Positions 1 to 64,000 of a stretch of 64,000 nucleotides of DNA are shown piece by piece (the first letter of the stretch is position 1; each line of letters opens with the position of its first letter). The DNA comes from Acidobacteriota bacterium (lineage in GTDB: Bacteria > Acidobacteriota > UBA6911 > RPQK01 > JAJDTT01). The notes under the pieces were generated by a model. That model was not told the origin of the DNA, ran no database searches, and saw nothing but the letters and a program-made list of their open reading frames with translations. Position numbers and translations under genes: made by a program. Location: assembly GCA_965217775.1 (NCBI GenBank), contig CBDCJH010000002.1, positions 4,032,001 to 4,096,000 of the forward strand, given 5' to 3'.

Positions 1-2757
1 GTCATCGGGGGTTCGGACAATTCCGGATCCGAAAACCCAGTGCCAGACCCGATTCACGAAGACGCGGGCCGTGAGGGGGTTCTCGGAACTGGCGATCAAT
101 CGGGCCAGGTCCAGGCGCCCGCTACCCTTGGGGTCTGAGCCGTTGGACGGGCCCGACAGCACCCGGATATGTCCGCGCGGCACCCGCTCACCATAATCCG
201 TGTACACGCCACGGACGTTGAGGCGGTAGTCGCGGCCCGGATCCAGGTCGGCCATGCTCAGGACCGTCACCGGGTCGACCAGCTTCTCCTCGGCCTCGCG
301 GTAGGAGGCGACCAACTCCCAGATCTCTTTTCGAGCAAGCATGTTACCGGGCAGCAGATGGTTCGGCACCAGTCCAGCTTCCAGCATCCAGTTGATCAAG
401 AGGACGTCCTCTTCGTCCGCGCGACCCTCGGCCCAGTCTTCCACCGACGCCGCAATCCACTCTCCGTAGCGGGCGGAGAGCTGTGGAAGATCGACCGGAG
501 CATCAGCAGCGAACAAAGAAGTGAACCGGCCCAGCTCGTCGGCGGGCGATTCCTTCTTGTCGTGCAGGAATACGCGGGTCACACCGAACCAACTCCGGGC
601 ATCCCGGGCCTCGGCCGCCGAGACGTCGGGACCGAGTCCCACTCTCGGGGGAAAGTTGGGGTTCGAGGCCTTGGTCGCCAACTCGATGTAGATTCGAGTC
701 TCCTCGGATTCGTCGGGACTCGGCGAACGATTGGTTCTGGCGTCTGCCGTATTCGAATGGCGGATCCAGTGGGGACGGTGGTCCTTCAGATAAGTCTGCC
801 GCTCCGTCCGGAACGAATTGTCCACGATCAGCCGTTGAGCGCTGTAGTCGCCGCCGATCACCTCCATGCTGAGGTAGGACCGGCCGGAATGATTCAGAAA
901 CGGGGTCCGGACCGCCCCGTTGAGCCGGGGCGAGAGCGCGTGTGTGAACAGTCCGGCGGGCAGGAGCATTTCCACCGCCCCGGAACCCTCGAGCGCCACC
1001 GTGAAATCGCCGTTTTCGACCCAACCGTGGCGCACTCCGACCCCATCCACCGACCATCCCTCGGGAAGGTCTCTGCGGCCGAAGTCGGCGGCGAGGGAAA
1101 AGTCCCTGGCGTTGTTCTCAATTCGTTCCCGGCGAGCCTGCGAATATTCCCCGGCGAGCTTCCGCCAGGCCATTTCCAGTTGCTCACCCTCGATCAGGGA
1201 TTCCTGTATTTCCAACCAGGGAAAGAGGGGGCTGGACATGGTGTCCCGTGCAGCCGATTCGGCCGCTTCCTCCTCGTCCTCTTTCGTGGTCTGTCCCTCG
1301 AAGGGCCTGGGACTGATCGCCTCCTCCCAGACGGCGAGACGAGCCCGGTCCAGATCCTGCGCCGCCTCTGCCGCATCCATCCGGCCTTCGACGACGGCTT
1401 GCGCCGCCATCAGGTACCGGGGGATCTGCCGCGCTTCCTCCAACCACCAGTCCGCCAGCGGCTTGCGGAGTGTCGTCTTCAAAGCCGCCAGCTCTTCCAG
1501 AACCTTCCGGTTGCGTTCCGGGAGGTCCAGCGTATGGGTCACCCAGCGTGAGCTCATGAACACGCCGCCCAGAGCGTAGTAGTCCTGCTGGGCGATGGCG
1601 TCATATTTGTGATTGTGGCAGCGGGCGCAGGCGACCGTGGTCGCCTGGAACGCCTTGGAGAAGGTGTCGACCTTGTTGTCGAGCATCTCCTGGTGGATGC
1701 CGTTGAACATCAGGCTGTCCCCGTGACGGTTCTCACCCATCTGGAACCAGGTGGGGCCGATCATCGACTCGTTGATCTGCCTGGCGGCGTCGATTCGCGG
1801 TTGTGACAGGAGATCACCGGCAATGTGCTCGTGTACAAGCTGGTCGAAGGGGATGTCCGCGTTGAAGGCGCGGATCAGATAGTTCCGATACAGCCACGAA
1901 CCCTTGATCTGGGCATCCGTTTCATAGCCATAGGTATCACTGTAACGGACCACGTCCATCCAGTGCCGCGCCCACTCCTCTCCAAAATGGGACGAGTCCA
2001 ACAGGCGGTCCACCCCCTGAGCATAAGCGGCTTCAGGGTCGGGATTCCGGAGGAAGGCTGCAACTTCCTCGGGCTTCGGGGGAAGTCCGGTCAGCAGGTA
2101 GCTCACCCGCCTCAACAGGGTGCGCCGATCGGCGCGCGGCGCCGGCGTCAAGCCATTCGCCTCCAGCTTGGCCAGGAGAAAGCGATCGACGGGTTGATTC
2201 GACCACTCCTCCCGTTGGACTTCCGGTACCGCCGGTTTCGAGACCGGCCGCAGCGACCACCAGCGGCTGCGGTCCTGATAGACCTGCTCCCAATCGGAAT
2301 GAGCCTCGTCCACCGCGGCAGCTTCCGGCCCGGTGGCGTCTTTCGGAGCGGCCGCCCCGAGGCGCACCCATCTTTCGAAGACGTCGATCAGCTCAGCGGA
2401 CAGTTGTTCGCCGCCCAGGGGCATGGGCAATCCGGGTCCCTGGTGACGGAGGGCTCGAATCAGAAGGCTCGCGTCGGGATCACCCGGGATGATGGCCGGC
2501 CCCGACTTGCCGCCCTTCTCCCAGCCGTCCGGAGAGTCGAGCCGCAATTCTCCCTGCGCAAGATCGGCGCTGTGGCAGACGAAACAGTTCTCGGCCAAAG
2601 CCGGACGGATGTTCCGCTCGAAGAATTCCCGGGCTTCGGGAGAGATATCGACCTTCCCTGCTCCTGCAGCCTGAACCAGGCCGAAGCTGCAGAAGAGAAT
2701 TCCTGCAAGGATCGACAGCAGCAACCCATTGCCGGAACTGGGACCCGAACTCGACAT
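1..2757 (-). CDS. PSD1/planctomycete cytochrome c + DUF1549/DUF1553 protein (3' end outside window)
   Basis: Manual translation of both ends: signal-like N-terminus, 'EFFERNIRPALAENCFVCHS' (CxxCH), and '...ENPLTARVFVNRVWHWVFGSGIVRTPDD' (DUF1553-type) at the window edge. Absent from the ORF track because it runs off the end. Confidence 0.85.
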   Translation of the reverse strand, partial: MSSSGPSSGNGLLLSILAGILFCSFGLVQAAGAGKVDISPEAREFFERNIRPALAENCFVCHSADLAQGELRLDSPDGWEKGGKSGPAIIPGDPDASLLIRALRHQGPGLPMPLGGEQLSAELIDVFERWVRLGAAAPKDATGPEAAAVDEAHSDWEQVYQDRSRWWSLRPVSKPAVPEVQREEWSNQPVDRFLLAKLEANGLTPAPRADRRTLLRRVSYLLTGLPPKPEEVAAFLRNPDPEAAYAQGVDRLLDSSHFGEEWARHWMDVVRYSDTYGYETDAQIKGSWLYRNYLIRAFNADIPFDQLVHEHIAGDLLSQPRIDAARQINESMIGPTWFQMGENRHGDSLMFNGIHQEMLDNKVDTFSKAFQATTVACARCHNHKYDAIAQQDYYALGGVFMSSRWVTHTLDLPERNRKVLEELAALKTTLRKPLADWWLEEARQIPRYLMAAQAVVEGRMDAAEAAQDLDRARLAVWEEAISPRPFEGQTTKEDEEEAAESAARDTMSSPLFPWLEIQESLIEGEQLEMAWRKLAGEYSQARRERIENNARDFSLAADFGRRDLPEGWSVDGVGVRHGWVENGDFTVALEGSGAVEMLLPAGLFTHALSPRLNGAVRTPFLNHSGRSYLSMEVIGGDYSAQRLIVDNSFRTERQTYLKDHRPHWIRHSNTADARTNRSPSPDESEETRIYIELATKASNPNFPPRVGLGPDVSAAEARDARSWFGVTRVFLHDKKESPADELGRFTSLFAADAPVDLPQLSARYGEWIAASVEDWAEGRADEEDVLLINWMLEAGLVPNHLLPGNMLARKEIWELVASYREAEEKLVDPVTVLSMADLDPGRDYRLNVRGVYTDYGERVPRGHIRVLSGPSNGSDPKGSGRLDLARLIASSENPLTARVFVNRVWHWVFGSGIVRTPDD

Positions 2758-3022
2758 CCGTGAACGACTGGTCTGCACGAAGGTCGGATTAGGCCATTTG
2801 TCGGAGAGACGCCGAAGAATTACCCGAGCACGGTACACGGTATTTTGACACCTGGACACCCGACCATTTGGTTTGAACGTATGGGCCGTAGATTACGACA
2901 TCCATTCCACCACTGTCAATCGCCGGAGTTGGTCGCAGACCGGCTCGCGCGTCAGCCTTTGCTCCACGCTTCGGACCAACCTATCATGCCTTGGCCCGCC
3001 GGCTGACTCCGGAGTCGATGAC

Positions 3023-3127
3023 ATGTTGGACAACCGGTCGAACCCGCGCCGCGCCCTGGTCACCGGGGGCGCCAGCGGCTTCGGGCACGCGACTGCCGCG
3101 GCCCTGCTGGACCGCGCCCACCGGGTG
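3023..3127 (+). pseudogene. 5' fragment of an SDR oxidoreductase, duplicate of the start of the gene at 4986
   Basis: 105 nt with 13 mismatches to 4986-5090 (MLDNRSNPRRALVTGGASGFG...). Similarity ends abruptly. Confidence 0.8.
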
Positions 3128-3305
3128 GCCAGCTATCTATGGTCCGTACCGGTTCAGCGCATTCGGGACGGTCAGGTAACAATGGATGGTTGGCAAGGAA
3201 TTCCTGAGGTGTCGAGAGGTCGGGCGGGTGGCCTCGGATGCCAGTGGCGGTAACATTGGAACCGCTGTTGCAGCGCGAAGCGGATGTCGTCCACCAACGC
3301 CCTAG

Positions 3306-3437
3306 CCCGCATTTCTCACCAGGTCGCTACGCGTATGATGAAAAATAATCTGTTTTTGAGCATTTACGCAGAATTTTCCAAGGTTTCTCCGGGACAGCCT
3401 GCGCTGGGGGCGCGCGCTCTCTGGTGAGAAATGCAGG
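3306..3437. mobile_element. MITE family C, 132 bp, flanked by CTAG
   Basis: Terminal inverted repeats cccgcatttctcaccag / ctggtgagaaatgcagg (16/17 match). CTAG on both sides (3302-3305, 3438-3441). No transposase. Confidence 0.75.
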
Positions 3438-3481
3438 CTAGAGTAGAAGTGCAGTGACGACTCTTGTGAAGGGCCGGCCGT

Positions 3482-4828
3482 TCAACTCGCACCATTGCCG
3501 GCAAACTTGGCGAGCAATGGGATGGATTCGACCCCCATCTCGAAATAGTGGGGATCTTTCTCTATTCCGATCGACTCGTATCCCAACGCCTCGGCTGCCG
3601 CCAGCGTAGATCCTGCACCCGCAAAGGGATCGACGACCACACCTTCCCCCAAAGGAAGAACGCCCCTCACAAGCTGCCGCAAGAACTGTTGCGGCTTCAG
3701 GCTGGGGTGCGGAGCCAGTGCCCTTTCATTTTTTCTGGTCGGCGAGGATCTAATGACATCGCCAAACGGTTTCGCGTCCGAGGGCCGCCGGAAGCCCCCC
3801 GTTTTCCACTTCCGAAGATTGTCCTGTATCCTCCCTTCGACTGGTTTGCGGAACAGAATCCACGGTTCCCACATCGATCTAGGCATGACGCTGACGTCCT
3901 TGAACTCCTGGTGGGCTGCTTTTGGCCGATCCCCTCCCCGCATGGTCATCACCAGCCGGATAATTTCACCCCGTCGTTCCAACCCGGCATCGGACAGCGC
4001 ATTGGAGACGATGAATGAGAGCAGCGGATTGGACGCAACGATCACATTCGCCCCAGGTACCAACTTGGGGGCCAGGAGGCGCGCCCAGACAAAGAAAAAC
4101 GTGCGAATCTGCTCTCGCTGTGAATCGGTCAGCGTAGTGAAGAGAGGCAGCGGCGATCTTTTGTGTCCATCGAAGGAAGGAGGAATTCGCCAGACTCCTC
4201 CCTTGCCCCGTCTCAGTTTCCGTTGCTCCTTCGGAGAGTATTCCTGCAGACCGTAGGGCGGGTCCGTAACTACGGCGTGGATGGTCGCATCGGTCCGGCG
4301 ATCCAGCCAATCAAAACAGTCGCCATGGACCAGTGTCGCCATCCCATATCGAAATGGCTCATTCCAAAGTTCTGTACTGTTCAGGCGACGCAGCCAACTG
4401 CCAACGTAACCTTTGCGAAGCCGGTAGAAACCCCGTTTCTCCCTACAGAACAGATCTGGTGTATTCAGTCTCAACAGTCCGTGGTGAAAGTCCCGCGAGC
4501 ACCGAGACCGTTCCTGCGCCCGCCGGACAAGGCGCGATTCGGGTGCATACCGGGAGTATGTGCCCGAATCGCAACGCCGTCCGCCGGGATGCAGGGACGG
4601 TCGAATGCCGTGATGACTTTTGCCACGGGCTGTCAAGTAAGATCGCACCGAGGATTCAGGCGTTGAGCCCATGACTCGAGTCACTCTTTGCTCGATCTGC
4701 TGCACTGACAGGGCCTCGGATGTCAGATTCAGAATCTGGAGGATGGCGTCACGGACCCGCCCGGGAGCAGGTCTGGCCTTCTTGCTGCTGATACCGATGA
4801 AACATCCGATAAGTCGTCCAGACGTCAT
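3482..4828 (-). CDS. Orphan N4/N6 DNA methyltransferase (beta-class motif order) with N-terminal HTH-like region carrying an in-frame 54-aa MITE insert
   Basis: TDPPY, HPSLKP and DPFAGAGST motifs. No adjacent endonuclease gene recognised. Confidence 0.85.
   Translation of the reverse strand: MTSGRLIGCFIGISSKKARPAPGRVRDAILQILNLTSEALSVQQIEQRVTRVMGSTPESSVRSYLTARGKSHHGIRPSLHPGGRRCDSGTYSRYAPESRLVRRAQERSRCSRDFHHGLLRLNTPDLFCREKRGFYRLRKGYVGSWLRRLNSTELWNEPFRYGMATLVHGDCFDWLDRRTDATIHAVVTDPPYGLQEYSPKEQRKLRRGKGGVWRIPPSFDGHKRSPLPLFTTLTDSQREQIRTFFFVWARLLAPKLVPGANVIVASNPLLSFIVSNALSDAGLERRGEIIRLVMTMRGGDRPKAAHQEFKDVSVMPRSMWEPWILFRKPVEGRIQDNLRKWKTGGFRRPSDAKPFGDVIRSSPTRKNERALAPHPSLKPQQFLRQLVRGVLPLGEGVVVDPFAGAGSTLAAAEALGYESIGIEKDPHYFEMGVESIPLLAKFAGNGAS
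4475..4632. mobile_element. MITE family A, copy 1 (158 bp, TSD TCAA), inside the methyltransferase CDS
   Basis: TIRs cagtccgtggtgaaagtc / gacttttgccacgggctg (15/18 match). tcaa on both flanks. Identical to the reverse complement of 49233-49390. Confidence 0.95.
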
Positions 4829-4985
4829 TTGTCAAGGACATGTGGGGTTCAGTACATTTGAGACGGTCAGGTAGCGGACGGAAATCGGGCAAGAATGGGG
4901 CGAGGCATCCGAAGACTGACGGAACGAGCCAAAGACGTCCTGAACTCGACTGCTCGCTCCGCAAGGTCATCGGGTAATGGATAAC

Positions 4986-5786
4986 ATGTCGGACAACCGG
5001 TCCAACCCACGCCGCGTCCTGGTCACCGGGGGCGCCAGCGGCTTCGGACTCGCTATTGCCCGGGCACTGCTGAACCGCGGCCACCGGGTGTGCATCGGTG
5101 ACATCGACTCCCAAGAACTGAAGCGTGCTGGCCAGGCCTTGGACCATCCCCATCTGCTCCCGATCCTGCTCGATGTCACATCCAGGCAGTCTGCGAGAGA
5201 CGCGGTGGAGGCCTGCCGGACACGCTTCGGTGGTCTGGATACGCTCATCAATTCGGCAGGCGTCATCCACATGACCGCTCTGGAGGAGATCACCGAGGAA
5301 GAGTGGGATCACGTCATCGACGTGGACCTGAAAGGCACGTTTCTGTGCAGCCAGGCAGCCGCGCCCCTGTTGCGCCGGAGCGGACGGGGCCGTATCGTCA
5401 ACATCGGTTCGGATGCCGCCAGAATCGGTTGTCCGCAGATCGTGCCCTACTGTGCGGCGAAATTCGGCGTCGTGGGATTGACCAAATCCCTGGCGGCCGA
5501 GCTTGCCGCCGATGGCGTGACCGTCAACTGTGTGAGCCCGGTCGGGGTCTCCACCACCGGGATGGGGCAATTCGTACTTCAACGGAAGATTGAACTCAGC
5601 GGACAGGCGCCGCAAGACATCCTGGCCGCGACGGCGGCGGAGATCCCACTGCAGCGCAACCCGACCACGGCGGACATCGTTCATGCGATCCTGTTCTTTC
5701 TGGCCGAGGAGTCGGCCTTTCTGACCGGAGTCGTCCTGGACGTGGACGGCGGAATGCTGAGCATTCTCCCGGTGCGGGGGACCTGA
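4986..5786 (+). CDS. SDR family NAD(P)-dependent oxidoreductase
   Basis: TGGASGFG, INSAG, YCAAK motifs. Alternative start at 4977. Confidence 0.92.
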   Translation: MSDNRSNPRRVLVTGGASGFGLAIARALLNRGHRVCIGDIDSQELKRAGQALDHPHLLPILLDVTSRQSARDAVEACRTRFGGLDTLINSAGVIHMTALEEITEEEWDHVIDVDLKGTFLCSQAAAPLLRRSGRGRIVNIGSDAARIGCPQIVPYCAAKFGVVGLTKSLAAELAADGVTVNCVSPVGVSTTGMGQFVLQRKIELSGQAPQDILAATAAEIPLQRNPTTADIVHAILFFLAEESAFLTGVVLDVDGGMLSILPVRGT

Positions 5787-5855
5787 ACGGGATCCGGTCC
5801 GGCATTGATTCGTCGCAACGAAGACTGAAGTCCGAGAAACGAGGAGGGAAACAAC

Positions 5856-7301
5856 ATGAGCGACCTGCATCTGACGGCGGGGGTTGCGCGCATCGACATC
5901 ACGCCACCCGTGGGCTTCCGGATGGAAGGAGCCATGCGCCGGGTGGATCCGTCCGTGGGAGTCGAGTCTCCGCTTCTGGCCACGGCGTTGGTCCTGGCGG
6001 ACGAGCGAACCAAGATCGTCCTCCTCGATTGCGACTTGGTCGGTTTCGATATGCCGTTGGCGGCGGAGATCCGCAAGGCCATTGCCGACCGCGTCGGGAT
6101 CTCTCCCGGTTGCGTGGCGGTGGGCTGCACCCACACCCACAACGGCCCCTGTACCGCACGCGGCATCCTGGGTGGCGTGCATCACGTCGCCGGCGACCCG
6201 GCCGAAATTCAGGCACTCGACGCCTACATCGAGGATCTGGTGAACCGCCTCGCCGGATTGGCGGTGCTTGCGGACGGCGACCGCAGGCCCGCGCGCGCGG
6301 CGGCTGGAAGCGGGCACGCCCCGGTGGCGGTGAACCGGGAGGAACGGGCGCCCGAGGACGGCCTCGTCGTGGTCGGGCGGAATCCCGACGGGACCACCGA
6401 CCACAGTGTCGACGTTCTGCGGGTGGACGATCTCGACGGAAACCCCATCGCCGTGGTGGCCAGCTATGCGGCCCATCCGGTGGTCATGGGCTACGAGACG
6501 TACCTCCTGAGCCAGGACTTTCCCGGCGTCGTCCGTCGAATCGTGGAACAGGCGACCGGAGCCACCTGCCTCTACCTGACCGGGGCCGCCGGTAACCAGG
6601 CTTGCTATTCATTTCTGCAGAGTGATTGGGGTGAGAAGGAACGCACCGGCGGCATCGTCGGCGCCGCCGCGCTGCAAGCGTTCTACGGCATCGAGACGCG
6701 ACCCCACGAGGAAATCCGGGAACGCGGTCTCTCACTCTCCCGGATCGCCCTCTACCACAAGGAATTCAAGGACGGCCCCACCCACAAGGTCCTGAGCGTG
6801 GCCAGCCGCCAGGTTTCCCTGCCCTTGCAGCCGCTGCCCTCCCTGGATCAAGCGGAGGCCCAGTACGCCGAAGCCGCCGCCTATGTGAGGAAGCTGGTGG
6901 AAAAAGGCGCCGATTCGACCGAGGTCTGTCCCGCCCAGTTGGTGGAGGTCTGGGCCAAAGGCGTCCTGGACAAGGTCAGGGCCGGCGTTCGGGAAGACTC
7001 GCTGAGGTTCGACATCGTGGCCTTCCGGCTGGATGATTTCGTGCTGGTGGCGCAGCCGGGAGAGCCCTTCGTGGAGATCGGGTTGGGGGTCAAGAAACGA
7101 TCCAAGGCCAATCACACCATGTTCGGAGGGTACTGCAACGGGGTTCTGGCCTACCTGCCCACGGCCGAGACGGTGGCTCAGGGAGGCATGTCGGTGGAGG
7201 CGGCCGTCCGGACCTACGACATCCCGGCGCCTCCCGTGGCCGAAACGGTGGATCTCCTCGTCGAAGAGTATGGGGAACTCCTGAATGAGGTCGGCCTCTG
7301 A
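5856..7301 (+). CDS. Neutral/alkaline ceramidase N-terminal-like hydrolase
   Basis: AGVARIDITPP, CTHTHNGP, YAAHP, GAAGN, PGEPF motifs. GGAGG RBS upstream. Confidence 0.8.
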   Translation: MSDLHLTAGVARIDITPPVGFRMEGAMRRVDPSVGVESPLLATALVLADERTKIVLLDCDLVGFDMPLAAEIRKAIADRVGISPGCVAVGCTHTHNGPCTARGILGGVHHVAGDPAEIQALDAYIEDLVNRLAGLAVLADGDRRPARAAAGSGHAPVAVNREERAPEDGLVVVGRNPDGTTDHSVDVLRVDDLDGNPIAVVASYAAHPVVMGYETYLLSQDFPGVVRRIVEQATGATCLYLTGAAGNQACYSFLQSDWGEKERTGGIVGAAALQAFYGIETRPHEEIRERGLSLSRIALYHKEFKDGPTHKVLSVASRQVSLPLQPLPSLDQAEAQYAEAAAYVRKLVEKGADSTEVCPAQLVEVWAKGVLDKVRAGVREDSLRFDIVAFRLDDFVLVAQPGEPFVEIGLGVKKRSKANHTMFGGYCNGVLAYLPTAETVAQGGMSVEAAVRTYDIPAPPVAETVDLLVEEYGELLNEVGL

Positions 7302-8370
7302 TCTGAAACCCGAGGATGGCTTGGTCTCCAGGCTCGGATATCCCGCTTCTCGATCCGTTCGAGGCAGAGCAAATCGTTGGTGCCCTCCGCTCGCCGGCCT
7401 CTGGCCGATTCTGGCCGTCTTCATCGCCGCCAGCCCCATTTTCTCCCAGCCCCGGCTCGACCTCCGGATTCTGGAGAAGTTCCAACAAGGCCGCTTTCAG
7501 GAGGCCTCCGTGCTGGCCCGCCGGGCCGTCGAGCGGGACGGCTCGAATGCCGTCTACCAGGAACTCTACGGCATGGTGCTGGCCGCCCTGGAAAAGAACG
7601 AGGAGGCGGAGAAACATCTTCGCAGGGCGGTCGAGCTGCGGCCCCGGCAGGCCGAGTTTCACTACAATCTGGCCCAATTCCTGCTCGGCCGTCAGGAGGC
7701 GTCGGGACTGCATCCCTTCGACCCCAGAGCCAGGCGGCTCATGGAGGACGCGATCAGCGCGTTGAAGCAGGTGCTGGAGCTGAGTCCCGGCAACGTCGAA
7801 GCGAGGATGTCCCTGGCGCGCAGCTACAACAACCTGAATTTCAGCGAGATGGCGCTCAAGGAGTATTCCACCGTGGCCGCCGGGGAACCGAACCGGCCCT
7901 GGCTCAACTTTCAGATGGGCATGCTCCATTCCAACCTGTCCAGCCCGGTGAAAGCGGTGGCCGCTTTCAGGAGAGAGATTGGCCTCTATCCCGACCACGC
8001 CAGAGCTCGGCTGGAACTCGCCGAGATCCTGCTGCAACAGGGGAAGGCGGAAGCGGCGAAGCGCCATCTGTTGCGGGCGGAACCCGGGCTCGAACCTTCT
8101 CTGAAACACCGCGTCTATTTCCTTCTGGCCAAGGCTCACAGGAACCTCGGTCATGCCGAGGATGCGTTGACGGCCGTTCGCAGAAGCCTCGACCTGTGTC
8201 CGACGTTCATCGCACCCAACTATCTTCTGGCCCAGCTCTACCGGGAGACGGGGCAGCTCGATCTGGCGCGGCGGACCTTGGAGCGGGTGGAACGGCTGAG
8301 ATCGGAGGCTTCGTCATCGGCCGACCCCTTCGCCTTCCGGGAAGGCCACTGTCCGGGGCGGCCCCAATGA
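7285..8370 (+). CDS. Tetratricopeptide repeat protein, probably secreted (start uncertain)
   Basis: Repeated helical TPR patterns (A..L.P..AEFHYNLA) and a hydrophobic N-terminal segment. Confidence 0.8.
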   Translation: MRSASDLKPEDGLVSRLGYPASRSVRGRANRWCPPLAGLWPILAVFIAASPIFSQPRLDLRILEKFQQGRFQEASVLARRAVERDGSNAVYQELYGMVLAALEKNEEAEKHLRRAVELRPRQAEFHYNLAQFLLGRQEASGLHPFDPRARRLMEDAISALKQVLELSPGNVEARMSLARSYNNLNFSEMALKEYSTVAAGEPNRPWLNFQMGMLHSNLSSPVKAVAAFRREIGLYPDHARARLELAEILLQQGKAEAAKRHLLRAEPGLEPSLKHRVYFLLAKAHRNLGHAEDALTAVRRSLDLCPTFIAPNYLLAQLYRETGQLDLARRTLERVERLRSEASSSADPFAFREGHCPGRPQ

Positions 8371-8437
8371 GAGATCGCCGCAGGTCCAGTCGGCTCGGTC
8401 CGGCCACCGCGGCACTGTCCGGAGTTCGATACCGAAT

Positions 8438-10090
<1,653 letters not shown>

Positions 10091-10146
10091 CGGCTTGCGC
10101 CGGAATCCGTCGGAGTGTCTTCGTTGCCCCCTCGGGGATTCAACAT

Positions 10147-10992
10147 CTATCCCAGGATGTCTTCCGTATCCGCCGTGATGACTTGATACGCGTCCGGCCG
10201 GCGATCCCGAAACATGAAGTAGCGGTTGCGGACCTCGTTCACCCGGTCCAACCCGATATCCCCGGAGACGACCGTCTCCCCGGACGCCGGGGCCTCGGCC
10301 ACGATCCCGCCTTCAGGATCCACGATGATGCTCTTCCCGCCCAGAGTGAAGGTGTCTCCATCCGGAAGATGCAATTCCCCGACCGCATTGCAGGCGGCTA
10401 CATAGGCGCCGTTTTCGAAGGCCCGGGTGATGATCATGTGTTCCCAGATCCCGCCCTCGGTGGTGGACGCCCCGAAGGGCGCCAGGATCAGTTCCGCTCC
10501 GTTCAGGGCCAGGCAGCGGGCGGGTTCGGGCAGCAGAGTGTCGTAGCAGAGCATGGTGCCGACCCGCCACTCGCCGACCGGCGCCACGGGAAACTTGGAT
10601 CCGCCCCGGTAGAAGAGTTTTTCCAGGCCTCTCCGGGCCGGGACGTGGACCTTCCGGTACTTGCTGACGATCTCGCCCTTCGGATTCACCATCATGGAGG
10701 TGTTGTAGAAGAGGCCGGGAGCCTGGCGCTCATAGATGGTGGACGCGATGTGGACACCATGCTGTAACGCCTTTTCCCGCACCGCCGCGGTGGCCTCCCC
10801 GTCCTCGCTGTCGGCTAGCTCGTAGTAGCTGTAGTCCACCGACAAGGGGAAATACCCGGTGCTCCAGAATTCGGGAAGGACCAGAAGTTCGGCCCCCTCG
10901 CCCGCCGCTTCGTCAATGAAGCGGGACGCTCTGGCAATGTTCTTGTCGAGTCCGCCGATGGCGCTCTCCATCTGAATCAGCGCTAGTTTCAT
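10147..10992 (-). CDS. Carbon-nitrogen hydrolase (nitrilase superfamily)
   Basis: LPE, YRKVH, LCYD give the E-K-C catalytic triad. Confidence 0.92.
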   Translation of the reverse strand: MKLALIQMESAIGGLDKNIARASRFIDEAAGEGAELLVLPEFWSTGYFPLSVDYSYYELADSEDGEATAAVREKALQHGVHIASTIYERQAPGLFYNTSMMVNPKGEIVSKYRKVHVPARRGLEKLFYRGGSKFPVAPVGEWRVGTMLCYDTLLPEPARCLALNGAELILAPFGASTTEGGIWEHMIITRAFENGAYVAACNAVGELHLPDGDTFTLGGKSIIVDPEGGIVAEAPASGETVVSGDIGLDRVNEVRNRYFMFRDRRPDAYQVITADTEDILG

Positions 10993-12203
10993 GGTTCATT
11001 CCTCCCATCCGGACCGCCGGCCAGCCACTCCAGATTGAAACGGGCGAAGCTGATCCGCTCGTAGGGACTGCCGGCGCCATTCTCGTACAGCAGGCCGACC
11101 GTGCCGTCTTCCAGCACCGTGAGGCAAGAATAGGCCGACGGGCCCGGGTGAACGACTTTGGAGTGGGGCCAGGTCTTCCCCGAGTCGAGACTCAGCCGAA
11201 CCGTCATGTTGACCCGCTCCTTTCGGTGGGCCGGGTTCGAGAACAGAAGCCGATCCTTGACCTGGCCGGCCGCCCCGGCGCCGTGTCGGATCAAACCAGC
11301 CTGACACCGGGGTTCGATCAGCGCGGTGTCGTGTCTCAGCTCCGACCAGGTCTCCCCTCCGTCGCCGGACGTGGCGACGGCCCGGCATTCCCTTCCATGG
11401 TAGCTCCGCATGTTGAGCATCAGGTCCCCGCTCGCCAACTCGACGACCTGGCATTCATTGGTGGCGGGTCCTGCGCCCGACCCCATTGTCCAGCTCTTGC
11501 CCCGGTCGTCGCTATAGGCAACCGACGAGAAATCTCCCTGGTGGTCGGATCCGTCCATGCGACGAGAATAGCAGGGCAGGATGAGGCGACCGCTTTTCGT
11601 CCGGATCCCCCGGCCCGGAGCGGCCATGACGGCCAGCCAGCCCTCGCGGGTGAGCTGGCGAGTGATGTCCGCGGGTCCGGACCAGGTTTGTCCATCGTCT
11701 TCGCTGACGATGGCGTGCAACGTGATGATCCGGCCGGTTCGGTCCGGTTTGACCCCCGCGGGAAGGATCTCGTTCGCCCGCTCCAGAGACTCGGAATCGG
11801 GCCAGACATGATCGTAGATCACCCAGACGTTTCCCGTCTGGCCATCCACCAGCATACAGGGGTCGCAGGCTGCCCGGCGCCCGGGGAAGTCCGCGACGAC
11901 GGTCATTTCCGACCAGGTTTCACCCTGGTCCAAGCTGCGTTTCAGGACCAGATCGATGTTGTTGGGGGCATCTCCAGGTTCCTCCACCCGAGCATCGCAG
12001 AGGGCCAGCAGCGTCCCCTTCACCGTCGTCACCAGGGCTGGAATTCGGTATTCCCGAATCCCGTTTGCGCCGGCGACGAAGATGTCCATTCGCCGGAAAA
12101 AGGGACGTGTCCGCAGGGGCGGCGACGGTCTGCAGAAAGACATCCCTCCTGTCGCCAGGAGGGACGACTTGAGAAAATCCCGGCGTTTCCATGTGTTACT
12201 CAT
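10989..12203 (-). CDS. Sialidase-family (GH33-like) protein with Tat signal
   Basis: KRRDFLK, YRIP motif, five SxDxGxTW-type Asp boxes. Confidence 0.9.
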   Translation of the reverse strand: MSNTWKRRDFLKSSLLATGGMSFCRPSPPLRTRPFFRRMDIFVAGANGIREYRIPALVTTVKGTLLALCDARVEEPGDAPNNIDLVLKRSLDQGETWSEMTVVADFPGRRAACDPCMLVDGQTGNVWVIYDHVWPDSESLERANEILPAGVKPDRTGRIITLHAIVSEDDGQTWSGPADITRQLTREGWLAVMAAPGRGIRTKSGRLILPCYSRRMDGSDHQGDFSSVAYSDDRGKSWTMGSGAGPATNECQVVELASGDLMLNMRSYHGRECRAVATSGDGGETWSELRHDTALIEPRCQAGLIRHGAGAAGQVKDRLLFSNPAHRKERVNMTVRLSLDSGKTWPHSKVVHPGPSAYSCLTVLEDGTVGLLYENGAGSPYERISFARFNLEWLAGGPDGRNEP

Positions 12204-12227
12204 GCTGAAAGCTCCCATCGCTTGTAG

Positions 12228-13997
12228 TCAGGGTTCGTCCGCAGCCGTTTCCTCGCGGGTCCCGATCCGATTGGCCGGCAAGTCAAAGAGTCGGCGGCTG
12301 GAAGCCGCCGCTCCCGCCTCCTCGATGGTCAGGATCCTGTTGGCGGGCAGCGCCCGCAGCACCTGCGTCCGGCCGCTCGGCCAGTCGACCCGGAGGCGAT
12401 CCAGCGCGGAGGACCTACCCAACCCAAGATGCACCCGAGGATCCTGGCTCGACAGATAGCTGGCCGCCCGCTGGACCTGGGTCACGACGACCCGATCGCC
12501 GAGGTGGGCGGTGAGGCGACTCCCGATGCCGTCCCGGTTGCTTTTGGTGCCGACCAGCTTCAGTAGCAGCCAATTGCTTCGATTGCCGCCGTCGTTCCGG
12601 AGCAGCTGCACACCTCCGGCGTTGTTGGTCACCAGCGCGTCGACGTCGCCGTCGTTGTCGATGTCGGCAAAGGCCGCGCCCCGCCCCACGTCCCGGACCG
12701 AAAAGCAGTCCCCCGCCTCCCGCGACCGTTCCCGGAACTTCCCTTCCCGATTGTCATAGAGGAGCTTCTCCTGGTGAAAGCTGGTGTCGTCCCGGTACTC
12801 GGCGATACGGGGGATCACGTGCCCGTTCACGGCCATCACGTCCAGGTCGGTGTCGTTGTCATAGTCGAAGAAGCGAACGCCGAACCCCACCTTCAGGAAA
12901 CTGTTCTTGCGGATGCCGGTGTGGCGCGTGACTTCGGCGAACGAACCGTCCCCCGCGTTGCGGAAGAGCGCATTTCCCTCGGAGGTGAAGTTGGTGACGA
13001 TCAGGTCCAACCGTCCGTCCCCGTCGTAGTCGCCGAAGTCCACTCCCATTCCGGCGCGGGCATGACCGTCCTCATTGTAGGCGACTCCGGCCAGGAAACC
13101 GACCTCCTGGAAGGTTCCGTCCCCCTGGTTGTGAAAGAGGAAATCGGCCACGGTGTCGTTGGCAACGAACAGGTCCATCCAGCCGTCCCCATCATAGTCG
13201 GCGAAGGCCACTCCCAGAGACTTGCCGCGTACGCTTGCGATACCGCTGTCCCCGCTCACATCGGAGAAGGTCCCGTCGCCGTTGTTGCGGTAGAGGACAT
13301 TGGGATCACCCTGGAAGGCGCTGGGATGGCAATAGGACCGAAAGCCCCCACCCGAGCAAGGAGGATTCACTGCGGTGTCGAACAGGACGTAGTTGCAGAC
13401 GAAGAGATCGAGGAGGCCATCCCGGTCAAAATCGAAAAATCCGGCGCTGGTGGCCCAGTGCCCCGGGTTCCGGACTCCTGCCGAATCGGTCCCGTCGATG
13501 AAGGTTCCGTCCCCGTTGTTGACCAGCAGGACGCTTCTCCCGTATCCGGTGACGTACAGGTCCGGGTCGCCGTCGTTGTCGTAGTCTCCCGCCGCCGCCC
13601 CCATGCCGAAGAGTCCCCGGAGATCGATCCCGGACTGGGCCGTGACCTCGGTGAACGTCCCGCCGCCGTCGTTCCGATACAACTGGCTGTTGGGGTCGGT
13701 GGCCGGTTTCGGCTCCGGCAGACTCGATCCGTTGACCAGGAAGATGTCCTGGTCGCCGTCCCGGTCATAGTCGAGGAAGGCGGCTCCCGGTCCCGCGATC
13801 TCGGGAAAATAGAATTCACCGGCGGCCCCGTTGAAGTGCCGGAAACGAATGCCGGCCTCGGCCGTGATATCCGTGAATTGGACCGGAGCCGCCGGCAGCC
13901 ACGTCCAAAGTGCCAGGGGCGGCAGGGCCATCCGAGTCCAAAGCCGGATCGCCCTACCTCGATCCAAAGACGGAGAAGTCGTCGCCGACCCCTGCAT
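12228..13997 (-). CDS. CRTAC1-family FG-GAP/ASPIC-UnbV protein
   Basis: DYDxDG repeats. SNRDGIG...HLGLG...WPSG C-terminus. Confidence 0.92.
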   Translation of the reverse strand: MQGSATTSPSLDRGRAIRLWTRMALPPLALWTWLPAAPVQFTDITAEAGIRFRHFNGAAGEFYFPEIAGPGAAFLDYDRDGDQDIFLVNGSSLPEPKPATDPNSQLYRNDGGGTFTEVTAQSGIDLRGLFGMGAAAGDYDNDGDPDLYVTGYGRSVLLVNNGDGTFIDGTDSAGVRNPGHWATSAGFFDFDRDGLLDLFVCNYVLFDTAVNPPCSGGGFRSYCHPSAFQGDPNVLYRNNGDGTFSDVSGDSGIASVRGKSLGVAFADYDGDGWMDLFVANDTVADFLFHNQGDGTFQEVGFLAGVAYNEDGHARAGMGVDFGDYDGDGRLDLIVTNFTSEGNALFRNAGDGSFAEVTRHTGIRKNSFLKVGFGVRFFDYDNDTDLDVMAVNGHVIPRIAEYRDDTSFHQEKLLYDNREGKFRERSREAGDCFSVRDVGRGAAFADIDNDGDVDALVTNNAGGVQLLRNDGGNRSNWLLLKLVGTKSNRDGIGSRLTAHLGDRVVVTQVQRAASYLSSQDPRVHLGLGRSSALDRLRVDWPSGRTQVLRALPANRILTIEEAGAAASSRRLFDLPANRIGTREETAADEP

Positions 13998-15345
13998 AGA
14001 TGTGGAATCTTTCCTTCCGCGAACGCTCCTGTTGCAACTCCAGCCGCTTGAATTCCCGGAGCAGCCGTTGGGCCTCCGTCCTGCGGCCCAGCTTGGCGTT
14101 GACCTGCGCCGCCTTGTAGTGTGCGGAAATGTGATCTTCTTGCAAAGCCAGCACCCGATTCAGGAGAGTCAGGCTACCCGGGTAGTCGCCCTCCTGGAAG
14201 CGGATGAGGGCCTGGTAGTAGAGGGTCTCCACCCGGTCCGGCTCCCGCCGGCGAACCTGCTCGAAGTAGGGTTCGGCCTCCGCCTCGAGTCCCTGCTTGT
14301 AGAGACTGACGCCGAGGTGATGTGCCGCGTCGGTGGAATCCGGGTCCAATCCAAGCACTCTGCGAAGCTCGGCCGCGGCTTCGTCGAAGCGCCCTTGCAT
14401 TCCATAGGCGAGTGCCAGGTGAAGGTACCCCTGGGGATCCCGGGGACGGTACCGAATGGATTCCCGGAACGAGTTGATGGCCTGGTTGACCTTGCGCGCC
14501 AGACCGTAGCCGATCCCCATGGAACTGACGACTTCGGGATCTCGTCCCCCACGCTCCGCCGCTTCCCTGAGAACCGTGACGGCGTCGGCATAGCGGCCGC
14601 TGTCCAACAGCATCAGCCCCAGGGCATGGAGTCCTTCCCCGTCGTGCGCGACGAGCCGGCGCAGCCGACGGGTCGTTACCGCAGCCTCCGGCTCCCTACC
14701 CAACTTGAACTGCGTCTTGGCCAGATGAAGGAGCAGTTCCGGGTCGTCAGGCGCCTGACGCAGGGCTCGGACGGTGGTCTCCCGGGCGGCTTCAATGTCA
14801 CCCGCATCAGAGAGCACATTGGCCACTCCCTTTAACGAAGGGAGATGGGCCGGATTCCAATGGAGCACCCGCTCGAAGTGGCGCCGGGCCTCCTGGAGAC
14901 GACCGGTCTTGGCGTAGAGGCGCGCCAAGTTGCTTCGAGCATCGATGAAATCATCGCGGAGGCTCACGGCCCGCTCGAAGTATTCGATGGACCGGTCCGG
15001 CCGGCCTCGCAGGTCGGCGACGATCCCGGCCACGTTCAATGCCTGCGGTATGTCGGGGAAGTCGGCGAGTAGCGCCCGGATCTTCTCGTCGGCTCCGGCA
15101 TAGTCCCCCGACTCCAGCAAGGCGATGGCACTCCGATAGAGCGCCTGCGCCTGATCCCGATCCTGTCCCGGGAGGATGGACCCGGCGCCGAGCACGAGAA
15201 AGAGAAGCGCTACCAACGCGGAGGCATTTCCACACCTGCCCGTAACGCCGGCAGGGGAGTCATCCGTCTGGGGCTCGGGATTCGGAATCGGCCTGAAGCC
15301 TGAGTTTCGGAAACAGACGGCGGGGGAAGGAATAAAGTCTTTCAA
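13954..15345 (-). CDS. Tetratricopeptide repeat protein (start uncertain)
   Basis: Multiple TPR units after a hydrophobic segment. Confidence 0.85.
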   Translation of the reverse strand: MKDFIPSPAVCFRNSGFRPIPNPEPQTDDSPAGVTGRCGNASALVALLFLVLGAGSILPGQDRDQAQALYRSAIALLESGDYAGADEKIRALLADFPDIPQALNVAGIVADLRGRPDRSIEYFERAVSLRDDFIDARSNLARLYAKTGRLQEARRHFERVLHWNPAHLPSLKGVANVLSDAGDIEAARETTVRALRQAPDDPELLLHLAKTQFKLGREPEAAVTTRRLRRLVAHDGEGLHALGLMLLDSGRYADAVTVLREAAERGGRDPEVVSSMGIGYGLARKVNQAINSFRESIRYRPRDPQGYLHLALAYGMQGRFDEAAAELRRVLGLDPDSTDAAHHLGVSLYKQGLEAEAEPYFEQVRRREPDRVETLYYQALIRFQEGDYPGSLTLLNRVLALQEDHISAHYKAAQVNAKLGRRTEAQRLLREFKRLELQQERSRKERFHIYAGVGDDFSVFGSR

Positions 15346-15435
15346 AAGGCTCTATCCCTTTTCACAGGCGGTCTTGTCGATCCGGATCTAATCGGATACG
15401 CGGGTGAGGGGACCGAGGCCCCTCACCCGCACCAT

Positions 15436-18400
15436 TCAGAATGAAAATCTCAGTCCAAACTGGAAGATCCGTCCGGGCAGGGCGCTCGAAACCACGCCGA
15501 AACTGGCTCGCTCCAGTCGACTTCCCGGTTTGCCGAAGTTCACGTTGTTGAAGAAATTGAAGGAGTCGAACCGAAGCTGGAACTTGGCCTGCTCGTTGAA
15601 TTGAGGAACGTAGAAGTTCTTGGCCACGGAGAAATCGAAGTTGATGTAGCCGTCGGTATCCAGAAAATGGACGCCGCTGTTGCCGAAGGTGCCCAGCGCC
15701 GGCATCTGGAAACACTTGGTGCCGAACCATTGGTTGATGGCCCGCCCCCCGTTTCCGTCACAGGTGCGATCGGGCCGCTTGTTGGTGGCGATCTGCTCGG
15801 TGTTGGAAGGATCGAACGAGGTCGTGGGATGGAAGCCGAAACCGCTCTGCAGGCTGCCGATCCCCGAGAGCTGCCAGCCCCCGAACAGGTTCCGGGTGAA
15901 GGTGCTCATACCCTGCATCCTGGGCGTCTCGTAGATGAAACTCGTGACGAATCGTTGGCGCACGTCGAAGGTGCTGCGGCCCTTGTCCGGCTTGCCCGGC
16001 ACATAGGCCCGGGACCCCTTGTTGTCGAAGGAATCCCAGTCCAGCGACTTGGAGTAGGTATAGGCTGCAGTGAAGCTCAAGCCGCCGCTCAACCGCTTGC
16101 GCAGGCTCGTCTCCAACCCGTGATAGTAGGCTTGGCCTTCGCCCTGGTCGGTCAGAATCCAGGCGTAGTTCTTGAAGGGCCGCTTGGTGATCCGGCACGC
16201 GCTCCCGCATTCCGGCTGCTGCGGATTGCGAAGGACGTTGATGTTGCGGCGCTTCGACATGTGAATGCCGTGGGAGCCGACGTAGGCGATCTCGGTGAAC
16301 AGGTCGGAGCCCCAGGTCTTCTGCATGCTCAGCGTCCAGACCTGCTGGTAGGGATCCCGCCGCTGGGTCTCACTGTTCATGATGAAGAAGACGTTGGGAC
16401 CCATGATGGAGGTGGGCTCGACGGCCGGGGGATCCGGGAGTTGCCCCGTGGTGCTCAGGGTGGGCGCCAGGAGGTCACTGATGTAATTCTGCCCGACCCC
16501 GACACTGGGTCCGATGGAGTCCCAGCCTCGATCGTTGCCCGGCACGTCATCGTAGAAGACGCCGAAGCTGCTGCGGATGGCGAGATCGTCGCGCCCGCCC
16601 GGCGTCCAGGCAAAACCGATCCGCGGCGCGAAGTCATTGCCGTCGATGTCCACCAGTCTCGGCTTGTCCGGCGTGGCCTGGATCGTGCTTCCGTCACCCT
16701 CTTGAATGAAAAGCATGATGAGGTGGTCCTCGTCGGTTTCCCAGGGGTAGACCTGATACCTCATGCCCAGGGACAGAGTGAAGTTCTGAGCCAGCTTGAT
16801 GTCATCCTGAATGAATCCGTTGTACCAGATGGCATGCTTCTTGACCGGGCTCTGGTAATTGACCCCGTCGATGCTGCTGGGATGCCCCAACAGAAAGTCG
16901 GCGAAATTGTGCCCGCTGAAATTGTTGTTGAAGGTGAACCTCCCGGCGTGGCCGCTCACGATGGCCAGATCCTGGCGCTTTCTCCGCACCTCGGCGCCCA
17001 GCATGACCTGATGTTTGCCTTCGATCCAGTTCACGTTGACCAGGTAGTGCTGATCCTTCTGAACCGGTTCTTCGCAGTTGTTGCTCCAGGTTCCGAAGCC
17101 ACCCACTCCGCCGATGCCCAGGGACAGGACGCGGTTGCACACGGGAACCGTGTTGATGTTCTTGACGCCGAAGACCTGACCCCAATCGGTCTCCGTGTCC
17201 TGGGACCGGCCGGCGGCGGAGAAATCCACCCGGTTGAGGCCTCCCTTGAGGTTGAGGGTCAGTGCGGGACCGAAGACGTGAACCCAATCGATCACCATGT
17301 TGTCCGCGTGCAACGGGCGCGTCGAGTCCTCCCGAATGATTCGGTCCTCCAGCCGGTCCGACCGGCTGTAGGAATAGCGGCCGAAGAACTTGTCGTTTTC
17401 GGAGGCCGCGTAGTCGAAGCGCACCAGCACCTTGTTTTCGTCCACGACAGTCAGCGTGGGGCCGATGTAGTTCAACGCTGCACCGGGATGGGTGGGACCC
17501 GGAATGAATCCCCTTTCCATCCAGGTCTGAGCGAAACCGTCGATTCGAGAACTCGGGACCTGGTTGTTGTTGAAGGGGTTTCCGGTCATGGGGTCGACCA
17601 GTTGGGTGTCGGGGAGGAGGTCGGAGAAGTCTCCGTTCAGCCATCCGGCATGGGGAACGCTCCCTCTCCCGGTTCCGGACTCCCGGCCGCGGATCCCCTC
17701 GTAGCTTCCGTACCAGAACAACTTGTCGGAGAGAATCGGGCCACCCACCTCGAAACCGTACTGGTTGCGAAGGGTTTCCGGGCTGCCGACGTCGAAGAAA
17801 TTGCGGGCGTTGGTGTTGTCGTTCTGGTGCGCTTCCCAGAGCGTGCCGTGAATTTCGTTGGTGCCCGATTTGGTCACCACGTTGATGACGGCGGCGTTGT
17901 CGTAGTTACCGGCAAAATAGCCCTTCTGGACCTTGAACTCCCGCAACGTCTCCACCGCCGGGACCGTGGCCACCAGTCCGATGTAGAACTCCTTGCTGGG
18001 AATTCCGTCGAAGAGGACGTTGGTCGACACGTGCCTCTGACCCGAGATGGCCACCTGCAGGTTGCTCCGGTTGGCGTAGGACGAACCGAACTCGCCGGTG
18101 GGGAGCTCGGGCGTCACTCCGGCCGTAATGCTGGCCAGGGTCATGAAGTTCTTCTCACCCGAGGGGAGCTCGAGAATCTCGGTCTCTCCGACCACTTCAC
18201 CCAGTGAGGGCTCCTCCGACTCGACGACGTTGCGGGACGCCTGCACCGTCACCTGCTCTGCGATGGCGCCCACGTCGAGGGCCACATCCCGTCTCACGAC
18301 GCTGTCCACCCGGACCTCGATCCCACTGATCACAGTGGTCTTGAAACCGGGCAGGGCGGCCGTGAGATCGTAGATGCCGGGGGGAAGGTTGGGGATGCGA

Positions 18401-18606
18401 TAGAGTCCCTGATCATTGACCACCGCCACCGAATCCACGCCCGTGGCCGTATTCGTGGCCGTGACCTCCGCTCCGGGAAGCACCGCGCCGGAAGTGTCGG
18501 CCACGTTGCCGGTGATGGTGCCCGAAATCTGCTGTCCCAGGACACCGGCGGAGGCCATCAGCACCAGAGCTGCCGCCAGAACGAGTTGCGAGGTTTTCCT
18601 TGTCAT
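15436..18606 (-). CDS. TonB-dependent receptor with N-terminal carboxypeptidase-regulatory-like domain (Oar-like)
   Basis: Signal peptide, GTITGNVADTSGAVLPGA, TKSGTNEIHG, NDFAPRIGFAW, terminal FQFGLRFSF. GGAG upstream of 18606. Confidence 0.92.
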   Translation of the reverse strand: MTRKTSQLVLAAALVLMASAGVLGQQISGTITGNVADTSGAVLPGAEVTATNTATGVDSVAVVNDQGLYRIPNLPPGIYDLTAALPGFKTTVISGIEVRVDSVVRRDVALDVGAIAEQVTVQASRNVVESEEPSLGEVVGETEILELPSGEKNFMTLASITAGVTPELPTGEFGSSYANRSNLQVAISGQRHVSTNVLFDGIPSKEFYIGLVATVPAVETLREFKVQKGYFAGNYDNAAVINVVTKSGTNEIHGTLWEAHQNDNTNARNFFDVGSPETLRNQYGFEVGGPILSDKLFWYGSYEGIRGRESGTGRGSVPHAGWLNGDFSDLLPDTQLVDPMTGNPFNNNQVPSSRIDGFAQTWMERGFIPGPTHPGAALNYIGPTLTVVDENKVLVRFDYAASENDKFFGRYSYSRSDRLEDRIIREDSTRPLHADNMVIDWVHVFGPALTLNLKGGLNRVDFSAAGRSQDTETDWGQVFGVKNINTVPVCNRVLSLGIGGVGGFGTWSNNCEEPVQKDQHYLVNVNWIEGKHQVMLGAEVRRKRQDLAIVSGHAGRFTFNNNFSGHNFADFLLGHPSSIDGVNYQSPVKKHAIWYNGFIQDDIKLAQNFTLSLGMRYQVYPWETDEDHLIMLFIQEGDGSTIQATPDKPRLVDIDGNDFAPRIGFAWTPGGRDDLAIRSSFGVFYDDVPGNDRGWDSIGPSVGVGQNYISDLLAPTLSTTGQLPDPPAVEPTSIMGPNVFFIMNSETQRRDPYQQVWTLSMQKTWGSDLFTEIAYVGSHGIHMSKRRNINVLRNPQQPECGSACRITKRPFKNYAWILTDQGEGQAYYHGLETSLRKRLSGGLSFTAAYTYSKSLDWDSFDNKGSRAYVPGKPDKGRSTFDVRQRFVTSFIYETPRMQGMSTFTRNLFGGWQLSGIGSLQSGFGFHPTTSFDPSNTEQIATNKRPDRTCDGNGGRAINQWFGTKCFQMPALGTFGNSGVHFLDTDGYINFDFSVAKNFYVPQFNEQAKFQLRFDSFNFFNNVNFGKPGSRLERASFGVVSSALPGRIFQFGLRFSF

Positions 18607-18923
18607 AGATCCGTGTCTCCACAAAGACGAGTCATATTGGGGACGCATGGAGGGCGTTTCCTCAAGAAGTTCAGGCAGCCAGAGAAAACTGAGAGTCAGA
18701 GAAAACTGGCAACCTGAAAAAAAAGTTGAAGGCATTTTGGGTGCGCTCAGGAACCATTGTCAAGACAACGGGACATTTTCGTTCAGTACCGCTGCCGGTA
18801 CGCTATGTCCATGCTGCCGGACAGGTCCGTGAATCCATACTCATGGAGTTATTCGGTGACCGATGGACAACTCTCGAAAGAAGCCACAGAATCCAGAAAT
18901 CCCAGGGGGCGAGTCCATCCAAG

Positions 18924-19439
18924 ATGTTGAAACTCTTCGTCTACGGCACCCTCAAGCGAGGCTATGGGAACCACAATCGCTTCTGCCGGGGAGCGTTGGA
19001 CATCCAGGACGCACAAGTTCGCGGCCGCCTTTACGACGGACCTGGCTTCCCGGTTCTCGAGGTGCCCGGCGAGGACGTCCTGGCCTGCGGAACCACGGAT
19101 CCCCTCGCCGACGTGGATACGCAGGATCGCCTTTCCGGCCGGGTCGGAAAGTACCCTCGACCGGTTCCGGAAGGCACCAGAACGGGGGGCTGGGGGGCCG
19201 TGTACGGGGAACTCCTCACCTTCGACGACCCGGAATCCCGGTTGCCGGCCATCGACCGGCTGGAGGGCTTCCGTCCGGATGGTCCCAGCCTCTACCGGCG
19301 GGTCCTGGTGCCGGCGACGGTGGGTGGTGTGCACGAGCCCGCCTGGCTCTACACCCTCGAAGCCCCACACATCAAACACCGCCGGATCGTATCCGGGTGC
19401 TGGCCCCAGCACCCGGATGGGTCGGAAGCGGTGCGCTGA
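18924..19439 (+). CDS. Gamma-glutamylcyclotransferase / AIG2-like protein
   Basis: LFVYGTLKRG, VYGEL, IDRLEG, LYRR motifs. Confidence 0.88.
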   Translation: MLKLFVYGTLKRGYGNHNRFCRGALDIQDAQVRGRLYDGPGFPVLEVPGEDVLACGTTDPLADVDTQDRLSGRVGKYPRPVPEGTRTGGWGAVYGELLTFDDPESRLPAIDRLEGFRPDGPSLYRRVLVPATVGGVHEPAWLYTLEAPHIKHRRIVSGCWPQHPDGSEAVR

Positions 19440-19443
19440 CCTC

Positions 19444-20283
19444 TTATTTCACCCAGAACCGATACAGCGGCTTCACGTCTTCCGGCAGGGACTCGTAGAC
19501 GCTCTTTCGCACCGGCGGCAGCTCGTAGTTCTTACCGCCCGTCTCCACCACCATGGCGGTGTGCTCGGGAGTGCCGATCAGGGTGGGATTCAGGTTCAGC
19601 CACCACGGGGCGTAGCGAATCAGGATGGCGACCCTGGGCTCCCGGCTCCGATTGGGTGCGACCGCGTGCCAGAGCCGGCTGTCGCTCACGAACACGCTCC
19701 CGGCGGGGCCGCAGACGTTCATCTCCGTCGGGTAGGAGTCGTCTTCAGGGACCGAGTTTCCGCCGCCGGCCGGGTTGCTGGAGGTTCTGTGACTTCCGGG
19801 CACCACCAGCGTGCCTCCCGTCTCGGCGCTGAAGGGAGACAACATCCAGATGGTCGAGATGTGCATCATGACGTCGGGGTAGGGTGCGCGGACGTGGGAG
19901 GCGTTGGTTCGATTGTAGGGCCAGTCCGCGTGCAGATAGCCGCGCCCGTTTCCCGGATTGTTGATCACGCAGTCGGTGCAGGAGATCCGGACCCACGGGC
20001 CGAAGAAGGCTTCGGCCAGATCCAGGATCCGCCGGTCGGCCAGGTAGGGCGCGAAGGCCTGGGTCTCGTTGATCACCTGGCGGAGATTGGCGACCCCCAT
20101 GACTCCGACCCGGTGACCCCGGGCCCGGGTCGCCGCCAGCTCGGCTTCGGCTTCCTGGTGCCGCCGGGCCTGGGCCTCCAAGACGCTCTTCCGGACCTCG
20201 TCGACCTGCTCACTGGGGATGATTCCTTCGATGACACAGAACCCGTCCACCTGCAACCGGCGGATCCTCTCCTTCGTCGTCAT
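19444..20283 (-). CDS. PhyH-family Fe(II)/2OG dioxygenase
   Basis: DGFCVIEG, HAD, GGTLVVPGSH, LWH. The longer ORF-track start lies inside the MITE. Confidence 0.88.
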   Translation of the reverse strand: MTTKERIRRLQVDGFCVIEGIIPSEQVDEVRKSVLEAQARRHQEAEAELAATRARGHRVGVMGVANLRQVINETQAFAPYLADRRILDLAEAFFGPWVRISCTDCVINNPGNGRGYLHADWPYNRTNASHVRAPYPDVMMHISTIWMLSPFSAETGGTLVVPGSHRTSSNPAGGGNSVPEDDSYPTEMNVCGPAGSVFVSDSRLWHAVAPNRSREPRVAILIRYAPWWLNLNPTLIGTPEHTAMVVETGGKNYELPPVRKSVYESLPEDVKPLYRFWVK

Positions 20284-20319
20284 TCGAACCTCCGTGGCCG
20301 ACCGGCCGAGGCTTCCTTG

Positions 20320-20478
20320 CAGTCCGTGGTGAAAGTCCCGCGAGCACCGAGACCGTTCCTGCGCCCGCCGGACAAGGCGCTTCGGAGGGAGCATACCGGG
20401 AGTATGTGACCGAGTCGCAACGCAGTCCGCCGGGATGCAGGGACGGTCGAATGCCGTGACGACTTTTGCCACGGGCTG
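20320..20478. mobile_element. MITE family A, copy 2 (159 bp, TSD CTTG), intergenic
   Basis: Same TIRs as copy 1. cttg on both flanks. One nt longer in the central stem. Confidence 0.93.
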
Positions 20479-20499
20479 CTTGGCCTGCCAAACGATGAG

Positions 20500-22149
20500 T
20501 CAGGAATCGGCGGGAACGATTCTGAACCTGACCCTCTCTCCGACGTCTCGCCGCTGGATCTTGTCCTCGACTCTGAGGACAAGGCTGTAATCCCCGGCAT
20601 CCATGCCGTCCAACTTGAACACCAACGCTGCCGCCACCCGGTCGCTGAAGCGGGAGAAGAGATGGGTGGCGGGACCGTCGATGAGTTCCTCTCCTCCGGA
20701 ATTCACGATGGACGCCGAAATGTCCAGGTCGACCAGGTCGCGACTCTGGTCGACGTCGAAGCTGTAGACCTCGAAGTAGACTCCGAGCCGGTCGCCGGGA
20801 CTGAACCGCCGCGCCTGGACCGGATACACCTTCCAACCCAACGCCGTTACGAAGGGGCTGGGCAGGGTTTCGCCTTCAGCTTTGACGATCGTGTCCGAGA
20901 GCACCAGGGACGAAAGGGCGAGCCCGTCGGGAACCGTTACCGGCAGTTGCAGCCGCTGCTGCAGGTGTCCGATCTTCTGGCTCCCCAAGTCCTTGGCGAT
21001 CAGATCGAGTTTGTAGATGCCGGGCGGCAGGGGGAGGATCTTCTGGAAGGATTTCTGTCCCTTCGGCTCCGTGGCGGCGCCCCGCCGGTCGTCGTAGATC
21101 GTCTCCTCGAACTCACTGACGATCCGTCCTCCCATGCTCTTCACCGAGCCGTACAGATTCACGGTTGCCCGAGGCACGGCTCCGGCCGAGGGAGTCTCAT
21201 AAGTCAGTTCCGTGAGCGGCAGAAATACGGTGATGGGAACCAGGAATGATTTTCCCGTAAGCCTGGTGTAGGAGTTGACGGCGTTGAACGGCAGTTCGTC
21301 GTAAGTGATGTTGGTCGCGACCGCGGCCTTGAGATCCTTGAACTGGATCCGAGGCGCCTGTTGCAGGCGGAAGTACCGATCCAGTCGGAGGAACGGATTC
21401 TGCGAATGCTTGTGAACCGCATCGAACTCGCCGCCGACCGAGCGCATCGGGTCCATGGCTCGGATCCGGCCGGCCCGGGTGTCGAGACCCATCCGTTCAA
21501 ACAGGGTGAGGCCCGCCCCGTCCATGTAGAGGAGAGCGTCCTTCTCCTCCGGCCTCAGGGCCATCCGGTACTCCCCGGTCATGGTCTTGTCGACGAACTC
21601 GATTTCGATTCCGCTCCCGATGTGCTCCACATGGCCGTAGTACCACTTTTCCATGGGATAGACGGCAGTGGTCCCCCCTCCCTCCTCGAGATCCCGGTAA
21701 TAGGTCTGGCCGGCGCCGTAGCGATCCACCGACGTGGCAGGCCCCAGGGCGATGTAGATCCGTCCCCGGTCCGACTTCCATCCCGGGATGCCGCCGCTGT
21801 GAAACCGCTCGTTGGAGTAGGCGATGCGGCGGTAGTGCTCGATCTTGAACTCGTTGAATGCACTGGCGGGATCGGGGTCGCGGCGGCGCCAGAACTGCTC
21901 GATGAAGCTCTCTTTCTCTTCGGTGCCGGTCAACTTGGAAAATACGGCCTTCTCTTCCGGCGAGATGATGTAGACCACGTCCTGATTCAGCCACTTGGCG
22001 AAGGGATCCACCTTTTCCTCAGCCTGAGGGTCCTGAGCGGCGGAGGGTAGAGCAGAAAACACCGTACCGAAAAAGACCAGACAGAGGGGGAGCAGGCGGA
22101 TCCGGCGAACCCGAGAATGACGAGTGCACCGCAGTGGGGACCAACTCAT
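20500..22149 (-). CDS. GWxTD domain protein
   Basis: KWLNQDVVYII...FIEQFWRRRDPDP...EHYRRIAY...GWKSDRGRIYI. ATGA overlap with the upstream gene. Confidence 0.9.
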   Translation of the reverse strand: MSWSPLRCTRHSRVRRIRLLPLCLVFFGTVFSALPSAAQDPQAEEKVDPFAKWLNQDVVYIISPEEKAVFSKLTGTEEKESFIEQFWRRRDPDPASAFNEFKIEHYRRIAYSNERFHSGGIPGWKSDRGRIYIALGPATSVDRYGAGQTYYRDLEEGGGTTAVYPMEKWYYGHVEHIGSGIEIEFVDKTMTGEYRMALRPEEKDALLYMDGAGLTLFERMGLDTRAGRIRAMDPMRSVGGEFDAVHKHSQNPFLRLDRYFRLQQAPRIQFKDLKAAVATNITYDELPFNAVNSYTRLTGKSFLVPITVFLPLTELTYETPSAGAVPRATVNLYGSVKSMGGRIVSEFEETIYDDRRGAATEPKGQKSFQKILPLPPGIYKLDLIAKDLGSQKIGHLQQRLQLPVTVPDGLALSSLVLSDTIVKAEGETLPSPFVTALGWKVYPVQARRFSPGDRLGVYFEVYSFDVDQSRDLVDLDISASIVNSGGEELIDGPATHLFSRFSDRVAAALVFKLDGMDAGDYSLVLRVEDKIQRRDVGERVRFRIVPADS

Positions 22150-23006
22150 TCGACCTTGGCCTCCTGCTGCAGTTGATAGAGCGATTTCCACATGCCGTCG
22201 TAGGAGGGAATCAGAGGCGGCGGCCCCCCGAAACGGGCGAATCGGGACGGCCTGCCGCGCAGCATCTGACCGGTCATGCCGAACGACGTCATCTCTCCGA
22301 AGTAGATCGGGTAGCAGTCGGCAGCCTGATATCCATAGATCAGGGTGCGGCGCGGGTGCTCGGACCGGTTGGGAAGCGACGCGTGGGGCGTGATGCAGTG
22401 CAGGAGGATGGCGCTTCCGGAAGGGCCGGCCAAGGACACCGGCTGACCGAAGCGGCCGTTGCTGAGATCCTCCGTGACCATGCCCGCGAACTGGCCGTCG
22501 GCCCCCGTGTGGTCGAAGAAGTGGGTGTGGTGCCGCGGCAGGACCTGCAGGCAGCCGTTCTCTTCGGTGGCATCGTCCACGTAGATCAACACCGCCACCT
22601 GGTCGTCGTTGGTGGAGGGGAAGTAGGCCATGTCCTGGTGCCACTTGACGACCGACCCCACCCGGGCCGGTTTCATGTTGATCTTGCTGTATTGCGCCGC
22701 GAAGTTGGGGCCGATCAAAGGTTCCAGGCAATCCAGCAGGCGCGCGTCGGACCCGAGGCGGCGAAAGGTCTGGTGCCGGTCGAAGGGTTCATAGATCCGC
22801 CGCGGCACCGGACGGCCCTCCTGCAGCTCCGGCTCCAGTTCCAGGACGTCGCTCCAGTCGCCACTCGCCAGCGCCGTCTCCGAGACCTCCCGGATGGCTC
22901 GATCGACTTCCGCCATCTCTTCCGCGCTGAAAAACTCCGGCAGGAGCAGATAGCCCTCTCGCCGATAACTGTCCACCTGGTCGTCCGAGAGACGCGTGAT
23001 CGTCAT
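22146..23006 (-). CDS. PhyH-family Fe(II)/2OG dioxygenase
   Basis: WHQD, ENGCLQVLP, PHAS..N.S...RR motifs. Confidence 0.9.
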   Translation of the reverse strand: MTITRLSDDQVDSYRREGYLLLPEFFSAEEMAEVDRAIREVSETALASGDWSDVLELEPELQEGRPVPRRIYEPFDRHQTFRRLGSDARLLDCLEPLIGPNFAAQYSKINMKPARVGSVVKWHQDMAYFPSTNDDQVAVLIYVDDATEENGCLQVLPRHHTHFFDHTGADGQFAGMVTEDLSNGRFGQPVSLAGPSGSAILLHCITPHASLPNRSEHPRRTLIYGYQAADCYPIYFGEMTSFGMTGQMLRGRPSRFARFGGPPPLIPSYDGMWKSLYQLQQEAKVE

Positions 23007-23124
23007 GATTCAACCTCCCTGTCCGGAAGAGCGCATTCTGGGAGCCACGCACCGGCATTGTGGTGGATCTTATTGCCTTCTATTATCGTGGCCTCCGGTC
23101 ATCGCCCGCAAGAGGAGGTCCCGC

Positions 23125-24516
23125 ATGATTTCCCGGCGCCGGTTTCTTCAGCTGGCTGCCCAGGGGACGGTCAGTGGCTCCGCGATCCACGCTACCGTCT
23201 CGGCCCTCACCGCAGAATCGGCCGTGGAGCACCTGCTCTGCATGTCGCCCCGGCAATTGGCCAAACTGGAGGAAGGCCGCAACCAGGGATTGTTGGAGCT
23301 CGCCCCCGTCAGTCTCCCACCCGATCCGGACGCTCTCAACAACCACTTCGGATGGCCGGTCGCCGCCCGGACAGGCGACACGCTCATCGTGGTGCACCGC
23401 CGAATTCCGGGGCATTGGAAGGGACTCGAGCGCACCGACGACCGGCACAGCTACACCATGGTGGTGCGATCGACGGACGGCGGGAAGTCCTGGACCGAAC
23501 CCTTCGACCTGCGCCAGGTGATGAGAAGAGAGGATCGCTACCGGGGCGGTCACATCCCGCTGGCCCACCGCTACAAATTCGCCCGCGACCAGGATCCGAC
23601 TCTCGGCTACAAGATCCACCTGAACGCCATCGGGACGGCGTGCGACGGCGGAGTCGTCCTGGTGAGCGACCACGGGGTCTTCCGCAGCGACGACCGCGGC
23701 AGGACCTGGGCCCATTTCTCCCGGGCCATGAGGGAGGACACCACGCCGGGTCCGGTGCTCTACATCGGTCCGCGCCTTTTTGAGCACCCGGCCTACGGCC
23801 TCGTGGTGGCGGGACACTCCAACCTGGTGACCGATCAGTACCAGGAGGGCTTGCATCCGCCGGACACGACGGGCGGAAGTGTCCGCATCGCCGACAAGAT
23901 CCACTTCCGCTACTCACGAGACGGAGGGCGGACCTGGGCCGAGGAGGAACAGTCCCTTCCTTCCTTCGTCCGTCCGGCCGAGCCGGTCGCCCTGCTGGAC
24001 GGGAACCGGCTGGCCATCGTGTCCCGAAGCTACGACCCTGCTGCCTACGATAAGCGGACGGACACTTCCGTCTACGCGCAACTCTGGTCGGAACGGGGAT
24101 GGCTTCCCCTGCAGTCAAGGCATTCCAACATCCGCGTCTCCGGCAGGCGTGGACGCCAGGACACGGTGGACATCGACTTCAATCCGGTCACCGCACGGAT
24201 CGAGGCAGTGGTGCCGGCGCGAGCGGGCAGCGGACCGGGACGTCCCGATGCGGGGAAGATGTCGTTGAACCTTTGGAGCATCGATCCGCGGGACCTCTTC
24301 TCGGGCAGCTCACGCTGGCGCTTCGAATGTTCTCTCTTCTCACGCCGGGAGCCGACGGGCAGGATCGACGGCCTCCACCCCGGGGCCGCCGTCATCGATT
24401 CCGAGCGCGGCGTCCAACACGTCTTCGTCTACATGGGTTATCCGGCCGGACCGGCCGGTGTCTTCCGGCTGACGCGCACGCTGGAAACCGGCGCCTTGAA
24501 GGCTTTCCTGGGCTGA
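23125..24516 (+). CDS. BNR/Asp-box (sialidase-like) protein with Tat signal
   Basis: SRRRFLQ signal. STDGGKSW, SDDRGRTW, SRDGGRTW boxes. GAGGAGG RBS. Confidence 0.82.
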   Translation: MISRRRFLQLAAQGTVSGSAIHATVSALTAESAVEHLLCMSPRQLAKLEEGRNQGLLELAPVSLPPDPDALNNHFGWPVAARTGDTLIVVHRRIPGHWKGLERTDDRHSYTMVVRSTDGGKSWTEPFDLRQVMRREDRYRGGHIPLAHRYKFARDQDPTLGYKIHLNAIGTACDGGVVLVSDHGVFRSDDRGRTWAHFSRAMREDTTPGPVLYIGPRLFEHPAYGLVVAGHSNLVTDQYQEGLHPPDTTGGSVRIADKIHFRYSRDGGRTWAEEEQSLPSFVRPAEPVALLDGNRLAIVSRSYDPAAYDKRTDTSVYAQLWSERGWLPLQSRHSNIRVSGRRGRQDTVDIDFNPVTARIEAVVPARAGSGPGRPDAGKMSLNLWSIDPRDLFSGSSRWRFECSLFSRREPTGRIDGLHPGAAVIDSERGVQHVFVYMGYPAGPAGVFRLTRTLETGALKAFLG

Positions 24517-24561
24517 CGGGCAGTTATTTGCGGCGAACGGCTCCCCGGGCTGGAGCGGGAA

Positions 24562-25293
24562 TCACTTTTTTCTGGGCTTCGACGGTCGCATCTCGACGCG
24601 GCTGACCAGGCACCGCGGATGTTGGGTCAGAATGCTGACGACCACCTGCGCCACGTCCTCCGGAGCCATCTTCCAGGCGTCTCCGCTCCCGCCCTGCGAC
24701 GATCGCGACTTGGTGTTGACGCTGCCCGGCATGATGTAGGCGACCCGGATGTCGTCGTGCCGGACTTCCTCCATCAGGGCTTCGCTCAGTCCGGTCAAGC
24801 CGAACTTGGAGGCGTTGTAGGCCGAGCCTCCGGCGAAGGCGTTCTTGCCGGCGAGGCTGCTGATGTTGATGATGAATCCGCCCCCGGTCTTCTTCATCTC
24901 CGGGACCGCGAAGTGACAGCCGTAGAAAACGCCGTCCAGATTGGTGGCGATGGTGGTCCGCCACTCCTCCACCGACATCTCCTCCACGCTCTTGAAGGCG
25001 CGCAGGGCGGCCGCATTGTTGATCAGAATGTCGATCCGCCCGAGCCGGGCGATACAGGAACGGATGAGCGCCCGGACCTGCTCCGGGTCCCTGACGTCGC
25101 AGGTTTGACCCACCACCGCCCCCGCGCCGCTGCCGCGGAGGGAATCGACCGCCGCTTCGATGTCTCCTCCGTTCCGGGCGCAGATCATCACCCCCGCACC
25201 CGCGCGAACCAGTGCCCGGGCCACGGCGAACCCGATCCCTCGCGAACCGCCCGTGACCACAGCCCGTTTGCCTGAAAGTGTCATAACCCGCAT
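24562..25293 (-). CDS. SDR family oxidoreductase
   Basis: TGGSRGIG, INNA, YNASK motifs. Confidence 0.92.
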   Translation of the reverse strand: MRVMTLSGKRAVVTGGSRGIGFAVARALVRAGAGVMICARNGGDIEAAVDSLRGSGAGAVVGQTCDVRDPEQVRALIRSCIARLGRIDILINNAAALRAFKSVEEMSVEEWRTTIATNLDGVFYGCHFAVPEMKKTGGGFIINISSLAGKNAFAGGSAYNASKFGLTGLSEALMEEVRHDDIRVAYIMPGSVNTKSRSSQGGSGDAWKMAPEDVAQVVVSILTQHPRCLVSRVEMRPSKPRKK

Positions 25294-25383
25294 TCCTCAC
25301 CGGGAGGCCCGACGACCGCGAAGCCCTTCTTCCTTCGACGCGATCCCGGCACCGATGGCTCTTGGTTGTCCTTGCCGTTATTT

Positions 25384-25740
25384 CTACGACCCAGACCTCT
25401 GGTTCGGCCCGGCCACAGAGCAGGCTAATGCAACCATCAGTGCAGAGTCGAGATGCTTGATCTTGGCGCCCTTGAGGCTTCCGACGAACCGAGTCAATTG
25501 CGACTTCCTCAAACTGACAAGCTCGTCGCAGTGCACGCTGCTGTCGTGTCGAAGTCCCTCATTCGATCCGATATCGACCTGCGTTGCGAGCCCGTGGCGG
25601 GCTGAGTACACCGGCGCGCAGATGACCGTGGAAAAACGGGAATCGATCAACTCCTGCCGACTGACTACGACGAACACACGAAACCGCTTCGGGTCGCGAG
25701 CAGGAGGCTTGGCAACCCGATAGAGCTCACCGCGTCTCAC
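25384..25740 (-). CDS. PemK/MazF family toxin
   Basis: MRRGELY...R.FVVVS...TVICAP...S.VHCD...VGSL pattern. Confidence 0.88.
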
Positions 25741-26408
25741 ATTTCCACCTGGTAACCCAAGACGTCGACCGCTTCCTCGTTCAGTTCATCAGCGTGCGCG
25801 TTGATGATGTTGAGGTCACGCTTGTCGTTCGCCTCGCGAGAACTCGCAGCTGATTCACCGGCTACTCTGATACGCGCGCGGCCTCCCGGGTGTGCGGCAC
25901 GCTCCGTATTGCGCCACATGAATCCGATGTCCAGAGCAATCCCAAGTTTTTGCGCTGCAGTCACGATTGCCAGACCAGCTCCATTGGCAGGCTGGCCCTG
26001 TACCGAAACATCTATCTCGGACAGGTAACGGTAACCTTCTTCTTGCTTCCTCCCTTGAACCATGTTGGCAGGACATAGCCGGTTGAGCTCATCGAAATTC
26101 CTGGCGCGCTCCTTGGCCAACTTGACGACCATTCGATCTCGCAAATGATTCCACTTTGGCCGTGCGACGACGATCCCGCCGATCATCGCGTCCAGAACTT
26201 TCGTATGCGTCAAGTCAGGAAGCCGTTGCGGATCAATCCGCCTTTCAGAATCCATCCGGGTGCCTTCTTTCGAGGCGCCGATGCCAGCCTGTTGATCCAG
26301 GGCGTCCAGAGCACGATTGATGACTGCATCGGGATTGACGTCCAGGAATGGCCGAGCATGACTTTTCAGTCGCTCGAGAGTCGCCTCGTCCACGGCTATA
26401 TCGACCAT
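25737..26408 (-). CDS. Putative antitoxin partner: unusually long, with acidic C-terminal tail
   Basis: GTGA overlap with the toxin. N-terminal RHH-like segment. C-terminal [24 protein letters not shown]. Confidence 0.65.
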
Positions 26409-26751
26409 ATCTTCCTCCCAAATTTAAAACGTTGTAAATTTATATGATTAATTTGCTCCCGCATGCAAGACGCTACCCATAAAGAGACAGCATTGCGCGC
26501 TCGAGGGTCTTTCCATTGCCTGGCTTCGCCGGGCCATGGCTGCGACAACGCCCTGGGGCCACTTTACCGGGGTCCGCCCGGTCTGCAACCGACTGGCGCG
26601 GGGGTGGTCCAAAAAACGCAGATTCGTATACGCTTCACCTGCCACGAACGTCAGGCCCGCGGCCGTGGTTGTGTGGAAAACATATGAGTCGGCGGCTGGT
26701 AACCGCCGCTCCCACCCCGCCCTCCGCGGACCATCGGCGAGGACAGCCATC

Positions 26752-27873
26752 ATGGATCGGCGACACTTCCTGACCACCTCCAGCAGCTTGACTGCGATTT
26801 CGGCACTCGCGGCTTGCGGCCCTCCCGGGGCTTCACCCACCGGCGCCAAGGCGATCCGGAAGCCTCTGAAGATGCACGTCGGGACCCAACGCCCCAGCAC
26901 CACTCCCGAGATGCTCCAGTTCTTCAAACGCCATGGTGTCGATCACTGCTGCGGCTGGCCTCCGGTCAAGGAGGGGGAGCCCCGGCGAGACTGGGAGTTG
27001 GACGAGATCGCCCAACAGAAGGAACTCTGCGCCCGGCACGGTCTCAGCATGGACATGATCGGGGTCCCTTTCATGACGCCCCTTCACATCGACCGGAACC
27101 CGCGGGCCGGCATACTCCTCGGCGAGAATCCGGACCGCGACCGGGAGATCGAGTACGTCCGGAATCTCATCGTCGCCTGCGCCCGGGCCGAAGTGCCCTG
27201 CTTCAAGTACAACCTGCGCATTCTGGGGACCATGCGCACCGGACGCACCCACGGAGGGCGGGGCGGGTCCTCGTACAGCACCTGGAAGCTGAGCGATGCC
27301 CGGCAGGAGCCGCCCTTGACCCGGGCGGGACCGGTGCCCGCCGAGGTCTTCTGGGAGCGGATCGACTACTTCCTGGAGCGGGTGATCCCGGTGTGCAACG
27401 AATACCGGGTCCGTGCCGCCTGCCATCCCCACGACCCGGGGGTCCCGCCCGAGGGTTTTCAGGGAGTCGACCGGGTGTTGGGAACCCCCGAAGGATTGAA
27501 GAAGTTCGTCTCGCTGCACGAGAGTCCCTTCCACGGCCTGAATCTCTGCCTGGGGACCACCGCGGAGATGCTCCACGATCCAAACCGGGAGATCCATGAC
27601 ATCGTCCGCTATTTCGGAGAACGCGGGAAGATCTTCAACATCCACTTCCGAAACATCCGCGGTGGACGGGACGACTTCATGGAGGTGTGGCCGGACGAAG
27701 GGGACATGAACATGGTGGAGTTGGCCCTGACGCTGGCCCGGGTGGACTATCCCTACATGGTGATGCCCGACCACATGCCACTCCACCCGGACGATCCCGG
27801 CGCCAAGCAGGGGTTCGCCTTCGGATACGGCTATATCAAGGCCATTCTGCAGGCGATCGAGCTCCTCGCCTGA
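26752..27873 (+). CDS. Mannonate dehydratase (UxuA)-like protein with Tat/lipoprotein-like signal
   Basis: CHPHDP, GLNLCLGT, NIHFRNI, MPDHMP. N-terminal DRRHFL...LAAC. Confidence 0.85.
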   Translation: MDRRHFLTTSSSLTAISALAACGPPGASPTGAKAIRKPLKMHVGTQRPSTTPEMLQFFKRHGVDHCCGWPPVKEGEPRRDWELDEIAQQKELCARHGLSMDMIGVPFMTPLHIDRNPRAGILLGENPDRDREIEYVRNLIVACARAEVPCFKYNLRILGTMRTGRTHGGRGGSSYSTWKLSDARQEPPLTRAGPVPAEVFWERIDYFLERVIPVCNEYRVRAACHPHDPGVPPEGFQGVDRVLGTPEGLKKFVSLHESPFHGLNLCLGTTAEMLHDPNREIHDIVRYFGERGKIFNIHFRNIRGGRDDFMEVWPDEGDMNMVELALTLARVDYPYMVMPDHMPLHPDDPGAKQGFAFGYGYIKAILQAIELLA

Positions 27874-27925
27874 GGGGATCGGAGGCGACGGAGTCCGGCG
27901 GCAAGAAAGCCGCCGCTCCCAGCGG

Positions 27926-30181
27926 CTAGGAAGGCGTGGCTCCCAGCGGCCGGTCGGAGGAGAACCGGCGCAAGACGTTGTCGGTGATGCGCGACACCGG
28001 GTTGTCGTAACCGTTGTAGGAAAGGCTGCCGCACCAAGCGATCGATCCCACCGAGAAGACGGCTCCACTCCGTGGCCCTTCGAAGTAGACCATGTCCGAT
28101 CGGATCAGCGGGCTCTTGTCGCCGAACAGAGGACCGCTCAGATCGTGGAGATCTTCCAGCACACACTGGTAACCGGCGGAGTGGCCGAAAGAGGTCGCCA
28201 GCACCAGGGCGTGGGCCGGACTGCCCAGGGCCGGATCGAAACGATCGAGCTCAAAGCCGGCGGCGCCGTATCGGAAAGCCAGTGACTCGAAGTCGCCGAT
28301 CAGTTCGTCCGCGCCGATCCCCTCGAAGATGAAGGCGGCCCTGGGGTCGAAGCTGGCGGGCCGGCGGCGATAGGGACGGCCCGATCCCGTCCCCTGGGAC
28401 GCCATTCCGACGCCGACCAGCTTCTGCGGCGCCCGGTTCCGGAAGCGCCAGAGGCCGCCGAGCTCACCCGTCGTGCTGTGGTAGTACTGCCCCGGTTCGG
28501 CCTCACAGCTTCTGGTGCCGGCCCAGCGTCTCACCTCGATGACGTGCGGCCGCTCCGGATCGACGGTGGTCACCCAGTAGAAGCCGTTGCCCCCCAGGTA
28601 CATGAAACGTCCCCCCCGGGCCTGGTACGCCTGCAGAGCATCGCTCATCCGCCGGGTCCAGTATTCGGGATGGGTGCCGCTGACGATGACCCTGTAGGAG
28701 GAGAGCAGTTCGACTCCTTCGTGATGAAGGTCCTCGTCGGTGATCACGTCGTAGCGGTACGACTTGGCCTCCAGCCAGTCCACCAGGTGGAGGTCGGCGC
28801 TGAACTGATGGGGCGAACCCGCACCCAGGGAGAGCGGAGGCAGACGGTGCCAGGGCCTCATGTTGACGATGGGCCTGAGGCGGGAGGAGTAATGGGCGCT
28901 GCTCCCGTCGGTATGCAGATCGTAAAGGCTGTGGAGCCGTTCATTGACGATGAACTGGTCCGCGGGCCGTGAAGAGCCGGGCTTCAAGCCCTTGACCTCC
29001 ATCCGGACCGGGTTGTTGAACTTCTGGTTGGCGTAGGCGAGATAGCTGAAGGTGGGCGCCAGGAAGGCGATGTCGGCAGTCGTGGTGCCTTTCCGGGGCC
29101 GGACGAAGAAGGGGATATGGTCCTCGGCGTCCGAGGCGGTCAACCAGGCGGCATAGACACCGCTGGGGAGGTCGCTCGGTACCGCAAAATCGAAGTCGAC
29201 GTCCCACGCGGCATCCTCCAGGTCGTCGTCATGGAAGTGGATTGCACCATATTCTCCGGGAGCCGCCTTGAAATCGACCTCGTTGCCGGTCCAGTCGTGT
29301 CCGGTCACGGCTCTTGCCGGCAGGTTCACGGTATGGCCGTGCAGGCCGTGCGGCCCCGTGTCCGTGACCTCTCGTCCGGAAGAACCGAGGGAGAAATCCC
29401 ATGCCGCCAGCAAGGACTCACCGGCGTCCCCAGGCGCACCGCCCCCCTTGAGGCTCTCGATTTCTCCGGGCTCCAGGGCCCGTCCGTAGAGGCGGGGACC
29501 GTCGATCTTGCCGTTGAAATGCCCCGCCACCTGAGCCCGTGATCCGTCCGGCCGCTTCCAGCAGGCTCCCATGAGGAGGGGGATGGGATGGGCAACGATG
29601 CCGCCCCCTGCGGCGGCGCCGGCCACCACCGCTCCCGACCGGTCTCTCGGCCATCGGGTGAGGGGTTCCTGCCAGAGCCGCACGGTGCCTTGGGCGGCGT
29701 CCCACGTGGCCGCCACGAAGTACCATTGCGACGGCGTCAGCGCCGTTTCCGTCCGGAACTTCTCCACCCGGCCGTCGCCATCGCCGATCCACAGACTCAG
29801 ACCCCGATCCCCGTCGAGGAACAGGCCGTATCCTGCCTGCTCAGATTCGGACCACTGGGTCACGATCCCCTGCCCTGCTTTGTCGGGTGTCGTGGGACGG
29901 ATCCAGGCCTGAACCGTGAACCCGCCCGTAAAGTCGAGGGCCGACGGATCGGGGACGACGAGATACGAGCCGCGATGGAGCTCCTGGACCCGGCCCGGGT
30001 ACTCCCCGTTCGCGGGAGCCGCCACCGGCTCCGATTTGACGCCCGGCCCCTTGGGGTTGTCGTCGCCGTGAATCAGACGCACGATCCGGGTCTGGTAGGA
30101 GGACAGCTCGCAGCTGACCATAAACCGAATCGTCTGGCCCTGCTGGACGCTGAGCCGGTCGCCGTAGCCGACAATCTTCAT
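27926..30181 (-). CDS. N,N-dimethylformamidase large (beta) subunit family protein with LamG-like domain
   Basis: YGAIHFHDDD, SYLAYAN, SLYD, HPEYWT, YLGGNGFYW, GAVFSVGSI motifs. Confidence 0.88.
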   Translation of the reverse strand: MKIVGYGDRLSVQQGQTIRFMVSCELSSYQTRIVRLIHGDDNPKGPGVKSEPVAAPANGEYPGRVQELHRGSYLVVPDPSALDFTGGFTVQAWIRPTTPDKAGQGIVTQWSESEQAGYGLFLDGDRGLSLWIGDGDGRVEKFRTETALTPSQWYFVAATWDAAQGTVRLWQEPLTRWPRDRSGAVVAGAAAGGGIVAHPIPLLMGACWKRPDGSRAQVAGHFNGKIDGPRLYGRALEPGEIESLKGGGAPGDAGESLLAAWDFSLGSSGREVTDTGPHGLHGHTVNLPARAVTGHDWTGNEVDFKAAPGEYGAIHFHDDDLEDAAWDVDFDFAVPSDLPSGVYAAWLTASDAEDHIPFFVRPRKGTTTADIAFLAPTFSYLAYANQKFNNPVRMEVKGLKPGSSRPADQFIVNERLHSLYDLHTDGSSAHYSSRLRPIVNMRPWHRLPPLSLGAGSPHQFSADLHLVDWLEAKSYRYDVITDEDLHHEGVELLSSYRVIVSGTHPEYWTRRMSDALQAYQARGGRFMYLGGNGFYWVTTVDPERPHVIEVRRWAGTRSCEAEPGQYYHSTTGELGGLWRFRNRAPQKLVGVGMASQGTGSGRPYRRRPASFDPRAAFIFEGIGADELIGDFESLAFRYGAAGFELDRFDPALGSPAHALVLATSFGHSAGYQCVLEDLHDLSGPLFGDKSPLIRSDMVYFEGPRSGAVFSVGSIAWCGSLSYNGYDNPVSRITDNVLRRFSSDRPLGATPS

Positions 30182-30313
30182 TCGGACCTCTCCGCTCTCA
30201 CGTTGACATCCCCCGGCGCCGGGCGTCTAATGTGGATCAGTTTCGTAAAGGGGGTCGTGAATAACCACGACTCGTCCGGCCCCAATTTCATTTGGTTCAG
30301 GAAGGTTAGCACA

Positions 30314-31330
30314 ATGGCAGAAGCGAAAGGCAAGCTGAAACGGGATCGTTTCTACACCGAAGACGACGCCGACCTCGGGCTGATCAAGGATCGCCGGATC
30401 GCCGTCCTGGGGTACGGCAGCCAGGGGCACGCCCAGGCCCAGAACATGAGGGACCAGGGTCTCAATGTGATCGTCGGCAACATCGAAGACAGTTTCGCGG
30501 AACAGGCGCGGGGCGACGGGTTCGAGGTCGTTCCCATCACCGAAGCCGTCCAGCGCGGCCGGGTGATCCTGATGCTGATTCCCGACGAGGTCCAGCCCGC
30601 CGTCTACCGGTCCGATATCGGACCGCACCTGACCCCGGATCACACGCTGGTGTTTGCCAGCGGGTACGCCGTGCATTTCGGCCTCATCACACCGCCCGAC
30701 TTCCTGGACGTCATTTTGTCCGTTCCCACCTGCGTGGGCGCCATCGTCCGCGAACGCTACGCCCGGGGGCAGGGGGTCTTCGGTCACTTCGGCGTCCACC
30801 AGGATGTGACCGGCCAAGCCCACGATCTGGCCCTGGCCGTCTCCATGGGGATCGGCATCCTGCGCTTCGGCGTCACCGAAACCACGTTCGGCGACGAGGT
30901 CGCGGTCAATCTGTTCGCCGAGACCGCGGGCCTGAGCGGTATGATCAAGTATCTCTTGACCGCCTTCGAAGTGCTGGTGGAAGCGGGCTTTTCGGCCGAA
31001 AAGGCCTACGGCGAGACCTTCTACGAAATTCAGTTCCTCACCGAGTCCATATGCCGAATGCCCTTCGGCCAGGCGGTCGCCTTCGGATCGCCCACCGCCA
31101 CCTATCTGGCCCTGACCAAGACCGGCGACGTGGTCACCGAAGACGTCCGGGAGCGCATGCACCAGATGCTGGCCCGGATCAAGGCCGGCGAGCTGGTCCG
31201 CGACTGGAACCTGGAGCAGTTGGCCGGATGCCCGGTCCTGAACCAGTGCCGGAGGGAAATTCTGGAACACCCCATCAGCGAGGTGGAGAAGCTCTTTCTG
31301 GAACGGAAGCTGGCTTCAGGAGGCATCTAG
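30314..31330 (+). CDS. Divergent ketol-acid reductoisomerase (IlvC)-like protein
   Basis: GYGSQGHAQAQN, LIPDEVQ, ETTF. Several active-site motifs altered. Confidence 0.82.
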   Translation: MAEAKGKLKRDRFYTEDDADLGLIKDRRIAVLGYGSQGHAQAQNMRDQGLNVIVGNIEDSFAEQARGDGFEVVPITEAVQRGRVILMLIPDEVQPAVYRSDIGPHLTPDHTLVFASGYAVHFGLITPPDFLDVILSVPTCVGAIVRERYARGQGVFGHFGVHQDVTGQAHDLALAVSMGIGILRFGVTETTFGDEVAVNLFAETAGLSGMIKYLLTAFEVLVEAGFSAEKAYGETFYEIQFLTESICRMPFGQAVAFGSPTATYLALTKTGDVVTEDVRERMHQMLARIKAGELVRDWNLEQLAGCPVLNQCRREILEHPISEVEKLFLERKLASGGI

Positions 31331-31625
31331 ACCGAACATCCAGCCTGTTTGATCATTTTCCAGCTCAAAGTCGTTGGGAAGACTGGACCACAATTCGCGG
31401 CGTTGAACTCTTGTGGTGAGTCCTCACTTTTTGTCCAGAAGTATCCGAGGACCCCTTCGTCCAATCACCACGGAAGTCCCAATGACTAACGACATTATCA
31501 AACCAAGCCTCGACGAACTGGTCGGCACGTCGAAGAGACGTCATTCCTTTGATCGGCGGCGTTTGCGGCGAATCCGGTAACCAGCCGTGCAGCCAGGCTA
31601 CACAGGCTGTAGGAGGAATTGAGGC

Positions 31626-31832
31626 TTGAGGTACAAGCCATCCCGTGCCGTGGCGCTCCTTCGAACCGGCGTTGCCGATCCTGACGCCCGGTTCCGCGCT
31701 GGTCAGGAACGGGCCATCCGGCATGTCGTAGACTCCCGATGGACCTTCACGGTTGGCGCCTGGGAGCTTCGCCGACGCGGATGCGCCGCGGTTTGGCCCT
31801 TGGCGCTTGCCGATGCTGGAGGTAGGCAATGA
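31626..31832 (+). pseudogene. Internally deleted RecQ-like helicase-PRTase (RqlH-like) relic
   Basis: N-terminal 'ARFRAGQERAI' (RecQ Q-motif-like) joined directly to C-terminal 'VDSRWTFTV...VWPLALA' (PRTase tail). Confidence 0.65.
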
Positions 31833-32122
31833 ATAACTGCGATATGGATCTCTCCTTGAACACCAAGGCGATCCTGCTATTGACGGCGCCCCTGATCGCC
31901 GGCGGAAAGAGGCGGGAAACAAGACCTCTCACTGCCGGCGAGTACAACAAGCTTGCCGGTCGTTTACATGCTCTTCGAGTCCAACCGGCCGATCTGCTCC
32001 ATGGCACTGTGGACTCTCTGCTTGAGGAATGTCGCGCCGTGGCGGACAGGGCTCGGCTCACGGCGTTGCTGGGCAGGGGATTCGCGCTGACCCAAGCCGC
32101 TGGTTGCGGAAGGGATTATTGA
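31829..32122 (+). pseudogene. N-terminal fragment of a DprA-like (RqlI-like) protein
   Basis: LSLNTKAILLLTAPL...PLT.GEY..L...RL.ALLGRGFAL. Truncated before the DprA core. Confidence 0.65.
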
Positions 32123-32468
32123 GAAGCAAACCCGACCCGTGAGATACGTTCGTTCGACGGATCGCCTGTTTCAGGATAAACGCTCCGCCGAAACCGGCGT
32201 CGACATCAATCCAATGGCAGCCGGGAAGTGACCAGCAAAACCTGCGAACACGACCGACGGTCTACCGGGCCACTGCTTCCTGACCCACCTGGAGGATCTG
32301 GCGACCATCTTCCCAAATCAGGTGGTTCCCGAAATCCCCGAGTCCCCGTCCTTTTCACTCATGACGCGACCAGCCCCGTTCCTACACCAGGTGTTGGATC
32401 GACTTGGAGTTCGGCGATAGCTTTAGCCGGTCGCTTCGCCGACCCAGAACCCGTACCTGGGCCTGGAA

Positions 32469-33554
32469 TCAGGGCACGCCTTCCCAGACCTCGGCCAAAT
32501 GGCCACTCCACCCCAGGATGAACATGGCGGAGATCAGGATCACGACGGCGATGCCCATGACTTCGAGCGGTTTCCTGCCGCTCCCGGCCCATTCGCCGCT
32601 GAGCGCGCCCCAGAGATTGGCGCTCAGGATTCCCATCGAGGAGAGCATGGGGAAGCCGATCACCTCACCCAGGTTGCCGATCTTCCAGGTGCCGACCCCG
32701 TAAAGCAGCAGCCCCATGGGGCCCAGCAGTCCCATGCCCAGGCCGATGACGTAGTCCCGGGAGGGTGGCAGGAACAGCCCCCAGGTCTTTTTCCTGGTGA
32801 TGACGTAGGCGCAGTAGGCCGCATTGACCAGGGAGCCGGCCGTCATCCCGATGGCCCAGATCACGTTCAGGGCCAGAAAGGGCAGGGTGCCGCGCTGCTC
32901 GGCCAGTTCGGCCAGGGGAGCCCCGTAGGCGAAACTCAGATTGATCATGGGATTGAGGAGGCCCGAGAGAACGGCCGCGATCACGCCGTACTTGACGTGA
33001 ATGTCGAGCCGCCACTGCTTGACCTCGCCGCCCGCCGAGCCGGCCTCCGCCGGGGCCGTGTGTTTGTCCTTGAGGTGCCCGGCCCAGGAACAGAACACGA
33101 CTCCCACCACCGCCAGCAGGACGCCGCCCATGATGATCCGTCCCTGCATGGTGAAGACATCGTCGGGGTGGAGCAGCACCAGGGGAGACAGGGACCCGAC
33201 CGCCGCCCCCAACCCGGTGGCGATGGCGTAACTCAGGCCCATGCCCGCCATCTTCAAGGCGAGTCCGAAGAAGACTGCCCCGAATCCGAAACCAAAACCG
33301 AAGATGAAGACCCGGAAGATATCGAGGCCGGACGCTTCCGCCAGCACGCCCATGAAGTCGTTGACCGTGAAAAAACTCAGGATCCAGGGCATGAAGCAGA
33401 AGGAGATGACCGAATACACCATCCAGAGGTGCTCCCACCTCCAGACCCGGATCCACTTCAGGGCCAGCCCGAGCCCGCCGTCAATGAAGGCGCCCAGGGA
33501 GATCAGGGCAATGCCGATAACGATATGGGCGGAGTCTCCAAACATTTCGAACAC
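32469..33554 (-). CDS. RhaT-like (L-rhamnose/H+ symporter family, DMT) transporter
   Basis: About 10 hydrophobic segments, W.WE..W, GMGL.Y.I..GL, C-terminal GEW.G. Confidence 0.8.
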   Translation of the reverse strand: MFEMFGDSAHIVIGIALISLGAFIDGGLGLALKWIRVWRWEHLWMVYSVISFCFMPWILSFFTVNDFMGVLAEASGLDIFRVFIFGFGFGFGAVFFGLALKMAGMGLSYAIATGLGAAVGSLSPLVLLHPDDVFTMQGRIIMGGVLLAVVGVVFCSWAGHLKDKHTAPAEAGSAGGEVKQWRLDIHVKYGVIAAVLSGLLNPMINLSFAYGAPLAELAEQRGTLPFLALNVIWAIGMTAGSLVNAAYCAYVITRKKTWGLFLPPSRDYVIGLGMGLLGPMGLLLYGVGTWKIGNLGEVIGFPMLSSMGILSANLWGALSGEWAGSGRKPLEVMGIAVVILISAMFILGWSGHLAEVWEGVP

Positions 33555-33716
33555 CTACTTTCGGGCTCGCCCGGGAGGGGAGGGCATGGGATCGGTAACG
33601 TCGCCGCGCGGTGCAGGCGATCTCGTTGATCAGGAGTCTACATGGGGGAACGAGGAAAGAAAAAAAAGAAAAGAGGAAGGAGAGAAGGGCATCGGGGCGA
33701 AGGCCGGCACGTCCCC

Positions 33717-33742
33717 GTAGGGACACTCCTCGTGGGTGCCCT
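33717..33742 (+). repeat. GTAG-type REP-like palindrome
   Basis: gtagggacactcctcgtgggtgccct. Related copy at 39738-39763 on the minus strand. Confidence 0.6.
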
Positions 33743-33795
33743 CGTTCATTCACCGCGCATCTCCATTCGATTCCTGGTTCTCCGGCATAGATGCA

Positions 33796-33848
33796 CTTTT
33801 ACTATCAATAGCGAATAACGGCTTACAATTTTCTATTGATAGTAAAAG
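33796..33848. promoter_or_regulatory. Perfect 16-bp inverted repeat with 21-nt spacer in a divergent promoter region
   Basis: cttttactatcaatag (33796-33811) and ctattgatagtaaaag (33833-33848). Confidence 0.7.
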
Positions 33849-34027
33849 CGGTTCAAGACAAGGAGAACAACCGAGTCGCAGTCGGCGCAGGACCTCGGCG
33901 CTTGCTCGATGATGTGTTGGGAGGTCGGGGGGTCGAAGCGTGCCACTGCAACTTCCTCGGCTTGGGGGTTTCCGATCTGCAATACTGGGGAAACCGACAA
34001 CCGGCCCGTCGCACTGGAGGACGAGGA

Positions 34028-35359
34028 TTGCGGTCCAGCCAACAATTTACACGGCGCGAATTGCTCAGACGCGGTGTCATGACCGCGGGAACGGCGGCGG
34101 CGGCGCCCTTCGTGGACAGTTGCGGGCCGGGGGGCGCGCCGGACGGCGACCCGGACCGGCTCACCCTCCGAACCTGGAGTCCGGACACCCGTGACGCGGC
34201 ACTGGCCTCGGAGAGATGGTGGCATGGCGCCTTCATGGCCGCCCATCCTCAGTTGCGGGTGGAGCAGCTGACGGTCCCCTACGACGAGGACACGGTCAAG
34301 CTCAAGGCCGCGCACCGCGCCGGGACCAGCGTCCCGGACATCCTCTGGACCTACAATCAGAACCTCTACGCCTACGGTCTCGAAGGGCTGGTCCGTCCGA
34401 TCAACGACCTCATGTCCCGGATCGGCCTGGACCGCTATCCACAGCAGGTTCTGGACGGGATCCGGGTGGACGGGACCTACTATTCCGTTCCCTTCGTCGG
34501 CTTCCCCTTTTTCATCTACTGCCGGAAGGACCTCTACGCCGCCAAGGGACTGCGTCTCCCCGAGACGCATGAGGAACTGCTGGAGAACGTGGCTGCCCTC
34601 CACGATCCGCCCGACCGCTACGGCTACCTGCTGACGAACCAGTACATCGCCGACACCTTCAACCTCAAGACGGCCATGTGGACCCACGGAGCCTATTTCT
34701 TCGACGCCGGGGACAACCTGGCGTTGGACCGGCCCCAGACACTCCAAGCCTGGGCCTTCTACAAGGAGCTGGGGAAATACTCCCCACCCGGTTCGATGGC
34801 CCAGGGCGACCTGGAGAGCCGGGAGCTGATGCTGGACGGCCGGGTCGCCCACATGTTCACCACCACCAGCTTCGCCGCCGACTTCGGCCCCGAGGACATG
34901 AACCGTCAGGGGGCGTTCGCGTACCCCATCCAGCCCGGGGCCAAGGGAGCGTCCCTGGACTTCAATGCTCTCTCCCTGCCGGCCCGGTCGAAACAACCCG
35001 AACTGGCCAAGGACATGATCGGATTCCTCCTGGAGCCGGAGAACTTCCAGGAATTTCTGACCCGGACCGTGGTGGGATGGGTTCCCATGCTGGAGGACGC
35101 CTGGACCGGCCGGTATCTGAATCATCCCCGGATCGCGGCGGTGAGGGAGTACCTGGAAGTGGGCCGAGTCTCGCAGAAGACCGGGATCGTCTCCACCGGG
35201 TATTTCGGTCCTTCCCGGCACTCCGGAGTCCTGATCGCCACCGACATCGAAAAACAGATCGGAGACCGCCTGGTGGTCTTCGACCAGAGTACCGAGGAGG
35301 TCCTGGAATGGGCCGACTCGGTGCTGCGGAAAGCACTTGCCCAGGAGTCTGCGCCGTAG
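34028..35359 (+). CDS. Carbohydrate ABC transporter substrate-binding protein (Tat lipoprotein-like; start uncertain)
   Basis: TRRELL...SCG, PDI, DGTYYSVP, RKDL...GL..PET.EEL motifs. Confidence 0.88.
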   Translation: MRSSQQFTRRELLRRGVMTAGTAAAAPFVDSCGPGGAPDGDPDRLTLRTWSPDTRDAALASERWWHGAFMAAHPQLRVEQLTVPYDEDTVKLKAAHRAGTSVPDILWTYNQNLYAYGLEGLVRPINDLMSRIGLDRYPQQVLDGIRVDGTYYSVPFVGFPFFIYCRKDLYAAKGLRLPETHEELLENVAALHDPPDRYGYLLTNQYIADTFNLKTAMWTHGAYFFDAGDNLALDRPQTLQAWAFYKELGKYSPPGSMAQGDLESRELMLDGRVAHMFTTTSFAADFGPEDMNRQGAFAYPIQPGAKGASLDFNALSLPARSKQPELAKDMIGFLLEPENFQEFLTRTVVGWVPMLEDAWTGRYLNHPRIAAVREYLEVGRVSQKTGIVSTGYFGPSRHSGVLIATDIEKQIGDRLVVFDQSTEEVLEWADSVLRKALAQESAP

Positions 35360-35502
35360 GAATGATCGTAGCGAGAAAGTGGGGAATCGAGGCCAGATTT
35401 TCTCGATTTGGAGGTGCATAGTCGTTCTATTCGCCGAGAAATCGAGGAAATATGGACCGATTCACCGCTTTCGCAGTAGATCAATTTCTGCGGCGCAGGC
35501 TC
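35345..35502. mobile_element. MITE family B, copy 1 (158 bp), overlapping the end of the substrate-binding gene
   Basis: TIRs gagtctgcgccgtaggaatgatc / gatcaatttctgcggcgcaggctc. Flanks CCAG / CTAG. Second copy at 51411. Confidence 0.88.
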
Positions 35503-35521
35503 CTAGAGTTTCGGATCCTGG

Positions 35522-36406
35522 ATGCGCGCCGCAGACTTGAAGCACAGCGTCTACGTGCAGGTCGCCGGGGTGGTCCTGACGGCTCCCGCCATTCTGCTGC
35601 TGTCGCTGGTGGTCGTGCTCCCGTTCATCACCGCGGCTTGGTGGAGCCTCTCACCCGAACCGGGTTCGGATCCGACCCTGGCCGGCTATCGCTGGCTCCT
35701 GGACCCCGCGTTCTTCGACGCCTTCAAGCACAGCCTGTACATCGGCGTGTTCTCGGTTCTCCTGGAGCTCCTGATCGCCATTCCGGCAGCGATCCTGCTC
35801 AACCAGGCCATCCCGGCGCGCGGCTTCTGCCGGGCGGCCCTGATGCTGCCCTGGGCCGTTCCCACGATTGCCGTCGCCGCCGCGTTCCTTTGGCTGGCCA
35901 ACACCAACTACGGGCTGTTCAACCAGTTGGGACTCGCGCTCGGGCTGCTGGACGCCCCCATCGCGTTTCTGGGATCTCCGGCGCTGGCGCTGCCCAGCGT
36001 GATCGTGGCGCACGCCTGGAAAGGCCTGCCGCTCGTCTTCGTCATCATTCTGTCCGCTCTCCAATCGCTCCCTCCCGAACTGATGGAAGCGGCCCGGGTG
36101 GACGGCGCCGGCCGGATGGCTCAGTTCACCCATGTGATTCTGCCTCATCTCAAGCCCTCCATCGCCTTGGCGGCGGTGCTCTCGGGGATTTACAACTTCT
36201 CCCTCTTCGACATCACCTTCCTGTTGACCAGGGGCGGACCGGCGGGCGAGACCACGACCCTTCCCCTGCTGCTCTACACCCAGGAGTTCAAGGCTCTGGA
36301 CACGGGGCGGGCGGCGGTGGTGGGAGTCTCGATCTTCGCCGCAGGACTGATGGCGCTGGCGGCACTGAGTTGGAGCTCGTTCAGCAGGGAGACCAGGGGA
36401 ACCTGA
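35522..36406 (+). CDS. Carbohydrate ABC transporter permease
   Basis: EAARVDGA loop, TRGGP. Confidence 0.92.
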   Translation: MRAADLKHSVYVQVAGVVLTAPAILLLSLVVVLPFITAAWWSLSPEPGSDPTLAGYRWLLDPAFFDAFKHSLYIGVFSVLLELLIAIPAAILLNQAIPARGFCRAALMLPWAVPTIAVAAAFLWLANTNYGLFNQLGLALGLLDAPIAFLGSPALALPSVIVAHAWKGLPLVFVIILSALQSLPPELMEAARVDGAGRMAQFTHVILPHLKPSIALAAVLSGIYNFSLFDITFLLTRGGPAGETTTLPLLLYTQEFKALDTGRAAVVGVSIFAAGLMALAALSWSSFSRETRGT

Positions 36407-37308
36407 TGGGCGCCGATACCCGAGGAGTGCTCGACTCAGGCCCCGGACGGACGATCCCTACCGCCTCAGCCAACCGGCGGCGGCGCTCCCGCATGCTGGC
36501 GTTTCTGGCGCTGGTCATGACTCTGGCGATCCTCTTCCCGTTCCTCTGGATCGTGCTCTCCTCCTTCCGGGACCCCCAGAACTTCCTGACCTTGGATCTG
36601 CGAGATGCCCTGCCGCGAAGCCTGGACCTCTCCAGTTACCGTCTGGCCCTGGGCCGCACCGATCTCTTCCATTGGGTGGCGAACAGCCTGCTGGTGGCGG
36701 CTTCGACGACGGTTCTGTCGCTGCTGGTCTCGGCGCCGGCGGCCTTCGCCCTGAGCCGCCTCGAGTTTCGAGGCAAGGCGGCCGTGCAGTGGTTCAGCAT
36801 GATCAGCTATGCCGTGCCCTCCATCATCATCGTGGTCCCCCTGTTCCTGATCCTGGTGAAGCTGGGCCTGAACAACTCCTATGCCGGCCTGATCCTGGTC
36901 CACGCCACCTTCACCATCCCCTTCTCAACCTGGGTCCTGCGCGACTTCTACCGGTCGATTCCGCCCGACCTGGAGGAGGCGGGCTACGTGGACGGAGCCA
37001 ATCTGCTCCAGGTGCTCCGGTACATCGTCCTCCCCTTGTCGATCCCGGGCCTGCTGGCTGCGGGCGCCTACGCCTTCATCCTGTCCTGGAACGACTTCCT
37101 GTTCGCCCTTGTGATCATGGACGAAGCGGCCGCGTATACTGCCCCGGTGGGCGTGCACGCCTATTTCACCGGGCGGTTCCTGGGGGAATCGACCTGGGCC
37201 CAGTTGATGGCCGCATCCTCCATCGTCAGTCTTCCCAGTGTCCTCCTCTTCGGGTTCTTTCAGCGTTATCTGGTGTCCGGATTCCTCAGGTCGGGAGTGA
37301 AGGGATGA
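36406..37308 (+). CDS. Carbohydrate ABC transporter permease
   Basis: IPPDLEEAGYVDGA, SWNDF. Confidence 0.92.
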   Translation: MGADTRGVLDSGPGRTIPTASANRRRRSRMLAFLALVMTLAILFPFLWIVLSSFRDPQNFLTLDLRDALPRSLDLSSYRLALGRTDLFHWVANSLLVAASTTVLSLLVSAPAAFALSRLEFRGKAAVQWFSMISYAVPSIIIVVPLFLILVKLGLNNSYAGLILVHATFTIPFSTWVLRDFYRSIPPDLEEAGYVDGANLLQVLRYIVLPLSIPGLLAAGAYAFILSWNDFLFALVIMDEAAAYTAPVGVHAYFTGRFLGESTWAQLMAASSIVSLPSVLLFGFFQRYLVSGFLRSGVKG

Positions 37309-37323
37309 CGGAGGAGTCGACCG

Positions 37324-38418
37324 TTGGCTGAAGTCGGTCTGAAGGGGGTCACCAAGACCTACTCGGGAGACGTCCTCGCGGTGTCGGACCTGACCCTGCG
37401 GGTGGAGCACGGCCAGTTCGCGGTCCTCCTGGGGCCTTCCGGATGCGGCAAGTCCACGACGCTACGCTTGATCGCCGGGCTGGAGGAACCGGACCAGGGC
37501 GAGATTCTCATCGGCGGCGAGGTCGTCAATCACCTCCCTCCCCAGAAACGGGACCTGGCCATGGTGTTCCAGTCCTACGCCCTCTATCCCCACATGAACG
37601 TCGCTCGGAACATGGGATTCGGCTTGAAGATGCGCAGGGTGCCCGCGTCCGAAAGCCGGGACCGGGTCCGGGCCGCCGCCCGGCTCCTGGGCCTGGAAGA
37701 GCTGTTGGAACGCTATCCGAGCCAGCTTTCCGGGGGACAGAAGCAACGGGTGGCGCTGGGCCGCGCCATCGTGCGCAAACCGGCGGTGTTCCTGCTGGAC
37801 GAACCGCTCTCCAATCTGGATGCCCAGCTTCGGACCGAGACCCGCATCGAGTTGCTGAAGCTGCAACGGGACTTGCACGGCACCTTCATCCTCGTGACCC
37901 ACGACCAGGTGGAGGCGATGATGCTGGCGGACGTCATCGCCGTGATGAAGGACGGGACGCTGCAGCAGACGGGGACGCCGGAGGAGATCTACGCCGAACC
38001 GGCCAACCTGTTCGTGGCCGGTTTCGTCGGGTCCCCGCCCATGAACCTCGTTCCCGGGGAACTGGTGCGGGAAGACGGCGCCTGCTTCTTCCGAGGGGAG
38101 TTCTCCCTGCGCCTGTCCCGTCTGAATCGGGACCACCGCGTCCCCGAGCCGAACTCACCCATGGTCCTGGGCTTCCGTCCCGAGGCGGCGGGTGTCTCCT
38201 CCAGCGGCGACATTCGTTTGCGGGTCGAGCTGGTGGAGAACCGCGGAAGCCAGAAATTCCTCTACGGCTCCGCCGATGGTGGACAAAGGCTGAGTGTCGC
38301 CGCGGAGCCCAATTCTCCGGTCCGTTCCGGCGAGACCATTTCCATCACGATCGCTCCGGAAAGCCTCCTCTTCTTCGATGCCGCGACCGGAACACGGATC
38401 GGCCCGGAAACGGTCTGA
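37324..38418 (+). CDS. Carbohydrate ABC transporter ATP-binding protein (MalK/UgpC-like)
   Basis: GPSGCGKST, LSGGQKQR, LLDEPLSNLD. Confidence 0.93.
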   Translation: MAEVGLKGVTKTYSGDVLAVSDLTLRVEHGQFAVLLGPSGCGKSTTLRLIAGLEEPDQGEILIGGEVVNHLPPQKRDLAMVFQSYALYPHMNVARNMGFGLKMRRVPASESRDRVRAAARLLGLEELLERYPSQLSGGQKQRVALGRAIVRKPAVFLLDEPLSNLDAQLRTETRIELLKLQRDLHGTFILVTHDQVEAMMLADVIAVMKDGTLQQTGTPEEIYAEPANLFVAGFVGSPPMNLVPGELVREDGACFFRGEFSLRLSRLNRDHRVPEPNSPMVLGFRPEAAGVSSSGDIRLRVELVENRGSQKFLYGSADGGQRLSVAAEPNSPVRSGETISITIAPESLLFFDAATGTRIGPETV

Positions 38419-38424
38419 AGCGAG

Positions 38425-38490
38425 CGGCACCTCATCGCCGGGGATACGGCCCCACTCCTCAAAGCCCTGGTTCGAGGTCAGCATTGTCGG
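38425..38490 (-). pseudogene. Tiny IS21 IstB helper-ATPase relic
   Basis: 'TMLTSNQGFEEWGRIPGDEV' resembles the IstB TSN..F.EW....GD motif. Confidence 0.5.
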
Positions 38491-38580
38491 TCGGTGGCGG
38501 CGGGTTGGAGGGTAGACTGACGCGGCTCTCAACTGCCCCCTTGTGGAGCCGGGATTTGGTTTGAAGAGGAGGAGACAACC

Positions 38581-38958
38581 ATGAAGGAATACAAATACCA
38601 GGGTGAGCCGTTCCAGCTCGATGATTCGAAGGGTTGCTACGTGGAAGTCACCTGCAAGTACCTGACAGGGTACTTGGGGGTGAATCTCGGAGCCCGAGCG
38701 ACCGACCAGAATCCGTATGTCTGGGACACGGACAAGAGGCCCGAATTCTATGTGACGCCCAAGGGATTGAAGTACGGTATTAGCAGCGGTGCTGCATTTG
38801 AAGAGAACCTTGATGCCCTCTGTAATCGGTTGTTGCAGGAGTTCCAACTTGAAGAGGCCGCCAAGGCGTTTGACCGCAAGAAATACTGCGCCGAACTTCA
38901 CGACCGCGTAAAGAATCTGCCGGGAAGAGAGGGGGCAAAGCTCTATAGAGTCCAATAA
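38581..38958 (+). CDS. Hypothetical protein
   Basis: 125 aa with a strong GAGGAGGAG RBS. No recognised motif. Confidence 0.7.
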   Translation: MKEYKYQGEPFQLDDSKGCYVEVTCKYLTGYLGVNLGARATDQNPYVWDTDKRPEFYVTPKGLKYGISSGAAFEENLDALCNRLLQEFQLEEAAKAFDRKKYCAELHDRVKNLPGREGAKLYRVQ

Positions 38959-39116
38959 CAGCCCGTGGCAAAAGTCGTCACGGCATTCGACCGTCCCTGC
39001 ATCCCGGCGGACTGCGTTGCTATCGGCTCACATACTCCCGTTATGCTCCCTCATCGCGCCTTGTCCGGCGGGCGCAGGAACGGTCTCGGTGCTCGCGCGA
39101 CCTTCACCACGGACTG
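38959..39116. mobile_element. MITE family A, copy 3 (158 bp, TSD ATAA), inserted at a stop codon
   Basis: Same TIRs in the opposite orientation to copies 1 and 2. ataa on both flanks. More diverged centre. Confidence 0.92.
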
Positions 39117-39255
39117 ATAAAGCGCATTTATCGTACCCTGCCCCCCTGGAGGGGTCTGGCTTGGATTTTGAGAGCGGGGTCCGCCCCTGCCCCCGTGAGC
39201 GCCGCGAGCGGCGCCGACGGACTCGGGAGCATGAAAGGGAAGAGAAGGAGCGAAC

Positions 39256-39465
39256 ATGGAATATACGGCTATTGTGAAGCATCGGGGCGAGTGGTGGATC
39301 GGCTGGATTGAGGAAGTGCCCGGCGTGAATTGCCAGGAACGCACGCATGAGGAGTTGATTAATAGCCTCGCCGAAACGCTCTCCGGAGCACTTGAACTCA
39401 ACCGGCAGGATGCCCTGTCCGCTGCGGGAGACGATTACCTTGAGGAGAAGGTCGTTGTTGGATGA
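39256..39465 (+). CDS. hicB: Short HicB-family antitoxin
   Basis: YTAIV...WWIGWIEEVPGVNCQERT.EEL pattern. Confidence 0.82.
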   Translation: MEYTAIVKHRGEWWIGWIEEVPGVNCQERTHEELINSLAETLSGALELNRQDALSAAGDDYLEEKVVVG

Positions 39466-39650
39466 AGCGGATTGACCTATTGAGACACCTTCGAAAGCAG
39501 GGCTGCGAACTTGTGCGTGAAGGAGGAAGACACTCTTGGTGGCGAAATGATCGCGGTGACCGGCGTTCTGCAATTCCGCGCCACCAGGAAATCGACGACA
39601 TCCTGGCTCGAAAAATCTGCCGGGATCCCGGAGTCGATCAGGTCCGATAG
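39462..39650 (+). CDS. hicA: HicA-family toxin
   Basis: MKR.DLLRHL...GC.L.REGGRHS....IPRH.EI. ATGA overlap with hicB. Confidence 0.85.
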   Translation: MKRIDLLRHLRKQGCELVREGGRHSWWRNDRGDRRSAIPRHQEIDDILARKICRDPGVDQVR

Positions 39651-39737
39651 AGAAATGTAAGAGGGGACACCTTCTCTACCTCGCGCCCGGGTTCAGCACA
39701 TCCCCGAGCCGAACTCACCCACCGATTCGGATCGAAG

Positions 39738-39763
39738 AGGGTGCCCACAAGGGGCGCCCCTAC
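39738..39763 (-). repeat. GTAG-type REP-like palindrome
   Basis: Reverse complement reads gtaggggcgccccttgtgggcaccct. Confidence 0.65.
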
Positions 39764-39815
39764 GGAAAATTCTTCGTCCATTTGCACAAGATTTTGGGAG
39801 TAACACGGACCAAGG

Positions 39816-39836
39816 AGAAGGGGACAGTTACCTTCT
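39816..39836 (+). repeat. AGAAGGGGACAGTTACCTTCT palindrome, one of a dispersed co-oriented family
   Basis: Further copies at about 43951, 44408, 44873, 49113, 51216 and 51274, with a variant at 39659. Confidence 0.8.
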
Positions 39837-39847
39837 GGCGCCGTGTC

Positions 39848-42505
39848 CTACTTGCCCCAGGCGTAGCGGATGCGCACGTAGTAGTACGCGCCGTTGAAAC
39901 CCCAAGGTGTGTACTCGCTGTACTTCTCCCCGACCGACATCGCTCGCGCACTCTCGTCGGGATAGGTGTTGAGCAGGTTCTGGGCGCCGACCGCCAGCGT
40001 CACGCCCTCGGAGAGGTCGATGCTGCCCTCCACGTCGACGATCGGGCGCCCGTCGAAGAAGCCCTGCTCGATACCGGCGGACGGGATGAACGCCTGCCGG
40101 AACCCGCTGTCCCAGTCGTACCAGCCGCCATAGTAGCTCACCCGCCCGAGCAGCCGGGCACGCCCGAGGAGCTGGTTGATGCCGGCGCTCCAGCGCACCC
40201 GCGGCAGCGCGTAGGCGTACTCGGCCAGCCGCCGGTCGCTGAGCAGCCCCTTCTCGTTGTCGGTCACCTCGGTGTCGGTGTAGTTGAAGACGGCGCTGAA
40301 CACCGTGTTGCCGCGCAGCGCAATTGGCGTGTAGGTCGAGACCACGTCGATCCCCTTCGACCGCGTCGAGAACGCGTTGGTGAAGAAGCGGAAATTCTTC
40401 AGGTCGCGGGCGCTCTCGATGTCTTGCGCCAGCAGGTTCTCGATCTCGGCGTCCTGCAGGCTGAAGTTGCTCGTGATGCCGATCCGGTCGGCGACGTTGA
40501 CGAGGAAGTAGTCGGCGCTGAAGTTGAACGGCCCGGTGTCGAAGACGACGCCGGTGGTGTAGTTGACGGAGCGTTCAGGCTCCAGCGGCACGCCGCCGCG
40601 CAACGCCGCCACCGGCGAGATCGACGGGATGACGCCGTTGTTGACCAGGTCGCCGATGGCCGGGTCAAATTGGGTCGAGATGTTGAAGCCGTTCTGCTGG
40701 CCGGGTGTGGGCGCGCGGAACCCGCTGCTGACGCTGGCGCGCACGAAGGCGAAGCGGGCGGAGACCTTGCCGTTCGTGGTGGTGCCGAAGTCCTCGAAGT
40801 GCTCGACCCGCACCGCACCGCCCAGGGTCCATTCGCCGTCCACGTCGTTCATTTCGACATCGCCGTACGCCGCGACGTTGTCCCGGTTCCAGGTGCCGGC
40901 GGCGAGCGGACCGTAGCCGAAAAAGCCGTTGGAGCCGGCCGAGAATCCCTGTCCCCGGCCGTAGGGGCCGACCGTCCACGACGCCGGCTCGCCCTCGGTG
41001 GTCTGGTACTGCTCGTCGCGCCACTCCGCGCCGGCCGCGACGTTGACCCTGTCCGTCGCGGCGTAGGAGACATCGAAGTTCACCCCGAGCTCCCGCTGCC
41101 GGTTGCTGCCGAGATCGAAGGCGGTCGGAGTCTCGTAGCCGAGCGAGGCGTTGACGGTGTTGCGGATGAAGAGGTCGGTCTCGTGGGCGCCGACCGAGAC
41201 ACTCGCATCCCAGATGACGCCGGCGCCGGTGAAGCCGCGGATGCCGCCCACTATCGACATGTCCTGCGCCTCGCCGCCGAAGTTGGGCGTGAAGCCGCCG
41301 GGGAACCGCTCGTAGAGCGTGAAGCAGTTCGGATTTGCTGCGACCGCCGCGAGCGCATCGCCGTCGGGGACGTTCCCGGCTATCGGCACCGTCGGGCAGT
41401 CGCCGGCGCCGGGCATCCCGGTCTCGGCCCACAGCCGGTCGCCCACGAGCAGCGTGCTGCCGCCGTCCGGGCTGAAGACCCCGCCCCGCGTATTCGGGTT
41501 GCGGAAGAAGAAGCCGCCGGTCACCCGCTTGCTCGCATAGTTGGTGTGGCCGTACAACTGCAGGCCGGTGGAGAACGTGTAACCGAAGTTCCCGAACAGC
41601 TTCAGATCGTCGTCGACCTCCGGTGAACCCCAGATCTGCGGCGTATCCGATGCGACATGCGTGTTCCCCGCGGCGAGAAGCGCGGTGGCGTCGCTACGGG
41701 GGGCGCTCCGGTTCGTCGGATTCGAGCTGCCGTATTCCAGGCTGAGGTTGGCGAAGCCGGTGGCGCCCAGCGGCAGGCCGACATTGCCGGCGACGTTGAA
41801 GGCCTCGCCGTCCCCTTCCTGAAAGGTGCCGGTGTCGAATTCGAGACTACCGCCGGAGGTGGCATCCTTAAGTTGGAAATTCATGACGCCGGCGATGGCG
41901 TCCGAGCCGTACTGCGCCGCCGCGCCGTCGCGCAAGACTTCGACTTGGCGCAGCGCGATGGCCGGGATGGCGGAGATGTCCGGGCCCTGCGAGCCGTAGG
42001 CCACGCCGTTGCCGCCGTGCCAGTCGATGATCGACGAGCGGTGGCGTCGCTTGCCGTTCACCAGGACCAGCGTGTGGTCCGGCGCCAGGTTGCGAAGCAT
42101 CGCCGGCCGGACCACCGTCGACGCATCGCTGATCGGCTGCGTGTTGACGTTGAACGAGGGGATGACCGTGCGCAGTTGTTCCTGCAGATTGACGGCGCCC
42201 TGGTTGGTGAGGTCGGACGTCGAGAGCACGTCGACCGGCACCGGCGACTCCGCAACGGTCCGCGGCCGGGCACGGGAGCCGACGACGACGGTCTCCTCAG
42301 TAAGCCCGTCGAGCAGCACCTTGAGCTCGTCAGGGGACAGCCCCATCGCCTGGATTTCGGCCACCGAAATGCCGAGCGCGTGGCTGAGCGCTTCGTACTG
42401 TTCCGCCGTCAGGTCTTCCTGTGCGAACGCCGGAGCCGGCAAACCGGCGACGAGTGCAATGAGCAGACTCGATAAGAACACGATGAACATTGATCGATGC
42501 GTCAC
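39848..42505 (-). CDS. TonB-dependent receptor
   Basis: ETVVVGSR, SPVPVDVL, LVLVNGKRRH, EVLRDGAAAQYGSDAIAGV, GFRAP. AGGAGG before GTG at 42505. Confidence 0.92.
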   Translation of the reverse strand: MTHRSMFIVFLSSLLIALVAGLPAPAFAQEDLTAEQYEALSHALGISVAEIQAMGLSPDELKVLLDGLTEETVVVGSRARPRTVAESPVPVDVLSTSDLTNQGAVNLQEQLRTVIPSFNVNTQPISDASTVVRPAMLRNLAPDHTLVLVNGKRRHRSSIIDWHGGNGVAYGSQGPDISAIPAIALRQVEVLRDGAAAQYGSDAIAGVMNFQLKDATSGGSLEFDTGTFQEGDGEAFNVAGNVGLPLGATGFANLSLEYGSSNPTNRSAPRSDATALLAAGNTHVASDTPQIWGSPEVDDDLKLFGNFGYTFSTGLQLYGHTNYASKRVTGGFFFRNPNTRGGVFSPDGGSTLLVGDRLWAETGMPGAGDCPTVPIAGNVPDGDALAAVAANPNCFTLYERFPGGFTPNFGGEAQDMSIVGGIRGFTGAGVIWDASVSVGAHETDLFIRNTVNASLGYETPTAFDLGSNRQRELGVNFDVSYAATDRVNVAAGAEWRDEQYQTTEGEPASWTVGPYGRGQGFSAGSNGFFGYGPLAAGTWNRDNVAAYGDVEMNDVDGEWTLGGAVRVEHFEDFGTTTNGKVSARFAFVRASVSSGFRAPTPGQQNGFNISTQFDPAIGDLVNNGVIPSISPVAALRGGVPLEPERSVNYTTGVVFDTGPFNFSADYFLVNVADRIGITSNFSLQDAEIENLLAQDIESARDLKNFRFFTNAFSTRSKGIDVVSTYTPIALRGNTVFSAVFNYTDTEVTDNEKGLLSDRRLAEYAYALPRVRWSAGINQLLGRARLLGRVSYYGGWYDWDSGFRQAFIPSAGIEQGFFDGRPIVDVEGSIDLSEGVTLAVGAQNLLNTYPDESARAMSVGEKYSEYTPWGFNGAYYYVRIRYAWGK

Positions 42506-43188
42506 TTCCGGTTTCCTCCTTCGGCTTCGGCCGGAGGGCATCGCCTCCTGCCCGCTTGTGGTCTGGTTTGGGTAGACGTGAGAAAGTGGGACGAACAGAG
42601 TTGGAATTGAAAAGGACCCAAGATTATGAACCCAGATTATTCATGGGACATGTTGATACGGGCTTCCAACCCGGCGTTTTCGTGCGGTCGCAGCCCGGTT
42701 TCTCTTGAAGCTCTGTCGATTCGACTGAATCGGCTCGAAAACAGGACGATTGAACCAGTCATAAACCGTTTACCGGCCAGGGGGGGCGTCACCCGCCGAC
42801 AGGTTGACTTTCCGGTGAGAAATTCCCACCGTTTCGGTCCCTTCCACGGGCCCGATGCCTCCTCCGTCCACTATCCCGGCGCCCAGGACACCCGCGCCAG
42901 TCTCTTCCACAACCGCTTCCAGTCCGTCGCCCCTTGACTGATGACGAAAATCAATGCCACTCTTCCTTTTAGAAGACTTCCCTCAAAACACCGTATGCAC
43001 TTTCTGAATCGAGTATAGCAAGGATCCAGTGAAATTAGCATTAAAATAAGGGTCGATATGGTGATTATTTGGTGAAATCTCAACTCCTACACTGACCGTC
43101 GACTCTCTTCCCATGTGGCTGGCGCGAGATGGGAAGACATTTCTCGGCCAGGATGCAAGAGGACCTCGCGTCGGGGCACGGCGCAGTT

Positions 43189-43951
43189 CGCGACACTCCG
43201 ACGCCGTTGGGAATTCGTTATTCATTCACCGGCGACGGAGAGCCTGCCAAGCTGTCCATCGTCTTGGGCGGGCAGTGCGAGAGCGAACAGAGGGAGTAGC
43301 GTCCCCCGTCGCAGCCTCCGGCTATGAGTGTAGCCAACCGTCCTGTGGTCTATCCTCGTGACTATGGAGATCCGTCCCGCAGCACTAGCCGATCTCGAAA
43401 CCGTCGTTGAATTCAACGCGCGTCTGGCGCAGGAATCGGAAGGAGTGCATTTGGACAAGGACCGACTGAGAGCGGGGGTCGCTGCGCTGTTGCGTGACCA
43501 GACACTGGGCCTTTACTTCATAGCGGAGTCAGAGTCCGGCCCGGCCGGGCAGTTGGCGCTGACCTACGAATGGAGCGACTGGAGGAACAGCATGTTCTGG
43601 TGGCTTCAAAGTGTCTACGTGCGCCCGGAATTCCGACGCGAAGGGGTTCTACGCGCTCTTTACGGCCACGTTCTGGAGCTGGCGAAGGACCGCGGCGTGT
43701 GCGGGATCCGCCTGTATGTCGAGAAGGAAAACCGTACTGCTCAAGAGGCGTACCGACGGCTGGGAATGGCCCGGGCAGTGTTTCACATGTACGAAGTTGA
43801 TTTCGTGATCGTCCGAGAGCCCTAAGTTGTGACTCGGTGGACGGAGTGAGGTAGGCGGACGCTGCAAGAGCGCCTCCCACAGTTTCATCGCGGCATTTCC
43901 ATGCGGGCTTTCCGGCAGCAAGGAACGACGGTAGCAACGTTCAAGGGCGGG
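43189..43951 (+). repeat. 763-bp direct repeat, copy 1 (GNAT gene plus flanks)
   Basis: Near-identical to 51576-52338. Confidence 0.95.
43358..43825 (+). CDS. GNAT N-acetyltransferase
   Basis: TYEWSDWRN, SVYVRPEFRREGV, RLYVEKEN..A...Y..LGM. Confidence 0.9.
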   Translation: MTMEIRPAALADLETVVEFNARLAQESEGVHLDKDRLRAGVAALLRDQTLGLYFIAESESGPAGQLALTYEWSDWRNSMFWWLQSVYVRPEFRREGVLRALYGHVLELAKDRGVCGIRLYVEKENRTAQEAYRRLGMARAVFHMYEVDFVIVREP

Positions 43952-44047
43952 AGAAGGGGACAGTTACCTTCTCTACGAGTTTGTGGGGACTCAACCCCGG
44001 AAGCGGACCCGGAGCCGGCGCCCGAGCGGGTACAATTTCAACAGCGG

Positions 44048-44380
44048 ATGAGATTCCAAGCGATCCTCAAACGCAGATGTCCACGATGTTTGCGTGGGCA
44101 GGTTTTCGCCTCGGCATTTCGTATGAGGCGGAACTGCGGTGTCTGTGACCTGAGATTCGAACGTCAGGAACCAGGGTACTTTGTGGGTGCCCTGTACTTC
44201 GCCTACGGGTTGGCGGTGCTGTTGGGCGCTCCTCCTGCTGCCTATCTCTGGTGGCAGGGATTTTCGATGGGAGTTAACGCGCTTGTGATCACGGGAGAAC
44301 TGATCATTTTATCTCCCTGGATCTTTCAGTACTCTCGAATCCTGTTCCTGCACTTGGACCAGCTATTCGATCCCACGTAA
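44048..44380 (+). CDS. DUF983-like Zn-ribbon membrane protein
   Basis: CPRC...CGVC.L.FE..EPGYF.GA followed by two hydrophobic segments. Confidence 0.75.
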   Translation: MRFQAILKRRCPRCLRGQVFASAFRMRRNCGVCDLRFERQEPGYFVGALYFAYGLAVLLGAPPAAYLWWQGFSMGVNALVITGELIILSPWIFQYSRILFLHLDQLFDPT

Positions 44381-44471
44381 CCCGGGTGCGCTATTCAAGC
44401 CTCCCGAAGAAGGGGACAGTTGCCTTCTCTCGAGCGAACTAGGAGCCGGACAGAGACTGCAAGGGTCGTGC

Positions 44472-44870
44472 TCAGCGGTTCTGAAGGAAAGGATTGACGA
44501 TCGTGAGATTTCCGATGCGACGCCCGGCTCGAAGGTCTTCTTTCACCAGGATGTCGCATCGGGCCTCGAGGGCCGAGGCAACAATCAGCGAGTCGTAGAA
44601 ACTGAAACCGTGCACTCGGGCGAGATCGACGGCTGCGGAATGAGTATTGACCGCGATGGGGCGAATGGGGCCGAGCGCTGTTTGCAGGCCGGCAACCGCT
44701 TCGGCGATCAGACTCCAATCAAGGCCGAACTTGTGGTGGAGAACAGAGGTGGACTCGTTCAGGACTTGTACGCTGACGGTGCCGCCAGCCAAGATGAGCT
44801 GGCGCGCGACCTCACTCTTGGGGCCCGTTCCTTGAGCATAGATCAGTATGTTCGTGTCGAGAAACGTAGT
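44472..44870 (-). pseudogene. VapC/PIN toxin lacking a native start codon and antitoxin
   Basis: FLDTNILIY, SVQVLNE, FSFYDSLIVASALEA.C, EDL, IVNPF. The 5' end abuts the palindrome at 44873. Confidence 0.75.
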
Positions 44871-44955
44871 GGGAGAAGGGGACAGTGACCTTTTCTTGTT
44901 CTCGCCGTTTTGAAAGATCGGCTCGCGGGAACGGACCATCTTCGTGTGTGACCGC

Positions 44956-47900
44956 TCAGCGCCCCGGCGGGAAACCGGGCGGCAGCCACACCGGCAGTTC
45001 GGAGATCGAGTCCCGCGCCGTCTGTGACGTCGGTACGCCCCACGCCTCGAAGAAAGGACCCAGGTTGCGGACCACATGCCGCGAGAAGTGCACCAGCCAC
45101 TGGTCGCGCTTCTCGTCGTCACTCTTCGGACGCTCATCCTCCGGCAGCGCGAGGTACGTGGCAAACACTTCCCGGTAGGCGTCCCACCCGAACGCCTCCT
45201 GCATCTGTGTATACATGATCAGGGCCAGGAACGGCTCACGCTTCCACAGCTCGAAGTCCGGATCATCGAAGTCGTAGAGCGCCATCAACTCGGCCCGGGA
45301 GCGGTGGGAGCCGCGCCAGCGCTCGGTCGGCGGGATCCCGCACAGGAACTCGTAGACATAGAGCGTGAACAGGTTGACGGTCACCTCGACCGTGCCGTCG
45401 AAGGTCCAGTCACCGTTCTGGTGGTTGTGGCCCACCTCGTGGAAGAAGCCCCAGTTGCCCTCCGAGCGCAGGTGCTCCGCACTTACCAGGTTGGCCTGCT
45501 GGTCCAAGTGGGCCATCAGGGGATATCCGGCGTGCATGTAGCCATGCGAGATCTGCCGGTCGACGACGAATCGCTCCGGACTCGAGCGGGCAGGCGAGGG
45601 CCAGGCAGCCAACTCCGCGCTCAGGTCGAGCACGCGGTCCCAGGTCTCCGCCATGGTGGCTGGGTCGTCGAGTCCGCGCACCTCGCGCGCGTCCGTCGTG
45701 ACGATCATGTTCCGCCCGGCAATCTCGGCCCACGGTCCGGGTGCATGGCGGATTTCGTCGCACCATGCGGCTAGATCCGTCTCTCCCAAGACGAAGCGAG
45801 GCGCCGCCACGGCACCTTCGATCTCGACGGTGATGCTCCCGAGGTCGGCGTCGTCCGGAACCTCGACGTAGATCAGGCCGCCGAAAGCATTGGCGACCGG
45901 AGTCGTGACCGCAGAGACGGGGAAGCGGCGGCTGATCTCGGGCATGCGCATCCACTCGGGCCGACCCCAGATACGGTCGCTGTGGGCACCCACGCGGACG
46001 TGGAAGCCTCCGGCCGCGGCGGCCGCGGCCGGCACCGTCACCGTGACCAGCTCGCCCGGCGCGGCGTAGAGGCCGGTGGAGTGCCAGCGAGGCACGGTGG
46101 TGTCGATGATGAGGCTGCGTATGAGGCGCGGAGCGGCAGCCGGAACGGAGCCGGGAAAGTCCGCGGCCGCGGGATGCGCGCGCACCGACTCGGGCGGAGT
46201 GCGGAGGTGTTCGGTCGTGAAGAGCCCGGCAGCCAAGCGGGCGCGCACGTCCGCCTTGCCCATTGGCAACTCAGCCGAGGGCCAGCGGTCTCGTGAGCTC
46301 TCGGACAGTGCGGAAAGGCGCGGCGCGAGCAGCGTGTCGTCCGAAGGCACGCAGCCGGTTCGAGCGATGTGAAATATGCTGTCGAAGGCTTGGTCGATCT
46401 CCGGTTGGGTCAGCGTGCGCGTGCCGGCCGCGTGGGCCTCGATCGCATCGAGCGCCACGCCCGCATGGGTCAGCTCATGGGGCGGTCCATCGACGGCGTA
46501 GCCCTCCGGCGACGTGCGGGCGAGGTAGTCGTAGGGGGACCATTGAATGCCGGCGGGCGCGAGCAGCCGGTTGCCGGAGTAGTCGCTGGCGAGATCCAGG
46601 TCGGGGTGCAGATAGGCCCAGCCCCAAGCGGTGGAGGCCGTGACTAGTCCCCCTCCGCCTCGCACGAACGCCGACAGCGCTTCGATCTCCGGCACGCTCT
46701 GATTCCACATTTTGAGGGCCACGACATCGACCGACGCCAGCGACTCGCGAGTCAGCGCGATTTCGACAGCATTTTGGCCAGCCTCCGTCAGCCAGATCTG
46801 AACATCGCGCGTGCCGGCCGCGCTGACGACGCCGACGCGGGGATCGGCCAGCGCGTCCTCCCCGGCAGCCCACTGCAGCACGTTCGTCATCAGCCGTCCG
46901 GTATCCGCCGTCTCGAGCGTGGCGCTTGCGAAGTAGCCATCGTGCCCCAGAGCGACGACGCGGCCGGCATCCCGACGGCCGGCGGCGACGACGGGAGCTG
47001 TGAACGCGCCCCTGGCACCGACGATCACCGGAAAGGCCTCGGGTCCATAGACGCACAAGGAAGCGGGAGCGCCCGGAGCGACGATCTCGGCCACGCCGTC
47101 GAGCAGAACGTCGAGGTCGCTTGTGACCGTTACAGCGGGCACCGCCGAGAGCGAACTCGTTCCCTTCCCGAAGCGCAGGCCGAGCGGGGCGAACGACGAG
47201 TCGCCGGCTGCGGACCGCAAATACAACAGACCCCGAAAGTCGCTGAGGAACCCGGTATCAATCCTTCCACCGAACCATTCCGGGATGGTTAGAGCCTGTT
47301 GGTGGAAGTCCCCTCGGGATACGACCCCCCCGTCCAGAGGGTCTCTCCCCTCTTCGTCTCGGAGGCGAAGCTGAATTTCAGGAGACGAGTTCGGTTTGAA
47401 GATCGCCAGTCCGGTGCCGATGGTGCTCGATTCCTCGACGAACAGCGCGAAGTGATCGCTCAACTCGACCGGTTTGACGCCGACCTCGACCCCCGTTTCC
47501 GAGTTCCTGTAGGTCAACAACCCCCGTACCGAATCCGCGTTGCTCCGGACTGCGATCCAACCGCGCCGGATCTCCGCCGTCCCGGCACTGCTCAGGACCC
47601 GGCTGCCCAAAGCGGGAAGCTCGAAGCTGGGGCCGGAGTCGAAGAACTTCGCGACGGGCTGCCCTTGCGAGTCGTAGACCTGGACCACGACCGGCGCACT
47701 CCGGACCGGATCGAGGTTGCCGAGCACGAGTTGCACGGACCACCCTTGTCCCTCCACGTAGTCGGGGAAGTAGAGCGCCGGGGAGGAACGGGGAGAGCGT
47801 CGCCCGCCTTCGTCCGGGACCGGCACCACCGGGACCGCGGAGAGCGACCCTTTCTGCTTTCCGAAGCGCAGCCCGAGCGGGGCGAACGGCGCGCCGTCCG

Positions 47901-48708
47901 CGCCCCGCAGGAACAGCAGGCCGCGAAAGTTCACGAGGACACTCTGGTCGATCCCCTGGAACCACTCCGGGAGAGTGAGCGCCTGTTGCCGGAACCCCCC
48001 CCGGGTGAGGACCTCCCCGACGGGGTCGTCACCCGCTTCGTCGCGGATTCGGAACTGGATCTCAGAGTCACCCTCCGGCTTGAACAGGGCCAGTCCGGTC
48101 CCGATCTCGCTCGACTCCTCGACGAACAGGGCGAAGCGCTCTCCCAGCCCGACGGGTTCGACCCCGACCTCGACCCCGGTCTCGGCGTTTTGATAGGTCA
48201 ACAAACCCCGGACCGAGGCCGCTTCGCTCCGGACCGCGATCCAACCCCGCCGAATCGCTCCCGCCCCGGCGCTTCTCAAGGCTTGGCTGCCCAAAGCGGG
48301 AAGCTCGAAGCTGGCGCCGGAGTCGAAGAACGCCGGGACCCGCTCGCCCTGCTGGTCGTAGACTTCGACGACGACCGGCGCGCTCCGGTTCCGGTCGAGG
48401 TTGCCGAACACCAGCTGCACGGACCAGCCGGACCCTTGCACATAGTCGGGGAAGTAGAGCGTGGACTCGGAGGACACCTCCGCCCCGGCGTTTCCCCCAC
48501 TGGCGAGACACAGACCAAAAACCAGCAGCGCAACTGCGACTGGACCCGTTGTCCGCTTGTCACGTGCCGCGCCCGTGGCACCGGCGCGTCCGTCTTGTCT
48601 CCGTCCCGGACGCAGGTTGGCGCCGCCGAGCGCGAGGCAAGTCGCCGCGTCGCCAAGCGTCCCGGAGCAGCCCTTGGACCGGAGACGTGGGAGACGATCA
48701 TGCAGCAT
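44956..48708 (-). CDS. M60-like (TCAF/enhancin) metallopeptidase with two tandem N-terminal repeat domains (start uncertain)
   Basis: STGLYAAPGE, FGGLIY, PWAE, MHAGYP, WGFFHEVGHNHQ, EVTVN. Duplicated 'LYFPDYV.G.GWSVQLV...SLSAVP' domains. Confidence 0.88.
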   Translation of the reverse strand: MLHDRLPRLRSKGCSGTLGDAATCLALGGANLRPGRRQDGRAGATGAARDKRTTGPVAVALLVFGLCLASGGNAGAEVSSESTLYFPDYVQGSGWSVQLVFGNLDRNRSAPVVVEVYDQQGERVPAFFDSGASFELPALGSQALRSAGAGAIRRGWIAVRSEAASVRGLLTYQNAETGVEVGVEPVGLGERFALFVEESSEIGTGLALFKPEGDSEIQFRIRDEAGDDPVGEVLTRGGFRQQALTLPEWFQGIDQSVLVNFRGLLFLRGADGAPFAPLGLRFGKQKGSLSAVPVVPVPDEGGRRSPRSSPALYFPDYVEGQGWSVQLVLGNLDPVRSAPVVVQVYDSQGQPVAKFFDSGPSFELPALGSRVLSSAGTAEIRRGWIAVRSNADSVRGLLTYRNSETGVEVGVKPVELSDHFALFVEESSTIGTGLAIFKPNSSPEIQLRLRDEEGRDPLDGGVVSRGDFHQQALTIPEWFGGRIDTGFLSDFRGLLYLRSAAGDSSFAPLGLRFGKGTSSLSAVPAVTVTSDLDVLLDGVAEIVAPGAPASLCVYGPEAFPVIVGARGAFTAPVVAAGRRDAGRVVALGHDGYFASATLETADTGRLMTNVLQWAAGEDALADPRVGVVSAAGTRDVQIWLTEAGQNAVEIALTRESLASVDVVALKMWNQSVPEIEALSAFVRGGGGLVTASTAWGWAYLHPDLDLASDYSGNRLLAPAGIQWSPYDYLARTSPEGYAVDGPPHELTHAGVALDAIEAHAAGTRTLTQPEIDQAFDSIFHIARTGCVPSDDTLLAPRLSALSESSRDRWPSAELPMGKADVRARLAAGLFTTEHLRTPPESVRAHPAAADFPGSVPAAAPRLIRSLIIDTTVPRWHSTGLYAAPGELVTVTVPAAAAAAGGFHVRVGAHSDRIWGRPEWMRMPEISRRFPVSAVTTPVANAFGGLIYVEVPDDADLGSITVEIEGAVAAPRFVLGETDLAAWCDEIRHAPGPWAEIAGRNMIVTTDAREVRGLDDPATMAETWDRVLDLSAELAAWPSPARSSPERFVVDRQISHGYMHAGYPLMAHLDQQANLVSAEHLRSEGNWGFFHEVGHNHQNGDWTFDGTVEVTVNLFTLYVYEFLCGIPPTERWRGSHRSRAELMALYDFDDPDFELWKREPFLALIMYTQMQEAFGWDAYREVFATYLALPEDERPKSDDEKRDQWLVHFSRHVVRNLGPFFEAWGVPTSQTARDSISELPVWLPPGFPPGR

Positions 48709-49046
48709 GGTTGACGGCCTCCGTATCGGTCGGTGAAGAACCTCGGGATGAATTCCACCGTCAATCTTACATAACTAACGTGAAAACTAAGTGAATATAT
48801 GAATGTATATGGTGAAATTATGGTGATAATTTCTTCGATCGATTATTTTTCTTGGCGGGTGACCCCAAAACGGATCACGATCCGGGGTCCGACGAAGATG
48901 TGAGAGGGAGGAGCACCGAAGCCCCGGTTCGATGGAATCAAGTGCCAGGGCGGCGCAGCTTCAGGCTGAGTGCGGACGGAACAAGGCCGGGGGCCACCGG
49001 TTCGGAGGTTCTTTCGTCAGATCTGTGTCACCGAACGAGCCAGGCG

Positions 49047-51098
49047 ATGAGCCGCCCAGTTTTGGCGGTCGTATTGCTCCCGGCTCTGATCCGGTTCACA
49101 ACTGAGCGAGGGGAGAACAGGACAGTCACCTTCTCTGCGCGTTTCCAGAACGTGAGCGGTCCCCAGTTCGAGCCCCCAAAAAACGAGGTTCTGGCGTGGC
49201 ATCCCGGCTCCGTGATGCCGCGCAAGGCCTACCAGCCCGTGGCAAAAGTCATCACGGCATTCGACCGTCCCTGCATCCCGGCGGACGGCGTTGCGATTCG
49301 GGCACATACTCCCGGTATGCACCCGAATCGCGCCTTGTCCGGCGGGCGCAGGAACGGTCTCGGTGCTCGCGGGACTTTCACCACGGACTGCTACGCCATA
49401 GTGCGCCGCGGCAAGCACGCGTTCGAGGCGATCGTCGATCTCACCGCGGACCAGGTTGCATCCTGGTCACCGCTGACGGACGTCCAGCCGAACTGGACTG
49501 AAAAGGATTTCAAAGCTGTAGTCGACAAAGTGCTGGAACACCCGGACTTCATCTCCGGGCTCGCGGCTCGCGGAATCACCGACCCTACGTTCCTCGACTG
49601 CAGCACGGGACCGCCGGGCTACTTCGGAACGGAGGAAGAGCGCGGTCGGCGCATTGGCAACGTCCGGTGCTCCGAGCCCCGCGGAGTCCGAAACACTTGG
49701 ACGCGGCAGGTCGAGGGCCTGTCTGCGGTGGTCGATCTCGACTCGGAGGAGGTGCTGCGGGTCGTGGACGACGGTCCCGTCCCGATCACCAGCACCGACG
49801 GCGACTTCGACCGCACGACGCTCAAACGCCCCCGCGAGGTTCCGGGCCCGCTCGACACGCGTCAGCCGCTCGGTCCCGGATTCGAACTCGACGGGTACCG
49901 GGTACGTTGGCAGAACTGGCGATTCCACCTGCGGCCCGACCAACGCGTCGGTGCGGTCCTCTCACTGGTGAGCTACCAGGAAAAACCCGGGGGACCAGCC
50001 CGATCAGTGTTGTACCAAGGGCATTTGTCAGAAATATTCGTTCCTTATATGGACCCCTCGTTCGGATGGTACCGACGTAACTTCCTCGACGCCGGCGAAT
50101 TCATGGCCAGCGGGTTGGCGAAGGCTCTACTTCGCGGCCGTGACTGTCCCGACTACGCCGCGGATCTCGACACCGTGATCAGCAACGAGAAGGGCCGCCC
50201 GCGAACAGTGCCGGACACGATTTGTGTTTTCGAGAGGGAAACGGGTGATCCTGCTTGGCGCCATTGGTCTTCCGAGCTGCCGGACAGTCGGCGGAGCCGC
50301 GACCTCGTCGTGCGCGTTGGCGCCGTAGTCGGCAACTACGATTATCTGCTCGACTGGATCTTCCGCCAGGACGGTGCGATCGAGGTGCGCGTGGGTGCCA
50401 CCGGTATCCTGGAAGTAAAGGCAACCGAGGCGGAGAACGCATCGCAGGCAGAACCGGGCGCCGATGCCTATGGCCGATTCGTGGATCGCAATATAGTGAC
50501 GGTGAATCACGACCACTACTTCAGCTACCGCCTCGACCTGGACGTCGACGGAACCAATAACCGCTTCGTCACCGACCGCCTGGTCACGCGGCGGCTGCCC
50601 GAAGGGCACCCCCGCCGCAGCCTGTGGGTCCGGTAGGAGCAGGTCCCGGCCAGCGAGCACGACGCGCGCCTCGACATCGACTTTGAACGTCCGGCTCTGT
50701 GGCGTGTTCTCAGCAACGACCGGCGAAACTCCTCCGGCTATCCAACGAGCTTCCAGGTGTTTCCCGGCAGGAACGCCAACGCGCTACTGTCGGAAGACGA
50801 CTACCCGCGTCGGCGCGCCGGCTTCATCGATCACCACCTCTGGGTAACGCCGCAGCGGGACGGGGAACGTCATGCCGCCGGCGATCACCCGACCTTGAGC
50901 GAGCCCGGCCAAGGGCTGCCCGCGTGGACGGCAGCCGACCGGCCGATCCGTGACACGGACATTGTCGTCTGGCACACCATCGGCATGCATCATCTACCGC
51001 GCTCCGAGGACTGGCCGGTTATGCCGACGATGTGGTACGGCTTCGAGCTTCGGCCCTTCGACTTCTTTGACCGCAACCCTGCGCTCGACCTCCCCTGA
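49047..51098 (+). pseudogene. Copper amine oxidase (TynA-like), disrupted
   Basis: SEIFVPY, VGNYDY (TPQ site), HDH, HHLPRSEDWPVMP, PFDFFDRNPALD. In-frame TAG at 50634-50636, in-frame MITE, altered N-terminus. Confidence 0.85.
49233..49390. mobile_element. MITE family A, copy 4 (158 bp, TSD CTAC), in-frame in the amine oxidase
   Basis: ctac on both flanks. Removing it restores PRKAY-AIVRRG. Confidence 0.95.
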
Positions 51099-51161
51099 GC
51101 GCTGAAGTGCCGGCCATTCCCCGCTCGTCCGCAAGCTCCGACGATACCGGCTCCGATGCGC

Positions 51162-51316
51162 GGCAGAAGGGGACGGCAGAAGGGGACGGGGACGGCAGAA
51201 GGGGACGGGGACGGCAGAAGGGGACAGTTACGTTCTCTACTCTGGCCCGACTCTCTGAGGGGACGGGGACGGCAGAAGGGGACAGTTACGTTCTCTACTC
51301 TGGCCCGACTCTCTGA
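51162..51316 (+). repeat. Compound tandem repeat: GGCAGAAGGGGAC / GGGGAC stutters plus a 58-bp tandem duplication
   Basis: 51201-51258 is repeated at 51259-51316. Each unit contains the GGGGACAGTTAC motif. Confidence 0.88.
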
Positions 51317-51410
51317 GAAGGGCAATGGATCGAAATCAAGACCCGGGGAGGAGCCGTTTTGTGGGCGGACGCCGTCGAGGTGGTCCACCGCGTCGCGGAG
51401 ACTGTCCTAG

Positions 51411-51569
51411 GAGTCTGCGCGGTAGAAATGATCGTAGCGAGAAAGTGGGGAATCGAGGCCAGATTTTCTCGATTTGGAGGTGCATGGTTGTTCTATTCGC
51501 CGAGAAATCGGGGAAATCCGGACCGATTCTACCGCTTTCGCAGTAGATCAATTTCTGCGGCGCAGGCTC
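51411..51569. mobile_element. MITE family B, copy 2 (159 bp)
   Basis: Closely similar to 35345-35502. Flanks CTAG / CTCG. Confidence 0.88.
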
Positions 51570-51575
51570 CTCGTC

Positions 51576-52338
51576 CGCGACACCCCGACGCCGTTGGGAA
51601 TTCGTTATTCATTCACTGGCGACGGAGAGCCTGCCAAGCTGTCCATCGTCTTGGGCGGGCAGTGCGAGAGCAAACAGAGGGAGTAGCGTCCCCAGTCGCA
51701 GCCTACGGCTATGAGTGTAGCCAACCGTCCTGTGGTCTATCCTCGTGACTATGGAGATCCGTCCCGCAGCACTAGCCGATCTCGAAACCGTCGTTGAATT
51801 CAACGCGCGTCTGGCGCAGGAATCGGAAGGAGTGCATTTGGACAAGGACCGACTGAGAGCGGGGGTCGCTGCGCTGTTGCGTGAGCAGACACTGGGCCTT
51901 TACTTCATAGCGGAGTCAGAGTCCGGCCCGGCCGGGCAGTTGGCGCTGACCTACGAATGGAGCGACTGGAGGAACGGCATGTTCTGGTGGCTTCAAAGTG
52001 TCTACGTGCGCCCGGAATTCCGACGCGAAGGGGTTCTACGCGCTCTTTACGGCCACATTCTGGAGCTGGCGAAGGACCGCGGCGTGTGCGGGATCCGCCT
52101 GTATGTCGAGAAGGAAAACCGCACTGCTCAAGAGGCGTACCGACGGCTGGGAATGGCCCGGGCAGTGTTTCACATGTACGAAGTTGATTTCGTGATCGTC
52201 CGAGAGCACTAAGTTGTGACTCGATGGACGGAGTGAGGTAGGCGGACGCTGCAAGGGCGCCGCCCACAGTTTCATCGCGGCATTTCCATGCGGGCTTTCC
52301 GGCAGCAACGGACGACGGTAGCAACGTTCAAGGCCGGG
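51576..52338 (+). repeat. 763-bp direct repeat, copy 2
   Basis: Near-identical to 43189-43951. Confidence 0.95.
51745..52212 (+). CDS. GNAT N-acetyltransferase (duplicate)
   Basis: 4 amino-acid differences from 43358-43825. Confidence 0.9.
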   Translation: MTMEIRPAALADLETVVEFNARLAQESEGVHLDKDRLRAGVAALLREQTLGLYFIAESESGPAGQLALTYEWSDWRNGMFWWLQSVYVRPEFRREGVLRALYGHILELAKDRGVCGIRLYVEKENRTAQEAYRRLGMARAVFHMYEVDFVIVREH

Positions 52339-52408
52339 CTGGGATCCGTTCTTCACGCTGCCGATCCATAACTATTGATTATATCTCGGGCTCCATCCCG
52401 GAGTTCAT

Positions 52409-54076
52409 CTACTCATCTTCGTCTGAAGCGTCGCTATCGGCAATGGTCGCTGCCGTCCGCTCCGTCGGCAACTTTACATTCTGTGCTCTCATAAATGTCC
52501 GCTCACCATCAATTAGGGTCTCCAGCCGATCTCGGATTAGACCCACTCGGTCGCCGTTTCGTAACAAATGGACTGCTTCCGCTGGGAAGCCATGTCTGGG
52601 TAGTAGCTCCATCAGAACGTCGTCACTCAAGCCAGCCAGGGCGCCGAACGCTTGACCAACGTGGCCACTGTCGAGGAACATGCGATTCGCGGGGCTACTA
52701 AAAAGTTCCCCGATTATCCGCGAGCTGGAAAACACATATCCCACAGCCTTAGTTCCTAAGGTAGAAAGCAGCTGACCCGGATCGAGGTTGCCCTCACCAC
52801 TAAGCGCACGAGGCTGAAGCGACGCAAGGTAGAGCAAAAAGGCACGTACGCGGGCGCTTCGACCATCGAAGCGATCGGGAAACGGCCGAGCCGGTGCGTC
52901 GAAGTCTACAACTCTGAACCCAGTCCCCTTGCCCCTGGCAAGGTTTCGGATCTCGCTCAACGCTTGAGTAGCTTGCGCAGTGTTGACTCCTCCAAACCAG
53001 CCGGTGAATGACGTCACCCAGAACCAGCGGTTCAGCAACTTGACCACTTCGGCGGACGGCGTTGGGCACCACCGGAAAAACTCACCGAGCAGCACAAGCT
53101 GGAGCCCATAGGGCAGCAATCGATCGGATGTAACGCCTAGGTCCTTGAGAAAGATCAGCGCACCTCTGATTCCTTTCGCCGCGATGTCGAAGGCTTCTGG
53201 AAGCTTCGTCCGGACCTCCGGCTTGACCATGAGGTCTGCCCAGTCTTTCGCGTAGATATCTCGGTCGAGGGCTGCAAGCACCGACCTGAGAAGGAGGACA
53301 CGATCGAGATTTCCAAACCCCTTTCTGTCGAGCTCTTCCTTGAACTCGTCCAGCTTCTCGGCAAGATGGAACTCCCCTTCTCGGTAGGTCAGCGCGGAGA
53401 CCATCTCGTCGGCCGTCATCTTGCGCCCCTTGCGGTTGAGTCGGGCGAAGACTGTGACGGCACTGTCGAGGTCCGCCTCGCGGATATGAATAAGTGGGAG
53501 TTGATAGTCTCGAAACGCGTTCGCGAGGCGATCTGCCTCGTTGAGCCAGCGTAGTATCCGTATGTTGGAAACTCCCGATTCGATGATGCGGCGGCACGCG
53601 GCAAAGAATCCGACGGTGTTGAGCAGGCTCCCCATCGGGAAATGCTGTGGCTCGACCCCACCCGTGGGTGCTCGGAGGAACTCCTGGTTTTCGAGGTCGC
53701 AGTACACGCGCCAGTCAACTTGATCCACGATCGATTCCGCCTTTTCAGGTAACCGCAGCGTGCCTACGAGGGTCGACACGCGCTGCTGACCGTCGAGCAG
53801 GTAGCCAACGAGCCCATCCGGGCGAGGACTGATGTCGATCGGCCCGACGCGCTGGTTGGTCTCGATAGTTTCCTCTGTGTCCCAGACGAGGATAGAGCCG
53901 ATCGGAAAACCGCGCAAAACGCTGTCGAGCAACGCGTGCAGGTCTGGTTGCTTCCACACGAAAGCACGTTGGAACCTCGGCACGCGGATTTTTCCAGCCG
54001 CTATGCGTTCCACGAGTTTGCCCAGAAAAACAACTTCTGGGACAACCTCGGTGCGAGCCTGCCTACCGTTGGACAT
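52409..54076 (-). CDS. DUF262 (GmrS/ParB-like) domain protein
   Basis: VPRFQRAFVW, FPIGSILVW, LLDGQQR, F.RLN..G motifs. Confidence 0.9.
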   Translation of the reverse strand: MSNGRQARTEVVPEVVFLGKLVERIAAGKIRVPRFQRAFVWKQPDLHALLDSVLRGFPIGSILVWDTEETIETNQRVGPIDISPRPDGLVGYLLDGQQRVSTLVGTLRLPEKAESIVDQVDWRVYCDLENQEFLRAPTGGVEPQHFPMGSLLNTVGFFAACRRIIESGVSNIRILRWLNEADRLANAFRDYQLPLIHIREADLDSAVTVFARLNRKGRKMTADEMVSALTYREGEFHLAEKLDEFKEELDRKGFGNLDRVLLLRSVLAALDRDIYAKDWADLMVKPEVRTKLPEAFDIAAKGIRGALIFLKDLGVTSDRLLPYGLQLVLLGEFFRWCPTPSAEVVKLLNRWFWVTSFTGWFGGVNTAQATQALSEIRNLARGKGTGFRVVDFDAPARPFPDRFDGRSARVRAFLLYLASLQPRALSGEGNLDPGQLLSTLGTKAVGYVFSSSRIIGELFSSPANRMFLDSGHVGQAFGALAGLSDDVLMELLPRHGFPAEAVHLLRNGDRVGLIRDRLETLIDGERTFMRAQNVKLPTERTAATIADSDASDEDE

Positions 54077-54080
54077 GAGG

Positions 54081-55043
54081 CTAGACTTCCTTCCGAATCA
54101 GGGAGATGCCACGCTCAAGGTCACCTTGTCCGCGGCTAAGAAGTTCAATCTTGGCCTGCACGTTGCAGAGATTCCAGCACTTGTACACATTCCGTCCAAA
54201 CCCACGAGAGAGGAGCGTTTGGACGGCCGAGCACAGTCCCTGAAACAGTGTCTTCTCAATCGCAGAGGGCGTTTCGGGCAAGCCATGCTTCATGTCGAAG
54301 AAGTTCTTCTGATCGTCGTTGAGACTGTCCCATGCTTCAACCAACCGGCCATGGTCTGCGCCTGCGTTCTCCCGCTCACTGAGGAGGATTCGCGGGAGGT
54401 AGTTCTCGGCCTCCCGTTTGGCCAGAACCCAGCAGGACAGACCTAGCTTCCCGCATACATGACGCAACCTTCGAGCTGTTGCGCTGCTCGTAGCGGCGGG
54501 ATCCTTCCTGCCGCTATCGATGATGGCCACCAACCGTGGGCGAAACGGGATCCCCTGCACCCGACGTTTGATCTCCTCCAGCATTTGTCCCTGGCCGCCC
54601 AAGCTGTCAATTCGGATAGGATCTCCATTCTGATTCCACAGGCGAAAAAGGACTTTGTCGAGCTCCTTCACGACGCGCTTCACGAACGCACCATCACTGA
54701 TCCGATTCTCGACCAGAATCACGAACGGTTCCTCGGCAAGGCGGGTAGCGTTCTCTGGCTCAAGTTCATCCCCAGCAGCTGGATCTGCCGTTACGCGTAC
54801 GCGTCTCCCGTGCGGGGCCAAGGTCCAGGCACTACGCCGGATCGATGCGACGAGTAATTGGCGCACCCAATCGCCTTGGGTTCCACGGTCACCAATCCAC
54901 GTCGTGGCCTGGAAGGCATTGGGATCCAACTGACACGTTGTGTCCCACACGTGCCAGCCATCTTCGATCTTGTACAGAATACGATCCAACCAACTGTGGG
55001 CATCCGGATCATTCGCTGCGCTGAAGTCGATCTCGATGCGCAT
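54081..55043 (-). CDS. Hypothetical protein with TOPRIM-like motifs
   Basis: ILVEN..SD..F, LGG.G, AIIDS, L.KREAENYLP. Tightly coupled to both neighbours. Confidence 0.65.
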   Translation of the reverse strand: MRIEIDFSAANDPDAHSWLDRILYKIEDGWHVWDTTCQLDPNAFQATTWIGDRGTQGDWVRQLLVASIRRSAWTLAPHGRRVRVTADPAAGDELEPENATRLAEEPFVILVENRISDGAFVKRVVKELDKVLFRLWNQNGDPIRIDSLGGQGQMLEEIKRRVQGIPFRPRLVAIIDSGRKDPAATSSATARRLRHVCGKLGLSCWVLAKREAENYLPRILLSERENAGADHGRLVEAWDSLNDDQKNFFDMKHGLPETPSAIEKTLFQGLCSAVQTLLSRGFGRNVYKCWNLCNVQAKIELLSRGQGDLERGISLIRKEV

Positions 55044-55048
55044 CGAGT

Positions 55049-56281
55049 TTATCCCGCTGGCCGAGCGGCGCGCCGAATGGCCAGGATCTCCTCATAGTCC
55101 TCGATGAAGACGCCATCCGGCCAGCTGTCCAATTCACCACTCTCGCTCATTCTGATTTTCCGCAGAATTGATCCACGCCCTGGCTCCGTGCGAACCCAGT
55201 AAACAATGATATTTTCGGCCGGCAGTCGCCCCTCCGCAATCCAGCGTCTCGCGCGGAGTAGGAACATCTCCGAGTGAGTCTCGACGACCAGAGGCCGGGC
55301 GGGTCCTGCGAGGTTATCGAGCAAAAGCTCCGCGATATCCGCGTGGGCTGCTGGATGGAGCTCAGCCTCCGGATGCTCGATGATGTCGACACCCGGCCCT
55401 GCCTTGCGGGCCGTCAGTGCCGTCACCACGACCGGCAGAACATGCGAGAGCCCCTGGCCCGATTGCACGAGTCGCACGTTGGCGTCGCGGGCCGGCGCTC
55501 CAACCACTAGTTCAGAGTAGATGCCCTGCGCCACAACATCGATACTCACCCCGAAGGTCCTGCGATACCATTCCCGAACGGATTTTCTCAGCTCATCGTC
55601 CGCCGCCAGCGCCAGGGGCGTATCCTGCCCGTTCGGCCCAAGAACCCTAGGCGAGTGTTCTACCCTGGTGAACGGCGACGCGAGAAGGCTACGTGGGCAC
55701 TGCAAATAGCGAACGCCGCGGGCCCAAGCTCTGAGGGCATCGACTTGCGCACCGGCCCAGTTCGCAAGATTGCCCGGATGGCCGGGGATCAGCCCTCGCC
55801 AACCGATCTGCCGCGGGGCCTGCTCCGCTCCCGAGACACAAACTTGGTAGGGGGATCGTTCGTCGAACCCTTGCCGTTGCACCACGATCTCATCGCCGCC
55901 TCTCCTGAGGCTCCAGTGCGAAATCTGGCGCTCGGATGGCCGGGCCGGCGCTACCACATTCCGAACGGTGGCCGAGAGCGATAACTCGCTGCTCCCGTCC
56001 GCTAGGCCGGCGGACAATCTCAGCCGACCATGCACGGTGCGCCCGGTCACTAAGTCCTCGAACGTCTCCCCGTGGCGGATTCCACCAGACTCCAGCGGAA
56101 GCGGCTCCAAGGTGTCCTCCCCTAAAGGGGCCAAGCCGCCCGCTAACAACTGAATCGCCTGAGCCAGAGCCGTTTTACCCGAATTATTGGATCCCACCAG
56201 GATGGTCAGAGGAGCGAGTTCCACCTTGGCCAACTCAGCGTAGCCCTTATAACGTTCGACACTGAACTCTCGGAGTTCCAT
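55049..56281 (-). CDS. AAA_21/ABC-type ATPase with DUF3696-like C-terminus
   Basis: GSNNSGKT, G.G.S.VLP, IEHPEAELHP, ETHSE, G.L..WP.G.F. Confidence 0.88.
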   Translation of the reverse strand: MELREFSVERYKGYAELAKVELAPLTILVGSNNSGKTALAQAIQLLAGGLAPLGEDTLEPLPLESGGIRHGETFEDLVTGRTVHGRLRLSAGLADGSSELSLSATVRNVVAPARPSERQISHWSLRRGGDEIVVQRQGFDERSPYQVCVSGAEQAPRQIGWRGLIPGHPGNLANWAGAQVDALRAWARGVRYLQCPRSLLASPFTRVEHSPRVLGPNGQDTPLALAADDELRKSVREWYRRTFGVSIDVVAQGIYSELVVGAPARDANVRLVQSGQGLSHVLPVVVTALTARKAGPGVDIIEHPEAELHPAAHADIAELLLDNLAGPARPLVVETHSEMFLLRARRWIAEGRLPAENIIVYWVRTEPGRGSILRKIRMSESGELDSWPDGVFIEDYEEILAIRRAARPAG

Positions 56282-57123
56282 TGCCGAATTACCATAGCAA
56301 CTCGTGGCAGAAGGGGCCAACTGTAAGGTGTCGGCTGTCGCCGCGTTTGTCACGCAGGGTTTGCAGCTGTACCTCATCGCTCTGGGGCCAATGGGAGCTC
56401 CACGACCTATAGGAGGGGCTCACCGCATACGTGAAAGCCGCCCGGACCGATCAAGACTCCAAAGCCACGCGACTGTTCCAGGCCGCCTCGAACAGCCGGC
56501 ACCAGCGCGTCACCCGCAACATCGTCGATCGAATCTCGGTCTGAGGGTGTGGTTTGGACCCCAAGGGGGAGGGGGGAAGATTTCCCGATGGGGAACGTGG
56601 AGGATTCCAACACTCCGTATCAGGAACGGGGGCAGCGGCTGTACCAGGTCCTGTTCGGTCCTGGATGGAAACGGGTTCTCCGCAGCACGGCCTGCTTCAA
56701 CGTGTGCCTCTTTCGCACCCGCAGCGCCCAGGATCTGGTGGCCATGGTCAGTGGTACGTGAAGATCCTGTTGCACCTGGCCCCCATGCTCATTATCTGCA
56801 GCGGAAATGGGCTGGGTCGGTCCCCCTGGGCAGTGATCCAACGCTACTTCAGGATGGAAATTGTGCGTGAGCGGAGAGTGGATACGGGGGCCCGGGGCTC
56901 ACGCCAAGTCAAGGAAGGCCGCCTGCAGCGAGCGAGCCCCGCTGGCCGGGACCCGGGTGTGGGGGTGCCTTCCCTTAGTCCTCAGCAGGCCTTCCTGTGG
57001 AAGAACGAGGCGCAACGGTCGCTGCTTCGTGAGATCTGAACTCAAAGCCCGTGGCTCCGCCTCTCTGAGGGGGAGTGACCCGCCCCGGCCATCCGGGCAC
57101 GGGATCCTCAAAGAGGCAGTGTT

Positions 57124-60100
57124 TCAGCCGTCCAGGATGTCTTTCAACATCTTGCCGGCTGGTGATTTGTCCGCCGGCATTATGAACTCCGGAGGAGTAA
57201 ACAGGGGGTTGCCCGGTGACCAGAGTTCCAGGCTTTCGGCATGCGCCTCATAGTATGCCGGATCGGTCGCCACCCGGACGGGTTTGTCCATGCCCGGTTT
57301 GAGCACACTGTATTCGCGCTTCCCCAGCCGTTGAACCTCGAAGCCGGGCGGCATGAGATCGGGCGATCTGATCACCCGGTCGAGGTCTTCCATGGTCACC
57401 GGTGACGGCGCTTGTTTTGGCACCGTGAGGTCGCTTTCCGTCACCGCGTCGATATCGAATCCCCGGCTCTCGGCTGTCTCCGCCTGGTGCTTGATGGCGT
57501 CCACGACATTAGCGCGGGACCGAGCATTCCGGTTTTCTCCGGACAACACGGTTCGCGAAATCATCTGCGGCAATCGCGCCAGAATCGGCTGCAAGCGGCC
57601 GACCACTGACTCGAACAGGCCGATCCGGCTCCTGAGTGCCCGGTAAACGTCAGTTTCGACCGTGCCCTCGTAGTGCAGATTGACAATCCGGATGATCTTG
57701 TGCCGTTGGCCCAGGCGATCGATGCGGCCAATGCGCTGTTCCACCCGCATGGGATTCCACGGCATGTCGTAGTTGATAAGGGTGCCGCAGAACTGGAAGT
57801 TCAAGCCTTCGGCGGCGGCGTCCGTACACAACAGGATGTCGGCCTCACCGGCGCGGAACCGCCGCTTGGCTTCGTCGCGGTCGATCCCGCGCCAGCTACC
57901 GTCGGCGGTGGGGATTTCCCCTCCCCGTCCCGAAAAGCACATCAACCTCAAATCGGCGTTCTTCAGAAGTTCTTCACGCAGGAAATCCATGGTGTCAGTG
58001 TATTGGGTGAAGACCATTGTCTGGCGGTATCCGTCTTGGCGCAGCTCATGAAGGATGTCTTTCAGGCTATGGAGCTTGCTATCCGGCGGCAGTCCGCCGA
58101 TGCGTCCAAGGAGTTGCTGAATGTCGGCCTCCTCCTCGGCGGCGAGAGCTTGGCGCGTCAGCTCTTCGACCTCATCGGCATCCGGGACGTCATCCAGGCC
58201 TTCATCCTCCGTTGCGTCTTCATCCAGACCCATCAATTGCACCTGCTCGGCGGCGGCAATGGCGTCGAGATGGTTCTGAAGCGTCTTGTGCAGGGCGTTG
58301 AAACTGCTGGCGAGCCGGCGGCGGTAGATGGTCATGACGAACCCCACCGCGGAGCGCTTTTTGGCGCTGGCCTGATTGTAGGTGCTGGCAATGTAGTCCT
58401 CGACGCCGTCATAGAGTGCCCGCTCCTCCGACGTCATCTCCAGGAAGCGATCCTCGACCTTCCGCTCGGCGATCGGTGTGGTCAACAGGCCGGCCTTGAA
58501 ATACCGCCGCAGCAGGTCGCGAGTGTGCCGTGAAAGCAGTTTGCCAAGCGCAGTGTTTGCCCGCACGATCTTGACTGCCGCCTGCCGTTCCTTCGTTTCC
58601 AACTGACGGCGTGGAATGCTGGCGTCGTCACGCAACGCGCGGAGCACCTTGTTGACCTTCAGACGTGACAGGGCGACGAGGTCTTGCGCTTTCTCTGTCG
58701 TGGTTTCGCCAAAGAAACGTTCGATCGACTGAAACAGCCGCGCCATGCGCTCCAACGCATCCGAGGCCGGGTTCACTCGCTCAATGTCGTCGAAAAATCC
58801 GAGGAACGCCTCGGCGGTCCACTCCGGCGGCAGGCCCAGCAGGTGCACCAGATCCCAGACTTCGATGGGATGAACCTGCATCGGCGTCGCTGTCAGCAAT
58901 ACCAAGCCTTGCGTGCGGTCCTTCAGTCCCTGCATCAGCCGGAGCAGCGCGTTTGGCCCGCCCTGCTGCGGGCTTCCCGCGGCTCGGCGGCGAGCATGGT
59001 GGGCTTCGTCGAGCACCACCAGATCCCAAGGCTCGGTTTCCTCCAGAAGCGCCGCCGCGCGGTCGCGCCGGCGCACCAGGTGACTTGACGCAATCACCAC
59101 CGGTTGGCGATGCCAAGCGTGCCGGTCGACATTGCACTCGTTCTTCCCACGGTACGCCGGGGAGGGATACCAAGTCAGTTTGCGGCCATCGTAGATGGGC
59201 CAATTGAGATTGAATTTTTCGCGGAGTTCAACTTGCCATTGTTTGAGGATGGCCTTGGGTGCCAGGATCAGGATCCGCTTGGCGCGCCCGGCAAGCCACG
59301 CTTGGCGCAGCAGCATGCCGGCCTGGATGGTCTTTCCGAGGCCGACCTCGTCGGCAATCAGCAAACGAGGCGGCCAATCACGGTAGAGGCGTTCAAACGC
59401 TCTCACCTGGTGCGGCCAGGGGATGATCGTCGAGGTGGCTTCGCCGACGCGCGCCCCTCCCTGCGGCAGTGAAGGCGCCCGCTGGATGAAAGACCAGACG
59501 CGGCTTCTCAGATCGCCGCCGGGCGATTCCATCGGTTTTGTAGGCGGCTTCGCCTCGGGCTCCGGATTCTCCGGAGAAGGCTTGGCGGACTTTGGTTCGG
59601 GCTTCTTGAGGCGGGCGGGTAGATCACTCGCCGGCATGAACCGCATCAGGTCCTGGCGCACGGCATCGGGCACGTCGAGCACGATCACACGGTGCGCTTT
59701 GTTGGCCCAGATCTGTGCGAAGTTGGCCTCCTCATCGGCGACCCTCCGGGGTTCCGACCCCCAGCTCGTGTAGACGTTGATGCTCTCCCAGTTGTCCCGC
59801 CAGCCGGCCGCCGTCTCATTCAGGCTGCCGTTCCAGGCGATCTTGTCGCTGACCCGATCCTCAATGATGCCGGCCTTCTCATGAAAGATGCCGTCGGCCG
59901 GGATCGGCTTCCGGTTCGGATCGCAAGGGACGGCCACCTTCACGTCCAAATAGCCTCGTGCGACCATCCAGGCCAGCAGTTCCAACGCATCCGATGATGC
60001 CGGATCCGGCGGGGCCAGGGGGAGGCTCGTCAAACGCCGTTCGACCAGGTCGCGAAGCTGCTCGCCTTTTTCGATCGCCTCGATCTCGGGCGGCTGCAGG

Positions 60101-60306
60101 GTGCATCCCGCCACGAGCCGCATGCGGCCGTCGTTTCGGACCAGCCCCTCGATTCCGCGCGCGGCCAAGGCCAGGGCTTGGGCATTGAAGTATCCGGTCA
60201 GCCGATCGTAGCGCTCAGCATCCTCCAGCGCAGGGATGTAGAACAGCTTGACGAGGTTTCCGTCATCAAGCGTATATTTGAGCTGCCACGTGCGATCGGC
60301 GAGCAT
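57124..60306 (-). CDS. PLD-nuclease + SNF2 helicase
   Basis: FHEKAG...GSLNET, LIADEVGLGKT, DEAHH, LTATP, EGLNFQ, WNP.RVEQRIGRIDR. Confidence 0.92.
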   Translation of the reverse strand: MLADRTWQLKYTLDDGNLVKLFYIPALEDAERYDRLTGYFNAQALALAARGIEGLVRNDGRMRLVAGCTLQPPEIEAIEKGEQLRDLVERRLTSLPLAPPDPASSDALELLAWMVARGYLDVKVAVPCDPNRKPIPADGIFHEKAGIIEDRVSDKIAWNGSLNETAAGWRDNWESINVYTSWGSEPRRVADEEANFAQIWANKAHRVIVLDVPDAVRQDLMRFMPASDLPARLKKPEPKSAKPSPENPEPEAKPPTKPMESPGGDLRSRVWSFIQRAPSLPQGGARVGEATSTIIPWPHQVRAFERLYRDWPPRLLIADEVGLGKTIQAGMLLRQAWLAGRAKRILILAPKAILKQWQVELREKFNLNWPIYDGRKLTWYPSPAYRGKNECNVDRHAWHRQPVVIASSHLVRRRDRAAALLEETEPWDLVVLDEAHHARRRAAGSPQQGGPNALLRLMQGLKDRTQGLVLLTATPMQVHPIEVWDLVHLLGLPPEWTAEAFLGFFDDIERVNPASDALERMARLFQSIERFFGETTTEKAQDLVALSRLKVNKVLRALRDDASIPRRQLETKERQAAVKIVRANTALGKLLSRHTRDLLRRYFKAGLLTTPIAERKVEDRFLEMTSEERALYDGVEDYIASTYNQASAKKRSAVGFVMTIYRRRLASSFNALHKTLQNHLDAIAAAEQVQLMGLDEDATEDEGLDDVPDADEVEELTRQALAAEEEADIQQLLGRIGGLPPDSKLHSLKDILHELRQDGYRQTMVFTQYTDTMDFLREELLKNADLRLMCFSGRGGEIPTADGSWRGIDRDEAKRRFRAGEADILLCTDAAAEGLNFQFCGTLINYDMPWNPMRVEQRIGRIDRLGQRHKIIRIVNLHYEGTVETDVYRALRSRIGLFESVVGRLQPILARLPQMISRTVLSGENRNARSRANVVDAIKHQAETAESRGFDIDAVTESDLTVPKQAPSPVTMEDLDRVIRSPDLMPPGFEVQRLGKREYSVLKPGMDKPVRVATDPAYYEAHAESLELWSPGNPLFTPPEFIMPADKSPAGKMLKDILDG

Positions 60307-60318
60307 GATCAGAGATCA

Positions 60319-63255
60319 TCAATCTTGCCACAGCTTCAGTTGCTGGGGCTCGTCGATCTCGTCGCTATAGGCGAGACGGGAGAGGTTGTAGAGCGCCTCG
60401 AAGTCGCTCCCTGAGGCCGCCACGTCGCCTTCGAGCTCGATGCCGCTGAAGGCCTTGGACACCGGTAGGACCTCGAGCACCGCTTCAAGCGCTGCGAAGA
60501 AGCTCGGCTCCTGGTCCACTCGTGCGTTGGCGAGCAATTCCTGGGCGGCCGACAGGGTGCGCACCCGGGCCATGTGAGCGGCATGGTGGATGGCGTCGAT
60601 CATGCCTCGGGAGCCATCCACCGGGCCCAGTGTCCCCTTGGCGGCCCGGCGGGCACTATCCCAGAGGAGGATATAGGCGCCCTTTTTCCCAGCGAGCCGG
60701 CCAACGATGTCACTATCGAGATCGATCCCGACAGCACGGGACAGCCTCAATGCCTCGTCGTAGGAGAACATCGGCGCCTTGAAGGCGTCCCACGCCAGGA
60801 CGAGGAACGCCGTGGCCGGGTCGAGATCGGCGTTGGCCTCGAGATGTGTCAATTGCTCCAGACGCCACCGCTTGACCTCGCGTCGCGCCGCGCCGAGCGC
60901 GTCCTCCGGTGTCGCGGCGTAAGGATCCCATTCCTCTTCAAACAGAATCTGCTGGCGCCGGCGCCGCCGCTCCTCCGGAGCCTCGCGTGGGGTGCCGCGC
61001 TTCAAAGGCCAGTGGCGTGAGAATTCCTCCAGCGCAGGGCCGAAGGAGGCGAGATAGAGATCGACTCCGGCAATGCCCGCCTCCTGGAATTCCTCGACTC
61101 GCTTTCGCACGGCCCGAGCGACGCGGGGCTCCACATCCTCCCAATACAGATTCTGTTCGGCCTTCGAATCCTCGTCCCGTGGTCGGCACACCAGAAAGAT
61201 CGTGCTTTTGGCGGCAGCCTTGTTCTTGATGTGGAGACTGCCTACGGCCTCGGTATTGATGGGCCATGACGCTGTGATGATGAAGCCCGCCTCCATCAGC
61301 CCCTTCGTGAGAGCGTCCCAGGCGCCGGTGGCCTTGTGAGTGAACATCAAGGTCATGACGCCCTCAGGCTTCAGGACCCGGCGGCACTCGGCAAAGATGG
61401 ACGCCATCCGTTCCTGGTAGTCTCGCCCTGCGAGCGCCCTGGCGCCCTTCTGGCCCTGGAACCTGGTCGGATTGGCGACAGCTTCGTTGTCCTTGTCGGT
61501 CAGGTGTCGGCGGAACAACTCGGGGAAGACATGACCGGCGGTGCGCTTGAGCCAGACATAGAAGAAGTCCGACAGCTCGGCATACATGACGTTGTCGTAA
61601 TAGGGCGGGTCCATGACCACTGCATCGACGCTGCCCTCGGCGATGTGGTCCAGGCTGTCGCCCGGCTTGCAGGTGATAGTGAGGGGTGGCGGAGTGTATT
61701 CCACTGCGTCGGCATCGTCGAACAGGCCGCCACTGGCGCCTTTCCCTTCCGGGCGAACCAGCCCGACGAGTTCCTTGATGCATTTGGCGGTCTGGTTGAT
61801 AGCCCAGTCATAGCCGAGGCCGACAATGAGAGGGGCCATTTCGGCATAGGACCATCTGAAAGAGAAGTCATGGCGCTGAAAAGTATGCGCCATGCGTAGC
61901 TTTCCCGTTTCCCACGTACAGCTTCGCGAATTCCAGTCCACCAATCGGTCTATGCTAAGCGCCAAGTACCCATATCCTGCTTGCCGAACCTCGTTTAACT
62001 TTCCTTCCGCCCGGTCCGCGTCGAGCATTTCGCGAAAGACCTCGACGCTCGTACCGTGGCAAAGAAGCTGGCGCGGCGAGAACAGATCCCGCCACAATGG
62101 CATGCCATATTGAATGGGACGATCATCGTTGCTGACCTCTGGAAATTTCTCGCTTGGAACGAAATCGAATGCCTCCCATTCGGGAAGTTTCCTGGCAAGT
62201 CTTGCCTGAATTTCAGCACCGTTGTCGTCCTCGGGCCGCGGCGCCCGGTAGCCTCGAACCCATTTGTCCTTTCCGCGCTTTCCCGACTTGAGGATCTTTA
62301 TGACGCGTTGCTTGTAAACGACCGCGAAGAGCTGGTCGCCCATTTGACCCGCCTGAGCTTGGCGCTTGATTTCGTCGCCGTCGACCACCCGCCCGCAATC
62401 AGGATAGGGACAGGTGCCGGCCCCTCGCGCTACAGTCCCGGAGGACTGCTCCTTCGCAGTCCGGACGATCTCGAACGAGCAGATTCGACCATCGGAACCC
62501 GGCCCGGATCCAAGTTCAGGCCTCAACCGAACGCCAGTTCCATCGGGTGTCAGCCGCCAGTTGGGCGATAACGGCACAAGGCCGTCGCAATAGGGACAGG
62601 TGATCGTGTGTGCCCAGAGATAAGTCAGGTCGACGCGGTCTGGCAGGTCCCTCTGGGGAAAGTACGCGCCGAGGCGAGCTTCAATACGCCGGCGCCACTC
62701 GGCAGCCAACTTATCGAATCGGCCTCTGACATCGTGGGAGTAAGCCGACGGCCACTCGACTGTGGCCTTCATGATCAAGGCAGCTACAGGATTCAGGTCG
62801 TTTGCAAGTGGCGCAATACCCATGCGTATCGTTTCGAATGGAATGCTTCCGCCACCTGCGGTCGGATCAAGGACGGTAAGATCTTTTATTGAATCGTCGA
62901 GCGTGGATCTCAGCCACGCTCTGTCAGTTTGCTCCAACAGGTACCCGAAGGCGCGGCCGTAGCCGTAAGGATTATTCACCCGGATTCCGGTCCTTCGCGC
63001 TCGGTCAATTACGTTTCGAGCCGCCACCGGATCGCCATGAATTCCGAGCACATGCAGGAACTTCTCCCGGTCGGCATCCGCGGGCAGAAGAGAGGCGAGA
63101 ACAGCCGCCCGCGAGGCCACCAACGGCCGGCGCGCCCACCAGACGTGGAGGCGGTTCGGCGCGGGGAACGGCGTCATAGGAGTCCGTTCTCGTACGCTTT
63201 CTACTCCAAGAGCCGCGATCGGCATCCAGCGTTCGATCAAGCGGGTATCAGGCAT
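60319..63255 (-). CDS. DUF1156 adenine DNA methyltransferase
   Basis: LHVWWARRPL, DPTAGGGSIP, CPYC Zn motifs, MDPPYYDN. Confidence 0.92.
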   Translation of the reverse strand: MPDTRLIERWMPIAALGVESVRERTPMTPFPAPNRLHVWWARRPLVASRAAVLASLLPADADREKFLHVLGIHGDPVAARNVIDRARRTGIRVNNPYGYGRAFGYLLEQTDRAWLRSTLDDSIKDLTVLDPTAGGGSIPFETIRMGIAPLANDLNPVAALIMKATVEWPSAYSHDVRGRFDKLAAEWRRRIEARLGAYFPQRDLPDRVDLTYLWAHTITCPYCDGLVPLSPNWRLTPDGTGVRLRPELGSGPGSDGRICSFEIVRTAKEQSSGTVARGAGTCPYPDCGRVVDGDEIKRQAQAGQMGDQLFAVVYKQRVIKILKSGKRGKDKWVRGYRAPRPEDDNGAEIQARLARKLPEWEAFDFVPSEKFPEVSNDDRPIQYGMPLWRDLFSPRQLLCHGTSVEVFREMLDADRAEGKLNEVRQAGYGYLALSIDRLVDWNSRSCTWETGKLRMAHTFQRHDFSFRWSYAEMAPLIVGLGYDWAINQTAKCIKELVGLVRPEGKGASGGLFDDADAVEYTPPPLTITCKPGDSLDHIAEGSVDAVVMDPPYYDNVMYAELSDFFYVWLKRTAGHVFPELFRRHLTDKDNEAVANPTRFQGQKGARALAGRDYQERMASIFAECRRVLKPEGVMTLMFTHKATGAWDALTKGLMEAGFIITASWPINTEAVGSLHIKNKAAAKSTIFLVCRPRDEDSKAEQNLYWEDVEPRVARAVRKRVEEFQEAGIAGVDLYLASFGPALEEFSRHWPLKRGTPREAPEERRRRRQQILFEEEWDPYAATPEDALGAARREVKRWRLEQLTHLEANADLDPATAFLVLAWDAFKAPMFSYDEALRLSRAVGIDLDSDIVGRLAGKKGAYILLWDSARRAAKGTLGPVDGSRGMIDAIHHAAHMARVRTLSAAQELLANARVDQEPSFFAALEAVLEVLPVSKAFSGIELEGDVAASGSDFEALYNLSRLAYSDEIDEPQQLKLWQD

Positions 63256-63336
63256 CGGTTCAGTTCCATGCTGGATCGTGTTCCAGGTCGAGTCGGTCGA
63301 TGGTCCTGAAATTCTCGATTCCCACGTAATCCAGCT

Positions 63337-63831
63337 TCACGACCGGCCCCTTTCTGTCCGCGGCTCGGTCAGAAGAAACCGCAGCGCCGCAAGCACTCGG
63401 CGCGGGTGCTTGCGATGCATCGCCATGCCAAGCCAATAAGCGGCTTCCTCGTGCCCCATGGCCTCGACCCCCTCGGCCACCGCCCTCATGTTGGCACGGC
63501 TTCGCATCGGGGCCAGCACACGGAACAGCAGGCCCAATGTCAACGCCAAATCTTCCGTGAGAGCATAGCCACGCTTTCTGGTGTCCGCGTTCCGTGAGGG
63601 CTTGATGCCGGATTGCGAAAGCCGCTTCAACACTCGGTGCTCGACCAGTTCGAGGTTCCGACCCCGAAGCCCGGCGACGCGCAAAGGCGACGTCACCTGC
63701 GGTGTGGCGGTGGCGGGCATCTGCCAGATTTCATACTCGGTGCCGACCGGCCCGTGGCGGCGTGCCCGCAACTCGTACCGGGGCGCGGATTCCGGCGTCT
63801 CGATCTGGGCGATTCTCTCCAGGCGCGCCAC
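63337..63831 (-). CDS. Small accessory protein of the DUF499/DUF1156 operon (DUF3780-like position)
   Basis: GTG start just after the upstream stop. C-terminal 'M..EEAAYWLGMA......R...ALR.LL'. Confidence 0.7.
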   Translation of the reverse strand: MARLERIAQIETPESAPRYELRARRHGPVGTEYEIWQMPATATPQVTSPLRVAGLRGRNLELVEHRVLKRLSQSGIKPSRNADTRKRGYALTEDLALTLGLLFRVLAPMRSRANMRAVAEGVEAMGHEEAAYWLGMAMHRKHPRRVLAALRFLLTEPRTERGRS

Positions 63832-63832
63832 C

Positions 63833-64000
63833 TTAAGCCTTGGCCTCCGCCTTGGCCGACACATAGGCGGCACCACTCGCGAACCGCGCCAGGCGCTCGG
63901 AGAGTTTCTCCCCCGCTTCCCCTTGCATGGAAAGCCCGTTGGCAAAGGTCAACTGGAACCCCGTCTCGATACTCTTGGAACTTGCGTCCCGAAGCTGAGC
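63833..64000 (-). CDS. C-terminus of a large upstream gene, probably the DUF499 ATPase (partial)
   Basis: Open frame AQLRDASSK...ERLARFASGAAYVSAKAEAKA*. Identity inferred mainly from operon order. Confidence 0.55.
   Translation of the reverse strand, partial: AQLRDASSKSIETGFQLTFANGLSMQGEAGEKLSERLARFASGAAYVSAKAEAKA

Follow-up and report, generated by a model that had tools for sequence, protein, structure and literature searches.

An abundant and recently active hairpin MITE with an IS1182-like partner in an Acidobacteriota genome

The genome of an Acidobacteriota bacterium carries an abundant, active MITE, recognized as such by its TIRs, a TSD of fixed length, the lack of coding capacity and the presence of an IS with the same ends and the same TSD. 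We consider it very probable that this non-coding MITE is moved by its IS1182-like partner and that the preservation of reading frames by copies lying in genes is a by-product and not a design. Because in-frame insertions in genes are rare, young and random, we interpret the element as an ordinary genomic parasite. Elements of this kind are already known and the family itself is apparently undescribed. We found no description of this 158-bp element family in the literature, and a literature search combining Acidobacteria and MITEs returned a single paper mentioning MITEs, in its reference list alone. The result documents an active MITE/IS pair in the Acidobacteriota.

Results

Anatomy of the element and its copies in the window

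The window is the whole 64,000-nucleotide stretch of DNA that was analyzed (C2:4032001-4096000), and it is part of a genome of 6.43 Mb with 62% GC in two contigs. Genomes are designated by G numbers, G000 being this genome. The four copies in the window are listed in Table 1 with their host genes and with the IS copies found elsewhere in the genome. An alignment of the four copies that included their flanks set the ends of the element at CAG...CTG. The TIRs, CAGTCCGTGGTGAAAGTC and CAGCCCGTGGCAAAAGTC, are 18 bp long and imperfect (15 of 18 positions match), and all four copies have TSDs of 4 bp. The initial annotation had reported four copies with imperfect 18-bp TIRs and differing 4-bp TSDs, which the alignment bore out, and had placed the 159-bp copy between genes, a position upheld by our gene caller. 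The copies at 4475 and 49233 are 100% reverse-complementary across 158 nt.

Together with one TSD the element measures 158 + 4 = 162 nt, or 54 codons, and in the consensus five of the six frames are open. The closed frame is that of the CAGTCC strand at offset 1, which contains three TGA codons. The arithmetic of the initial annotation was right on both counts. The sequence is a near-perfect hairpin with no coding capacity of its own, found in copies of 158-160 bp. It folds into one long hairpin of -114.2 kcal/mol (z -12.0) on the CAGTCC strand and of -96.4 kcal/mol (z -8.5) on the opposite strand, so that the fold of the CAGTCC strand is 18 kcal/mol stronger.

Table 1 Copies of the MITE in the window, genes that host them, and full copies of the partner IS. 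Positions are those of the window unless preceded by the contig name
Feature	Position	Strand	Description
DNA methyltransferase (host ORF)	3482-4828	-	448 aa; N6_N4_Mtase domain at aa 183-432; otherwise intact
MITE copy	4475-4632	+	158 bp; commonest sequence of the family; TSD TCAA at 4471-4474 and 4633-4636; occupies codons 66-119 of the DNA methyltransferase ORF
MITE copy	20320-20478	+	159 bp; variant subfamily; TSD CTTG; intergenic (custom gene caller)
MITE copy	38959-39116	-	158 bp; ~92% identity to the copy at 4475; TSD ATAA (+ strand); intergenic, 3 bp downstream of the end of a called gene (custom gene caller)
Copper amine oxidase pseudogene	48852-51098	+	MITE insert; in-frame stop at 50634-50636; homology continues to ~51098
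MITE copy	49233-49390	-	158 bp; TSD CTAC (+ strand); in the N2 domain region of the decayed copper amine oxidase gene
IS copy	C2:2325898-2327373		1476 bp; TSD TCAA; intact 452-aa ORF; 84% identical to the other two IS copies
IS copy	C2:310455-311929		Identical to the copy at C2:316892-318366; frameshifted gene; TSD CTAG
IS copy	C2:316892-318366		Identical to the copy at C2:310455-311929; frameshifted gene; TSD TTAG/CTAG

Abundance, recent activity and distribution

Comparison of the element with the genome using blastn gave 273 HSPs: 60 are partial, and the others correspond to 213 full-length copies, far more than chance would produce. The full copies are 158 bp (149 copies), 159 bp (34), 160 bp (20) or of other length (10) and total 33,702 bp, which is 0.52% of the genome. 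The termini CAGTCC...GGGCTG are present in 180 of the 213. Exact 4-bp TSDs flank 154/213 copies and most of the others show a one-base mismatch. The TSD spectrum of the 213 copies is dominated by NTAN (TTAA 27, CTAG 19, ATAT 13, TTGA 13, GTAG 12, TTAG 10), and insertions at NTAN sites are found in both orientations.

The element is recently active, with a recent burst in this genome, and is present throughout the genus. Of the 213 copies, 46 match the window copy at every base, and 81 have at least one perfect counterpart in the set. Some copies in related species match the window-copy sequence at 100%. In the 41 genomes searched, the element is present in 8/8 other species of the genus and was not found in 32 further genomes, 6 from the sister genus and 26 from other families of the order.

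Both genic sites of the window are empty in relatives. The flanks of the copy at 4475 meet with a 4-bp overlap in G005, where the sequence reads ...SVRSYL RLNTPDLF..., and the site of the copy at 49233 is empty, again with a 4-bp flank overlap, in both G004 and G005. In the reverse direction, we looked up the orthologous G000 sites of 110 copies from relatives: 34 were empty, 11 filled, 6 other and 59 not alignable. The element has thus moved since the species split, as orthologous sites are empty in some relatives and filled in others. The recent activity proposed in the initial annotation is supported by these empty sites and by the 46 identical copies.

An IS1182-like insertion sequence with the same ends

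Searching the genome with the TIR motif recovered three full IS copies, 1475/1476 bp long and bounded on either side by ends of the CAGCCCGTGGCAAAA type (Table 1). The intact 452-aa transposase contains the Pfam domains DUF772, DDE_Tnp_1_6 and DDE_Tnp_1, which fit the IS5/IS1182 superfamily. Its best NCBIfam model is IS1182 (NF033551), with 171 bits and an E value of 3.5e-50, under the curated cut-off of 270; the next model, IS5_4, scores 80 bits, below its cut-off of 140. Since the NF033551 score lies under the curated cut-off, we name the partner IS1182-like and do not assign it to the family. The initial annotation had likened the ends of the MITE to IS5/IS1182-type termini and had proposed a search for a transposase with the same TIRs. 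The 1476-bp IS, which has the same TIRs and TSD and encodes an IS1182-like DDE transposase, answers to both.

The right end of the MITE and the IS end agree at all of 18 bp. Inside these ends the two are unrelated, with no likeness beyond the terminal 16-18 bp, so the MITE is not a simple internal-deletion derivative of the IS. Because the MITE and the IS have the same ends and the same 4-bp TSD, we infer mobilization in trans, and the 1476-bp IS is the likely mobilizer of the MITE. In this model the IS1182-like DDE transposase would act in trans on the MITE ends, and the element would enter short target sites, for the most part NTAN (such as TTAA, CTAG and ATAT), by a cut-and-paste or a copy-in route.

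Insertions in genes are depleted, young and random in frame

The initial annotation saw an element built to write peptides into proteins and to insert without harm. This was not supported, as genic copies are depleted, young and random in frame, and their hosts are accessory or decayed. A fuller version of the idea, modeled on the Rickettsia palindromic elements (RPEs), would have the 158-bp subfamily selected to be frame-neutral and stop-free and thereby able to stay in genes at little cost, with some hosts working with the 54-residue insert and possibly gaining surface peptides. We regard this as unlikely. The 162-nt unit with five of six frames open speaks for it, and the evidence from the insertions themselves is set out below.

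Genes were called with our own simple codon-usage model on the genome from which the MITE copies and one TSD each had been removed, giving 4286 genes and a coding density of 83%. Insertion points fall in called genes in 58 of 213 cases, compared with expectations of 83% for uniform placement and 61% for placement matched to the tetranucleotides of the TSDs. Many of these 58 calls are artefacts, being over-long N-termini or stop-codon positions. By Pfam, the copies assigned to GAPDH and LMW phosphatase genes sit upstream of the true start, and the copy assigned to ThiC sits at the stop codon.

We therefore curated an intragenic set by hand judgement, based on the coding score of both flanks and on Pfam matches; the locus L035, where a 159-bp copy lies in an N-terminal extension of doubtful reality, entered neither the Pfam check nor the curated set. 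After curation the true intragenic share is 19/213, or ~9% of copies against the 61-83% expected, which argues against an element adapted to genes. Within the curated 19, the frame is left open by 13 copies, as the adaptive reading would have it. Four copies lie in the closed frame, where 3.2 are expected, and two have stops that arose by point changes. The CAGCCC strand is sense in 11 and the CAGTCC strand in 8.

We also applied a strict automated rule, under which both sides must show an ORF of 40 or more open codons with a codon score of 8 or more. It classed 11/213 copies of G000 as intragenic, 9 of them also in the curated set, and 7/110 copies of the relatives (G001, G005, G006, G007 and a few other loci). 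For the relatives, the loci taken were the 30 with the best scores in each genome, which biases this sample to young copies; 11 of the 110 have a site in common with G000. The pooled 18 comprise 12 open copies, 3 in the closed frame (3.0 expected), 2 with point-change stops and one 159-bp copy. The closed frame is therefore used at the chance rate in both sets (4/19 and 3/18), without orientation bias, which also counts against selection for open frames.

The intragenic copies are young, where young means no more than one base from another copy. This is true of 18 of the curated 19, and the intragenic fraction is 18/120 among young copies versus 1/93 among older ones. As nearly all intragenic copies are young, in-frame copies do not persist in genes, contrary to what the adaptive reading would need. 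Length gave an apparent signal in the other direction: every copy in the curated intragenic set measures 158 bp (19 of the 149 copies of this length versus 0 of the 64 of other lengths, Fisher p = 0.001). Young copies, however, are nearly all 158 bp, and the contrast is gone among them (p = 0.59). We therefore rejected the length test as a sign of frame selection, since copy age explains it. The excess of 158-bp copies in the all-open orientation within coding sequences, which the initial annotation had put forward for testing, finds no support on either count, with orientations at 11:8 and p = 0.59 for length among young copies.

Nor do insertions in genes appear to be kept across species. 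None of the in-frame intragenic insertions examined at readable orthologous sites is filled in another species, in what is a small sample, and this weighs against hosts that have come to use the insert. At the locus L032, both MITE copies in the gene for an AlbA_2/HATPase_c_4 regulator (C2:6055724) are absent in G006; in three relatives the similarity to L022, a TPR gene, ends at the edge of the MITE; and none of five open in-frame intragenic copies from relatives is filled in G000. The search at L030 returned one flank only, in a diverged, paralog-like match.

The genes hit comprise the DNA methyltransferase, outside its catalytic domain, the decayed amine oxidase, two AbiEii genes, TPR proteins and hypotheticals. 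They also include a TnpB split in its TNB domain, a giant He_PIG/LamG protein, a multi-domain regulator with the insert between domains, and two TonB-type OMPs, the first split and bearing stops, the second with its insert close to the C-terminus; one TonB-type OMP host lies at C2:1101265. For hosts with Pfam information, 5/7 open in-frame inserts lie outside or between domains and 4/4 stop-bearing inserts lie inside domains, a placement that favors the adaptive reading. The numbers are small, and the hint that working genes tolerate some of the in-frame inserts is a weak one. Under the interpretation of the element as a genomic parasite, genic insertions would be avoided or selected against, and the genic copies observed would be recent arrivals in dispensable or already broken genes, to be lost with time.

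The two host genes of the window

The readings that the initial annotation gave for the two intragenic copies of the window are correct: the copies are identical, they are read in differing frames, and the CAGCCC strand is sense in both. In the DNA methyltransferase the junctions read SVRSYL-[TARGK...HHGLL]-RLNTP, and the 54-aa insert is N-terminal, outside the N6_N4_Mtase domain. The ortholog in G005 is uninterrupted, with an open frame of 393 codons. That the methyltransferase ORF is intact but for the insert is a point on the side of a functional insert. In the amine oxidase the reading is PRKAY-[QPVAK...TDCY]-AIVRR, within the ORF at 48852-50636 (+).

The second exemplar speaks the other way, as the amine oxidase would be a pseudogene even without the MITE, having two further lesions. 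It loses homology to its orthologs ~48-63 bp upstream of the MITE, and its catalytic domain matches Pfam profile positions 3-240 of 407 before the stop at 50634-50636. The ortholog in G004 is an intact ORF of 684 codons.

Contigs of the public runs X1, X4 and X5 (library kind unspecified) span both gene-MITE junctions, with the methyltransferase site filled, and none of the contigs of these runs joins 4474 to 4637. The same runs contain joints inside the element, with skips of 61-90, which fit deletion derivatives of other copies.

Open frames are probably a mild coincidence

At least five open frames are rare in shuffled versions of the element, occurring in 0.4% of mononucleotide shuffles and in 1.6% of hairpin-preserving shuffles, and this rarity is an argument for selection on the frames. 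The figure is higher in real genome sequence, however, and speaks against it there: 158-bp windows of the genome reach at least five open frames in 3.4% of intergenic cases, 6.3% of genic cases and 7.5% of intergenic cases with GC of at least 62%. A genic copy usually leaves the reading frame open because 158 + 4 is divisible by three and because a GC-rich palindrome is poor in stops. We regard the open frames, combined with a length that has a one-in-three chance of preserving the frame, as a mild, post-hoc coincidence. Two caveats of the initial annotation are upheld here: the amine oxidase carries a nonsense codon, and stop-poor frames are common in GC-rich DNA.

A narrower proposal is that the success of the 158-bp subfamily came partly from compatibility with translation. 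Stops would have been purged in master copies and the 54-codon length fixed, and hits in loops or linkers would be near-neutral and occasionally donate peptides. This too seems improbable to us. If it were true, an RPE-like process with a known transposase would be at work at present in an acidobacterium that is free-living or associated with sponges. An adaptive reading would make the element a live and tractable system for the seeding of protein segments by selfish DNA; the evidence here speaks against it.

Other roles for the hairpin

A role at the RNA level would make the hairpin a terminator, a stabilizer of mRNA or a precursor of small RNA, comparable to REP, ERIC or Correia elements, with the spread of the element secondary. 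Such a role would suit the very stable fold (-114 kcal/mol, z -12), which is 18 kcal/mol stronger on one strand, and the mostly intergenic location of the copies. Copies also occur in X17, an RNA library from a sponge metagenome, with the element alone; because DNA carry-over is possible, their presence in this library does not show transcription. A scan of Rfam returned four weak matches, the best at 20 bits where 124 are needed, and since all four are far under the gathering scores we rejected a known RNA family. We also considered that G:U wobbles might favor one strand, since the mismatched TIR positions form wobbles when read on the CAGTCC strand; counted over the whole hairpin, the G:U pairs number 8 to 7 between the strands, and this possible signature of RNA-level selection was dropped. 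The orientation bias in co-directional spacers (51 to 36) is not significant, and the context classes of the copies track spacer frequencies. We judge an RNA-level role to be very unlikely as the main explanation of the family.

We can all but dismiss a REP/BIME-like or IS200/IS605-type single-strand hairpin moved by Y1 (RAYT/TnpA) in place of a DDE-mobilized MITE: the palindromic shape and the TnpB (IS605-type) genes of the genome, one of which hosts a copy, would agree with it, whereas the exact 4-bp TSDs of 154/213 copies, the identity of the ends with the ends of a DDE IS of equal TSD length, and the insertions at NTAN sites in both orientations do not. To our knowledge, Y1-mobilized elements make no TSDs.

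Comparison with known elements

The closest parallels are prokaryotic MITEs that have the ends of an IS of the IS5/IS1182 superfamily, such as Nezha with ISNpu3 in cyanobacteria. As described in excerpts of PMC3184786, Nezha is likewise small and non-coding, has the TIRs of a resident IS and the same short TSD, forms a very stable hairpin, is present in many copies, and occupies some orthologous sites that are empty in related species. Prokaryotic IS-linked MITEs such as Nezha differ from the present element, in which just the terminal 16-18 bp are common to MITE and IS and which, in the 41 genomes searched, was found in a single genus.

The RPEs resemble it in being palindromic repeats of ~150 bp that are read through in frame when genic (PMC10969869, in part). 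According to the same excerpts of PMC10969869, RPEs lie in ORFs at unusually high frequency, homologues in three other Rickettsia species show in-frame insertion in 11/12 cases, and the seeding of new protein segments by RPEs is called unexplored. Unlike the RPEs, the present element has ~9% of its copies in genes, these being young, without shared sites seen and in the closed frame at the chance rate. It differs further in its clear TIRs and TSDs and in having a partner IS.

Intragenic copies of ERIC, BOX, QMITE1 and Anabaena MITEs also form occasional in-frame fusions with host ORFs, and these fusions, like those here, are described without evidence of function in the excerpts concerned (PMC10969869, PMC3184786). 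Those elements have other sequences and other hosts. The excerpts also describe REP-type repeats as targets of IS (PMC10969869, PMC3184786).

The family has uses apart from the question of its origin. For annotation, ~20 genes of this genome are split or carry a 54-codon insert and will be mis-called by automatic pipelines. The MITE can further serve to mark strains or to provide a landing pad for an IS110-type element.

An IS110-type element within MITE copies

Four MITE copies in the source genome, G000, are interrupted at one shared internal point, between ...GAGGGAG and CATAC..., close to the hairpin tip. The ~1.5 kb insert codes for a 317-aa IS110-family RNA-guided transposase, which matches NF033542 at 217 bits and exceeds the cut-off of 140. 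This shared insertion point makes the MITE hairpin a specific landing site for an IS110-type element, similar to what REP-targeting IS110/IS1111 elements do.

Spread and variants of the MITE

Some MITE copies in G001, G003, G006 and G007 match the window copy at 100% identity; in these relatives of the same genus, the flanking genes share only ~89–98% identity with those of G000 (~89–90% for G001 flanks). This identity across species indicates either that the active master sequence is under tight constraint from end to end, or that the MITE, together with the IS1182-like insertion sequence (IS) that shares its ends, moves between species of the genus. Two G000 copies of this IS are 100% identical, lie 6.4 kb apart and have a frameshifted transposase in both cases; the pair could represent a composite transposon or have arisen by a recent segmental duplication.

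Three MITE pairs in G000 are arranged head-to-tail in the same orientation, with a spacing of exactly 4 bp in each. This arrangement suggests that the TSD of a resident copy served as the target for a new insertion. A comparable pair is present in G006 (4517024/4517186). Four short derivatives in G000 (~97 bp) retain element positions 1–52 and 104–158, the hairpin top being deleted internally, and five 170-bp variants were found in G005. Each of two different AbiEii-type nucleotidyltransferase genes (type IV TA) carries a MITE close to the domain's N-terminus; the MITE is read through in one gene and has stops in the other.

Coordinates of MITE-related features and window repeats
Feature	Sequence	Positions
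Interrupted MITE (L003)	G000 C2	1656568-1658241
Interrupted MITE	G000 C2	3134809-3136482
Interrupted MITE	G000 C2	5760147-5761892
Interrupted MITE	G000 C2	6039542-6041287
IS, frameshifted transposase	G000 C2	310455-311929
IS, frameshifted transposase	G000 C2	316892-318366
Head-to-tail MITE pair	G000 C2	483865-484186
Head-to-tail MITE pair	G000 C2	2174457-2174777
Head-to-tail MITE pair	G000 C2	4957274-4957593
~97-bp MITE derivative	G000 C2	985933-986027
~97-bp MITE derivative	G000 C2	3579131-3579227
~97-bp MITE derivative	G000 C2	4889634-4889730
~97-bp MITE derivative	G000 C2	5007959-5008055
AbiEii-type gene with MITE (L024)	G000 C2	3843835-3844566
AbiEii-type gene with MITE (L014)	G000 C2	951244-952206
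Second-family repeat	window	43927-43976
Second-family repeat	window	49089-49138
Second-family repeat	window	51191-51315
Duplicated block pair near amine oxidase	window	43186-43485 / 51573-51872
Duplicated block pair near amine oxidase	window	35335-35504 / 51401-51571

MITE sequences in public sequencing runs

The sponge-metagenome RNA library X17 contains many MITE contigs with varied flanks, and 29 of the 78 aligned to window 4475-4632 are at least 99% alike. While MITE contigs were plentiful in X17, nothing was found there for the neighbouring methyltransferase. Other runs, from sponges, corals and marine samples, matched small shares of the sequence words.

Repeats around the decayed amine oxidase

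A second repeat family in the window, with the core GGGGACAGTTAC[C/G]TTCTC, surrounds the decayed amine oxidase together with longer duplicated blocks (98% and 92–100% identical). One copy of this repeat sits at the point where the amine oxidase loses homology to the N-terminus of its orthologs.
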